Assembly (NCBI GenBank): GCA_951406725.2
Contig: OX597817.1
Span: forward strand, 16,244,001-16,308,000
Reading direction: 5' to 3'
Length of the DNA stretch: 64,000 nucleotides
Source of the DNA: Octopus vulgaris
Taxonomy: Eukaryota
Position 1 is the first letter of the stretch. Every line of letters starts with the position of its first letter. The position numbers and the translations under genes are program-made. The notes beneath the pieces are model-generated. The model saw only the letters and a program-made list of their open reading frames with translations. It was not told the DNA's origin and made no database searches. This document shows positions 1 to 64,000 of this stretch, in pieces.

Positions 1-329
1 TGTCATCCAAGACTAAAGAACTACTATCCTCCCATCGTAGTGGCTTTACATGCACTCACACCGACACACACACACAGACACATTAACAGCCACAAAGTTA
101 GTAATAATGAATACACACCATCATACATACGGAACAAGGTTAAGAAATATATAAATACATATATACATAATACAAATAAAAGTATAAAAAATATATACAT
201 ATATACAAAAAACTGCCATGCACATAATACACGTAAAATTATTCATAAAAATTCATTAAAAAATACACACAAGAATACACACACACACAGACACAACACA
301 AAATACACACTCACAATTTTTCATATTTC

Positions 330-514
330 ATTGGATGGCCGTTGACTCTTCTAAGTTCTTCCGCCCTTTGACGAGTCTTGTTTTTTTTTATATCCTGCAA
401 GGTATTCAACAGTCACCTTCCTCAAAAGGTAAGCTTGGTGAAATTGCCGGTTTAGTCGCCGACGACCCGATCCTGGGATACATGTTACCAGTAGCACATA
501 AGAGCAACCTGACA
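330..514 (-). mobile_element. 5' part of RTE-like bipartite non-autonomous element (family D)
   Basis: Reverse complement matches 3281-3472 (tcagg..gctactggtaacatgt..ggcgactaaaccggcaa..gtcaacggccatccaa), with an internal deletion. Confidence 0.75.
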
Positions 515-537
515 TAAAATCGTATATAAATATATAG

Positions 538-757
538 CAGTGCTTTTCTACCTTTTTTCCTGGAGCGGAACCCCAAGGAAACATTCCACTGGCTCGAGGA
601 ACCCCTGTGCAATAATATAATAGTCTTTTGCATACATATCTGCACAGGAGAATTAAAAATTACTGCCGATTTTAGCAGTTTTGTAACTTCTTGCGGAACC
701 CCTGGACTGTACTGGCGGAACCCTAAGGTTCCGCGGAACCCTGGTTGAAAACCACTG
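538..757. mobile_element. hAT-type MITE
   Basis: TIRs cagtgcttttctacc / ggttgaaaaccactg; 8-bp TSD atatatag at 530-537 and 758-765; internal ggaaccc motifs. Confidence 0.85.
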
Positions 758-1736
<979 letters not shown>

Positions 1737-1807
1737 CGGCATTTATTATTCTTAAGAATGTTGTTGACTGTGACCTCGAAGTTTCAACCGGTTAAGCCAT
1801 CGTCGGC

Positions 1808-2550
1808 TTGTTTCAGTCGTTTTACTTGTTTCAATCAGATTGCGGCCATGCTAAAGCACCGCCTTGTAGGGATTTTTTGTCGAAGAAATTAGCTTATTTC
1901 TTAAAGCCTAGTAATTATTCCAACGATTCTTTTGCCGAACCGCTAGATTACGAGGATGTAAGCACATCGACACCGGTTGTCAAGCGGTGATGAGGGACAA
2001 ACAAGGACACACGGACACACGCACATAGACATGTACATATATACATATATATATCGTCTGTAAAAAAAAAATATATCCAAAAGAAGAAGCACGTTCTAAG
2101 ATATAGAGCAGTATATTAAAAATGGGGAAGGCCGGTTTATAGAATTACCTTAGGTTTCCCGTCTATAAAGGGTTAGCTTTATGGCATATTGTCAGATCCC
2201 AAAACCTGTTGGTGCAAGGCTTCTTAAGAATATGGAGAAAGAAATGCCTCACTATTGAATAGTGAGGCATTTCGGCCTCCACATTTTCAGGAGGCCTTCG
2301 GCCTACAAGTTTTGGGATCTGACGATACGCCATAAAGCTAAACCCTTTATAGACGGGAAACTTAAGGTAATCCCATAAACCGGCTTTCCTCATTTTTAAT
2401 ATGAACTTCTCTCCGTTTCCATCCACCAAATCCACTCACAAGGCTTTGGTTAGCCTGAGGCTATAGAAGGCACTAGCCCAAAGTGTCACAGAGTGGGACT
2501 GAATCCGGAAATATGTGGTTGGGAAGCAAGCTGCTTACTACACAGTTACG
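1808..2550 (-). mobile_element. tRNA-derived SINE family A, diverged, interrupted by a MITE
   Basis: Matches the family A tail (tttcagtc..gcggccatgct) and head (caaatccactcacaaggc..gtgggactgaa). Confidence 0.8.
2120..2395. mobile_element. Foldback MITE with ~95-bp TIRs, Kolobok-like (TTAA flanks, AA..TT termini)
   Basis: aaatggggaaggccggtttat..gatcccaaaac is mirrored by gttttgggatc..ataaaccggctttcctcattt; TTAA on both sides; partial relative at 42409-42510. Confidence 0.7.
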
Positions 2551-2675
2551 TCAAAGCATAAATATATGAATGTGTGTGTGTGTGTTAGGTAATGAGCAAA
2601 AGGAAAGTGGCAAAATGAAAGGGAGTAGATTTTACGAAGATTAGCTTATTCTAACACTTAAAAGGAAGGGAAAGT

Positions 2676-2719
2676 GTCTTGACGTTTCAGACTCTAGTCT
2701 TTCATCAGAAAAAAAAGAC
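2676..2719 (-). ncRNA. Minimal type I hammerhead ribozyme motif (Penelope-like pLTR type)
   Basis: Minus strand: gtctttttttt-CTGATGA-a-agac(taga)gtct-GAAA-cg-TC-aagac. Confidence 0.65.
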
Positions 2720-3247
2720 AGAAAAGTAAGAATGGAGAAAACAGAAAAAGCGGGAAGAAAGAAAAACGTTTAAGAGTCAGGTGGAGATGCGTTAGTAAAA
2801 GAGGAGTTAGTGGGGTTGTGTGTGCATATACTGGAGTGTATCCGTGCGCAGAGATAAGCATAGGGTGTGTGGTGGTGATGGTGCTGGTGGTGGTGGTGGT
2901 GGTGGTGCTGGTGGTGGTGGTGGTGGTGGTGGTGGTGGTGGTGGTGGTGGTGGTGGTGTAGGGTGTGGGTAGTTTTTCGAGATGTGTGTAGGCGTGTGAA
3001 AGTGTGGGAGTGCAGTATTAAGTATTGTGAGTTAGTAGCAGCATGGGAGAATGCTGTATAGGTGCAATCGTATTGTGAATGAGAAGCCGTGGGGAAGTGA
3101 GAGGGGGGTAAAAAAAAACACCGAAGAAATACTGCAAGTTGTGAGAAAATATAGAATGATAATACAAGTGAAATGTCAGGAAGTTATACATACATAAATG
3201 CACACACACATACACACACACACACATACACATACACACATATACAG

Positions 3248-3278
<31 letters not shown>

Positions 3279-3280
3279 TG

Positions 3281-3835
3281 TCAGGTCACTTTCGAGTGCT
3301 ACTGGTAACATGTAACCCAGTAAAACCTGTTGCATGGTCGGGCCGTCGGCGACTAAACCGGCAACCCCACCAAGCTTGCTTGGTGAGGAGGGTGTTTATT
3401 GGACACCCTGCGGGATGAAAAACAAAACCCGTCAAAGGGCGGAGGAACTCTTGAGAGTCAACGGCCATCCAATAAATGTCTTAAGGCTGTATCATGCGCG
3501 GGGACATAGAAATAATCGGACTGAATACCCAATCGCGCGGTTAAACCATTGGGAGTGAAGGACTTCTAGCCTTTGTCAGGGCATCCTTCTAGGAAACGGT
3601 AACTCAGGTAACTGGGATAACTCCGACATAAAACCTGCGGCTCAGTGGTTACCGATGATGTTGACTTGTTCTTCTTTTCGGATTATGGCTGCTGTTGCTT
3701 AGTGAGTGAGATTGACTCAGTGCACAGCCTTTCTTCACTTTAAAAAAAATCTTCTTGCATAGGCATTGCACGATAACAACATTGATTAAGCTTCGTGCAA
3801 TGGCCATACTTGATAACGAGGGGGCAGCCACCATG
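3281..3835 (+). mobile_element. RTE-like bipartite non-autonomous retroelement (family D), apparently full length, flanked by (TATG)n
   Basis: Four copies in the window; RTE 5'-region-like motif ctagga..aactc..aaaacctgcgg; ends ccatg(tatg)n. Confidence 0.65.
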
Positions 3836-4467
3836 TATGTATGTGTGTATGTATGTATATTGGCATATGGGTACATGGGTACATAAATACATACATATAC
3901 AGAGATTGGTCAAAATAATGGAAGCACCACTTTACATTTAACTGTTTTTTTCTATTGGCGATATGACAAATTCAAAACTATTCTAGTATCTATCTCTCTC
4001 TCTCTATATATATATATATATGTTTGTATGCCTTATGACTTGTATTTCAAAATATAGCTCTCTGGGGGTTTTTCTCTCTTTTTGGCCGTTATTTATATTG
4101 AAATAAGTTAAAATGCGTGACCTATCTGATTTCCAAAGACGATAAATCGTTGAAGTGTGGTTGGATGGAACTTCAGTCAAGAAAATATATGAATTGCTTA
4201 ATGTTTCGAAATGTACAGCTTCTAAAATCATGTTTCTAAAAAACAAGGTAAAAACCAGCTCTGGTAAGCGTAATTCTGGACGGAAGGTAAAGCTTGCAAA
4301 GCGGGGTCGCAGAATAGTAAAGCTTATTGTGCCTAAAAACCATCGAACTACGACAGCAAAAGTGACAGCAGTACTAAACCACTTCCTTGCCAACCACGAG
4401 TCAACCAAAAATATTCGTTGTGAGCTCTGTAAAGCTGGATACAATAATAGGGTTACAACTGCTAAAA

Positions 4468-4698
4468 GGCGGAGAGCTGGCAGAAACGTTAGCACGCCGG
4501 GCGAAATGCTTAGCGGTATTTCGTCTGCGTTACGTTGTGAGTTCAAATTCCGCCGAGGTCGACTTTGCCTTTCATCCTTTCGGGGTCGATAAATTAAGTA
4601 CCAGTTACGCACTGGGGTCGATGTAATCGACTTAATACCTATGTCTGTCCTTGTTTGTCCGCTCTGTGTTTAGCCCCTTGTGGGTAATAAAGAAATAG
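4468..4698 (+). mobile_element. tRNA-derived SINE family C (Meta/MESC-like central domain)
   Basis: A/B-box head, core gactttgcctttcatcctttcggggtcgataaa, TSD gttacaactgctaaa. Confidence 0.9.
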
Positions 4699-4905
4699 GT
4701 TACAACTGCTAAACATCTTCCGTCCCCCATCGACACTGATGAACAGAGAAAATGGTGTCATAAGAGATCGGTGGCTCAGTGGAACAATTTTGTCTTCTCT
4801 GGTGATTCATTATTCAACTTTTTTCCCAATTCAGAGCGAGTTTATGTCGGAATTCAGCCCAAAGAAACACTCAAACTTGACATTTTGGCCCCTATCATGA
4901 AGCAT

Positions 4906-5209
4906 GTGGAGACACATGCCCTAGTGGTTAGAGCAGCAGACTCGCAGTTGAAGGATCGTGGGTTCGAATCTCAGATCGGGCGATGTGTGTGTTTATGAGC
5001 GAAACACCTAAGCTCCACGCGGCTCCGGCAGAAGGTAATGGCGAACCTCTGCTGACTCTTTCGCCACAATTTCCTCTCACTCTTTCCTCCTGCATCGAGC
5101 AGGTCATCTGCGACGGACCTGCGTCCCGTCCAGGTGGGAAACCTATACGCCAAAGAAACCGGGAAACCGGCCCTTATGAGCCAGGCATGGCTCGAGAAGG
5201 AACAAACAA
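4906..5209 (+). mobile_element. tRNA-derived SINE with family B head and a different, V-domain-like body
   Basis: TSD ctatcatgaagcat (4892-4905, 5210-5223); head gtggagacacatgccctagtggttag..ggttcgaatc; ctgcgacggacctgcgtcccgtccagg. Confidence 0.85.
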
Positions 5210-5256
5210 CTATCATGAAGCATAGGGGTCGTTGTGTAGTGATTTGGACTGCCAAA

Positions 5257-5487
5257 GGCGGCGAGCTAGCAGAAGCGTTAGCACACCGGGCGAAATGCTA
5301 AGCGGTATTGCGTCTGTCGTTGCGTTCTGAGTTCAAATTCCGCCGAGGTCGACTTTGCCTTTCATCCTTTCGGGGTCGATAAATTAAGTACTAGTTACGC
5401 ACTGGGGTCGATGTAATCGACTTAATCCCTTTGTCTGTCCTTGTTTGTCCCCTCTATGTTTAGCCCCTTGTGGGTAATAAAGAAACA
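5257..5487 (+). mobile_element. SINE family C
   Basis: TSD gatttggactgcca (5241-5254, 5488-5501). Confidence 0.9.
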
Positions 5488-6005
5488 GATTTGGACTGCC
5501 ATATTATGGAATTCTCTTAACCTTGACAGTGTTAACATCAAGAATTATTTGAATATTTCGGCGAGTCCTATCCATCTTTTGCTAGAAACATTATTCGCTG
5601 ATGGGAGCACAATCTTCCAAGACGATAATGGGCCGATTCACATGAGGAATATTATTCAAAATGGGTACGAAAAGCACAAAAGTGAAGTAGACCTCTTGGA
5701 TTACCCTAATTCCACCCCTTATAATAGTCGGACCTCAGTATAATCAAACGTATATGGTGCATTTTGGAGCAGCAAGTAAAGGGTCGCTTCCATCCGCCAT
5801 CGCCGCAAAAAAAGGGTAAAGCATATTCTACTTGAAGTATGGCACCAAATTCCCCTACCAACTGCTTAGAACCAGTACAAGTCAATAAAGCTGTAGTTAA
5901 CCAAAGCTGAACAAATCCTGTATTAAATAATAAAACTTCCATCTAATAAGGTATTTCCATTACTATGTCTAGCCACTGTGTGTGTGTGTATATATATATA
6001 TATAT

Positions 6006-6420
6006 AAACTTACTTGGAGGAAATTTTATATGTATCGTTTTTACGTCCTGTTTTTGTCACATTTTTTCCTTTCCTTGTTTTTACCCCTCTGCAAAGGAAT
6101 TTTATTTAATTCTTTCGCAGGAAGGGCTAGTTCGACGAGTCGTGTTCTGTCCTCACCTTCGAAACACGCATGGAGTCGAACTAGGGACAGCTGATGAAGG
6201 GGAATTTTCCTTGTGTTGTTTGTCTTGTACTCTGTTTTTTCGTTGTTAAAAAAAGGTCCGTTTCCATGTTTGTTTTTACGCTTTCGTTTCTCGTTGAGTT
6301 CTACGTCTATTTGTGGTGTCCTGTACTCACGTATATATATTTATATATGCATGTATATATACATGTAGATGTAGGTACGTACATATATGTATGTATGCAT
6401 ATATTTTATTTATTAAATTA
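6006..6420 (+). mobile_element. Non-coding insert in a TA tract carrying a permuted hammerhead (Penelope-like pLTR candidate)
   Basis: T-rich body between (TA)n and (GATA)n; its 3' ~100 bp recurs at 55710-55812. Confidence 0.6.
6127..6203 (+). ncRNA. Hammerhead ribozyme core in non-circularly permuted strand order
   Basis: cgtgT-T-ctgtcc (6141-6152), ccttc-GAAA-cacg (6156-6168), ggacag-CTGATGA-agggga (6185-6203), plus 10-bp helix ctagttcgac/gtcgaactag. Confidence 0.65.
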
Positions 6421-6425
6421 GATAT

Positions 6426-6516
<91 letters not shown>

Positions 6517-6526
6517 CATTCTCTCT

Positions 6527-6907
6527 AAGCACTCCGTCGGTTACGACGACGAGGGTTCCGGTTGATCCGATCAACGGAACAGCATGCTCGTGAAATTAAC
6601 GTGTAAGTGGCTGAGCACTCCACAGATACGTGCACCCTTAACGTAGTTCTCGGGGATATTCAGCGTGACACAGAGAGTGACAAGGCCGGCCCTTTGAAAT
6701 ACAGGTACAACAGAAACAGGAAGTAAGAGTGAGAGATAGTTGTGGTGAAAGAGTACAGCAGGGATCACCACCATCCCCTGCCGGAGCCTCGTGAAGCTTT
6801 AGGTGTTTTCGCTCAATAAACACTCACAACGCTCGGTCTGGGAATCAAAACCGCGATCCTACGACCGCGAGTCCACTACCCTAACCACTGGGCCACTGCG
6901 CCTCCAC
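6527..6907 (-). mobile_element. tRNA-derived SINE family B
   Basis: Near-identical to the reverse complement of 8174-8558. Confidence 0.92.
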
Positions 6908-7089
6908 GTTATACCTACAAGTGTACTCTCCAATATCCTCTAGATACGGAACTATAACAACAATAATACTAGTGGTTAGTATCAATGATGATAATTATAA
7001 TAATTATCAAGTCTAACTGTACGTGTTATAATGATGACAATGATAATAATGGTAATAATAATAGAGAATAATTACAATAATTATTTGAA

Positions 7090-7452
7090 TGTGGCTGTGT
7101 GGTAAGAAGGTTGCTTCCCAACCACATGGTTCCGGGTTCAGTCCCGCTGTGTGACACCTTGGACAAATGTCTTCTTCTGTAGCCTCGTGCGGACCAAAGC
7201 CTTGTGGGTGGATTTAGTAGACAGAAACTGAAAGAAGCCCGTCATGTGTGTGTGTGTTTCCTTCACCACCATCGCTTGATAACCAATGTTGGTGTGTATA
7301 CGTCCCCGTAACTTAACGGTTTGGTAGAAGAGACCGATAGAATAAGCACCAGGCTTACAAAGAATAAGTCCATGGTTCGATTTCTTCGACTAAAAGGCAG
7401 TGTTCCAGCATCGCCATAGTCAGATGACTGAAACAAGGAAATGAATACAAGA
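7090..7452 (+). mobile_element. SINE family A, diverged
   Basis: gtggctgtgtggtaag..ggttcagtccc..caccttgg..gactgaaacaag. Confidence 0.85.
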
Positions 7453-7523
7453 AAAGGAAATGCCAGTAATTGCATTAATACTGATTTTAACTATAGTAAT
7501 GACATAAGGAATAATCATCATAA

Positions 7524-7888
7524 GGCGCAGGAGTGGCTGTGTGGTAAGTAGCTTGCTAACCAACCACACGGTTGCGGGTTCAGTCCCACTGCGTGGCATC
7601 TTGGGCAAGTGTCTTCTGCTATAGCCCCGGGCCGACCAATGCCTTGTGAGTGGATTTATTAGACGGAAACTGAAAGAAGCCTGTCGTATATATGTATATA
7701 TATATGTATATGTATGTGTTTGTGTGTCTGTGTTTGTACCCCTAGCATTGCTTGACAACCGATGCTGGTGTGTTTACGTCCCCGTCACTTAGCGGTTCGG
7801 CAAAAAGAGACCGATAGAATAAGTACTAAAAGGTGGTGCTCCAGCATGGCCGCAGTCAAATGACTGAAACAAGTAAAAGAGTAAAGAG
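7524..7888 (+). mobile_element. SINE family A (CORE-like cttgggcaagtg, internal TA/TG microsatellite)
   Basis: Head ggcgcaggagtggctgtgtgg, tail aagtaaaagagtaaagag. Confidence 0.92.
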
Positions 7889-8173
7889 ATAAGAATAACG
7901 ATTCGTATAACAAAAACACTAATTGTACTAGATCAGAGCTGGCCAACCTGAGGCCAGCTTGATACTTTCTTGAAATGGGTTTATTTAAACAAACATTTTA
8001 AAAAGTTTATCAAAAATTAAAGATTGTAATAAAATGTACAAAAAAAAAGATACAACTGTTTTTGCAACAATAATATTTCATGTTGTATCAACGATCATTC
8101 ATTCATTATTGTAATAATAGCATGAGAAAGCAAAATGCTTTCAATTCTGTCAGCCACGCTCTATTCTAGTAGC

Positions 8174-8558
8174 GTGGAGGCGCAATGGCCCAGTGGTTAG
8201 GGTAGCGGACTCGCGGTCATAGGATCGCGGTCCCGATTCCCAGACCGGGCGTTGTGAGTGTTTATTGAGCGAAAACACCTAAAAGCTCCACGAGGCTCCG
8301 GCAGGGGATGGTGGTGATCCCTGCTGTACTCTTTCACCACAACTTTCTCTCACTCTTACTTCCTGTTTCTGTTGTACCTGTATTTCAAGGGGCCGGCCTT
8401 GTCACTCTCTGTGTCACGCTGAATATCCTCGAGAACTACGTTAAGGGTGCACGTGTCTGTGGAGTGCTCAGCCACTTACACGTTAATTTCACGAGCAGGC
8501 TGTTCCGTTGATTCGGATCAACCGGAACCCGCGTCGTCGTAACCGACGGAGTGCTTCC
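8174..8558 (+). mobile_element. SINE family B, full length
   Basis: tRNA-like head gtggaggcgcaatggcccagtggttagg..cgattccc; TSD attctagtagc. Confidence 0.93.
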
Positions 8559-8599
8559 ATTCTAGTAGCACGCGTATGTAGTTTGCAAGTGTTAATTGA

Positions 8600-9400
8600 A
8601 CGTCTTTTTTGCTGTTTTATATGTACTCACATTTATGTATACACTTTAAAATAAGTCTTCGAAAGACTGAGCGCATATGTATTATATATCAAATGTAAGT
8701 AAAATATACATTGTATCATACAATATTCTAACTCTAGTAGTAGTGCTTTAACTGCATACCATACTTTTCTGTATAAAGTGATCAATGTAATAAGTGTTTG
8801 TCAGTAAAAGAGAGATTATAGCATAAAAACCACAACTGTTTGAAATATTCTTTTATAAGTGGCAATAAAGCAATAATAGCCTACAATTTTACAATTTTAA
8901 ACAAACGAAAAGTATGAAAAATTCTTGATTCTGTAATTTGATTATTTGACAATCAGTGCATAAATTATATAAGCGATCCTCAAAAACCTTTCTGTATTTA
9001 AAGTGGCCCTCAATGTAATTCGAATTGACCAGGCCTGTACTAAATGAACTTGAGTGAATAGTTATAATGATAGTCATGGCAAGAACAAAAAATGCAATAG
9101 TAGTAATAACGATAATGATTGTAGTCATTTTGAAACATTTGGGAGACTGACAGACATCACACAACATGAATTATGGTAATGTAAGTGTTGATGGAGTGGC
9201 TAACGCACATAACAACTATATTGATTGTGGTTGTGTGCTGCATAACAGTATTTGTTATGTAACCCGCAATATTCCAATCCCAATGATAACTAGATTGTGT
9301 AATTGTAAGAAGAAATATAAATGCCCGCTACGAAATAAACCGACCAAAAATATAGTAAATAAATGATATGCTGAAACTAATCTGTATATTTACGTAAGTT
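8600..9400 (-). pseudogene. Possible decayed intronless membrane receptor (class A GPCR-like) gene
   Basis: Broken frames give TINIVVMCVSHSINTYITIIH (TM3-like), KMTTIIIVITTIAFFVLAMTII (TM4-like) and YIIHMRSVFRRLILKCIHKC (helix 8-like). Confidence 0.25.
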
Positions 9401-9903
9401 CCACTTCTTCCAATCTTTAATCAAGTTTACATAATCGTCTTCATACATTTAGAAGGAGAGATAGAGCGAAAACAACCTCACCTTCCGCGAAGGTCTAAAA
9501 GTTAAAGGACAAAAATATCGATTTTCATCCAACGTAGAACGTCGTTAGACATGCTAAGTCTTATGTTGGTGATAGATGTGGTTGTTATCTCTGCTGTTTG
9601 AAATTGTTGGAAACCTTTAAAGTTACGAGTGAAGTTATGAATAGATCGAGTGAATTATGGATCAAATGCAAACTATTTTACGGAACGTTCTAATAATTTC
9701 ATCCGATTCTATAAAGTCTTCGACGGGCCCTAGATAAGTGTCTATAACCCTACAATATATAGCTTAATTACTCGCAATAAGATCCATGGATTATATTATC
9801 AGCGTATCTTAATACTATTAATACATTTAACTGAAAATTTTAAAGTCACTTTTGTACACCTTTAGTTCTAAAGACCAAAGGGTGCACATTCGTAAATTTT
9901 ATA

Positions 9904-10294
9904 TCTTTATATATTAAAGTAAGGTTGTGTGTCTGTCTACTTCGATTTAGATTCCTAACTACTCCCACATTTTGCGGTGCAGTTTAACCAAAAGCGGGTA
10001 TCTTATAGTCGTGATTCATATCGAGCCCTTCTGGGTATTAGCGCGCGTCTACGATGAGTGTACGATTTTTAAAATAATTTACCATCATTTTTTTCCATTT
10101 TAATGCATATTTTTTAATATAAGGGAAGCAACTCTCTAAAAATGTCTATGATGAGTCAACGATTTAAAAAAATTTACCATCATATTTTTTCAAAATTTAA
10201 TGCATTTTTTTGCTATTTTTTTACTATAACTCTCTAAAAATGCTTTATAGTTATTTCCCTTACAAACCCGAGCAACGCCGGGCGATACTGCTAG
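9904..10294 (+). mobile_element. Non-autonomous Helitron (family H1)
   Basis: A|TC start, 3' hairpin cccgagcaacgccggg, CTAG|T end, no TSD. Confidence 0.9.
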
Positions 10295-10429
10295 TAATAC
10301 ATAATTTATTAACTTTATTCAGTTTGTTTCTAACCTTAAGTGGTATCTTTTTAATATTTGCTTCATCCTCCCTGCATCCTCTGTATAATTCTTTATAATT
10401 CTTTTATCATTTTCCTAATACTCATTATA

Positions 10430-10743
10430 CACCTTCTCCTTGACTTACGACTGAGTTTCGTTCCGACTGACAGGTCGTAAGTCGATCTGGTCGTATGTCA
10501 GATTATATTTTTCAACACTATTTTCATTCATGCAACTGATGCTTGAAAGTGACTGAGTGAGAGAGACAGCAGTAGACAGCGGATGCCTGGGCCTGATGGA
10601 GATCTGTTACCAGATACTGCCATAGTTATCGTACGCGCAGCTGCCCAACGTCGGAAAATCGATTTTTTAATTTAATTTTTACTTTTGTGGTCGTATATGC
10701 GGATAGTCGCAAGTCGCATGGGTCGTAAGTCGAAGAGACGGTG
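10430..10743. mobile_element. Tc1/mariner (pogo/Tigger-like) MITE
   Basis: TIR caccttctccttgacttacgac / gtcgtaagtcgaagagacggtg, TA on the left. Confidence 0.75.
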
Positions 10744-11224
10744 CAATTTTAAATTATTATAGAAGTGATCTGACTTATTTACTTCACCTATATGATTTTA
10801 ATTAATTTGCCTTATTCTCAATAATAGTGTGATATTATTAGTTAATAGAATCGTTAAGATTCTGGCTTTTCGGGAGTTTTTGTTAGGAATATCGGTTCTG
10901 TTTTTCTTTCTCAATTAATTTCAGCCTTTTGACTCATAACTTCATTACAGCTATATAACTGATCTCTCTAATTTTGATATTTAGCGAACATAAATATATA
11001 AACTTATGCCTTTTATATTGACACTGCATAATTTTCAATACTCTATTTTACGGTGCATAGACTATCTGGTCTTGGCTGAGAAGTGCAAGACACTCAATGA
11101 AAAATTCAATGATGGGATGTGGTCGTGTATTAGCGTAGGTGGTAATTGTCTGAAAGCTTGCTGCGAGAAGCACCCATTGCTGCAATATCAGAGTGAGGGA
11201 GTGAGATTCTCTCTATATATATTT

Positions 11225-11435
11225 GCTAGCACGCCGGGCGAAGTGCTTCGCGGTATTTCGCCCGTCGCTACGTTCTGAGTTCAAATTGCGCCGAGGTCCA
11301 CTTTGCCTTTCATCCTTTCGGGGTCGATTAAATAAGTACCAGTTACGCACTGGGGTCGATATAATCGACTTAATCCCTTTGTCTGTCCTAGTTTGTCCCC
11401 TCTGTGTTTAGCTCCTTGTGGGTAATAACGAAATA
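11225..11435 (+). mobile_element. SINE family C, 5' clipped
   Basis: Core ctttgcctttcatcctttcggggtcga; a second, diverged copy follows at ~11498-11645. Confidence 0.88.
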
Positions 11436-11773
11436 TATATATATATTTGCTAAAAATACTTGATATAGTTACAATATTTCAAAAACGATTACGTTCAAGG
11501 TTCAAATTCCGCCAAGGTCGACTTTGCCGTTCATCTTTCAGGGTCGGTAAAATAAGAACCAGAACCAGATGAGTACTGGGGTAGATTTAATTCACTTAGC
11601 TTTTTCTCTCGAAAATACTAGCTTTCTGCCCAAATTTGAAATCGATATTTGAAGAAAGATTTTCTTAAAAGTTATTAACTATTTAAAAAACATTTTGAAA
11701 AACAGGATGACACGAACATTTTGGAATGAAGTTTTCGTATTGTGTGTAAGCGCTTTCATCTTTCAACTTTTCA

Positions 11774-11860
<87 letters not shown>

Positions 11861-11864
<4 letters not shown>

Positions 11865-12301
11865 TAAGCAATAAAGGGTTTAGCAACGAATTGCCTTACC
11901 ACATACCGAATTTAGAAATAGCAGTCAAAGAGTTATAGCTATTTCTTCTACTAAAAAGGAGATCTCAGTAAAAACAGCAATTGGAAGGCAGACACAAATA
12001 GGTAAGAGAGAATTAATTGACGGCAATCTATCTTAAAATTGTATGATAGATTGCCGTCAATTAATTCTCTCTTACCTATTTGTGTCTGCCTTCCAATTGC
12101 TGTTTTTACTGAGATCTCCTTTAGTAGAAGAAATAGCTATAACTCTTTGACTGCTATTTCTAAATTCGGTATGTGGTAAGGCAATTCGTTGCTAAACCCT
12201 TTATTGCTTAGTATTACTTAAATTTTCCTCGAATGAGGCTTTTACATGCCGAAGACTACTTGGTGTAATTGATAATTATTCCAAATTAATTAATTTCACC
12301 C

Positions 12302-12304
<3 letters not shown>
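11861..12304 (+). mobile_element. TA-embedded palindromic insert (structured family S, copy 1)
   Basis: Arms 11861-12032 / 12045-12214, 12-nt loop, 90-bp unpaired tail, (TA)n on both sides. Confidence 0.85.
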
Positions 12305-12372
<68 letters not shown>

Positions 12373-12373
<1 letters not shown>

Positions 12374-12978
12374 CTTTTATTTTTTACTTGTTTCAGTAAT
12401 TATACTGCGGCCATGCTGGAGCACCGTCTTGAAGAAGTTTTAGTCGAGTGAATTGACCTCAGTACTCCTTTTTTTAAAGCCTGGTACTTATTCTATTGTT
12501 CTCTTTTGCCAAATTGTTAAGTCACGGGTAGGTAGACACACCAACACTGGTTGTCAGACGATGGTTGGTGACAAACACAGACACAAACACATACACACAT
12601 AAATACATGCATGCATACATACATGGTGGTTGCCCCCTGGTTATCGAAGCTTAATCAATGTTGCTATCGTGCAATGCCTGTGCAAGAAGATATTTTTTAA
12701 AGTGAGGAAAGACTGTGCACTGAGTCAATCCAACTCACTAAGCGACAGCAGCCATAATCCGAAAAGAAGAACAAGTCAACATCATCGGTAACCACTGAGC
12801 CGCAGGTTTTATGTCGGAGTTATCCCAGTTACCGGAGTTACCTTCTCCTAGAAGGATGCCGTAACAAAGGCTATGAGTCCTAGGAGTCCTAACAAATATA
12901 CATACATACATACATACATACATACACACACACATACATACACACACACATACATACATACATACATACATACATACA

Positions 12979-13011
<33 letters not shown>

Positions 13012-13191
13012 TACATACATGTGTGCGTGTGTGTACGACGGGTTTCCTTCTGTTTCTGTGTACCAAATCCACTCACAAGACTTTGGTCAGCCCAAGGATA
13101 TAGCAGAAGACACCTGTCGAAGGTTCCACGCAGTGGGGTTGAACCTGCAAACATGTGATGGGAAGCAAGCTTCTTATTACACAGCTGCGCC
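12373..13191 (-). mobile_element. SINE family A, diverged, interrupted by a family D fragment
   Basis: Tail at 12373-12600 and head at 13035-13191. Confidence 0.85.
12622..12885 (-). mobile_element. 3' part of family D element
   Basis: Reverse complement matches 3560-3835; sits in (CATA)n. Confidence 0.85.
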
Positions 13192-13849
13192 GACAAAAGT
13201 AATAAAAAAAATACGAGGACGAGACATAAAAAGAAACTGGGTGTATTATTGCTTACGCTCGGGAAAAATTATAAGTCGTTTACATACTTTCTTCTCCAGA
13301 AAAAATAGACGAGGAGAGGGAAAATGGAAAGAGGAAAGAAGAAACGAGTCTCAATTAGACAGTAACCACATGCTGAAATGACCGGAAAAGGAGGCGGGCG
13401 CTAGAGGCGTGAGCGGTAAGAGAGACAACTGTGGAAGTTGATTGAAGCATTCGTGGCAAAGGAAACAAGAGTGACCTTACATGCCTACGAATATGAAGCA
13501 TGTGAAGATATGAAGCTAACGTGTTCGCGTGTAAGTGTGTGTGTATGTAAGCATGTGTGTGGTGTATATGAAGCTACTATCTATCTCTCCCTCCCTCCCC
13601 CTCTCTCTCTCTCTCTCTCTCTCTCTCCTACTTCTCTCTTCTCCTCTTATCTTGCGTTCATAGTCTTTTGGTCTTTTCTAACACTTCTTTCTCTTTCTCA
13701 CCTGGTGCTTTTAATTTTCGTTGCTGTATCTCTCTTTTTAACTTCTTTACTGTCACTGTTTTTCTCTTTCTTTTACACGATTGACATTTCTCGTTACCTG
13801 CTTCTCCTTCTTTCTTTTTTTCTTTTACGTTCTTTTTTTAACTTATTTA

Positions 13850-14211
13850 TTATATAAAATCCATTCTGTCTGCGTGTGTGTCTTCTAGGATCTCGGGCAT
13901 CCTCCATCCGATTGCGCTCAAATGTGATATGTAGATACCGATTGTATCAGGGCGTGTATAAGTTTTGAAAAAATTTAAAAAATCGATTCCAGATGAGAAT
14001 GTGATCGATAAAGCCGTGGGAAATCGTTTTTCTTTGGAATAGAAAAAAAGTCTATTTTTATTTCTTCTTTTGCTGGTGTCTCAAATTTAGGTCAAATCAG
14101 TGTTTCTCAAGGGGGAGACCTATGTGACGGTCGGACAAGTTGTTTTGAGAAAATTTGATTTAAATGTTTGACAACTCAGCACCGTCCATTGGACGGGGCG
14201 AGCGTTTTGCT
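13850..14211 (+). mobile_element. Non-autonomous Helitron-like element (family H2)
   Basis: Second copy at 25536-25911; 3' hairpin ccgtccattggacgg followed by a degenerate CTAG. Confidence 0.7.
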
Positions 14212-14548
14212 CGTTTTACATGATATAAAAAATCAAACTTTGTGGGTGCGAGTTCAAATTACAGTCCCGACCAAATGTTTATATTTTATGACTATCATAA
14301 ATGATTTCATCAACCCGACATCAAATTTTGCAGATTATATACGACCTGTCAATTCTTATTCATATAGTAGCAATTTTTAGATTTTAGCACTCTAAAAAGT
14401 TTATGGTAGATCTCAGTGAATAATTGCATTAGTTTTCTTCGACTAACACCTTTTCGTTCAATTTGTCTTTCTACGAATATGCTTTTCTAGAAATAAGTCC
14501 TTCAGCCAATATGCATTTGATCAATGTCTTCAATATATGTATTTTGAA

Positions 14549-14626
<78 letters not shown>

Positions 14627-14710
14627 CTCCCCCACTTTCTCTCACATACATACACACACATTTAGGAGAGGAAAGGGAGAAACAGAAACAGGGAAAGAGA
14701 ATCTTTATGT

Positions 14711-14935
14711 AGAGCTGGCAGAAACGTTAGCGCGCCGGGTGAAATGCTTAGCGGTATTTCGTCTGTCGTTACGTTCTGAGTTCAAATTCCGCCGAGGTCG
14801 ACTTTGCCTTTCATACTTTCGGGGTCGATAAATAAAGTACCAGTTTCGCACTGGGGTCGATGTAATCGACTTAATCCCTTTGTCTGTCCGTGTTTGTCCC
14901 CTCTATGTTTAGCCCCTTGTGGGCAGTAAAAGAAA
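14711..14935 (+). mobile_element. SINE family C
   Basis: Head gagctggcagaaacgttagc and conserved core. Confidence 0.9.
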
Positions 14936-15331
14936 AAATATATATATAACTTCCCTCTGAGTTTCGTGCGCAACCAATTAATTAAACAATTAAGCAATCG
15001 TCAGACAATGATTTGGCAAAACAATGTTAGAATTTCCAAAAACAACCACCAATTAAAACAATATTAATTACATCCGGATTTTTCTTCTCTTTACTTTTAC
15101 AAATCTTTGAACTTAGACAACGGGGAAATCACGTGCAGATAATTTTTCATTCACCAATGTTTATTTAACATTTTTTGGTTGTTTATTCCTTCTGCAAATT
15201 CGGTCAAACATCAACCGATCATTTATGAGGGAATGGCTAATTCACCAACATCAATGTGCATACTTTGTCTTCAGAACTTCTAACATTGTTAGCCAACTCA
15301 TTGTTTTACGAGGACCTAACTTATGAATTAA

Positions 15332-15726
15332 CTAGCAGTATCGCCCGGCGTTGCTCGGGTTTGTAAGGGAAATAACTATATAAGCATTTTTAGAGAGTTA
15401 TAGCCAAAAAATAGCAAAAATATGCATTAAAAATGGAAAAAAAATTATGGTAAATTTTTTTTAAATCGTTGACTCATCGTAGACATTTTTAGAGAGTTAC
15501 TTCCCTTATATAATAGCGAAAAAATGCATTAAAATGGAAAAAAATTATGGTAATTTTTTTTTAATCGTAGACTTATCGTAGACGCGCGCTAATACCCAGA
15601 AGGGCTCGATATGAATCACGACTATAAGATACCCGGTTTTGGTTAAACTGCAGCGCAAAATGTGGCAGTAGTTAGGAATCTGAATCGTAGGAGACAGACA
15701 CACAACTTCTCTTTTATATATAAAGA
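15332..15726 (-). mobile_element. Helitron H1
   Basis: a|ctagcagtatcgcccggcgttgctcggg ... ttttatatataaaga. Confidence 0.9.
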
Positions 15727-15857
15727 AGATTAGTTGGGCATGAAACATCAACCGATAATACATATTTCATAAAGAGCTGTTTCACGTTATATGTGCATGT
15801 TCACTCTGCGCACGTATGGAGCACTCTATTTTATTCATATAACAAAGGTTATATAAC

Positions 15858-16122
15858 ATATGGCTCCGGATTCAGTCCCACTGAGTGACACCTTGGGCAA
15901 GTATATTCTACCATAGCCTCAGGTTGACCATAGTTTTGTAAGTGGATTTGGTAGATGGAAACTAATAAAAGAAGTCCGTCGTAAGAGTGTGTGTGTGTGA
16001 GAGTGTGTGAGTGACAGAGAGTGTGTGTGTGTGAGAGTGTGTGAGTGAGAGGGTGTGTGTGTGTGAGAGAGAGTGTGTGCGAGAGAGAGTGTGTGTGTAT
16101 GTGAGAGAGAGAGAGAGTGTGT

Positions 16123-16158
<36 letters not shown>

Positions 16159-16403
16159 TGTGTGTATGTGTGTGTGTGTGTGTGTATTTGTCCCCCAGCA
16201 TCGTTTGACATCCGATGCTGGTGTGCTTAGGTCCCCGTAATTTAGCGGTTCGGCAAAAGCGACCGAGAGAATAAGTAGTACCAGGCTTTTAAATAAAAAA
16301 AAAAGTATGTACTGGGATCGATTCATTCGATTAAAATTCTTCGAGGCGGTGCCCCAGCATGACCGCAGTCTAATGACTAAAACAAATAAAATACAAGAAA
16401 ATA
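15858..16403 (+). mobile_element. SINE family A, diverged, with expanded (GT/GA)n interior
   Basis: Head and tail motifs both present. Confidence 0.82.
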
Positions 16404-16652
16404 AAGTCGAACTACTGCAACATTATACACCATTATCGCATAACAAATTCTTCACAGTTACCATAATAGCAAAAACGAAGAACAGTCCGAAGCACTTCAT
16501 CAGATATTGACATTTTGTTGTAGTATTTTGCAGCGAATACATTTTTCTGCACTTACTATCTGACAGGGCGTCGTACGGTGGCTATATGTTATTTATTATT
16601 CATAACAGCTATTATACTAAAAAGTTACATTTCACCATAATGTCAGTTCATA

Positions 16653-16885
16653 CTCTCTTTTTTACTCTTTTACTCTTTTACTTGTTTCAGTCATTTGACT
16701 GCGGCCATGCTGGAGCACCGCCTTTAGTCGAGCAAATCGACCCCGGGACTTATTCTTTGTAAGCCCAGTACTTATTCTATCGGTTTCTTTTGCCGAACCG
16801 CTAAGTGACGGGGACGTAAACACACCAGCATCGGTTGTCAAGCAATGCTAGGGGGACAAACACACACACACAAACACACACACAT

Positions 16886-16962
<77 letters not shown>

Positions 16963-17126
16963 TACGACAGGCTTCTTTCAGTTTCCGTCTACCAAATCCA
17001 CTCACAAGGCATTGGTCGGCCCGGGGCTATAGCAGAAGACACTTACCCAAGATGCCACGCAGTGGGACTGAACCCGGACCATGTGGTTGGTAGGCAAGCT
17101 ACTTACCACACAGCCACTCCTGCGCC
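16653..17126 (-). mobile_element. SINE family A
   Basis: Full head and tail with internal (CA)n(TA)n. Confidence 0.93.
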
Positions 17127-17349
17127 TATAGTTGTATTTTCACACTATTTTTTTATGAATGCACTTTTCTGCAGTAATTATGTCTGTGACTCTTATGTTG
17201 CAGCGATTAATTACATGTGGTTATGTTGGCACTTCTTTGCTGCATCAATTGTAGACTTGCTGCGCACGTGATTCTAATGTTGCATTTGATGAGTCTTACA
17301 ATTTTGCTGTGAGTAAATAAAAAAAAAGTAGATTTTAACAGGAATTGGG

Positions 17350-17695
17350 TGCTGCTTTGGCGTGTGATCTACAGGGGAGATTACGTTTTTCTATTATACT
17401 GAATTAAATAATAAAATCCATAAAAAGTAACCTAAAGTAATCTCCCTTTAAAATGTAAATCACACGCCAAAGTGACGCCATTCTTTTTCTTAGGAAATTA
17501 TATGAATTTAGTTCTGGTTTCTTGTAAAAATGCAACTGCCTTCTGGTTTCTTGTAAGAATGCAACTGCCTTCGTCTCGTCACTGATCACATTGTAAAAAT
17601 CTTAAGCCAACATCTTACGGGTTTTTAGAAATCGAAAAGTCAATTAAAAAGCAATCCAAAGTAATCTCTCTTGTAGATCACACGCCAAAGCAGCA
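17350..17695. mobile_element. Unclassified MITE
   Basis: 35-bp inverted repeats tgctgctttggcgtgtgatctaca..attac / gtaat..tgtagatcacacgccaaagcagca, plus an internal third copy at ~17437-17472. Confidence 0.7.
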
Positions 17696-18719
17696 TCAGG
17701 AATTGTTATCCTTGAGTTATTTAAAACTTTCTTTCGGATAGAAACAAGACTGAAATTTCACATCTGTCTTATACAAGATCTGTATTTGTTCCGGCAGCTA
17801 TATGAGTCAAAGAAAACAGTACATTCTTTGCATACACCCATATCTTGGCATACCTTGGCTTACAATCGGACCTTTCGCCGCCTGAACGAATGCTCGGATC
17901 TGTTAACAAGGAACCTAGGGTATCATCATGTCATCGTAATTGTAATTTACATAATAAATAATTCATACTCAAATACTCGGTATTGAGTACTCTTCTGTTC
18001 GACACCACTAACGTGTGCATGTATGTATAGATATGTGTGTGTGTGTTTGTGTATGCGTGCGTGCGTGTGTGTGTGTGTGTGTGTATGTGTGTGGGGGGAG
18101 TATTTGGTTTTGTGGTATTTGATGATCGTACTTCATATCTTCTACCTTAGCCACAGGTTGATCACACGCTCGCATACACCTACGATCACACACCTACGCT
18201 CACACACACATACACACGCGCGCGCGCGCGCGCACACACCTGCGCTTACAAACACGCGCATGCACTTCGATTAACGAAATCATACATTCCACTTTTATTT
18301 CGCAAATATATTCCACATTTATTTCGCTAATTTACTCTACTTTTATTTCGCTATCAGAAACTTCGTTAAGTGAGGAAAGTACAATATAATCTTTATAGAG
18401 ATATATTCTTTGAAGTGAAAGGAATATATTCTTATTTAAAATCTCTCCAATACCTCTAAATGTATAGAAAACTTCTCTGAACAAAAATATATGCACTATG
18501 ATTGATTGATTCTAGTTTCAGCTCACGAGCTGTGGCTATGCTGGGGCACCGCCATTTGTTTATATTTAGTTTATATAACAAAAACTATGAAGCCAAAACT
18601 TATTAAATATGGTACTACTTATTCTGTTAGATTATATTAAAAGAAAAGTGGGGGCAGCGCGGATTAATTATCCTACCTTCTTACAATCTTCAAATTATTC
18701 CCTATAAAAATTCAACGGC

Positions 18720-19120
18720 ACCGTCGCAGATTTTTTTCTTTTCATACTTCATTCAAAATTCGGATCGTTTCATGGAAGTTGTTCTAAAGCACGAGTTATT
18801 TCACTAATGCTTCTAGATAAGATCGCTGCTGTTAAAATTGACTGTGGGGGTGTCTTAACTAGACACTTGAATTTCTGTTAACTCTTTAGACTGTTCATAT
18901 CAGTAAGCAATAAACGTTGTATATCATCTGCGTTAGTTTCTCTTAAATCCCACTTCGTTTGCCATATGTATATTTGATCGAGATGGTTTTTACCCTCTAT
19001 TCAATTATCTATATATTTGGAAACATTTTCTATGTTATCTCAACTACCAGCTTTTGTCATTTGAAAGACACTGCTCTACAACGACCAAGTTTCATTAAAA
19101 AGTGAAAATAGTTTTATACT
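18720..19120 (-). pseudogene. Possible pogo/Tigger transposase C-terminal remnant
   Basis: Minus-strand ANEVGFK / ETNADDIQRLLL across a frameshift. Confidence 0.3.
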
Positions 19121-19235
19121 TTCAATTTGAATCAAAATTACAGTGTTGAATTACGGGAGTGACGATATGTACACTATGAAGTAATATTCTGAATTAGTCA
19201 CATCTGTACTATATAATAAAGAAAGCTGCTTATCA

Positions 19236-19295
<60 letters not shown>

Positions 19296-19783
19296 TATAT
19301 ATATATTGTATAAAGGTTATCAATTAAACTATGTTTTTTGGCACAGCAACTCTTTTTTATAACTACAATAACCTCGAAAACGGGGTCGAGTCGCACAATT
19401 TTAAGGTCCTTTTCGGGCAATATTTCGATTTGCTTCTAATGTTTCACTTTCGTTCGATGTTTCGCGCATGCATAGAATTGTACTCAGATAAGCATTTATG
19501 AAAATTTACACGTAAATATTGTATTAAAATAAGCCACAACCAAAAAAATTTCATTAAAAGACATCCATTTCTTTATATGTTATAAGGAAATACAGTAACT
19601 CACTCTCGCTCACATGCACACGCACACATACATACAAAAATGATGTGTGCATATGTATTTATGTACGTGTATATGAAAGATAATGTTTGAGAGAGCGAGT
19701 GAGTGCCACTTATACATACATGCAAAAAAATACATACATAACAACACACCATCACTCTCTCACATTCTCTCGCTCTCTCTCTT

Positions 19784-19833
<50 letters not shown>

Positions 19834-21320
19834 GCACATACGCGCACACACAGACGTCCATTTCATATACACATACATACATATTTCACTTTCTGCTCTT
19901 ACTTCAAAGCAAATGTCGCCTTTTTACTTTCTCCTCTCTTTCAATTTCTGTTCTCTTCAAAGCATAAAGAAATTTTTAAAACTTACGAAAATTGACGAAC
20001 AATTATATGATCCCATATGGTCGATCAATATGATCAAGTTGACAACTTTGCTGCTTCAAATGAAAGAATGCCATGATGAAATAACTTCTTTTCGCACACA
20101 CATGCACACACACTTTCTCTCTCTCTTTCTCTCTCTCTCTTTATCTTTCTCTCTCTCTCTTTCTCTTTCTCTTTCTCTCTCTCTCTCTTTCTCTTTCTCT
20201 CTCTCTCTATCTCTCTGACTCTCTCCCTCTCTCTCCCTCGCTCTTTCTCTCGCTTTCTCTCTAGGCTTAAATAGTCAGAAAATGTCTCGAACGCAGGTTT
20301 TCTACGATTGATCGCGTAACCTGGTCATGTGATGGTGTAACACATTCACCAAGTCCGTTGTTGAGATCGGATACATTAATTGTCCAATCGGATCCCTTGA
20401 CAGACCAACCTAGCGCGGCAAAATATTGTTTGCTCTCTGGAGCCTGATAGCATCTATAGATAGAGGCGTTTTCTCCAGCTTCATTTCAGTGAGGTGGGAA
20501 TCTTCATGGGGAGAGGCGAGTTATTATGCAGCTAGCTTTGACGCTCTACGCGTATTTCTGTTTATCATGCACCTGTAATCAGAGAGAATATGAGAGACTG
20601 CAAGAAGGGATGTCACGTATTTCTGTTCCTCTCTCCCCAGATAACATCACCAAGTTCCGACTTATTTGAGAAGCAAATATGTATTATTTTCTTCAGACAA
20701 TGTCATCATGATGTAACCAACAGTTGCTGTACAAATTCATTTAGCGGTTGAATAAAACGTAGCAATTGATTACAACTCGTTTTCTTGTATCTCTTTCCAC
20801 TATTTTATACACTCATTGGAACCAAAAAACTTGTAATTATATCAGGGCTTGAGACACGCTAACCAACTCGCTAAACGTCAAATACACCAATGTTGTTTTG
20901 TTTGGGCTTTTTTTTCTGTTGGCCTATTTCTTTTTTCTTTTAATCTAGAAAGAAGGCAATGCTCATGACTTGTTACAAGGCCTCCAATTCTGTTGGGAAG
21001 GAGAGATGAAGGTATCCTCAAAGCGGAAGTCTGACTCGAATGCTAGTAACAAAATGGACTCTACTAAAGGCATCCAAATTGCCAGATTGTTGTGTTAGAC
21101 CGGTGACAGGGTAAGTTCATCGTCCAAGTAAGCCTTCGCATGATTAGAACTTAGAACGGAAAGACAAATATCGCAGGGTATCCGGCCCGGTGTTCTTACA
21201 GTTCTACTAATCCACCATCCTGTACTGATACTTTTTGTATCGACCTCGAAAAAAGTGAAAGACAGAGCTAACCGTAGTAGGATTTGAACTTAGAATGAAT
21301 GAAGAGAACCGGAACAAATA

Positions 21321-21418
21321 CCTATTTCTTTATTACCCACAAGGGGCTAAACACAGAGGGGACAAACAAGGACAGACATAGGTATTAACGTGCTAACGTT
21401 TCTGCCAGCTCGCCGCCT
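21321..21418 (-). mobile_element. SINE family C, internally deleted, inside older diverged copies (~21040-21450)
   Basis: Tail joined directly to head (ggtattaa|cgtgctaacgtttctgccagctcgccgcc). Confidence 0.8.
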
Positions 21419-21493
21419 TACTCGGAACAAATACCGCTAAGCATTCTGTTTGATTCCATCAGTCGCTCTCATCTTCCTAAACATATACTTCAA

Positions 21494-21875
21494 CTAGCAG
21501 TATCGCCCGGCGTTGCTCAGGTTTGTAAGGGAAATAACTATAAAGCATTTTTAGAGAGTTATAGCCAAAAAATAGCAAAAAAATGGAAAAAAAATGATGG
21601 TAAATTTTTTTTTTGAGTTAAAAAAGGTGGAGTTGCGTCCCCTAGACAGTCTGTGGTTTGTGTTTCTGATTCTCGACCCCATGTCGAATTTATCGATTTT
21701 TTTCAGAACTGGGGGAACTTTTCAAAATTTTTGCTGCGTTAGTTTTGAATTATGACATTGGGCTATGTGTGTGTCAAGTTTCATCAGAATCGGTTGAAAG
21801 CCGTGGTCAGAGTGAGGGTACGAGAAAACAGACACACAGAAAACGCAGACAAACTGCCGTTTATATAGAGAGAGA
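21494..21875 (-). mobile_element. Chimeric Helitron: H1 3' end with a different 5' half
   Basis: H1 match only over ~21494-21610; then aagtttcatcagaatcggttga..cagacacacaga..ttatatagagagaga|t. Confidence 0.8.
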
Positions 21876-22069
21876 TTATCAACAAGATGAAAGGCAAAGT
21901 TGAGCTCCACAGGATTTGAATTTTGAACGCAAGAAATATTTCATTCCATCCGATGTTTTACCTCGCCATCTTCATTATTCTTTATAGTATGTTAAAGTTT
22001 GTTTTATTGCTTTTGTCGGATACAGATATTTGTCAATTTTCGGCTTTTCTTTGTTATTTCTTTGATGTT

Positions 22070-22310
22070 GTGGTACAGACATGTTCTCCGCCTCCCGCCA
22101 GATCATCCTACCCAGGGCCTTACACTCAATCGGCTGAGCAGCTACGGGCTAGGAGAGGCCCTGTGGGAGGACCTGCACCAAATGGCCGAACATGATTAAG
22201 GAAGAGGCTCGACGTCACCTTGAAGGATACAGAGGGTCTGACACGGGACTGCCAGCGATGGAGAGCACTTGTAAACCTGGTCGGCTCTACACACAATGAC
22301 GCCTCGGGGA
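22070..22310 (+). pseudogene. RTE-like LINE ORF C-terminal fragment
   Basis: WYRHVLRLPPDHP (WxGHVxR-like motif) ... RWRALVN. Confidence 0.6.
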
Positions 22311-22750
22311 CCACTAACCTGGGATGACCCCTCCTCCGGCCCCATAAGTCAAGAAGCAACCAAGCAGCGAGTATAATGTTGGTCTTTTGAGTTTTATGTT
22401 ACCTTTAGTTTTTATCAGGTTGGCTATTTGGGGAGGGTTAAATATTTTATGTTGCTTTGTGATGTTTTTGATTAGGTGTGAATCTATAATTGTTTTGCTG
22501 ATTGTATTTACTGTAGTATTTATATTGAAGTTTGTAGTATTGTATAATGCTTTTTTTTTTCCTTCCTTTTCCATTTTTTTTTTCTCGAGTCAGCTAAATA
22601 ACCTTTTGGGGTATGTTGTCAGCGGTGGAGGCGCGGAAGCATCATTCCGAATATGAGAGAAGTATTCTAATGTGAGCTGCAACTGAATGGGAGTGGAAAA
22701 AAAACTTGGATTTTGGAATGCACTTTTGAAAGCATCAAATTGACCATCAA

Positions 22751-22900
22751 ATTGTTCTTTTTGAGTCTTTCCCATGTCTGCTTTATCCTCTAAATTAATT
22801 TTTGAATACATATTGCCATACAGTTGTGACCATCATATTGTTCTTTTTCAGTCTTTCCCATGTCTGCTTTATCCTCTAAATTAATTTTTAAATACATATT
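22751..22900 (+). repeat. Local tandem duplication (~63 bp shared, 87-bp period)
   Basis: ttgttcttttt.agtctttcccatgtctgctttatcctctaaattaattttt occurs twice. Confidence 0.85.
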
Positions 22901-23507
22901 TAAATAATTATTTAAATACATTTTAAATAATTTTTAAATACCGACATATAAAGCAGCTCAGCATAAAAGCTGGGGTGAAAACTTTAGGCCAAAAATGTTA
23001 CTTTTTTACTACACCAGACATATAAGCCAAGGGCTTGGTACAACAATAACCGATAGATCTCGAGATCAAGTTAAGAAATAACAGAATTTTCGCAAGTCAT
23101 GAATTTACTGTGAAGTGGATATGTGTACCTTCGAAACCATGGAAAAACCTAGAGAATTTCGATGACATCATGTGAAACCTTTTTTAAAATGATCATTAAG
23201 CAACGCAGTGGACGGTAGCGCTGCGGTTAGTGGATATTCCCCATAGTGAACGTAGTGCTACAGGTGATTGCTATATTGAATGTGCAATCCTTATGATGAC
23301 CTGATTAGAACTAGTAAATGAGACTTATCGTTCAATAGTAGCAATGACAATGAGGATGGCTTTTGAATTGGTGAGTACTGCATGGATGGATGGATTAAAA
23401 TGCAAGATTATTGTGTAGTGGTAAATAAATTATACTTTGTAATTTTAGTGGTCACGTTTATGCATATTTTAAATCAATAGAAACATTTGCGCCGAATGAT
23501 GACAATT

Positions 23508-23728
23508 TCTCTTTTACTCTTTTACTCTTTTACTTGTTTCAGTCATTTTGACTGCGGCCATGCTGGAGCACCGCCTTAAATCGAGCAACTCGACCCCGGG
23601 ACTTATTCTTTTGTAAGCCCAGTACTTATTCTATCGGTCTCTTTTTGCCGAACCGCTAAGTGACGGGGACGCAAACACACCAGCATCAGTTGTCAAGCAA
23701 TGCTAGGGGGACAAACACAGACACACAA

Positions 23729-23815
<87 letters not shown>

Positions 23816-23955
23816 TATGACAGGCTTCTTTCAGTTTCTGTCTACCAAATCCACTCACAAGGCATTGGTCGGCCCGGGGCTATAGCAGAAGACACTTGCC
23901 CAAGATGCCACGCAGTGGGACTGAACCCGGAACCATGTGGTTGGTTAGCAAGCTA
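23508..23955 (-). mobile_element. SINE family A, head clipped
   Basis: Tail, microsatellite and most of the head present. Confidence 0.92.
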
Positions 23956-24584
23956 CAATTGTCTCAATAGATTTTGATTGTTTACCGGAGGTTTTTATAT
24001 ACATATTGATTTGTGCATATACAATGTCTTTAAAAAAACACAAACAAAATAAAAACAGTTATTTTAATAATTTTGTATTTATTTTACTTAAAAACATTAA
24101 AAAGCGTGTTGCTGGTAGCTGCGATCTTTTGGACAGTAATATTCTCGTCGCTTCAATGATTTGATTATTGATTTTCTAATATTAGATGGCGCACCCAGTT
24201 ATTTCCTTTGGATTAAAAATAAACCTTAAAAGATTCTCGGGAACAATTCATGTGTAGCGTACACTTTTTCTTTATTTACCTATAAAAGGTGTGCTATAAA
24301 AGGTGTAATGCACACCTATAAAAGGTGTACATTACAAAGGACGAACACTTACATTCTTACAAATTCGTTTTGGTTGAGATGAATTGAAAAAATCGAAAAA
24401 CTCGAATGAAATGATGAAAGGGGCCGTGCTAGCATAGCCAGTCAAGACGAAAAGAAGGGAAAAAAACAAAGGAAAATAAACCGGGGGGTTAAATGAGGAA
24501 AAACCCCGGAGCATTATTTTATTAATTCTTAATTTTTATTTGTATATATTTTTTGTTTTTTTCCCTTCTTTTCGTCTTGACCGG

Positions 24585-25270
24585 CTATGCTAGCACGGCC
24601 CCATTCATTCTCAACTTCCTTACTACAGACGTCCATCTTTTCTGGAACGTACTTTGCGACAGGTACTTTTTCTCCAGACGAATCTTTCTTGTCAGGTGGA
24701 AGTTGAAATAGCTTACCAACCGGTACTCGGGGATGAAGTGACCTGTCACAATCCCCTTTGCTCGTGTAGTCCATACTGTTTCTTTCAGTATGGCTACTAC
24801 ACAGAAAAACGATGCCTTCTTTTCCTTGTTGAAGGAAGAAGGCGGTACGATCTTAATCATGGACTCAGTCGAGAGCCATACTCTTTCCGCATCCAACATC
24901 AGTTGTTCGACATAGGCTATCAACTCATTCAACTCCTCACAGTGTACGAAGGCATGCGCGACAGTTTCACTGGCGCGCCCACACAGGACACGTGGGGGAG
25001 GTGCCAATACCGTGTCTAGACAACCTCTTTCGAACCGGCAATGCCGATCGGTAGCACAACCAGGCCAAGGATTTCTGGAAGTTATCCAGATACCTCGGCT
25101 CGAATGTACTTCTGAACAGGTTGGTCATTGGCTCCTCATCGGAGCCCAGAGTCTTCCCCAGGACATCGTCGGACTTATGCTCTACCAACCATCTATAAAA
25201 ATCCGCTGCCGGTATTGCTCGCCCTAGAGAACAGAGTGAGTGCTTGTCTGCACTCCCTCTGCCATTCCCC
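24585..25270 (-). pseudogene. L1/Tx1-clade LINE ORF2 C-terminal fragment (zf-RVT-like)
   Basis: KSLAWLCYRSALPVRKRL..TCPV / CG..ETVAHAFVHC with a frameshift. Confidence 0.85.
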
Positions 25271-25500
25271 CCTTCCTAGGTCTCTGCTTGATCCATGTAC
25301 CTAAGTTCTCAAGGGACTTCAGTTGTGGAAAAAGTCGTTTGTCATGAGGCCTACGAGAAATCGAAATGATCTGGGCTTTAAGGAACTTGAATGCAAAAGT
25401 GTTTCTTTTATAATGATTTTAATATACCCATATACACGCATACATAATAGAATTTATATACTTCAATCTGCGCATGTACTGACCGCTTGTGTAGTGCGTA

Positions 25501-25535
<35 letters not shown>

Positions 25536-25541
<6 letters not shown>

Positions 25542-25907
25542 AAATCCGTTCTGTCTGTCTGTGTGTGTGTCTTCTAGGATCTTGGACATCCTCCATCCGA
25601 TTGCGTTCAAATTTGATATGTAGATACCGACGGTATCAGGGCGTGTATAAGTTTTGAAAAAATTACAAAAATCAATTCCAGGTGAGAATGCGATCGATAA
25701 AGCCGCGGGAATGTGCATTTGTAAATCCGTTTTTCTTGGAATAGAAAAAAGTCTATCTTTATTTCTTCTTTTGCTGGTGTCTCAAATTTAGGTTAAATCA
25801 GTGTTTCTCAAAGGGGAGGCCTACAGGACGGTCGGACAAGTTGTTTTGAGAAAATTTAGTTTAAATGTTTGACAACTCAGCACCGTCCATTGGACGGGGG
25901 CGTTTTG

Positions 25908-25911
<4 letters not shown>
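25536..25911 (+). mobile_element. Helitron-like H2, in TA tracts
   Basis: Matches 13850-14211. Confidence 0.72.
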
Positions 25912-25950
<39 letters not shown>

Positions 25951-25954
<4 letters not shown>

Positions 25955-26290
25955 AAATATTAGGGAATAAATCCAAACTTACAGGGAAAAATCAGATTTA
26001 GGATTGAATCCAATTTTATAGTAAAATATTATATTATATTAAATTAGAAATAAAACCACTATTAGGCAAATCATACAATGAAAAACTTAAGCCAATACAT
26101 AAGATTAATTCATTTATATTATTTTAAATATATATCAAAATTATTAAAAAAAGATAATTAGTATAACTTTTTTTAATAATTTTGATATATATTTAAAATA
26201 ATATAAATTAATTAATCTTATGTATTGGCTTAAGTTTTTCATTGTATGATTTGCCTAATAGTAGTTTTATCTCTAATTTAATATAATATA
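25951..26290. mobile_element. TA-embedded palindromic insert (AT-rich, not family S)
   Basis: Arms ~26031-26153 / 26167-26290, with an 80-bp unpaired tail on the left. Confidence 0.8.
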
Positions 26291-26620
26291 TATATATATA
26301 TGGAAAGAGAGAGAGAGAGGGGAGGGGTAAATTTTAGGATAAAAGAATATGTTTGTTACCAGATAATGGTTTTCCTATAGCTAATGGCTATTGTTCAGAG
26401 AGATACTAAAGTGTGCATGACTAAAATAACACGAGATTTCTCAACTACTTATTAACATGTTGGAAGGCAACAAAGAGATGTTAATGAGAAACAGCCAAAG
26501 AAAAGAATTAATATTCCTTAATTTTTTCCTATTAACTATCATCATCATCATCATATTCATCTCCTTTTCATTTATTGCTTGCTCGCTTATCATGCTTGAA
26601 AAATATTTAATAAAATGACG

Positions 26621-26777
26621 AGTGACTGTGTGGTAAGTAGCTTGCCTACCAACCACATGGTTCTGGGTTCAGTCCCACTGCGTGGCATCTTGGGCAAGTG
26701 TCTTCTACTATAGCCTCGGGCCGACCAAAGCCTTGTGAGTGGATTTGGTAGACGGAAACTGAAAGAAGCCTGTCGTA

Positions 26778-26826
<49 letters not shown>

Positions 26827-27050
26827 TTGTGTGTTTGTGTGTCTGTGTTTGTCCCTCTAGCATTGCTTGACAACCGAGGCTGGTGTGTTTACGTCCCCGT
26901 CACTTAGCGGTTCGGCAAAAGAGACCGATAGAATAAGTACTGGGCTTACAAAAGAATAAGTCCCGGGATCGATTTGCTCGACTAAAGGCGGTGCTCCAGC
27001 ATGGCCGCAGTCAAATGACTGAAACATGTAAAAGAGTAAAGAGAGAGAGA
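26621..27050 (+). mobile_element. SINE family A
   Basis: Head and tail intact. Confidence 0.92.
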
Positions 27051-27166
27051 GTATACCATCAAACAATTATGCCCCCGCATAAAACACTTTATAAATATTT
27101 ATAACTGATTACACGCGCGCGCGCGCACACACGTATGTATGTATGTATGTATGTATGTATGTTAGC

Positions 27167-27731
27167 TCAGGTCGCTACTGGTAACATGTAACCCAGTACA
27201 ACATGTTGCATGGTCGGGTCATCAGCTACTAAACTGGCAAGCCCATTAAGCTTGGCGTGGAGGGTGATTGTTGGACACCCTGCAAGACAAAAAATAAGAC
27301 CTGTGAAAGGGCGGAAGAGGTCCTGAGCAGTCAACGACCTTCAAACAATATGTGTACATGTGTATGTATGCATGTATGTATGCGCGGGGACGTGGAAATA
27401 CCTAGGTTGGTGTACAAACGCGCGGTTGGCCCCATTGATTGTGGGAGGCCTCTCTGTTGTCACAACATCTCTCTAGGAGAGGAAAACTCTGACAGAAAAC
27501 CTGCGGCACTGACAATATTCGATGATGTAGACTAGTTCTTCTTTTCGTGTTTATGATGACCATGTTCAGCGAGTCGGATTGGATTTGTGCAAACCCTTTC
27601 CCCATAATCATGGAGAGGCATCACTTAAAAAAAGTAAGACCTATCACAAAAGTGGCTGGTCATAGCCTTCGCATGTGTGGGACTTTCGATCAGGCGATGG
27701 CAATGCTTGAACACGAATTTTCAGTTGCCAT
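27167..27731 (+). mobile_element. Family D element, diverged
   Basis: Colinear with 3281-3835; (TATG)n on both sides. Confidence 0.75.
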
Positions 27732-27959
27732 GTATGTATATATGTATGTATGAATGGATGGATGGATGGATGGATGGATGGATGGATGGGATGGATGGAT
27801 GGATGGATTGATGGATGTCTCTTCTCTATTTAATCATTTAAATTCTTCCTCTGAAGAAGGAGCTGATTTCTTACAAAAATACAAAGTTCAATCTTTATAA
27901 TGTAAATAACGCAAACAATGTTACGTTTTAAACCTGAGAAAAGTCTCTCATAGTTTTAC

Positions 27960-29690
27960 CGTTCCGCTTACAGATTGTATCTGTAATGAGCGAATCAGTT
28001 GATTGATTTCGTTTTCTGAAAATCCAAGCTTATCCAGACTGACAGTTAGACATTTACTTACCATTCCAACTGCTCTCATTATTATTGGTGTAAATGTAAA
28101 TTTTAAATTCGGATATAGAAGCTGAAGGTTTCAAAGCAGTTGTCCATAGTTATCTTCTTTCAATTTGATTTTCAAAGAGAAATTCACATCAGCGGAACAT
28201 CTGACCTCTATGACACTACATACTTTATCTTTTCTATCCCAAATAACAATATCCGGCCAGTTGTTTTTACACTGGACAGATGTTTTGATGGGAATATTCC
28301 ACCTGTGCTTGTAAACCTTGTGCTAGTATTTAGGTACGTATTCAATAACAGGGAGGGGGTCTCTATATTTATTCCTGGACAGTCTTTTTCTCAAATGGTA
28401 TTGTATATTGTTTTTGCAACAGCGTCATGTCGCATAGGGAAGTAGTACCTTGATAACATTTTGGGGCAGCTGCTAATCACGTGTGATGCCTTCTACAGAA
28501 ATATGACATAATCTACATTCACTGTTGCATCTTGGAACTCCACGGGCTTCACTGACTCTTTTGTTGATTAGAGATTTAATAGTAATCTCCTGCTCTTGGA
28601 TTACAAATGCATAGCCTTCAAAATGTAATGTGATGTATCGGTCACGTGTCCAAGAGAAGCTTTGCGTCAAGTCAATGTTACTATTTTCTTCAAGTCTACG
28701 AGAAACATACCCATGCATGGTCTTTTTTTTTTATATGCTGAGCGTTTCACTTCTAGGTCATTCCGAAAAGCTCTACCTGCGACGATTTCATCTCAATCGA
28801 AGGAGAGGAGCTTTCTCCGTCCGGGTTGCGGATCCGTGGAACAAGCTGCCAGACGAGATGGTGAAGATGCCGACGACCGCTTTGTTCAAAGCCTCCCTTG
28901 ACCTCAAGTGGCCTGAACTCTTTACATGAACACCACCCTGTACTTAACTCCATGTCCCACTACATGGCCTTGCTATTTGCTTTTGAGCCAAATTAACTAA
29001 CTAACTAACTAACTAGGTCTTCTTTGAAATATGCTTGCCCGGCTGATCTGGGGTTGTGAGAGAGATCATCAGGAAGAGAGTACTTCCTGGGGAACTCACT
29101 TCCAACACATACGATATTGTTTCCTTCATTTTTCAGCAGTAAGTTAATGTATTTATTTTTGCTGTTGTTGTTTAGCAAGTGCTGTCTGAGAGAGTCCATG
29201 CGACATTCGAAAGGTGTCTGCACTAATCTCTAGCCCTTACCTTCTTTATCTCTTCTTAGATAGAGCCTGTCGATATCCTTATTTTTGTGGAGATTTCCAT
29301 TTGCTGCTAGAATCTAATGGGCTTTAATTCTATGGAGTGGATTTCTTCTACTGACCAGTCAAGTATCCCGGATGTTAGAATCAGCACTGGTACTGAAAGT
29401 GCATTGTGGGATATTGTCTTGTTGTAAGAGGAGAGTTCGGACCGCCATATTTTTCTTAGCCTGGTGTAATATTTTTGGGTTACTCTATCTTTATGTACCT
29501 TGGTATGATATGATTTGTAGCATTTTTTTTTTTTTTTTGTGGGACAGGAAAGATAGTGAGACATTGATGTACAGGTTTTGTGTCTTGGAGACTGATTTTT
29601 CCCGTTCAGCAATTAAATAAGAAGATTTCTCCTGGCCAAATTCTGTTCCTATGTCAACTGAAAATGTTATTAATTCCAGTTGTTTTTGTG
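27960..29690 (-). pseudogene. R4/Dong-like (restriction-like endonuclease) non-LTR retrotransposon remnant
   Basis: RLRKIWRSELSSYNK..VPVL..GILDWS; EGYAFVIQEQEI; CRLC zinc knuckle; RHDAVAK; NRPDIV-like and IEV motifs. Confidence 0.8.
28735..29013 (+). mobile_element. CR1-like LINE 3' fragment inside the R4-like remnant
   Basis: HSEKL..RRGAFSVRVADPWNKLP..FKASLD; (ACTA)n tail. Confidence 0.85.
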
Positions 29691-30184
29691 GATGGATGGA
29701 TGGACGGACGGACGGACGGACGGACGGACGGACGGATGGATGGATGGATGGATGGATGGATGGATGGATGGATGGATGGATGGATGGATGGATGGATGGA
29801 TGGATGGATGGACGGACGGATGGATGGATGGATGGATGGATGGACGGACGGACGGATGGATGGATGGATGGATGGATGGATGGATGGATGGACGGATGGA
29901 TGGACGGATGGACGGACGGACGGATGGATGGATGGATGGATGGATGGATGGATGGATGGATGGATGGATGGATGGATGGATGGATGGATGGATGGATGGA
30001 TGGATGGATGGATGGACGGATGGACGGACGGACGGATGGATGGATGGACGGACGGACGGACGGACGGACGGATGGATGGATGGATGGATGGATGGATGGA
30101 TGGACGGACGGACGGATGGATGGATGGATGGATGGATGGATGGACGGACGGACGGATGGATGGATGGATGGATGGATGGATGGA
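29688..30184. repeat. ~500-bp (GGAT/GGAC)n tetranucleotide array
   Basis: Direct reading; shorter (GGAT)n at 27755-27816. Confidence 0.97.
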
Positions 30185-30457
30185 TTAGCCTATTTATCAA
30201 CAAAGTTACGAGCCATCGGAACTCAGGATTATGCAAAACGAAAAACGTCGTTGTGCACGGCATGTATGGCCGCGCGACAGCAACAGTCTCACGACCCTCT
30301 TTATACCCGATTTATGGCATAAAGGGCTTTCTGCACTGTTTTGATAATTCCTGTTTAACTTATTTTTATGTTGCATTTTAATAAACACCTCACACCAACA
30401 TATACGGGAAAATATACATAAATATCAACATTAACAAACATATATGTATCTGTTGGG

Positions 30458-30840
30458 TGGAAGCACTCCGTCGGTTACGACGACGAGGGTTCCGGTTGAT
30501 CCGAATCAACGGAACAGCCTGCTCGTGAAATTAACGTGTAAGTGGCTGAGCACTCCACAGACACGTGTACCCTTAACGTAGTTCTCGGGGATATTCAGCG
30601 TGACACAGAGAGTGACAAGGCCGGCCCTTTGAAATACAGGTACAACAGAAACAGGAAGTAAGAGTGAGAGAAAGTTGTGGTGAAAGAGTACAGCAGGGAT
30701 CACCACCATCCCCTGCCGGAGCCTCGTGGAGATTTAGGTGTTTTCGCTCAATAAACACTCACAACGCCCGGTCTGGGAATCGAAACCGCGATCCTACGAC
30801 CGCGAGTCCGCTGCCCTAACCACTGGGCCATTGCGCCTCC
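30458..30840 (-). mobile_element. SINE family B
   Basis: Near-identical to 8174-8558. Confidence 0.93.
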
Positions 30841-31702
30841 TTTTATGCATCTATAACAGTTCAAGCGCAAACAGCAACACATACACATGTCTATACATAC
30901 TCTTCTACAACAAATAAGGCAATTTGAATCTTCATCATATACTTTCAACCATCTGACCACATTGCTCATACACCTTTTGTCTGTTGCCAAGCAATTAGTC
31001 AGCTAGAAGCACCAGTAATTAAAAAAATCTACTTTACATTCCAGGACTTGCCAGAACAATTATAATTTTACAGGTAAAATATCTTAAATATTTTATTTTG
31101 TTGTGAACCAGTTTTGTCAACTCCTTCCAATACACCAGCGTCAACTTTACACCTAGGTCGCCAAGTAAACATATTTGATGTAAGTTTTTTTATATATACA
31201 TAAGCGTGTATGTTTCTGTGTACGTGCAAGTCTTTATAGTTATATATAAAGTGAATAAGTGCGATGATAAGAGATTTTATTATCTGAACGCAATGTCAAA
31301 AGAAAAATTTTTTTAATGAAACAACTTGATGTTAACTTTTTGATGTTAACTTTCTTTACGCCTACTCAATTACAACACTGTTCGGCTACATAATGGCTCT
31401 GTCACTCGGACAGTTAAGTTTTTGCATGGTTGAAGTAGTCTAATGATAGCAAAACAGCTCCAGAATTGTTTTCCGTATTTGCCGAAATGATTACAATGCT
31501 CTTAATTATGGAGCTATCGTTGTCTTTTCTTCTCCGCAAAAGTGAATTATTTAGATTTTAGATGTTCACTGTGTTAAGTACGCTGACACCTTCGAAAATA
31601 AATAAAGAAACAATTCATCTCTATAAATTGTACGTAAGATATGGAATATTTAAAGAAAAGAAAGCCAAAAGCCGCATTACTACACTACATATCTTATCAC
31701 TA

Positions 31703-32080
31703 GTGGAGGCGCAATGGCCCAGTGGTTAGGGCAGCGGACCCGCGGTCATAGGATCGCGGTTTCGATTCCCAGACCGGGCGTTGTGAGTGTTTATTGAGCG
31801 AAAACACCTAAAGTTCCACGAGGCTCCGGCAGGGGATGGTGGTGATCCCTGCTGTACTCTTTCACCACAACTTTCTCTCATTCTTACTTCCTGTTTCTGT
31901 TGTACCTGTATTTCAGGCCTTGTCACTCTCTGTGTCACGCTGAATACCCCCGAGAACTACGTTAAGGGTACACGTGTCTGTGGAGTGCTCAGCCACTTAC
32001 ACGTTAATTTCACGAGCAGGCTGTTCCGTTGATTCGGATCAACCGGAACCCTTGTCGTCGTAACCGACGGAGTGCTTCCA
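31703..32080 (+). mobile_element. SINE family B
   Basis: TSD atcttatcacta. Confidence 0.93.
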
Positions 32081-32147
32081 GATCTTATCACTATATTCAG
32101 AACGCTTGCAGGAGTTTATGGGGTGGAAGAAACACCATTTATATTTG

Positions 32148-32350
32148 CGGGCGAAATGCGTAGCCGTATTTCGTCTGTCGTTACGTTCCGAGTTCAAATT
32201 CCGCCGAGGTCGACTTTGCTTTTCATCATTTCGGGGTCTATAAATTAACTACCAGTTACGCACTGGGGTCGATGTAATCGACTTAATCCGTTTGTCTGTC
32301 CTTGTTTGTCATCCTCTGTGTTTAGCCCCTTGTGGGTAGTAAAGAAATAT
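32148..32350 (+). mobile_element. SINE family C, 5' clipped
   Basis: Conserved core and tail. Confidence 0.88.
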
Positions 32351-32357
32351 ATATTTA

Positions 32358-32739
32358 CTAGCAGTATCGCCCGGCGTTGCTCGGGTTTGTAAGGGAAATA
32401 ACTATAAAGCATTTTTAGAGAGTTATAGCCAAAAAATGCATTAAAAATGGAAAAAAAATGATGGTAAATTTTTTTTAAATCGTTGATTCATCGTAAACAT
32501 TTTTAGAGAGTTACTTCCCTTATATTTTAAAAAATATGCATTAAAATGGAAAAAATGATGGTAAATTATTTTTAAAATCGTAGACTCGTCGTAGACGCGC
32601 GCTAATACCCAGAAGGGCTTGATATGAATCATGACTATAAGATACCCGGTTTTGCTTAAACTGCACCGCAAAATGTGGGAGTAGTTAGGAATCTAAATCG
32701 GAGTAGACAGACACACAACCTTTCTTTTATATATAAAGA
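32358..32739 (-). mobile_element. Helitron H1
   Basis: a|ctag ... aaaga|t termini. Confidence 0.9.
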
Positions 32740-34172
32740 TATCATTATTCATTGAAGAAGCCAAATACCCACGTACCTTTGGTATTAAACTACCAGCTCA
32801 TAAGTCTTAAAATCATATTCGCAACAAATATTTCGTTAAGCTCCACGTTGTAAAAAAAGGAAAAAAGTAAAGAAAGAATATAACAGTCCACTATTGAGTG
32901 TTTCCTCTTCATGCCTGAAGGTTTTTAATTGCGTCACTAACTGGTTAATGCTGCCCAGCTAATTTGACGCTAACCACTGCTCTGTTAATCTTAATACTCA
33001 TTCTTCCTACTTGAGTGGACTGGGACAACTCAAGGAACGTGCCTATCGGACCGAGAATTGAACCCATTACCTTGTGAGCGAGAATCCAGTTGCTTAACCA
33101 TTACACCACGCGCATTCGTCTCTCGTGCTACGTTGTTATTTCCCCCTACCATATTATGTAGGAAATCAGGCATCCAGTGGATCACGCTTTAAGGAAACAT
33201 TGGTGGTCATTGTGGTGGGAGAAGGACTCAATGGCATAAAGTAGGCAGCTGTTTATGGCTGTTTCGGTGGCCAACGAGATATTGAAATTGAGAGCGTTAG
33301 AACGGTAATTGGCAGTTTTAATGAAACCGTCTGTTGAGGGAAATAAAAGCTGATTTCATTGCAAGCGCAGCGTTAAAACCATTTGTCTCGTAAGGTTGAA
33401 GTTATTGAATTAATTTCTATCCTTGACATCTATACATCCGTGAAAGTGTCGTGGGTAGGATCGATAAAGGAGAATTGAAAGAGGCTTTGTTAGTTGTGTG
33501 CAGAGTGGAATTAAATATAAAGCATGCAGCAAATGTGGTTTTATCTCCAAATGCATCATTTACATCATTTCCGTTGAACAAAGCAAAATTTTGAGAACCT
33601 GGCCCTTATATCCAGAAAGTCAGATCAAACAACCAGATTATAATTTAGAAGGCGTGATAGCTTGCAAAGTTGTATGATGTATGATGATATCAATTAGCTT
33701 TCCTGCCTTCATTACTAATTCTACACTCCAAGTTGATGATGGTGGGAAATTTCCTCCCGCTATTACAATGCAGTGTTCGGTACCCGCAAGTCGCAATTCT
33801 GCTGTAAGTGAATTACTTCGCGACTAATAAAAGAAGATGTCGTCTGAGAAATGTAAAAGTAGGCGATATTATGGCTTTAGTTGCCTGTTTAACTGCCTCG
33901 AACGAGTCAGAAAGGCAGTACATTTTCTGCTAAGATAGCCAGCATGACCATTTCGCTAACTTTAAATGCCTGGGATTTAAAAGTAGATGCTGATATGAAA
34001 GAAAGGTAACGTGAGGTAAGTTGCCTTGATTTAGAAAACAGTTCAATGGAAGTAGAAACTGCGCTGTTGAAGTTGTAGCAATATTGTTTTCTTCATTGCT
34101 ATCTTCACCGTTTGAGAGAAATATTAAGAATGATCTCGTTGAGATTATAAACATCTTTGGCTAGTTTAACCT

Positions 34173-34580
34173 TGTTGTGTCCACTATTTTGATTGGTTAG
34201 CATCTAAGCGCGGTCTGTCTCTCTACTTACTTCGCGCCAGTGTGTAAACTGACCAATCACGGCTTTCGGATAGGACTTTTCATTTGAGCCATCTCAACTC
34301 TTTAAATAGGCTGATATAGCACGATTCCCTGTCTTTTGGCTTAAGACCCTTTAAGGTCTTAGTCGGAGACCACACAGAGACAAACACGTGTTGCATGCAC
34401 ACACGCACACACGCACTTGCTAGCACTCACAACCTTCTAACCTTAATACCAATTGTAAATAAAATATTGTCTAAATAAAATATTGTCTAAACAGTGGAAC
34501 GGCTTGTCGTCAATTCACTTATGTTCTTTTGGTACTGCATTGTAATTATGGCTTATAATAATTCGTTAAGAATATAACCA
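34173..34580 (+). mobile_element. Solo-LTR-like element
   Basis: Starts TGTTGTG; inverted CCAAT boxes, TATA-like tttaaata, AATAAA; homologous to 35396 onward; 3' end uncertain. Confidence 0.45.
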
Positions 34581-35395
34581 CGTGCGATCGTATTCCCTAC
34601 ACAATGCGACCACGTGTGTTCATATTTCTTACAAAGTAAAACATTAGGTTTAAAGTTAATAATGAAGTTAAGATTGGTGTATTAGTTAGGGTTAGAGACA
34701 GGCACTGGTGCACACCCGTAAACACTGTAACTTCCCTGTCGGTAGTACAGGAAAATGAGTGTAACGGCATATGTGAGGTGGAGTTAGTAGTCACCAATTG
34801 TAACGGTAAATGTAATGATGTATGTCGAGGTCGGCAGTTACCAATTGTAATGGTTGATGTTGCAGATGTGCAAGACGAAAGAAGAACAGTGATCGAAGTT
34901 GTTAGCAAATGTTTATTACCAATACTTTGTAAACAGCCAAATCACGATGGGTTGGTATGATATAATGTAATTCGTAAAGCATGCGAGGTAAAGAGAGATA
35001 TCGTAGATTTTTCTTATATAGGTGTGTCTGTGTTCTCGGCATTGTGTAGTAGTAAACCACAGATAGAGATAGGGTAATGTTGTAAAGAAGAGAAATGAGC
35101 TAGTGAGAGAGAGAGTGGAGAGGGAAGTAAAACATCATAACTGCTGACCGCCACACAGGAACGTCCTCTTTCTTCCCCGGCCAGGTTGCTTCTAGTGTTA
35201 GTCGCTGATTTTGCTTTACAGAGTTCTCGTATTTATAATTATACAAAACTAGCTAGAAAAATATGTATATTACGGAGAACAATAGACTTAGTTGGGGGTC
35301 GACCTGTTATCTTGTAGTGGACTCTCTCACTCTCTATTATATATACATAAGTACAGACGTAGTGGATAACAGCTAGCCTTCGGACGCTTGGACCC

Positions 35396-36320
35396 TGTTG
35401 TGTTCACTACTCTGATTGGTTGGTATTGGCGCAATTTGTCTCTCGCTCTGTTACGCGCCAATGTGCAACCCAACCAATCGCAGCCTTCTGATAAGGTTAC
35501 GTGAGACAGTCTCTTCCAAACATTCCAGTGACCCGATAGTACACTAGTACACTATAAAACAGTAGCTTCAACACCGTCTGGATGTCAGTCGGTTCCAGAC
35601 CCTTTTAGGTCTAGCCGCTGACCACACAGTACACAGCCAGGTCCAGCGACAGCACACCAGCAGCCACAAGGGAGACTTACCAACACTCGACCAACAGCAT
35701 ACGGCTATCTCCGTCTTCGTCATCTTAACGTCATCAACAACATCTCACTACGTACACAGAAACCAGCAACACTCGCTCAAGTTTATCTCTTCACTGTTTG
35801 TGAATTACTTCACCATGGTTAACAGCATGTACAACCTGTGAGAACTCCTGAATAAAGTGACCGGCAGTAGTATAGTAGTCACAGCTTCACGCACGACATG
35901 TGCCTCAACCGGTTCTGCTCCTTCGCCTCAACTTCTTGTTACAGCACTTCACTATCGTGTACCTTGACTACGAACTGGTATTTATTCATCTTTGTGTCTG
36001 AACATTCTTCTAGCGTCCATTATAGACTCTTTCATTGCTCTGTACTTATCACACACGCATTCAACTATGCACACACATACACATTATGTATACATGACGG
36101 CCTGCCTATTGTTACTATTATTATGCATATATGACGCACACACAGACACACATCATAACCTATCAATAAAATCTTCTCTTAACATTCTACCGGTTATGTC
36201 GTCTCTTTTCCTTCTGGCATTTGTACTACATTCATACTTTTCCTACTTATTGTAATCGACCGTGTGGTGTATTAAAGGAGCCATTCATCGTCACCTCTTC
36301 TTCGCACGGTCGTTCTACAA
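35396..36320 (+). mobile_element. Solo-LTR-like element, longer relative
   Basis: Starts TGTTGTG; gattggtt..aaccaatc, tataaaa, agacc..ggtct hairpin, AATAAA; 3' end uncertain. Confidence 0.45.
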
Positions 36321-36815
36321 TCTCAATTCTAACTTTTCATGGCCTAGAAGAGGTTGGAAGGGTCAAGTGGCAAAGCCATATGATCAATCTCACTGCTATC
36401 ACTATTGTTTTTCTGTGTGAAAAATGCTGTTGCAATGTTTAGGGAAATTGGCAGATTCCGGTTCGAATTTACTCTATGCCTAAATGAAGTCAATACATGA
36501 GAATTAAAAAAGAGAATAAATCGAAATGCCACTGTTACTAGTCAGCCTCAATATTTGGGATGGGTTTGTATGAAATAATCTGTTTTGTGTTGGTTGAGGA
36601 ACTGACGAAATCATAAGCGCATGTTTATCTTAAGGTTAAGTGAATGACAAAAGCACGAGTAAAATGAAAATTAATGAAAGGACAAGGTACTAATCAAACC
36701 CGGAATAACAATGGAGAAAGACTGAATGCGAATGAAAGATATTAAGTAGGTTAGATGAGATGTATTAACTTCATCTTGCTTTAAACGAGATGAGATAAAG
36801 AAACTATCTTAATAT

Positions 36816-36982
36816 AGTGGCTGTGTGGTAAGTAGCTTGCTTACCAACCACATAGTTCCGAGTTCAGTCCCACTGCGTGGCATCTTGGGCAAGTGTCTTC
36901 TGCTATAGCCCCGGGCCGACCAATGCCTTGTGAGTGGATTTGGTAGACGGAAACTGAAAGAAGCCTGTCGTATATATATATT

Positions 36983-37025
<43 letters not shown>

Positions 37026-37241
37026 TTGTGTGTTTGTGTTTGTCCCCCAAGCATTGCTTGACAACCGATGCTGGTGTGTTTACGTCCCCGTCACTTAGCG
37101 GTTCGGCAAAAAGAGACCGATAGAATAAGTACTGGGCTTACAGAAAAGAATAAGTCCCGGGGTCGATTTGCTCGACTAAAGGCGGTGCTCCAGCATGGCC
37201 GCAGTCGAATGACTGAAACAAGTAATAGAGAGTAAAGAGAG
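36816..37241 (+). mobile_element. SINE family A
   Basis: Head and tail intact. Confidence 0.92.
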
Positions 37242-37552
37242 TATACTGAAATAACAGAAAAATAATGAATTTTTTTTTATGGAAGTCTCAATCTGACTTC
37301 TCGAATACGAGAAAAGAACTTTTTGAATTATAATAACTATAATAGATGTAAATCTATCAATATTTTGTAAATGATATTGTAATATTTCTGTATAGTATTA
37401 TTGTGCCGTATTGACTATAAATTAAACCGTTCTGTTGCCTAGTAAAAAATAAACTGTTGTTTTTAATGGCAGACCGAATTTGCTCCAATACTGTTGTCAT
37501 CCATTATCTTAAGCGGGCGAAAGCACTCTCACATTTATGAATTATTTAGAAA

Positions 37553-37945
37553 CTAGCAGTATCGTCCGGCGTTGCTCGGGTTTGTAAGGGAAATAACTAT
37601 AAAGCATTTTTAGAGAGTTATAGCCAAAAAATAGCAAAAAGTGCATTAAAAATGGAAAAAATTATGGTAATTTTTTTTAAATCGTTGACTCATCGTAGAC
37701 ATTTTTAGAGAGTTACTTCCCTTTATTTAAAAAATATGCGTTAAAATGGAAAAAAAATTATGGTAAATTATTTTTAAAATTGTAGACTCATCGTAGACGC
37801 GCGCTAATACCCAGAAGGGCTCGATATGAATCACGACTATAAGATACCCGCTTTTGGTTAAACTGCGCCGCAAAATGTGGGAGTAGTTAGGAATCTAAAT
37901 CGAAGGGGACAGACACTCACACAACTACAGTTTTATGTATAAAGA
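37553..37945 (-). mobile_element. Helitron H1
   Basis: a|ctag ... aaaga|t termini. Confidence 0.9.
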
Positions 37946-38465
37946 TATTTTCCTATTAAATACAAAGTGCGAATTCTTTAGGCAAGAAATTTATGAATGG
38001 TTTCAGTATATTTTTTTCTCTCTCTTTTCCAACGGATGCGCCTTCCTCTTCAATTAAAAAAACTGCCCTCAGTTTTCACAGATATAGATCCATTTGTTAG
38101 TTTATGTTCGAACAATGCGACACTTGACTCATTCTTTTTTATAAATTCAGATTTTTGCCCAAAAACCTGACACAGCAAATATATTTTAATGTAACAAGTT
38201 TATTTTCTGAATTGCTTAGCGGTGTTGCCTACCGTTATAGCCCCTTATTCAAAGCCGTATTTATAGCTACTAGCAAATTCTGTAAAGAATCTATATTATT
38301 GTTTGCAACGACGGGATATGGCTAAACTAGCGGTGACTGCGATAACAGCAAATGCCGCAGTATTTTTGGTTGCTGAATGTAGTCCTTTGTGCAATTCAGA
38401 TTTTTACTCCAAATTCTTAAATAGTAAAAGAAAATACATTTCAATGTGTGATGTTTATTTACCAG

Positions 38466-38860
38466 GCAGGATGTGTGGTTATGAAGCTTGCTTTCCAATC
38501 ACATGGTTTCGGGTTCATTCCCACTGTGCTGCACCTTAGGCAAGTATCTTTTATTATATTCCCGACTGACCGATATTTTATGCGTGAATTTAGTTGGCGG
38601 AAATTGAATGGAAGCCCGTCGTGTGTGTGCGCGTGTGTATGTATGTATCTATGTATGTCTGGATGTGTGTGAGTTTTTGACCCACTACCATCATCGCTTG
38701 ATGACCGTTGATTTTTTTTTTTTTATGCTCCCGTGACCTAGTGGCTCGGCAAAAGAAATAGAATAAATACTAGACTTTAAAAATAAGTACGAGGATAGAT
38801 TTATTCGAATAAATCCTTCATGACGGTGCCCAAGCATTGCTGCAGAGACAGGGAAAAAGA
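38466..38860 (+). mobile_element. SINE family A, old
   Basis: Diverged head and tail motifs. Confidence 0.75.
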
Positions 38861-40067
38861 AATGTTTGTGTGTGTGTGTTTGTCTATGTGTGAGAGTGTG
38901 CATTTTTATACACAGATGTGGGCCCTCAATTTGCTCTGTGGTACTTGTCATTGTTGGTGATAAATGACCGTTTTTCCCTTTTTTAGAAAAAATTATAAAA
39001 ATAAATAAATTATAAACCATACTTAACTACCAAGTTTATCTATCCACGAGTAACTTAAGGAAATCGGATAAACCGATTTGCACATTTAACGCATTCTTGG
39101 CAGCTCGACTATTTAACAACGTTTCAATACTGCAATGTACTATGGGTTATATTATCGAGTGGGTGTTGTTGTTGTTGTCGCTATTGATTTTGTTATTGGC
39201 TGCTGTAGTAGCTGATTGGGTTGAAGAATGAAAATATCACTTGTAAAGGTTATCTCTACAGATACTTTATAGAAATTATAGCCATCCACGATATTTAATT
39301 AGCCACTAAATACAGAGGCGTAACATTATTGGATATACCAATTTTACATAGTAAACACATTCCTGGAAGCTGTTACATAGATATTAATGACTTGTAGGGA
39401 TGCGGAATTTCGTTATGCAACCATAATCTTATAACTTGTAAAACTGTAATGGTAGGGTGGGTTATTTTTGAATAAAATTAAAAAGGTGCAAGAGTGTTAG
39501 TGTAGGGGGAAATGCGATGGCATAGGGAGAGTGACTTATATCAGGGAAGAAGAGAACGGAGTTGTGTAAGCAACAAATATGGAGTTGCAGTGGGATGATA
39601 ACGTTAATACAGCTGTCATTCAGGGATACATATGCGCACGCTTTCAATCAGTTTACAAAGCCAAGTCGAAGCTGACAGACGATAACTAGTGAAAACAGAT
39701 TATTTATGTATGTATGTATGTATGTATGTATGTATGTATGTATGTATGTATGTATGTATGCATGCATGCATGTATGTGTGTGTGTGCGTGTGTGTGTGTG
39801 CGTGTATGTATGTCACCCGCTGTCACCTTTAAGAAAAGGAATGATTTAGATCAAAGCTTTACTCTATTAATATGAATGCACATACACGTATAACATTATG
39901 CATGCGAATGGAAGTAACTTAATCCTGCAACAACTATATTTGTGATAAACCAAACTCATTCTACTTTCTTATTCTTATTTCCTATTAGTTAGATAAAGAA
40001 CTTTGCGATATTACTGTTAATTTTCCGAGTCAATAACTCGGGCAACGCCGGATATTTCAGCTAGTAT

Positions 40068-40225
40068 ACTCTTTACTCTCTCTTTTTACTCTTTTACTTG
40101 TTTCAGTCATTTGGCTGCGGCCATGCTGGAACACCGCCTTTAGTCGAGCAAATCGACCCCGGGACTTATTCTTTGTAAGCCCAGTACTTATTCTATCGGT
40201 CTCTTTTGCCGAACCGCTAAGTGAC
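40068..40225 (-). mobile_element. SINE family A, 3' fragment
   Basis: Tail only; preceded by a Helitron-type 3' end (cgggcaacgccgg..gctagt, ~40039-40066). Confidence 0.85.
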
Positions 40226-40763
40226 TAAATAGTATATTAAAGTCAATACCGTATTCTACTGTGTTAGCTGAGCTCTTTAAATCACTTGTTAAGGTTATCT
40301 CTGCAGGTATTCTACAGAAATTATACCCAGCACTAATTTTTATTTCTTGGGCTGCGTGAAGACGTGACTGAACGACGCCTGCGAACATTTAACAGATTTC
40401 ATTATCGAAACTCCAAGGTCCAGTATTCGATTCCACTTCATGTCATCTTCAGTGAGGGTCATTTTCTATATCCTCTACTCGACCTGTATTTTGTGAAGGA
40501 AACTGGGTAGACGGAGAGTGCTTCGAAACCGTCGGATGGATTAAACCGATAATTAAAAAGATACAGCATTGTCACAAACTACAAATATTAATGAGAATTA
40601 CTTTAAGTGTACCCTTGTTCGTGCAATACTCAGCCACTCGCATATTCAAGAGCAGATAATTCACTGGATAGAACAATTGAACCATTATCATCAAACGACG
40701 GGAATCTACCGCCGTTATATGTGTATGTGTGTGAGTGTGTGTGCGCGCGCGTTTTTTACATGC

Positions 40764-40825
<62 letters not shown>

Positions 40826-40827
<2 letters not shown>

Positions 40828-41026
40828 TACTCTTACTCTTACTTGTTTCAGTCATTTGACTGCGGCCATGCTGGAGCACCGCCTTTAGTCGAGCAAATCG
40901 ACCCCGGGACTTATTCTTTGTAAGCCCAGTACTTATTCTATCGGTCTCTTTTGCCGAACCGCTAAGTGACGGGGACGTAAACACACCAGCATCAGTTGTC
41001 AAGCAGTGCTAGGGGGACAAACACAG

Positions 41027-41087
<61 letters not shown>

Positions 41088-41279
41088 TACGACAGGCTTC
41101 TTTCAGTTTCCGTCTACCAAATTCAAAATTCACTCACAAGGCATTGGTCGGCCCGGGGCTATAGCAGAAGACACTTGCCCAAGATGCCACGCAGTGGGAC
41201 TGAACCCGGAACCATGTGGTTGGTTAGCAAGCTACTTACCACACAGCCACTTCTTCGCCTATGCACAGCCACTCCTGCG

Positions 41280-41282
<3 letters not shown>
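40826..41282 (-). mobile_element. SINE family A
   Basis: Full length with a small duplication at the head. Confidence 0.92.
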
Positions 41283-41356
<74 letters not shown>

Positions 41357-41889
41357 AGAGAGAGAGAGAGAGAGATGATAATGTGTGTCTGTCTGTGTGA
41401 ATCCCTAAAACTCGAGAACGACACAACCGATTTCATTCAAATTTTACACATACCTTGCTTAGGACCCATGCAATGTCATGGACCCCAAAAATTTTCAACT
41501 TCTTGCCTAATGCGAGCCCAAGGCAATCTCATTTCTTACACTATTTCAGTATTACGTCTCTATTGTAATGTGAGATAATACTTTCTGTTTGAAAGAAGTC
41601 TGTCCTATATATATATATTCCTTATGAATTCCATACCGTATGCATACTGATTTTGACGCATGGACTATCGAAAGTTTCAGTACTATTTCGGCTACAAACT
41701 AAACATATTTGCATTTCAAAATTTTAAAATTATAATCTATACCATAAATCAACTATCGCAAATATTTTATACGATAACAATAATGGCGTCACATTTTCTA
41801 TATGTGTGTGTACCTCAAAAGACATCAATCATCACGACACACCTTCACTCATTCAGTCTGTCTCTCTCTCACACACACGCGCATGTCTT

Positions 41890-42240
41890 TTTGGTCAGCT
41901 GAAAGTAGTTTGGCACCAACGTGACTGACACGCATCTCACACACAAATCTTCAGTGATAATGGACTGAACTGAACCTTAACTAATCTGCCCATCCTCTGA
42001 TAACTCACGGATGGTGATTCAACAGTTTTACCTCACAGCTGCATGCACGTCTGCGATGTTTTTCTCAGTTCTGCTGTTTGCAGATCTCCCACAACGTTCG
42101 TCAATATCGACTTATTTCCAGCCATCTTGGAAACATCTGAACCACTCAGACACTTGTCTGCGACTCATACATTCCTTTCTATACCCTTTCTACAACTTTC
42201 CGTCGGCGTCTGAGCAGGTACCGCGATGACAACTTTCTTT
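41890..42240 (-). pseudogene. Mariner transposase N-terminal remnant
   Basis: DERCGRSANSRTEKNIADV..ITIRELSE..SVQSIITEDL..VP. Confidence 0.7.
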
Positions 42241-42518
42241 GTCATGGGCAATGCGACGATCACACGCTACACACGTTCCTTCCAAGAACTGCTGTAAACA
42301 GCGGAAGTGAGCTAGAACGTTAAAACTTAGTGCGCATGCACAGAAGAGTTTAAGATCAATCTTTGTCAAGCGGCTTCAATCTGCGTGCTTTGGCTTCGTT
42401 TCTATATTAAAGTTAGATAAGGCCGGTTTACGGGATTACCTTAGATTTCACGTTCATAGCTTTATTGCGTATCATCAGATCCCAAAACCTATTGGCTTAA
42501 GGCCTCTCTAGCGAGTGG

Positions 42519-42572
<54 letters not shown>

Positions 42573-43101
42573 GAGAGTGTGTGTATGTGTTTATATATGT
42601 ATATATATGCGCGCGCGTGTGCATCAGGACAGTGAAACGTGCAAATATACTCCTACGCGTATGTATATTTGTGCGCATGTATATATATATATACATATAT
42701 ATAATGTCTTTTGTGTCACATACATACATAGAAACATTCATAAATATACAGACATACAATTATGTGTGTGCATGTGTGTGTGTATGGACGCCCTTACATA
42801 TGTGGTGAGCACCGAGTGTACGAAGTTATTTCCCGGTGAACCGTGTTTACGACCCAGATTCGATTTCTGGTTTTACCTGTTTCATTAAGTTTTCTACTAC
42901 TCTTGGGAAACGCTTGAATGTAACACCTCCCATTTTCCCAAGCGCTACGATAATAACACACACGTAAACACACACAACAACAACAACAACAACAACAACG
43001 ATGGCGACGACAAAGACGAATAAGGACATTAGTGCCATATAAAATTAATTCCATACTATATGGAATTAAATGCCATACAAGATAAGAAATAGTATATTAA
43101 A

Positions 43102-43495
43102 CTAGCGGTATCGCCCGGCGTTGCTCGGGTTTGTAAGGGAAATAACTGTATAAGCATTTTTAGAGATGTAAAGTATAATAGCCATCTCAATATGGCTAAC
43201 CACAAAGGGGGTGTTACTGTAGCTTTTTACGTTCTGAGATTTAATAATAAATTTTTAGAGAGTTACTTCCCTTATATATGCCAAAAATGCATTAAAAATG
43301 GGAAAAATTGATGGTAAATTTTTTTTAAATCGTACACTCATCGTAGATGCGCGCTAATACCCAGAAGGGCTCGATATGAATCACGACTATAAGATACCCG
43401 GTTTTGGTTAAACTGCACCGCAAAATGTGGGAGTAGTTAGGAATCTAAATCGTAGGAGACAGACACTCACACAACTTCACTTTTATATATAAAGA
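43102..43495 (-). mobile_element. Helitron H1 (subfamily with internal aatatggctaaccacaaaggggg block)
   Basis: Termini a|ctag..aga|t; same subfamily as 47404-47798. Confidence 0.9.
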
Positions 43496-43668
43496 TAAAG
43501 TCCTGCTTTATTCAAATTACGTCTCCACTTCTAGAGAAGGGTAAACAATTGCCTGGTGGGATTTAGAACCAAGTGCAAGAAAGAAGGGGAGATAATCCGA
43601 AGAAACAAAAATTCTCCAAAATCGATGTTACCATTCAGGAGACGGAATGGTATATTGGCGAATTCTGA

Positions 43669-44103
43669 AGGTGACAGCTGGCAGGATCGTTAGCATGCCA
43701 GGCAAAATGCATGGAAGCGTTCGTCTGTCTTTACGTTCCGAGTTCAAATTTCGTCAAAGTCGACTTTGCCTTTCATCCTTTCGAGGTCATTAAAATAAGT
43801 ACCAGTTGAGCGCTGGGAGCGATGTAATCGACTTAAGATCCTCCACCTGAAATTGCTGGTCTTGGGTCACAATTTGAAACCAATATTGGAGAATTCTTAA
43901 GATGACGAGCTGGCAGAATCGTTAGCACGCCGAGTAAAATGCTTAGCGTCATTCGTCTGTCTTTACGTTCTGAGTTCAAATTCGACTTTGCCTTTCATCT
44001 TTTGCGGGGTCGATAAAGTACCAGTTGAGCACTGGGGTCGATGTAATCGACTTAGCCCCACCCACCAAAATTGCTGACCTTGTGCCAAAATTTGAAACCA
44101 ATA
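43669..44103 (+). mobile_element. Two tandem diverged family C-related SINEs with a different tail
   Basis: Core gactttgcctttcatc at ~43761 and ~43984; tail aaattgctg..aatttgaaacc. Confidence 0.85.
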
Positions 44104-44369
44104 TTGGAGTATTGCTCTCTTTACTCTTTTACTCTTTTACTTATTTCAGTCATTTGACTGCGGCTATGCTGGAGCACCGCCTTTAGTCGAGGAAATCTAC
44201 CCCAGGACTTATTCTTTGGAAACCTAGTACTTATTCTAACGGTCTCTTTTGCCGAACCGCTAAGTTACGGGAGCGTAAACACACCACCATCGGTTGTCAA
44301 GCGATGTTCAGGGGACAAATACAGACACACAAACATATACACACACATACATATATATATATATATTAT

Positions 44370-44685
44370 TTATAATAAAGGGTTAAATGCAACAAGTTGC
44401 TCAAAACCACATACCGAAAATATTAGAAATAGCAGCCAAAATTGGTTACTATTTCCTCTACTAGTAAAAAGTCTCCACAAACAAACAGAATTTGTAAGCT
44501 GTATATGGCAAAAAAGGCTGCTATTTCTAATATTTTCGGTATGTGGTTTTGAGCAACTTGTTGCATTTAACCCTTTATTATAATTATTATAACCCTTACC
44601 AAATATGGTCTTTTCCATACCGACAAATCTACTAGGTGAAATTGATTAATTTTATTAAATTAATTATATTCCACCCTTTATTGAA

Positions 44686-44688
<3 letters not shown>
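44370..44688 (+). mobile_element. TA-embedded palindromic insert (family S, copy 2)
   Basis: Arms 44370-44437 / 44516-44583; homologous to 11861-12304. Confidence 0.85.
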
Positions 44689-44740
<52 letters not shown>

Positions 44741-44745
<5 letters not shown>

Positions 44746-44829
44746 ATCCAGGTTTCTCGGAGCACTGGGCCACTTGGTGTTGAATAGATATACTATTAAA
44801 TTAGTATCTAATTCTCTCACCCTTATTAA

Positions 44830-44835
<6 letters not shown>
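44741..44835 (+). mobile_element. Family S 3'-end fragment (copy 3)
   Basis: ccacttggtg-[AT-rich hairpin]-caccctt between (TA)n tracts. Confidence 0.6.
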
Positions 44836-44910
<75 letters not shown>

Positions 44911-45196
44911 TACGAGGGGCTTCTTTCAGTTTCCATCTACCAAATCCACTCACAAGGCTTTGATCGGCCCGAGGCTATAGTAGAAGACACATGCCTAAGG
45001 TGCCACGCAGTCGGACTGAACCTGGAACCATGTGGATGGTAACCAAGCTACTTACCACACAGCCACTCCTGCGCTTGAAATTATCTCCTCTTCTCATTTG
45101 CAGAATATCCAAAATGCTACAAAACTACCACTGTTCTATCTCTTGTGGAAGCAGAGATAATATCAATAAATCACGAATTTTCAAACATGTATATAT

Positions 45197-45557
45197 TCTT
45201 TTACTTGTTTCAGTCATTTGACTGCGGCCATGCTGGAGCACCGCCTTTAATCGAGCAACTCGACCCCGGGACTTATTCTTTGTAAGCCCAGTATTTATTC
45301 TATCGGTCTCTTTTGCCGAACCACTAAGTTACGGGGACATAAACACACCAGCATCGGTTGTCAAGCAATGCTAGGGGGACAAACACAAACATATACGCAC
45401 ACACACATATACATATATATACATATATACGACAGGCTTCTTTCAGTTTCCGTCTACCAAATCCACTCACAAGGCTTTGGTTGGCCCGAGGCTATAGTAG
45501 AAGCCACTTGCCCAAGGTGCCACGCAGTGGGACTGAACCCGGTACCATGTGGTTGGT
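45197..45557 (-). mobile_element. SINE family A, head clipped
   Basis: Sequence match to other family A copies. Confidence 0.9.
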
Positions 45558-45869
45558 ATTTGGTTTGCAGGATTCTTGATGTGAACTTGTGTGTTGAATC
45601 AGATCTTGTTGTACCTCGAGAGGATCGTTATGCTAATAATAAACACACACACACACACTGGTTTTATTTTCCGTTTTTGCTATTCGTCACTTCGTTAAAT
45701 AGTTAGGCAATTAACGAATAACAAAGAAGTGAAACAGAACCAATGGGATCATGACCCTCCCGAGATAAATACTCTTATTCGCTCATATTATTCAAATACA
45801 TACCACTGGCAACTTAGACTTCTTTCGCTTAGCTTATTTTCATTCCCCCTCCCCCCTCTCTCTCTCTTT

Positions 45870-45945
<76 letters not shown>

Positions 45946-46083
45946 ACTTGAGGTTGCAGGTCCAAATCGGACTTCAAAGTTCTTTCAAAAGTTTCAAAAG
46001 TTTATATATATATATATATATATATACATACATACATACATATATATATATACATACATATATATATATATATATATACATAA

Positions 46084-46142
<59 letters not shown>

Positions 46143-46147
46143 CATAC

Positions 46148-46211
<64 letters not shown>

Positions 46212-46212
<1 letters not shown>

Positions 46213-47403
46213 TAGCCTTGAAGCCGCCCTTCGGACGACATTCAGGCTAGTCTCTGCAGTGGGCATCTTTGAGGCCTTCGGCCCCACTATCGGGTCGCTT
46301 CGCGGCCCTCTACCCTTGTGTAATGTAATGGACTCGGATACATTCATTGTATATGTATCTCCTGGTATCAATTATCCCATTCCAAACTTCCTACCCGTCA
46401 TATATCCACATACCCATATCCATACACTCAATACCTATACTTCACTCGCACCTATGCCTAAACCCCATGTCTCATTAATTTGTTGTTCAACATGTAACGT
46501 GAATTCCATCTCTGTAACAGAAAGATTAGTTCTCCCCTTAGACATAAGTTTCATAAACTACAAAATATAAATATCCATACTACTACACTTGAAACGTATC
46601 TGTTATAACACTTTATCTCGATTTGAATGTACGTGAAGGTATTTAGAATGCAGTGGAGGCGCAATGGCCCAGTGGTTAGGGCAGCGGACTCGCGGTCGTA
46701 GGATCGCGGTTTCGACTCCCAGACCGGGCATTGTGAGTGTTTATTGAGCGAAAACACCTAAAGCTCCACGAGGCTCCGACAGGGGATGGTGGTGATCCCT
46801 ACTGTACTCTTTCACCACAACTTTCTCTCACTCTTACTTCCTGTTTCTGTTGTACCTGTATTTCAAAGGGCAGGCCTTGTCACTCTCTGTGTCACGCTGA
46901 ATATCCCCGAGAACTATGTTATGGGTACACGTGTCTGTGGAGTGCTCAGCCACTTACACGTTAATTTCACGAGCAGGCTGTTCCGTTGATCGGATCAACC
47001 GGAACCCTCGTCGTAGTAACCGACGGAGTGCTTCCATCCATTTCGAATGCCCAAACTTATTTCTGCAAATGTACTAAGCTCTGATGCTGATCATAGTTTA
47101 ATCAATAAGCGTAGGATTAAAAATAGGGGAGTTAATGGGACCCTATTTAAGCGGCCCTTCAGAAATTGAACCTCCTTACGATACTCCTTGGGAGTTCATG
47201 GTATGAAATTCATTGTCGTTGCTCCGATTTTGATCGCTAATGCCATGTATTTAGTTTAAAATACAGTAAAAATAGAGACATTCCCTGTGGGACATTCTCT
47301 GAGATTAGAAGAGTTGCTGGTTTGAGTTCCGTTGTCGTTAGGAGGAGTTAACGAACATAAAAACGTAACGGACAGAGAAATATCACTCAAATTTATAATA
47401 GGA
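46212..47403 (-). mobile_element. Non-autonomous Helitron (family H3) containing a SINE
   Basis: Minus strand: TCctattataaat start; 3' hairpin gtcgtccgaagggcggc followed by CTAG|T. Confidence 0.65.
46653..47039 (+). mobile_element. SINE family B
   Basis: TSD-like atttagaatgc / atttcgaatgc. Confidence 0.93.
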
Positions 47404-47798
47404 CTAGCAGTATCGCCCGGCGTTGCTCGGGTTTGTAAGGGAAATAACTATATAAGCATTTTTAGAGATGTAAAGTATAATAGCCATCTCAATATGGCTA
47501 ACCACAAAGGGGGGTGTTACTGTAGCTTTTTACGTTCTGAGATTTAATAATAAATTTTTAGAGAGTTACTTCCCTTATATATGCCAAAAATGCATTAAAA
47601 ATGGGAAAAATTTATGGTAATTTTTTTTTTAAATCGTAGACTCATCGTAGACGCGCGCTAATACCCAGAAGGGCTCGATATGAATCACGACTATAAGATA
47701 CCCGGTTTTGGTTAAACTGCACTGCAAAATGTGGGAGTAGTTAGGAATCTAAATCGTTGGAGACAGACAGCACACAACCTCTCTTTTATATATAAAGA
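47404..47798 (-). mobile_element. Helitron H1
   Basis: a|ctag ... aaaga|t termini. Confidence 0.9.
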
Positions 47799-48155
47799 TA
47801 AAGCAAAATTTGTTTGTTTGTTTGTTTGTACGTTGATTGCTGAAAACACTAAATAAGATTAAATAATATTTCAAGGTTTTTCGCATCATTTCAATCAATT
47901 TGACCATTCCGCGGATAAGTGTGCACTTATTTTCCGAAAACGGAACAGAAGGGGAGACTGAGTTGGTGGTGCATTGCCTCCTATTTCTAACAATCTACGC
48001 ACTGCCTAATTTCATCGTAATGCTTTTTACACAGCGAAAAAATACTCTGCCTATCACTCAATCCACATCCAACTTTCACTTAGTTTATACATTACATTTA
48101 TCCTTTTGAAGTCACCGCCAGGGCAGTACTTTCTTTCTATATATATATATGTCCT

Positions 48156-48222
<67 letters not shown>

Positions 48223-49345
48223 CAATGTATGTATATATACATATATATACATATATATATATCACTACTACTTTTTTTCTCAAAACAAGAAAACATAATA
48301 GAGAAAGACAAAGAAAAGAGGTTACGGAGAAAAACACGAGACGCCGGACCTCTACTTTTTCTCTGTCTATATGTTCCTCTCTATCACTCTATTTCTCTCC
48401 CTCTCTTTCTCTCTCTCCCTCTCTCTCTTTCTCTCTCTCTCCCTCTCTCTCTTTCTTTCTCTCTGTGGTTGTATATGTGTCTCTCTCTCTCTGTCACTAT
48501 TTATCCCTCTTTTACTCTCAAGAGAAAAATACGTGAGACTGGATTAGGGAGAGAATGGATTAGGGAGAGAAGCAAGTGAGACAGTGGGGATGGAGGTAGC
48601 CACATCTATAAATCTATCGATAAAGTGTTCGACGAGGACGATGCTGTCCATTATCCTGTTGAATTCCTCAACAGTCTCGAACCGTCCGGTATGCCACCAC
48701 ACCACTTTGAATTGAGGAAGGGCGCAGTCATCATGCTTCTCAGAAACCCGGATCAGCCAAGATTGTGCAAATGGTTCACGGACTGTGTTGTGACTGAACG
48801 ACTGCCTCACATTATCGAAGCAAAAGTCTTCACGAGTGTGGTAAAGGAGACATCGTATTTACACCTTGAATACCGTTAACACCAACAGATGTCCCCTTTC
48901 GTTTCAAACGATTGCAGTTCCCAGTGAGAGTCAGTTACGCATTGACCATTAACTAGTCTCAAGGTCAAACACTGGGGGTTGTCAATCTCCATCTAGAAGA
49001 GGGCTGTTCCTCACATGGTCAATTGTATGTAGGTTGTTTCAGTGTAGCAAGCCTACAGAAACTCTTCACATATGCTCCAAAGAAAAAAGTTTAAAGCATT
49101 GTATAGACTGAAGTTCTGTAAATGTTTTATAATTTTCGTACAATACATTTATCTATTTTTATCTATATTACTTTCTTTATTTAGATATTCTAAATGAATT
49201 TGTAAAATTATGTTATGCAATATTTAAATACTTTTTAACAACTTTTATTGTAAGGAAAACGGACATTACGATAGTTACCAATATGTGCCTTATGAATACA
49301 TTTCAACACCATACAGACCGGGCCGAAGGCCTGGAGGGTCGCTAG
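47799..49345 (+). mobile_element. Deleted Helitron retaining the helicase C-terminus
   Basis: Ends gggccgaaggcct..gCTAG|T at 49345; helicase remnant inside; 5' boundary inferred. Confidence 0.75.
48625..49120 (+). pseudogene. Helitron RepHel PIF1-like helicase C-terminal pseudogene
   Basis: [26 protein letters not shown]; FKRLQFPVRVSYALTIN*SQGQTL; HGQLYVG. Confidence 0.92.
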
Positions 49346-49351
49346 TATGTA

Positions 49352-49441
<90 letters not shown>

Positions 49442-49513
49442 TACATACATACACACATACACACATACACACATACATACATACATACATACATACATAC
49501 ATACATACATACA

Positions 49514-49547
<34 letters not shown>

Positions 49548-49581
49548 ATCAAAATAAGTAAAAGGATTTCAAGTAGTAGTT

Positions 49582-49659
49582 CAGTATGACCTTTCAAGCG
49601 ACTCCATTTAATTGAACGATGCAATCATTACATCAAATACAGCGCTATCTTCAGCTGCA
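49582..49659 (-). ncRNA. Type I hammerhead, diverged third copy
   Basis: cag-CTGAAGA-t-agcg...cgct-t-GAAA-ggtca-TA-ctg, within a 49547-49808 insert in a TA tract. Confidence 0.5.
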
Positions 49660-49806
49660 TAAATAAGGATTTTCAATAGACAAGACATATTAATATAATT
49701 TTTCTTAAATATTTTAACAGAGCAAGAGGATGGAAGAATTTCATGTTGTAACTATTGTAGCAAGAAATTCTTGCAGCAATAGTGACAACATTGAATTCTT
49801 GCTACA

Positions 49807-49852
<46 letters not shown>

Positions 49853-50474
49853 TTTGAAACTTTTGAAACAACTAATAGACGCATATCAACCCTTTACAGC
49901 TCTAATTTACCAAAGCGAGGTGTCTAATCACTGAAAGTGCACAACGACTAGACGAGTAGTCGGTGTTACGACTTAACGCTTACGTAGATTAGAGAAAAAA
50001 ACCCGCGAAGAATGGGTTTCAGATACATTGCATAAAGAAAATATAGAATATCAACCACAATTCGGTGACTGTTCACTTCAATAGCCGCTACCGAACAAGA
50101 GTGACACAATATATTGCAGTTAATGATAACGTGAGTGGTTGGTGTATAAATCTATTAAAAGCGAATGTATTAAAAAAGAAGAAAAAAAGGGAGTCAATTT
50201 ATCACGGGGAAATATATAACTGTATTACTTAAAGTAGTGAAAATACATTCTAGGTACTTTACTGGAATAATAAATTGGATGGTGGCTTTCAAGGAGATAA
50301 GTTTTCAGCGGCTTTACAATGGAGATAGACAAAATTATGCAGTACAATTTTAGTTTTTCTAAGAAAGATATTTAATCACTGATAGGGCACAATGCACAAT
50401 TACTCAATTAATAATCGCCACTATGATTTAATAAGTGTCTGTGTGTCTGTGGGTGGGTATATATATATATATAT

Positions 50475-50749
<275 letters not shown>

Positions 50750-50868
50750 TAATTAAGATTCATTTGAATCAGGTACTTAAGTTGAAGCACCAAGTCAGTC
50801 CAGTATTATCCACACAGTTCGAAATAAGGTGAATAAAATCAAAATAAGTAACACGATTTCAAGTAGTA

Positions 50869-50956
50869 ATGCAGTACGACCGTTTCAAGCGACTCCATTT
50901 AATTGAACAGCACAATCATTACGTCAATTCAAATACAATGCTATCTTCAGCTGCAC
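50869..50956 (-). ncRNA. Type I hammerhead ribozyme (left arm of palindrome)
   Basis: gtgcag-CTGAAGA-tagc...gctt-GAAA-cggtcg-TA-ctgcat. Confidence 0.7.
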
Positions 50957-51304
50957 AAATATGGATTTTCAACAGATAAGATATATTAATATGATTTTTT
51001 AAAAACTTTCAACAGAGCGCACAATCATTACGTCAATTCAAATACAATGCTATCTTCAGCTGCACAAATATGGATTTTCAACAGATAAGATATATTAATA
51101 TGATTTTTTTTAAACTTTCAACAGAGCAAGAGGATGGAAGAATTCAATATTGTCACTTTTGTAGCAAGAATTCAATGTTGTCACTATTGCTGCAAGAATT
51201 TCTTGCTACAATAGTTACAACATGAAATTCTTCCATCCTCTTGCTCTGTTGAAAGTTTTTAAAAAATCATATTAATATATCTTATCTGTTAAAAATCCAT
51301 ATTT

Positions 51305-51392
51305 GTGCAGCTGAAGATAGCATTGTATTTGAATTTATGTAATGATTGTGTTGTTCAATTAAATGGAGTTGCTTGAAACGGCCGTACTGCAT
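51305..51392 (+). ncRNA. Type I hammerhead ribozyme (right arm of palindrome)
   Basis: gtgcag-CTGAAGA-t-agca...tgct-t-GAAA-cggccg-TA-ctgcat; predicted cut after A51386. Confidence 0.75.
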
Positions 51393-51513
51393 TACTACTT
51401 GAAATCGTGTTACTTATTTTGATTTTATTCACCTTATTTCGAACTGTGTGGATAATACTGTACTGACTTGGTGCTTCAACTTAAGTACCTGATTCAAATG
51501 AATCTTAATTACT

Positions 51514-51594
<81 letters not shown>

Positions 51595-51763
51595 GTGTGA
51601 ACATAATCAAAAAGGGTAATAACATAGGTTATTATTACCAGTGGCCTAGCACAAAAGACGAATTAGTCATTAGACAAAATATTATTCATATAGAAATATA
51701 ATAAAGGCTCCCAAATAAGGAAGCTTAGTGTGTCTCTAGCACTAAGCTTCCTTATTTGGGAGC

Positions 51764-51821
<58 letters not shown>

Positions 51822-52431
51822 CACCCACAGACACACATACACTTATCAAATCATAGTGGCGATTATTAATTGAGTAATTGTTGCATTGTGCCCTATCAGT
51901 GATTAAATATCTTTCTTAGAAAAACTAAAATTGTACTGCATAATTTTGTCTATCTCCATTGTAAAGCCGCTGAAAACTTATCTCCTTGAAAGCCACCATC
52001 CAATTTATTATTCCAGTAAAGTACCTAGAATGTATTTTCACTACTTTAAGTAATACAGTTATATATTTCCCCGTGATAAATTGACTCCCTTTTTTTCTTC
52101 TTTTTTATACATCCGCTTTTAATAGATTTACACACCAACCACTCACGTTATCATTAACTGCAATATATTGTGTCACTCTTGTTCAGTAGCGGCGATTGAA
52201 GTGAACAGTCATTGAGTCGTGTGGATGTCACGCGAGCTATTTTGTGGTTGATATTCTATATTTTCTTTATGCAATGTATCTGAAACCCATTCTTCGCGGG
52301 TTTTTTTCTCTAATCTACGTAAGCGTTAAGTCGTAACACCGACTACTCGTCTAGTCGTTGTGCACTTTCAGTGATTAGACACTTCGATTTGGTAAATTAG
52401 ATTTGTAAGGGGTTGATATGCGTCTATTAGT

Positions 52432-52587
52432 AGTTGTTGTTGTTGTTGTTGTTGTTGTCGTCGTCGTCGTCGTCGTCGTCGTCGTTGTTGTTGTTGTTGC
52501 TGCTGCTGCTGCTGTTGTTGTTGTTGTGGTGGTTATTGTTGTTGTTGTTGCTGCTGCTGCTGCTACTGCTGCTGTTTTTGATGATGT

Positions 52588-52638
<51 letters not shown>

Positions 52639-52670
52639 CGACGACGACGACGACGATGATGATGATGATG
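52432..52670. repeat. Compound trinucleotide array (GTT/GTC/GCT/GAT/GAC)
   Basis: Direct reading. Confidence 0.95.
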
Positions 52671-52770
52671 TTTAACCTGAGCTCAGCTCTAGTTGAGCAA
52701 GTCTATGATCAGGGACGTTCCCGCCATGCCCATACTATCTTATTTTGTTTTAAGCACAATACATATTACT

Positions 52771-53092
52771 GGCACTCCGTCGGTTACGACGACGAGGGTT
52801 TCCAGTTGATCTGATCAATGGAACAGCCTGCTCGTGAAATTAATGCGCAAGTGGCTGAGCACTCCACAGATACGCGTACCCTTAACGTAGTTCTCAAGGA
52901 AATTCAGCGTGACACAGAGCGTGACAAGGATGGCCCTTTGAAATACAGGTGCTACTCATTTTTGTTAGCTGAGTGGACTGGAAGAACATGAAATAAAGTG
53001 TCTTGCTCAAGGACACAACACGCCGCCGGGAATTGAACTCACGGCTTTACGATCGTGAGCCGGGTGCCCTAACCACTTAGCCACGCGCCTTT
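52771..53092 (-). mobile_element. SINE with CORE-like body and family B tail
   Basis: Minus strand: tRNA head, gtgtccttgagcaagacacttt, then the family B 3' half. Confidence 0.85.
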
Positions 53093-53229
53093 ACAGTATA
53101 TATGGAACGACTACATTACCCAATGCATCCTTCCTTCCTATTTACTTGGGGAATTGGCACAGCTAGAATGTGCGTCGCCCCCGTTTGCTAACCTTTAAAC
53201 AGGATTATACTGCAGAGTCAAAAGTATAT

Positions 53230-53450
53230 ATTTCTTTATTGCCCACAAGGGGCTAAACATAGAGGGGACAAACAAGGACAGACAAAGGGATTAAGTCAAT
53301 TACATCGACCCCAGTGCGTAACTGGTACTTAATTTATCGACCCCGAAAGGATGAAAGGCAAAGTCAACCTCGGCGGAATTTGAACTCAGAACGTAGCGGC
53401 AGACGGCTACACATTTCGCCCGGCGTGTTAACGTTTCTGCCAGCTCACCG
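53230..53450 (-). mobile_element. SINE family C
   Basis: Sequence match; TSD-like gcagagtcaaaagtat on both sides. Confidence 0.9.
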
Positions 53451-53801
53451 CAGAGTCAAAAGTATCGCCTCCTTTCGACCCCTGCGAGCTACAATATGAG
53501 AAAAATTTGACAGCTATTTCAGCCAGACAAAGCAACAACGAAGAAGCTCCTTCGCTTCCTTTTAATGTGTCTCGCTTCCCCATCACTCTAAACCACTCTG
53601 ATACCTCTGACTTTTTCACGACAGCACATTCATCAGCCCCTCCACTGAGCCTATTAACCCTCTGCCCCTCCCCCGCAATCTCCCTGTTAGCTGCCACGTT
53701 TCGGGGATTTTCAGGGATTCCAGTTTAGCAGGAACCTCCCTGCGCAACTGATCTATGTATTCCCAGGCAACCGTTATAATGTACCATTACCGTTTTAGTA
53801 T

Positions 53802-54217
53802 ACCTATTTCTTTACTGCCCACAAGAGGCTAAACACAGAGAGGACAAACAAGGACAGACGAACGGATTAAGTCGTTAATATCGACCCTAGTGCATAACCG
53901 GTACTTATTTAATCGACCCCGAAAGGATGAAAGGCAAAGTCGACCTCGGCGGAATTTGAACTCAGAGCGTAGCGACAGACGAAATACTGCTAAGCATTTC
54001 GCGCGGCGTGCTAACGTTTCTGCCAGCTCGCCGCCTTACTGTTTTAGTATACCTATTTCTTTATTACCCACAAGGGGCTAAACACAGAGGGGACAAACAA
54101 GGACAGACATAGGTATTAAGTCGATTAGATCGACCCCAGTGCGTAACTGGTACTTAATTTATCGACCCCGAAAGGATGAAAGGCAAAGTCGACCTCGGCG
54201 GAATTTGAACTCACAAC
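53802..54217 (-). mobile_element. Two tandem SINE family C copies (53802-54037, 54051-54217)
   Basis: Repeated target ttagtatacc at all three junctions. Confidence 0.9.
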
Positions 54218-54609
54218 TTAGTATACCATTTTTAAGACACTAGCAGTATCGACGAAGAGAAATTACTCAGAAACTATTGGTCTACAGGTATCACTACGGC
54301 TATAAATGGAGCGGTAGACTCCCTTGCTCACAGTCTACGGGACACAAATCATGTTTCGGTAGTCAGCTAGAAAAGATGTTTTCCTGGAGATAAAAATTAG
54401 TAACATCGTCCTGCGTGGGACTGCCACGTTGCGTTGGCAAATAGACTTTACTGTACGGTACTGTTACTACGTATTTCTCGCTCGAGATTTAAAACTAGAA
54501 TATTCACTCATTTTTTGAAAATGGCAATTTTTCTAAAACATATATGAACATACGTGTGTATGTGTATACATATGTGTGTGTGTGTGTGTATGCATGTGTG
54601 TATGTGTGC

Positions 54610-54684
<75 letters not shown>

Positions 54685-55473
54685 TATGGATCAACCTCAA
54701 AGGCATTCTAGACGTAACTATTTTTCTCCAGGGACTACATTATCCTATGACAGTAAGGTGCGATTTGAGAGAAGTATGACTGCTATCTCTAGCAGATTTC
54801 CCTCGTGGTTTGTCTATCTGTGTGTGTGTGTGTGTGTGTGCGTGTGCGCGCGCGCATAGTGTGTGTGTGTATAAGCAATCAACTTAAAGGTATGCTGAAA
54901 AGCAAAAGCCCAAAAACACACATCATTCTTGAGAGGCGAAGAACCTTCTACAATGTCCTGGTATATATTAAATTAAAGAGGTAAAAATGCATTATTAGTG
55001 GCTTGAAACAGAGACAGGTGCATTGGTTAACAGTGAAATGGAAAGGGCGTGCAGGTGGTGCCTTTTAATAGTAGCTGAAATAGCCGCAGAGAGGGCACGT
55101 GACGTCAATGAGAGACAGGTGTTACTTTTGCAGTTGTTGGCATTGGTGTTGTTATTGTTGGTGGTGGTGTTGTGTGGGTGTGTGTTTGTCTTGTGTGTGC
55201 GTGTACGTGTGTGTGTTTGTGTGTGTGTGTGCGTTTAAGTGTAAGTGTATGCGCTGTAGTTATTTCCCTTTAAGAAAATATTTTGAAAATAAAACTCCTT
55301 ACACAGGTGCTTCAAGAATCTGGGAGTATTGCCATTTTACTCTAATCCAAGAACAAGAGGCGGAAAGAATGTAAATTGTCATAAAAATTCAAATTTTATA
55401 TATTAAAAAAGAAAATTAACATTTCTCCAAACTGGTACAAGGGGGAAAACTCAAGCATTTTCTTGATACATAT

Positions 55474-55813
55474 ACTCTTTTACTGGTTTCAGTCATTTGA
55501 CTGTGGCCATGCTGGAGCACCGCCTTTAGTCGAGAAAATCTACCCCAGGGCTTATTCTTTCTAAGCCCAGTACTTATTCTATCGGTCTCTTTTGCTGAAC
55601 CGCTAAGTTACGGGGACATAAACACACCAGCATCGGTTGTCAAGCGATGTTGGGGGTCAAACACAGACACACACACACAGACAGACACACACACACATAT
55701 ATATATATATGTCCTGTACTCCCGTATAATTATTTATATATGCATGTATATATACATGTAGATGTAGGTACGTACATATATGTTTGTATGTATGCATATA
55801 TTTTTATTTATCT

Positions 55814-55873
<60 letters not shown>

Positions 55874-56038
55874 CATGACAGGCTTCTGTCAGTTTCCGTC
55901 TACCAAATCCACTCACAAGGCTTTGGTCGGTTCGAGGCTCTAGTAGAAGACACTTGCCCAAAGTGCCACGCAGTGGGACTGAACCCGGAACCATGTAGTT
56001 CGTAAGCAAACTACTTACCACACAGCCACTCCTGCGCC
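55474..56038 (-). mobile_element. SINE family A with a 100-bp insert in its microsatellite
   Basis: Insert 55710-55812 matches 6317-6412. Confidence 0.9.
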
Positions 56039-56310
56039 TATATATATTCCACAAATATAGATTCAAAGTGTTTACAATTAGTTGTATAACTCTCGTGAAT
56101 GATGATGACAATCCATCTGATAGCATTCCTATTAAACCTAATAACTTATCTACGCAGTTAGTGGGCTCTGAGCATGTAAAATTAATTGAGATACCCCGAG
56201 AAGCCATTAAAATTTTTGCAGTTGAATTCAACTCCCGATTCAGAAGTTATTGCCGCTGTAATTTGAGTTAGAAATTCACTGGGTCAATCGACTGTTGTCG
56301 TTCCCCAATC

Positions 56311-59300
56311 ATATGTGTACGTTGTGTTTGGCCAAGAATTGACTAGTTACATATTCGTGTGGTGAGGGACAGGAGATTCCTCTTTCATAATTCTCTTTAA
56401 CCTGAGGTCAAGCAGCGACCAAGAATCGTGTCCTCTCAGGAAACTCTAAACTCTAGATGTGAACTCAAAACTACTGATTAACAAGAACCTTCTCAATACT
56501 ACGTAGCTGTTGCTTACAACAATCGACCGAGTCTGTTACCCAACGGCTTTACTAAAAAGACTGAGATTGAAGTGGTTTTTAACCATTTGTAACTTGGTTA
56601 GATGGGGTGTTGATCCTTTTGGCTTATTAGCTTAGGCTGAATTTGGCTGTGTGCTGCTTCCCATATAAGACAAGTCCATTTCAGATTTTCGATGAGACCA
56701 TTTATTTAGACATCAACATTTCAGTGACAACAAAAGTTACTCGATGGAGGCTATATCTCTGATGATCAGTTGAGAATCATGTGTATATGTTGTGTTTGGC
56801 CAAGAATTGATTAGTTACATATTCGTGATGTGAGAGACAGGAGATTCCTCTTTCATAATTCTCTTTAACCTGAGGTCAAGCAGCGACCAAGAATCTTGTC
56901 CTCTCAGGAAACTCTAAAACTTTTGCCCTGATTGTCCCGTGCTCCTATATTTATAGCCATATTTTGGCAGAAATTTCATGGAAAATTCCACTTCAAATCG
57001 TACGATCGCAGCTGAAATAAAATTGGCTGATAATTAACCCAACATCGCCTAATATGCTATGACCTATCACTCATTACTGAGCTAATGTGGTTTCAGTTCT
57101 AAACCCCTCGACAGTACTTACCTTCCAGTGAAGTTGTCGGAGGACAGGTGAATGAGGATAAAATGGTAACAAAATCATTGCAATGCGAATGAACAATGTG
57201 CAATGTATGCGTTATAATAAATAAAACTAGCAAAGAAAAGCCATCAAAAAATAAATTACTTACAGACATGGCATGTAGGCCTTGAATGAGACGTCATGCG
57301 AAAAGTTACTTGCAGAAATGTACAGGGCCACAATACTGTCAATATTAATAAAACATACAGAAAACTGTATACGAAAAATAACAGACACAAGATAGAGAAC
57401 ATTCTAAATTTTAAAACTCTAACTTGCAATACGGCAAACAAGGCAAGTTTTGAAATGCAAAATACGAAAGCAAAAAGCCATGTAACAAAGTGAAAGCAAA
57501 TAAATTATTGCCCGTGTTCAGACTTCTAATATGCAAAACTGTGCTGAAACGCGAAACGTGCAAATAGAGAAGTCAGTTCTCAGAGATAACGGTTTTGAGA
57601 ACAATGGAGTGTTTGTCTTCTGTCTGTATATATGTTGACAGAAACTATCAGCGATGTTGGGTGCATTAAGCCATTTCAATTTATTCTATATTCAACGTGA
57701 CCATTGCGAGGTCTTATAGAGGAAAGTAGCTGGCTTGAAGCAAGGCGCAGAAAAAGAATGGTTTGTATTCTTTATACGCGAAAATGCTAAGAGAACAGGG
57801 CAAATGCGTAATTAAATATATGTATGCACGTAGTTTACATTTAAAAACAAAGTGCAGCAAAAATTTATTCTAACAAGAAGAGTGCAGTTTAATTTAGTAA
57901 CGTGAGAAAACTGCAAACATTTACACAAAAATATAAAGCAAAAAACCATTGCAAGAGAACAGTTGGTAATGTAAATTCATAGATGGTGCATAATCTTTCA
58001 TGCAATGTAATAAGCATGTGTGTATGAAATTGACTGCAGGCGAAGTCGGCAGGAAAATTCGTTAACTTTGGACATGATACTTGCAAAGATATTAACATGT
58101 TTACGAACGAGTAACATCTGCAGAGAAGGAGAATTTTTTTCCATTTTTTAAAAATAAAATTGAAACGAAGAGTAAACATAAAAACAAGCACAGAAAAAGT
58201 TCTTGAGAGTCTCTTCTGTGAAATCATGTATGCAAAGCAGTTTTGTTGCAATTTGTTGTTGTGCCACCGATCCAATTCGTCGTTGTGTTGTCTGGTTGAT
58301 ATTAGCTGCTAACAGACTAATTATCATTCGTGGCTGTCGACCGGTAACGAAATGTTATGTTCATGTTGGCGTTGAAGTTCAACAGTTAATGGTTGAATTA
58401 ACTTGTTATTGTGTTGTTGTTGACGTCGGAGGTACCAATGTATGGAAGGTTGAGGTCTGTGCTTTGTAAAAGCCATATCGAATTGTAAATTGCATTATTT
58501 GTATTTTTGCCGGACGTTTTCGTCTTGAAGTTTGTTGAGCGACTCTTTCGCTGTTGAATTCAGCAGTTTGTATTGTAGTGACGCTATACAGCGGCGCGCG
58601 CGCGCACCGTCCATTCCTGTTTCGCGCGTGCGGAGTTTGTGCCTTCACCAAGGCAGAGAGAGGAAAGGCCCTCTCGCGCATGCGCGAAGCACCGGAAGAA
58701 GGACCCTTTTGCCTACGTGGCAGTTAGCCGAGGCAGGGGGATCGTAGGACGTTGACCACTAGCGTCCAGCAGCAGTCATTGACTTGAGACACAGCGATTG
58801 AAGGCAACGGACGTTAGTTCTTTCTCTCTGTCCGAACTTGATCATAGCAGCAGCCTTTACCAAAAGACTTTTAACCTGAATTGTTGCAGACCACATCTTC
58901 TCCCTGTTCCGGACGCCATCTTTGACCAGTGTCGTTAGCATTTGAACACTGTAAATTCTACAGCGATAAAGTTCAGCTCTGACACATCTATACCAAAGGG
59001 ATACCCAGATATACCACTTATTTGTTACTGTCATAAGAGAATAAAGTAGATATATATTTTTTACGTTTGCGTCTTGTTGTTTCTGACTGGTAGAATCTGG
59101 ATTATTAAAGCAACGGAAAGTGATTGCTTCTCGCACCCCCAAAAGGTCCACACAAGATATTCACACTTTCGTTACAGAGGTGTCGGCGTCGAGTTGATAT
59201 CTCATTTGTTGTTTTGGTCGCCATTTCTAACGACGAACTGGTCATTGATTTTCTGTCTTGAAAGACGTTTGCTATCAACGTGACTGGCCTTGACTGACAT

Positions 59301-60395
59301 TTCTTGCGCCGGAGGTCTCCATTGTAGCTTGATTAATCGTCGGGTGTCGGCAATGTAACTAGTTTGGACGTCGTGGGTCACTATTTTAACTTAGCTTGCT
59401 GGATGTTGACGTCAGGATTACCAAATTGGTAAGCTGTAATTAAGCGTAGGAGGGTCATCATTTTATCTTGTAGTTCCATGTTAGAATCATTTGCTTGTTT
59501 GATGTCGAGGTCATTTGCATAACTTTTATAAACAAGAGTTAAATTATTGCCAGAGCTGAATTTGGCTGCGTGATGCTTCCCATATAAAACCAAGTCCGTT
59601 TCAGATTTTCGACGAGACCATTTATTTAGACATGAACACTACATTGATCACAAAAGTTACTTGCCGGAGACTTTATCACTGATCATCAGTAGAGAGTCAT
59701 ACATGAATGCTGTGTTTGACCAAGGATTGGCTAGTTTCATATTTGTGTGGTGAGAGGCGGGAGATATATATGGCTCAGAAACCTGGACGCTATCAAAGAA
59801 GCTTGAGAGGCGGTTGGATGGAACCTACACTCGCCTCCTTATGAGAGCTCAAAATCTCTCGTGGAAGCGCCATCCAACCAAAATGCAAATATATGGGAAA
59901 CTACCACCTGTGTCAGTTTGCTGGACATTGTTGTAGAGCTGAAAAAGAAGTAATTTCTACTCTTCTCCTCTGGAAGCCATCTACTCGCAATGCCAGAGGG
60001 CGCACACTCTCCTACCCTGATGTAATCTCCAGGGATACAGCCATCCAGCAACAGGACCTCCGTAATGCCATGATGGACCGTGAAGTCTGGCGTAGCATGG
60101 TAAATTTCATTGTCTCGACCACGGTCGAACAATGATGATGATGATTAACCTGGGGTTGAGCAGCGACCAAGAATTCTGTCCTCTCAGGAACTCCTGAAAC
60201 CTATACCCTGATTTCCTGCGCTTCTATATTTATGGCCATATTACGGCAGGAAAACCATAGAAAATTCCACTTCAAACCGTACGATCGAATAATTGCAGAT
60301 GAAATATCGTAAACTGGCAATTAGGCCGCTATTACCTGATATGCCGTAGCCTATTCCTCGTTACTGGGCTAACGCTATTTCAATTCTGAACCTCG
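56311..60395. repeat. Dispersed direct repeats, LTR-like (56311-56451, 56634-57110, 59554-60395)
   Basis: gctgaatttggctg..ccaaga..gcagcgaccaagaat..cctctcagga..ctatatttat..ttccacttcaaa.cgtacgatcg recurs. Confidence 0.75.
59766..60145 (+). mobile_element. RTE/RTEX-like LINE 3' fragment
   Basis: YGSETWTLSKKLERRLDGTYTRLLMRA..FAGHCCR..MMDREVWR; (ATG)n tail. Confidence 0.9.
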
Positions 60396-60424
60396 CTACT
60401 TAAACAAAAGTGCCATTTCGCATA

Positions 60425-61274
60425 CCGTAAATCATCGAGCATAGTCCGCCCTTGAGTATAATACGCAGGGGATTTTTAGGGGGCTGTACCTCTGAAAAGC
60501 CTAAACCTTGTGTATAATACGCACCCCTTCCCTAACTTGCGTCAAGGAGGTCTATATAACGTCCTTGGTTTGTAAAAATGTATACGGTAACGCCATTCAG
60601 CATATGATATAACTTCAAGTTTAAACATCGCTGAATAATATCTACGAGGCATTTTATGGGCATGTAATGTATAAAATGTTTTATTAGAGGTTAACGTACA
60701 GGTTTAAGTCCCGCTTATAAAACACCCTAGTAAAGACCCACAGTAGTTCAAACATTTAATACTGGTATTTAATTAAGTATCTATTGTTTGCCACGGTAAT
60801 GATGCAAACTGTCAATACAAACAGCAGGATGAAGTATTTAGCGCTAAACTATTAAGCATAATTCGTGCATAATTAAGCCAGCAGCACCTAATCGAACAAA
60901 CACTTCCGCCGCATGCGTAATACAATAATGATGATGTTCTTAACTGTTATATGGGAATGTAAATATGTTTGCAAATTGTTTTTGTTACATGTTATTCTAT
61001 GTTCTGAATACTTTTATTTTAATAAATGTTGCTTACTGCAAGTTATGGATGATTCTTTTATGACTTCATTGCTTTCAGGCTTAGCTTAAGGTATTTTCGC
61101 GCCCAACATCACAAAATGCGTCTGAGTAAACATTGCCGGACAGCAAATAGAGACTCGGACATTGCTGAGAAAATATTTTTCGTTTTTAACCTCGTATATA
61201 GTACGCACTAGGGATTTTGACCTTTAAATTTATGGGGGGGAGGGGGAATGCGGATTATACTCGAAGATTTACGG
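60425..61274. mobile_element. Non-autonomous Tc1/mariner (Tc2/pogo-like) element
   Basis: TA|ccgtaaatcatcgagcatagtccgc ... gcggattatactcgaagatttacgg|TA. Confidence 0.85.
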
Positions 61275-61571
61275 TACTCAAATTTGAAAGTGAAGGACCT
61301 TATGTGATGACTGTTTATAATTTTCAAAGCTAAATGCAGTATTGGTGGTTTGAAGCACAGCCAAATGCATTGATTAACTGTCGGATTGAGAACATGTTCT
61401 GCTCCCAAATTTGACATGTAGTGCATGCTAAAATAGCTGCAGAGAGGATACACGTAATGGTGGTTGGTCATGCGGAAGAAAGATAAGGGTTTTTTACTAC
61501 GAACAGTAGAACAGTTTTAACAATACGAGCGCCGAAGCTCTTAAATTGTTATCAAGAGCCCTATTGACTTT

Positions 61572-61632
<61 letters not shown>

Positions 61633-62322
61633 CTCTCTCTCTCTCACTCCCTCTCTCTCTCTCACTCCCCCTCTCTCTCTCTCACTCACCCTCTCTCTCT
61701 CTATCACTCGCTCTCTCTCTCTCGCTCTCTCTCTCTCTTGCTCTCGCTCACTCCTCTCTCTCTCTTTCTCTATCTCTCCCTCTTTCCCATATTTTGCAAA
61801 AACAAAAAAAAACGCAAAAGTTAATTTTGCGCTGTAATTTATAACCTATATTCTCTTTAAGTGCTCCATCCAATATGTACCGCTTTTTATCATATTTACG
61901 TGGACTACTATCCCTTATGTTAAATTTGAGTGAAAATTATTTAAGGCAAATACGAAACTGCATCAAATTTTGGTGCACTACAAATCATGTTTCTGTTTTT
62001 TTAATTTTGATCCCGACATAGATGGTTTTTTTCTTCATATTATGATCCCGACAATGATGGATTTTTTAGCTTTTTTTTTTTTTTGAAAATTTATTTAAAA
62101 TATTGTACCTGGTTTAGATATTTTATTTCTTAAGAAATCATAGCCCATCAACTATTCAATGTGTCTATAACAATTCCTCGGCATCTGCCGCTTTCTAGCA
62201 AGCTCACAACTCTCCAAGGGGGCAGGTACTACTGAACGGGTTAAGAATTACTGTTAGATCTTTTCGGATATCTGATGTGATTTCCAATTCAATATTGTAC
62301 CAATAATATATTGTGTCAAACT

Positions 62323-62540
62323 AAAGTGGCTTGCTGGCAGAATTGTTGGCATGCCAGGCAAAATACCATAACAGCATTTCGTCCGTCTTTACATTCTGAG
62401 TTCAAATGCCGCTGAGGACGACTTTGCCCTTCATCTTTTGGGATCGGTAAAATAAGTACCACTTGAACCCTGAGGTTGATGTAATTTGATTTACCCCTAC
62501 CTCGAAATTGCTGGCCTTTTGCCAAAGTTTGAAACTAATA
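62323..62540 (+). mobile_element. Family C-related SINE, old
   Basis: Diverged head, core and aatttgaaac-type tail. Confidence 0.75.
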
Positions 62541-62984
62541 TATTGAGTCAAACTCAAACTGTACTTTTGCAGGAAAAAAGCCAGGTCGTATATGAGAGGG
62601 GTCCAGTTGGTGGAACGGTCCAGAACTTGGAAAGACGAGAAGGGACCCATGACTATCTGCCAGGACTGTCGCTTGTAAAATGATTTTGAGAGGTTTCTTC
62701 TCACTAAATTTCTTCCCAAGGCTCTTTTCCTTCTCCGTCCACCTCTCAGGTGTAAGGTCGATGCAGTTGATGTCGGTAAGATGAGATTTCCATAGAACTG
62801 TATTTCCTGGATGAAAGAGAAGGAAAGTATGAAATACTAGTTTTGAAGGCTGACTGACGAAAGGAAGTGAAACAAGGGTATCAGGTGGGTGGGTAGGTTG
62901 ATGAGGTGATAGTGTGCAAATTCAGTGAACGTATTTGCCAGTCAACGAAATAATATCTGGTTGAACGAGGCGTTCACGCACACG

Positions 62985-63036
<52 letters not shown>

Positions 63037-63206
63037 GATGTTTGGATGAATGAGAAGACGAAATTCTAAGTCTCTCTTTTTTTGTAAGATAATATCAGAT
63101 ATGACGGTACAATAGAGAACTACAAGAAATGAAAAAGCGATGTCGTATTGGACTGGTTCCGTAATTATGACAATGAAAGAGAAAGGGAGACAGGAAAGAA
63201 AGGGCG

Positions 63207-63255
<49 letters not shown>

Positions 63256-63775
63256 CAAAGGCCATCTACTTTGTAGTTTTTAAGTTGGTAACAACTCCAG
63301 GTTGTTTGTGCCGCAAAAACTCAAATCAAACAGTTGACAGTCGAATAGGGGCTGACGTGAACGCTTTGCTACAGTCTGTTCTTTTGCTTCTCCCTCTTTT
63401 TCTGCTTTTTCTGCTTGATTGGTTAATTTAATGTTGGCGTCATTAAATGAGTTTGAGGAAAAATAGTGTTCAGTTTTCTGCTAACTAAAATCACTCAGTG
63501 ATTTTGATGTGTAGTTGTTGGGCGTCATTGAGTAGAGCGTTTTGCTAATGTCGTTAATTTTATGTGTCCCAGTTGTTTATCAAAAATGTTCTGACTCGAA
63601 GTAAAAAAAAAAAAAACCTTGTTCCAAAGGGAGGTAGAGATCTGCTACATTACTACCATTGCAGACAGCCGGATATGTAACAATGAACGAAATCAGGATA
63701 CATGTATATCATTCTGTGTTACTGGTGTTGACAGCTTCTACAGAGAAATGGTGTATAAACAGCAAACGATAAGAA

Positions 63776-63981
63776 ATATTGTTGTATTTCAGGACGGTCC
63801 TTTTTTTTTTTGCCAAATAAACACGCGCACTATATATTCGTTCTTCACTCGTTTATTACTGTTCTTATTCACGAGTAAAAATAACAACTATAATAAACGA
63901 GTGAAAAACGAAAATATAGAGCTTGTGTTTCTCTGTCAAAAAAAATTAAAAGAAAATAACCATCCCGAAATACAACAATAT
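63776..63981. mobile_element. Foldback MITE-like inverted repeat
   Basis: atattgttgtatttcaggacggt / accatcccgaaatacaacaatat and ttcactcgtttatta / taataaacgagtgaa. Confidence 0.7.
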
Positions 63982-64000
63982 CCGAAACGGATCTATTGCA

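Follow-up and report, generated by a model that had tools for sequence, protein, structure and literature searches.

A predicted multi-helix RNA fold spans the two insertion ends of non-autonomous Penelope-like elements in Octopus vulgaris

An RNA fold of about 180-190 nt, predicted from inserts that lie in (TA)n arrays of Octopus vulgaris, spans both points where almost all copies of these elements end, and is therefore likely to be a start signal for a reverse transcriptase (RT). We consider it probable that the fold is an RT-recruitment and two-site start structure for a Penelope-type (Hydra-clade) enzyme rather than a new ribozyme. The window is the whole 64,000-nt stretch that was analysed (contig OX597817.1, positions 16,244,001 to 16,308,000). 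The original prediction, made from the letters of the window, had placed a conserved structured RNA at the end of a Penelope-like element (PLE) and allowed two roles for it, RT recognition or self-cleavage. A conserved structure of the above size, on the predicted strand and at the terminus of a Penelope-like retroelement, is supported by our analysis. The support extends to the RT-recognition role, as the insertion ends map onto the fold and the elements form chimeras with Hydra PLEs, whereas the role of new ribozyme was not borne out: a hammerhead motif is already present in every unit, and the ends are distributed over several TA/AT positions and not at one bond.

Inserts in the window

Copy 1 (family F1) has an inverted arm on the minus strand at 11861-12033, identified by self-comparison, whose outer end is the first of the two end positions (site A) and is joined to (TA)n, and a direct arm on the plus strand at 12034-12304, which ends at the second (site B). 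Alignment to full 593-nt units shows that the direct arm starts about 10 nt 3′ of the hammerhead cleavage site, the hammerhead itself being absent. On this plus-strand arm H1 (12123-12127 with 12256-12260) encloses H2 (12129-12161) and the H3 domain, together occupying 12123-12260. The junction domain of H3 (12166-12252; H3 is 12166-12173 with 12245-12252) encloses H4 (12175-12198, hairpin 12181-12192), a pyrimidine/AT linker where end mapping places site A at about 12212-12214, and the predicted H5 (12227-12238). It is followed at 12262-12304 by the terminal hairpin H6 (predicted, 12262-12300), CTT and the mapped site B. The helix words originally predicted for this copy are present, H1 at 12123/12256, H2 at 12130/12154, H3 at 12166/12245 and H5 at 12227/12235.

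Copy 2 (family F2, 561-nt unit) consists of an inverted arm at 44367-44515 (minus strand, outer end at site A) and a direct arm at 44516-44688 (plus strand) that runs from the 3′ strand of H2 to site B, with the expected words of H3 at 44536/44616, of H5 at 44598/44606 and of the terminal hairpin at 44635-44675. Copy 3 (family F3, 534-535-nt unit; 44741-44835, plus strand) lies in the TA array after copy 2 and is a lone A-to-B stretch; of the fold it contains the 3′ part alone (44770-44824). Copy 4 (family F4, 439-nt unit) has its inverted arm at 50475-50519 (minus strand, outer end at site A) and its direct arm at 50520-50650 (plus strand), from H4 to site B; here H5 is found at 50583/50592, the 3′ strand of H3 at 50599 and the terminal hairpin at 50612-50636. 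The 3′ word of H4 is intact in the inverted arm of copy 4 alone, as had been implied, and has one changed letter in the right arm. The inverted arms give self-matches at 11861-12214 (98%), 44367-44586 and 50475-50555, and copy 3 has none, such that three of the four inserts are palindromic; these three (copies 1, 2 and 4) are ended by one A and one B. (TA)n arrays adjoin all four. The four predicted inserts are real, and a fifth copy exists at 51598-51781 on the minus strand, a second copy of insert 4 with 98% identity to 50470-50655, which arose via a larger local inverted duplication. This duplication covers about 2.6 kb (49867-52435), its arms being 92-100% complementary.

Tandem units with a hammerhead motif

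The inserts are almost certainly 5′-truncated copies of non-autonomous elements of the PLE type. A first look at the genome gave 1928 candidate matches for copy 1, 1858 for copy 2, 2005 for copy 4 and 1350 for copy 3, of which 40 each were scored, and among these best 40 per family the top matches of the window copies are 95-100% identical. The original prediction had expected that walking upstream in the longest copies would lead to an RT plus GIY-YIG frame. Instead, the long copies are head-to-tail, non-coding units of 593-594 nt (F1), 561 nt (F2), 534-535 nt (F3) and 439 nt (F4), which are near-identical, free of ORFs and present on many contigs. Units (439-594 nt) occur single, head-to-tail or head-to-head in (TA)n; arrays were seen with periods of 593, 561, 534 and 562-564 nt, and for F4 one partial tandem (439 nt, locus L062). 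No open frame of at least 200 aa lies within the units in 106 loci, the long frames there being simple repeats or flanks, and none of 84 loci taken in genome order from pattern matches continued into an ORF. Beyond the F1/F2 core, F1-F4 units have no BLAST-level similarity to each other.

On descriptor search, a type I hammerhead motif was found 5′ of the fold and on the same strand in F1-F4, F5, F6, F7, F1c and F12, with one motif per unit and a distance of 75-130 nt to the fold. The core, stems I-III and the NUH site were all found, stem I having 6-7 bp and loop II 19-63 nt. The stem-III loops are self-complementary or nearly so, like those of dimer-cleaving animal hammerheads. The motifs of F2 and F6 have the U3-A8 core variant, which is reported for PLEs in the available text of PMC4209133. 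The earlier statement that no hammerhead is present therefore holds for the window but not for longer copies, since all four families have the motif upstream; it went unseen because the window copies end at least 10 nt downstream of the cleavage site. It may be noted that the Rfam hammerhead models do not match these long-loop motifs, so that the call is based on our own descriptor, and that one version of the descriptor stopped at the first GAAA and missed motifs that a first descriptor had found.

With a hammerhead motif in each unit, consecutive units and no coding capacity, the families fit non-LTR retrozymes as far as sequence can tell, self-cleavage being predicted. The insertions themselves have the architecture of Penelope-like elements, that is, 5′ truncation, tandem or inverted layout, a tail at one end and a microsatellite target. 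Contigs from three runs that we guessed to be RNA span the head-to-tail joint, and the same joint exists in DNA; no splice joint was seen in these contigs. By eye, an E-box-like word after site B is common to the units (L023 1150-1550, L041 1700-2010, L144), and in the same three loci donor-like and acceptor-like splice words flank the hammerhead.

Conservation of the fold

The core of copy 1 folds with z -4.58 on the plus strand (0/200 shuffles as stable) and z -2.30 on the minus strand (5/200), and full natural copies of families 3 and 4 give z -3.17 and -5.16; in several families sense and antisense fold equally well. Patterns derived from the fold matched the genome 2084 and 3671 times as against 5 and 53 times for the reversed controls. 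Through loci taken from these matches, the fold was found to recur in at least 10 further subfamilies (F1b, F1c, F5-F9, F12 and F3 variants). Pairwise tests gave 56 for F1-F7 (shuffle maximum 37) and 51 for F7-F4 (shuffle maximum 41), F1-F4 being not significant, and by these scores the two main family groups appear to be connected through intermediates.

The four inserts had been described as different in primary sequence, which does not hold for copies 1 and 2 (73% identity over 168 nt). As these two are plainly related, their agreement is weak evidence of covariation, and the informative contrasts are those with families 3 and 4 and with families elsewhere. A rule-based search for the helices worked in 14 of 17 copies, and 15 copies from both groups were then registered by hand. 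Of the 105 H3 cells in this set 99 are paired, each of the 7 positions having changed on both sides, and in H6 the fourth pair is G-C in some copies and A-U in others. When the H3 strands are swapped between the two family groups, pairing falls from 5.87/6 to 4.24/6. Within the close F1/F2/F5 group (21 copies) 96.4% of cells pair as compared to 94.5% in shuffles, and a two-sided change is seen in 4 of 34 pairs, which was matched by 130 of 500 shuffles; this sample cannot test H3 since it was partly picked by H3 sequence. RNAalifold found no consensus on a sequence-only alignment of the 15 distant copies, because the 3′ strands of H3 were out of register, and single-sequence pair probabilities of H3 in four F3-group copies were 0.01-0.54.

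A covariance model (R1) trained on the close F1/F2/F5 group only recognised held-out families on the right strand, namely F6 (58 bits), F3c (26 bits, E 0.003), F3b (25 bits, E 0.005) and F7 (23 bits, E 0.01); F3 and F4 scored 11-14 bits (E 1.4-3.7), which is not significant. F12 folds unaided into the arrangement of H1, H2, H3 and H6 with new pairs (z -5.11). The positions of H3, H4 and H6 are fixed relative to A and B across families with units of 439-594 nt, and some families have reduced H1 and H2 or lack them altogether. From the predicted pairing as a whole we judge the fold to be real, with H3, H4 and H6 as its constant and H1, H2 and H5 as its variable parts. The conserved words are few and nearly invariant, and mostly helix strands. 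The Rfam comparison proposed for the window returned no family at gathering score, the fold itself matching no class model of the known self-cleaving ribozymes at this score, and six loci searched at E up to 1 gave microRNA-model noise alone, far below the cut-off.

Two sites of insertion ends

On mapping the 3′ ends of 195 distinct insertions from five families, 238 of 261 ends were found in two ranges, those of site A and of site B. Site A lies inside the fold, just after H4 and a CTT/AT run, and site B just after H6 and a CTT run. TA repeats adjoin 201 of these 238 ends but only 4 of the remaining 23. The inverted insertions number 66; an A end is combined with a B end in 55 of them, one is A+A, one is B+B and 9 have an unclassified end, so that A+B accounts for 55 of the 57 classifiable cases. 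The A and B ranges were chosen from histograms, and each query used to pick the loci contained the whole fold; such queries favour B, and the bias would add B+B and not A+B pairs. The stretch from A to B is about 95-130 nt and is always predicted to pair back through H3. The A ends of F1 fall mostly in one 10-nt bin (31/41), and the B ends occupy a number of TA/AT positions in a stretch of about 20 nt. At the 5′ side truncation is variable and many copies read through the hammerhead cleavage site, with no pile-up of 5′ ends there (of 228 ends, 11 lie in the bin that precedes it, 23 in its own bin and 19 in the next). A peak of 5′ ends at +82 proved to be a masking artefact.

Penelope-like elements with open frames

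Five PLE families with open ORFs of 717, 727, 842, 899 and about 980 (984) aa were found, carrying DKT, R-x-R-W, a C-terminal GIY-YIG without CCHH, and CxxC/CxH; the GIY-YIG expression missed the 717-aa ORF. The 717, 842 and 984-aa ORFs have an exact CxCX5C linker, the 727-aa ORF has a degenerate one, and none was found in the 899-aa ORF. By these motifs and their layout, following the criteria of PMC8557442 (section 11), whose available text also gives (TA)n targeting and canonical hammerheads for this clade, we class all five as Hydra-clade PLEs and as candidate partners of the fold families. In each family a hammerhead of its own and two ends joined to TA precede the start codon. Hairpins and pyrimidine/AT runs come before these ends, but the overall folds differ. 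The searches gave 9478-35307 first-look candidates, of which the best 63-138 were scored per search, and hence other Hydra families may exist. Among the candidates, at least five Hydra-clade families have many open-frame copies (loci L312, L333, L363, L386 and L402), some in 3.2-3.6-kb tandem arrays; PMC8557442 lists Mollusca for Hydra and names no octopus family in the text available.

We did not find the fold in the ORF-bearing families. R1 was not significant on Neptune-type or Hydra termini, 8 fold cores, aligned locally to the termini of 4 masters, remained at shuffle level (best 3/200), and a pattern joining the fold end to a Hydra ORF start matched 16 places without a contiguous master among them. 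A few words shared with the tail of the 899-aa family had suggested homology to the fold, which was rejected as the similarity did not exceed shuffles. At two loci (L378 and L374) short remnants of a Hydra ORF start lie past the B end of the fold, beyond a short TA run; these are not contiguous masters either.

At three loci, fold elements are joined directly to Hydra PLEs of three different families without a TA spacer. At L281 an F3-type copy runs from hammerhead stem III into an RT fragment of the 899-aa family, and the same junction is present at L283; the five families came to light through searches with this fragment and two relatives. At L386+L424 a copy of the 842-aa ORF has its usual 3′ region (91% to L425), and its own terminus is replaced by an F12 fold ending at B, the switch being placed about 430 nt before the family's own hammerhead. 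At L392+L428 an F12 arm ending at B stands head-to-head, again without TA, to a copy of about 973 aa ending at its own A, which is the A+B rule across two different RNAs. These chimeras are single loci and chance finds, not from a full screen, and they could be old rearrangements or deletions between nested insertions. When 138 5′ ends of ORF copies were screened for arms of the fold type, two loci were flagged, one being the element's own repeat and the other (L196) having a short spacer; as it missed L392, this screen is incomplete.

A Neptune-type partner was also considered and rejected. The Neptune-type family is young, has two ORFs (RT-EN of 781 aa) and likewise inserts into TA, and it carries a hammerhead-like motif with U3-A8; the fold is missing from its terminus, however, and no direct junction was seen. 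The Neptune profile (40 of 120 relatives), run over 203 loci, hit two, neither contiguous with the fold; it is blind to Hydra ORFs (that of L196 was missed) and has no bearing on Hydra. In this family an upstream ORF1 overlaps the 781-aa frame in another phase, and the terminal repeat has repeated CCAAT/CRE-like boxes (both at L127 and L137). Locus L106, at first sight a complete element flanked by two repeats, proved to be a segmental duplication of 5.5 kb. Fragments of several other families, small, palindromic and hammerhead-bearing, pile up in the same TA arrays (L106 2980-3160, L136 and L075), and one of these matches the terminus of the 717-aa Hydra family.

Role of the fold

In the reading that we prefer, with the fold as an RT start structure, multimeric transcripts would be cut by paired hammerheads and may circularise, as the retrozyme literature would suggest; since many copies read through the cleavage site, circles or uncut multimers are the likely templates. 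A PLE protein, probably a dimer, would bind the fold and nick both strands of the TA repeat. cDNA would then be primed internally, at site A from one strand and at site B from the other, both start sites following a hairpin and a CTT/AT-rich run. Where both cDNAs survive, their head-to-head joining would yield a palindrome that ends in A on one side and in B on the other, which is the pattern seen in the insertions. The A-to-B stretch would correspond to the PLE 'tail', supplying the 3′ strands of H3 and H1, and a Hydra-type RT-endonuclease would act in trans on the retrozyme transcripts. Tentatively, and as a possibility that we rate below even, the fold may be a two-site loading scaffold for a dimeric Hydra-clade RT-endonuclease, in which H3 ties A to B and the subunits prime opposite strands of the TA repeat. 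If so, the PLE tail and the head-to-head insertions would be explained in structural terms, and the RNA of about 190 nt would be a portable cis-signal that launches the copying of other RNAs, as the locus of the 842-aa ORF copy would illustrate.

It is unlikely, though worth weighing, that local hairpins with CTT/AT signals set the ends on their own and that H1 and H3 are kept for RNA stability, circles or hammerhead foldability. The autonomous families, with hairpins and pyrimidine/AT runs at both ends in different overall folds, agree with this, as do the reduction or absence of H1 and H2 in some families and the prediction that retrozyme circles are highly self-paired (available text of PMC7229834). 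But H3, H4 and H6 stay in place with respect to A and B, while elsewhere in the unit F1-F4 have no BLAST-level similarity beyond the F1/F2 core, and the A-to-B stretch always pairs back through H3. A new self-cleaving or ligating ribozyme, with A and B as the RNA 3′ ends that it makes, seems to us quite improbable. A multi-helix junction with a few nearly invariant words, the missing Rfam match and the fairly sharp A end of F1 are what such a ribozyme would show; yet each unit already contains a hammerhead motif, the B ends are scattered, the conserved words are mostly helix strands, and for another PLE, initiation at internal sites has been shown to occur with no RNA cleavage (PMC11167929, available text).

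We hold it very improbable that the families are terminal repeats of further autonomous PLEs and the tandem units by-products, with no self-propagating non-autonomous lineage. Families do remain unseen, at most 138 of the 9478-35307 Hydra candidates having been scored per search, but on many contigs the long copies consist of tandem units that are near-identical and free of ORFs, and 0 of the 84 loci in genome order continue into an ORF. That the structure acts in single-stranded DNA, by rolling-circle or fold-back transposition, and not in RNA is hardly credible. Palindromic inserts, tandem arrays, a terminal hairpin and the folding of the antisense in several families would be compatible with it, whereas the hammerhead motif in every unit, the frequent G-U pairs on one strand, the variable 5′ truncation and the direct junctions with RT elements point to RNA.

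Comparison with known systems

The element class is already known. Like the animal non-LTR retrozymes in the available text of PMC7229834 and bioRxiv 10.64898/2026.07.22.740005, the octopus elements are short, of low GC and arranged in tandem, and each of their units is non-coding and contains a single type I hammerhead, with PLEs co-occurring and with a unit length inside the reported range of 51-972 bp; the authors link retrozymes to PLE terminal repeats. They differ from the described non-LTR retrozymes in their long hammerhead loop II, and the same text does not mention a conserved structure other than the hammerhead, a pair of fixed ends, a (TA)n target or cephalopods. Inverted PLE insertions have a tail at one end only according to the available text of PMC3846280 and PMC8557442, and the pseudo-LTR with inverted copy described there is similar in its 5′-truncated, tandem and head-to-head copies and in the extension at one end. 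In contrast, the octopus tail is 95-130 nt and not 30-40 nt, it pairs back upstream, the elements are ORF-less and the A+B pairing has been counted (55/57).

The Poseidon PLE of Anolis, from what is available of PMC11167929, has its tail between two internal RT start sites downstream of the hammerhead; its enzyme cuts and extends both strands of the target, is predicted to form a dimer and does not need hammerhead cleavage in vitro. The octopus elements are alike in the two sites that bound the tail downstream of the hammerhead, in the AT-rich target and, as predicted, in the extension of both DNA strands, but the Poseidon sites lie within an ORF, with one AC-rich stem-loop and in one family, while those of octopus lie in a six-helix predicted fold and in many non-coding families.

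The open literature, in so far as its text is available, yielded neither the fold nor a connection between it and the two start sites, and no retrozymes of cephalopods; the families may nevertheless be listed as repeat consensus entries in Repbase, in subscription papers or in the supplements of PMC8557442, PMC13282606 and the bioRxiv preprint, all of which fall outside this scope. The octopus repeat paper (PMC13282606) lists recently active Penelope-like families and does not use the word ribozyme in its available text. The fold bears on RNA recognition by PLE proteins, on the one-end tail and on the mobiliser of animal retrozymes, which are subjects of the available text of PMC11167929, PMC8557442 and bioRxiv 10.64898/2026.07.22.740005. 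The octopus genome offers here a compact candidate signal with natural compensatory variants in a dozen families, two mapped start sites and several open Hydra ORFs, and thereby the question becomes a direct in vitro experiment.

A further relation is to the Hydra-clade PLEs (available text of PMC8557442, section 11), which share (TA)n targeting and hammerheads and whose open ORFs in octopus are joined to the fold elements at three loci; the five octopus Hydra families have their own different termini and the fold elements encode no protein. The A-to-B tails of the autonomous families are different multi-helix structures, pairing with the start-codon region (tail region of L312, and L406). Also, in the 980-aa family site B comes after a long AT-rich hairpin and CTTTATT, as in the fold families.

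Follow-up and report, generated by a model that had tools for sequence, protein, structure and literature searches.

Short palindromic inserts with a one-sided tail lie within (TA)n tracts of the 64,000-nucleotide stretch of Octopus vulgaris DNA analysed here (the window). Our preferred reading, with a probability of about 0.6, is that these inserts are 5'-truncated 3' ends of (TA)n-targeting Penelope-like elements (PLEs), on whose RNA RT would have started at two sites about 90-100 nt apart. The feature is real and is accounted for by the known PLE mechanism. The inverted copy with a one-sided tail was already known, as were, in the portion of PMC11167929 used here, two RT start sites bounding the tail. 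What is new is the tail of about 90 nt, the duplication of the start motif and the presence of two length classes in Hydra-clade elements.

Anatomy of the inserts

The window is repeat-rich (32-44% GC, 108 rows of tandem repeats). A local inverted-repeat scan returned 28 rows, and those touching TA tracts corresponded to copies 1, 2 and 4, assigned to a family S by an earlier sequence-only reading, to a duplicate of copy 4, to the centre of a 2.6-kb palindrome and to positions 25952-26285, hereafter copy 5.

Copy 2 is inserted in the internal microsatellite of a SINE copy. From left to right, the locus comprises the left part of the target, (TA)8 (44351-44366); an inverted piece of about 150 nt on the minus strand, beginning at the AT-rich linker (44367-44515); a 5'-truncated direct arm on the plus strand (44516-44583), which closes with a predicted hairpin followed by ACCCTTTATT (44570-44579); a tail on the plus strand (44584-44688), with a predicted terminal hairpin closed by GGTG/CACC and a second ACCCTTTATT (44673-44682); a (TA)27 separator (44689-44742); a tail-only insert of 92 nt on the plus strand (44743-44834), whose end is CACCCTTATT; and (TA)35 (44835-44904), beyond which the SINE host continues. 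The arms pair perfectly over 68/68 positions (44370-44437 with 44516-44583). The spacer between them (44438-44515) is made of 78 nt of upstream family sequence in inverted orientation, missing from the direct piece: against the body of copy 1 it gave a z of 6.4 in antisense (0/1000 shuffles) and of 1.4 in sense. The tail measures 105 nt, or 97 nt if the arm is taken to 44591 with mismatched bases. A third ACCCTT is found just within the tail (44592-44600), with no terminus there. All 8 of the other SINE copies compared lack the insert, 7 of them exhibiting a plain tract and 1 an unrelated low-complexity stretch.

The sequence-only reading had described a further tail-only copy in the next TA tract, starting at the linker. 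The 92-nt insert is there, but a start at the linker is indicated by its length alone: it aligns to the S tails in its distal 55-60 nt only (z of 7.7 and 5.1), and its 5' third is not alignable to the other tails. It could be a short truncation, or else a complete insert whose palindrome was lost between TA microhomologies, palindromes being unstable in DNA. Because palindrome loss between TA overlaps leaves the same product, the tail-only insert is not independent support for RNA processing.

Copy 1 is preceded by (CA)16(TA)28 and consists of an inverted arm on the minus strand (11864-12032), a quasi-palindromic spacer of 12 nt (12033-12044), a direct arm on the plus strand (12045-12214) carrying ACCCTTTATT at 12196, and a 90-nt tail on the plus strand (12215-12304) with CACCCTTC at its end, followed by (TA)33. 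Its arms (11864-12032 and 12045-12211, 169 and 167 nt) show no substitution and one 2-nt indel; when a 3-nt TA overlap is counted the arm reaches 12214, giving 172. Copies 1 and 2 are homologous (z of 21.7 in a shuffle alignment test). They diverge at about a fifth to a quarter of positions, whereas arms within inserts are 97-100% identical, and this combination of high arm identity and divergent copies points to several lineages that were probably active recently. For O. vulgaris, 31 Penelope-like families with recent activity are counted in the part of PMC13282606 drawn on here.

In copies 1, 2 and 4, the inverted arm starts 0-9 nt past CCTTT(T)ATT. The two arms share their last base 9, 4 and 4 nt beyond ATT, respectively, and 3, 0 and 5 of the arm-start bases are possibly derived from the TA tract. 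The homologous arm starts of copies 1 and 2 agree within about 5 nt (P of about 0.04 if uniform over 250 nt), these two starts in one window being the only test of a fixed start, to which copy 4 contributes by analogy. The proposal of one and the same internal start therefore holds for copies 1 and 2, the 'point' being a window of several nt. The unpaired tails of about 90-105 bp claimed for copies 1, 2 and 4 were recovered (90, 105 or 97, and 96 nt), and the inner ends do vary among inserts. Arm lengths given as 172, 68 and about 36 bp stand as 172 with the TA overlap, 68/68 and 31-36; what they leave out is that the inverted piece of copy 2 extends over about 150 nt.

Copy 4 (50480-50651, plus strand) is formed by an inverted arm (50480-50510), a 9-nt spacer (50511-50519), a direct arm (50520-50555) and a 96-nt tail (50556-50651); the arms, of 31-36 nt, contain one mismatch, and the tail adjoins (CA)28, not (TA)n. 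Its layout and motifs resemble those of S despite a sequence similarity to copies 1 and 2 that is not significant (z of -0.1 and -0.3, with 521 and 621 of 1000 shuffles as high). The duplicate of copy 4 (51600-51767, minus strand; 166 matches, 2 mismatches) lies within the 2.6-kb palindrome (49871-52431). Both arms of this palindrome carry copy 4 and about 600 nt of other sequence (575 matches and 11 mismatches in the outer part), with 22 additional nt before (TA)19 on one side and a second insert family, T, arranged head-to-head in the centre. The whole may have arisen by a PLE 3' transduction of which two copies were made.

Copy 5 (25952-26285, minus strand) is unrelated to S in sequence. 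It is composed of an inverted arm (26285-26167), a 13-nt spacer, a direct arm (26153-26030) and a tail of 78-83 nt extending to 25952; its arms are about 120 nt long and TA tracts flank it on both sides. Copies 1, 2, 4 and 5 each have a tail on one end only. Across the inserts, the tails are non-coding and 78-105 nt long; the span of 83-101 nt observed for five tails has a P of about 0.0003 if lengths are uniform on 0-250, for tails partly chosen by likeness.

The sense copy of family T (51180-51513, plus strand) carries a predicted type-I minimal hammerhead (51306-51391, cut after 51386), an AT-rich linker to 51424 and an 89-nt tail to 51513, with a TA run beyond. The predicted cut is located 38 nt before the linker and 127 nt before the end. 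Two T copies end at the equivalent of 51513. A solo copy located between TA-rich tracts (49543-49809, minus strand) ends 89 nt earlier, at the linker equivalent to 51424, with a TA overlap of 1 nt and neither tail nor palindrome; being 11% diverged, it may represent a shorter subfamily. The tails of S and T are not significantly alike (z at most 0.9), and T therefore serves as an analogy only. A ACTTGGTG common to both tails was likewise discarded as not significant. A 109-nt tandem duplication (50910-51127), restricted to the left arm of T, repeats the first half of the hammerhead.

Several other elements were noted in the window. A second hammerhead-bearing family (2105-2412) forms an older palindrome within a SINE, with 84% identical arms, a core at 2319 and about 40 additional nt on the inverted side; a related solo hammerhead is found at 42478 (42428-42490, minus strand). 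A mini-palindrome in a TA tract (1676-1713) has arms of about 14 nt, an 8-nt loop and no long tail. An identical 25-nt end, TTTCAAAAGTTTCAAAAGTT, is found beside a TA tract at 45978-46002 and 49849-49873 with unrelated interiors, and is possibly the terminus of another family. Older palindromes at 24414-24608, 63776-63981 and 17355-17472, with 69-75% arm identity and no TA tracts, are possibly MITEs or decayed PLE inserts. Finally, a Helitron-like stretch (46212-49346), with CTAGT at each boundary and a nested SINE, comprises a Pif1 helicase 2B domain fragment (48580-48876, E of 1.6e-09).

Terminal motif and predicted RNA folds

ACCCTTTATT occurs five times in the window, each time in S (four at linkers, one at the tail end of copy 2), and all nine occurrences of the looser [AG]CC[CT]TTT?ATT fall in S or copy 4; the motif having been derived from these same copies, its counts describe and do not test. 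Similarly, [AG]CC[CT]TT was located at 30 nt or less from 9 of the 59 non-simple TA flanks, as compared with 3.0% of random windows. Seven of these nine flanks are ends of S or copy 4 and two correspond to one unrelated site. Tails end 1-12 nt beyond CCCTT. The CCTTTATT motif is absent from copy 5 and from family T. An S-type end at 19307-19330 (minus strand), with ACCTTT 5 nt from a TA tract, was rejected as it has no similarity to S, and readings of TAACCC as a telomere repeat and of the sequence as a SECIS element were dropped on inspection by eye.

In the predicted folds of copies 1, 2 and 4, a hairpin closed by GGU/ACC or similar precedes CUU(U) at both termini, and a hairpin is also predicted before CUU(U) where the tail-only insert ends. 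The linker of copies 1 and 2 is placed in a predicted single-stranded loop with an 8-bp helix around it. According to these models, the linker and the tail end would share one CCCTT signal following a hairpin. Support from folding was weak, with z ranging from -1.2 to -3.5 and the better-folding strand not being the same across copies. Two-sided covariation between copies 1 and 2 was found at 0 of 16 pairs, and RNAalifold gave a different, weak consensus for three terminal hairpins, because their sequences align poorly.

Two proposed start sites and the competing explanations

Under the preferred reading, a GIY-YIG endonuclease would cut both strands of the (TA)n tract, and the two RT start sites would each directly follow a CCUU(U) motif preceded by a predicted hairpin. 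One 3'-OH would prime at the distal site, yielding the direct copy with its tail, while the other would prime at the internal site, yielding the inverted copy without a tail. Because a single RNA with a broken 5' end would serve as template twice, both cDNAs would usually stop near one point, and copies 1, 4 and 5 would thereby keep spacers of 9-13 nt; in copy 2, the cDNA primed from the tail would have halted 78 nt sooner. The cDNA ends would finally be joined and filled.

Each insert has two outer termini, both lying against a microsatellite, and SINE paralogues provide the empty site. At each outer end, an antisense copy is joined to the microsatellite by its 5' end, which is the polarity expected of 3'-OH priming. 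Priming at two sites is further favoured because RT of the anole PLE PAc starts in vitro at two internal sites, the tail being the stretch between them, and the same source describes cutting of both strands at AT-rich DNA (ATT) (PMC11167929, in part). The sequence-only reading had itself proposed two priming points, each served by one end of a broken tract: the polarity and the in vitro behaviour of PAc agree with it, and the idea is probably correct, though not new; copy 4 has an end at (CA)28. More tentatively, and in our view possible rather than probable, a duplicated RNA module (a hairpin and CCUUUAUU) would be the RT start signal of a (TA)n PLE group, a double-strand break in the TA tract providing two ends from each of which the same RNA would be copied. 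If this is true, the Hydra clade and relatives lacking a ribozyme would have in the tail of 80-100 nt a trait that has gone unrecognised, and the module would be the first sequence-defined PLE initiation signal.

The main competitor, which we consider rather unlikely, is a PLE with one start site, in which the tail-primed cDNA snaps back and copies its own strand before the endonuclease cuts it, or the TA end captures it, at the AT-rich linker. The partly symmetric spacers of copies 1, 4 and 5 (12, 9 and 13 nt) fit this equally well, and in the parts of the sources used here junction palindromes are read as self-priming (PMC3846280), the tail is ascribed to endonuclease resolution (PMC8557442), and ATT, present in the linker, is the sequence preferred by the anole enzyme (PMC11167929). 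However, the inverted spacer of copy 2 would then need a later deletion, the solo copy of T ends at the linker without any palindrome, and one motif is found at both the linker and the tail end.

Cutting of the RNA at the linker, whether by a ribozyme or by a nuclease, would leave a tail-less template and a free tail RNA. It would explain the 92-nt insert of tail length and would suit the position of the linker in copies 1 and 2, in a loop predicted to be single-stranded within an enclosing 8-bp helix. We regard it as improbable. No hammerhead core was detected on either strand of S, copy 4 or copy 5 by a scan that found those of T and at 2319, and that reached over 170 nt in S and only 36 nt upstream of the linker in copy 4. 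The CTGAGA..GAAA of copy 1 was not accepted as a decayed hammerhead, since its core is incomplete and copy 2 does not have it. None of the best 150 of 167 Rfam matches was a ribozyme family, a weak negative as the minimal hammerheads of the window, those at 2319 and 42478 among them, were also absent from these matches; the best ones were miRNA hairpin models below the gathering score, reflecting the palindromes only. Moreover, the T cut lies 38 nt away from the linker, ribozyme mutants of the anole PLE left insertion unchanged in the portion of PMC11167929 concerned, and the 5' third of the tail-only insert is not alignable. The suggestion that the linker is a processing site is thus weaker than that of two priming points.

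A DNA event following insertion, in which a broken TA end invades the TA-like linker and copies the insert backwards by a replication template switch, is highly improbable. Every linker is AT-rich, with TA overlaps of 0-5 nt, and the additional inverted sequence of copy 2 would be permitted, but the pattern recurs in four independent inserts and 0/8 SINE copies have an inversion beside a like tract. Longer TA runs in the same elements were also skipped: a longer alternating run elsewhere is unused in 4/5 elements, with a tie in copy 4. As the overlaps at five junctions are 3, 0, 5, 5 and 1 nt, the TA microhomology suggested earlier does not by itself pick out the linker and is at most a helper.

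A MITE, a Helitron derivative, an L1-type twin-priming product or an assembly artefact would share the palindromic shape and the TA flanks and is scarcely credible. Inverted repeats do not occupy both extreme ends (78-105 nt are unpaired at one), and the one-sided tail and variable centre rule out a MITE. In L1 twin priming, the inverted piece continues the direct piece, which it duplicates here. The arms are mutated, copy 4 exists in two diverged copies and the flanks are unduplicated.

Relation to known Penelope-like elements

The S inserts are likely truncated Penelope-like retrotransposons, and S may be a Naiad-like or non-autonomous family. Copies 1, 2, 4 and 5 contain the head-to-head inverted 5'-truncated copy expected of PLEs and a one-sided tail, which exceeds the 30-40 bp that are typical without being strictly defining. 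Insertion in (TA)n, a trait of Hydra, Naiad and Neptune, was found throughout, except at the (CA)n tail end of copy 4. The minimal type-I hammerhead that Hydra, Neptune and Poseidon elements carry close to their 3' end was not found in the 170 nt of S. An inverted 5'-truncated copy, a tail at one end and a (TA)n bias are described for the Naiad, Neptune and Hydra clades in the part of PMC8557442 used here, PLE insertion anatomy being treated also in PMC3846280 and PMC8969392, so that the inverted partial copy with a tail, put forward as a PLE habit from the sequence, is standard PLE anatomy (PMC8557442, PMC3846280). EN+ PLEs are defined by an ORF that encodes a telomerase-like RT with a GIY-YIG endonuclease, and Naiad by an N-terminal GIY-YIG together with CxC and DKA motifs. 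The assignment falls short of proof, since S is not linked to any coding sequence for RT or GIY-YIG: none of the 10 window ORFs scanned matched, and even the longest insert copy has no more than 262 nt, all of it non-coding 3' end. A direct tandem of S of the pLTR type was not seen in the window, where the copies are short. A profile search of the window recovered no further S copy, the best other match (5913-5984, E of 0.019) being unconvincing. The conserved S motif gave 0 matches in bacterial and archaeal genomes, and the S motifs, searched as exact short words that line ends could interrupt, gave none at the 3' ends of the published Naiad, Chlamys and Hydra consensus files. Neither PLE tails of about 90 nt nor these families were found in the literature text; Repbase, Dfam and figures, outside this scope, may record them.

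The sources differ on the origin of PLE inverted repeats and one-sided tails, invoking endonuclease resolution, self-priming or two RT starts. The core phenomenon being described already, the gain is a sharper test case: with a tail of about 90 nt and the same motif at each end, the sites are far enough apart to be mutated singly, and thousands of genomic copies could separate dual priming from snap-back. Such inserts also seed palindromes in microsatellites, and curators should be aware that two lengths exist for the consensus 3' ends of these families.

We compared the inserts with known systems from the portions of the cited papers used here. The Penelope elements of Adineta vaga and Drosophila virilis have head-to-head inverted pLTRs, palindromic junctions and one tail (PMC3846280), but their tail is a coding one of 31 bp, with target duplications of 8-10 bp and no microsatellite target. 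The Poseidon element PAc of Anolis carolinensis resembles the present inserts, on the preferred reading, by its two RT start sites bounding an optional tail, by its AT-rich target cut on both strands and by a hammerhead cut located away from the termini, as in family T. It differs in that its tail is 30-40 nt long, so that the 78-105 nt found here exceed published tails two- to threefold. In PAc, RT starts within the ORF, in an AC-rich stem-loop, whereas here both sites would lie in non-coding sequence, where a predicted hairpin is followed by CCUU(U); and its target is AT-rich DNA in place of (TA)n tracts.

The Naiads Naiad_Obim, Naiad_Ovul and Naiad_Omin share (TA)n targeting and the inverted 5' copy, with the tail on either end and no canonical hammerhead (PMC8557442). 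Naiad_Obim and Naiad_Ovul end in CCT/ATTTGAT beside TA, to which copy 4 is alike by eye, whereas a by-eye comparison found the last 600-700 nt of Naiad unlike S. Cephalopod Naiads are described as long inactive (PMC8557442), in contrast with the 97-100% identical arms of S.

Finally, the Hydra clade, which includes Hydra-1_Obim of Octopus bimaculoides, targets (TA)n as here and contains one family with an inverted 5' copy (PMC8557442). Its hammerhead, of the CTGAAGA..TGAAAC type, is like that of family T, while S has none in 170 nt and gave no sequence match to the clade with exact short words. PMC8557442 gives a tail of 30-40 bp and, in the portions used here, makes no mention of two distance classes. 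We calculated the cut-to-end distance for 25 Hydra-clade entries from Files S1/S2 of that paper: 10 were at 29-47 nt, 11 at 87-152 nt, 2 in between, and 2 were outliers (354 and 2622), dropped before the medians were taken. The class medians were 39.5 and 115 nt, about 75 nt apart, and the family T distances of 38 and 127 nt fall in both classes. These figures, which compare different families and not the two ends of a single one, suggest that curators recorded Hydra-clade elements sometimes to the short terminus and sometimes to the long one, and that a long tail is characteristic of the clade.
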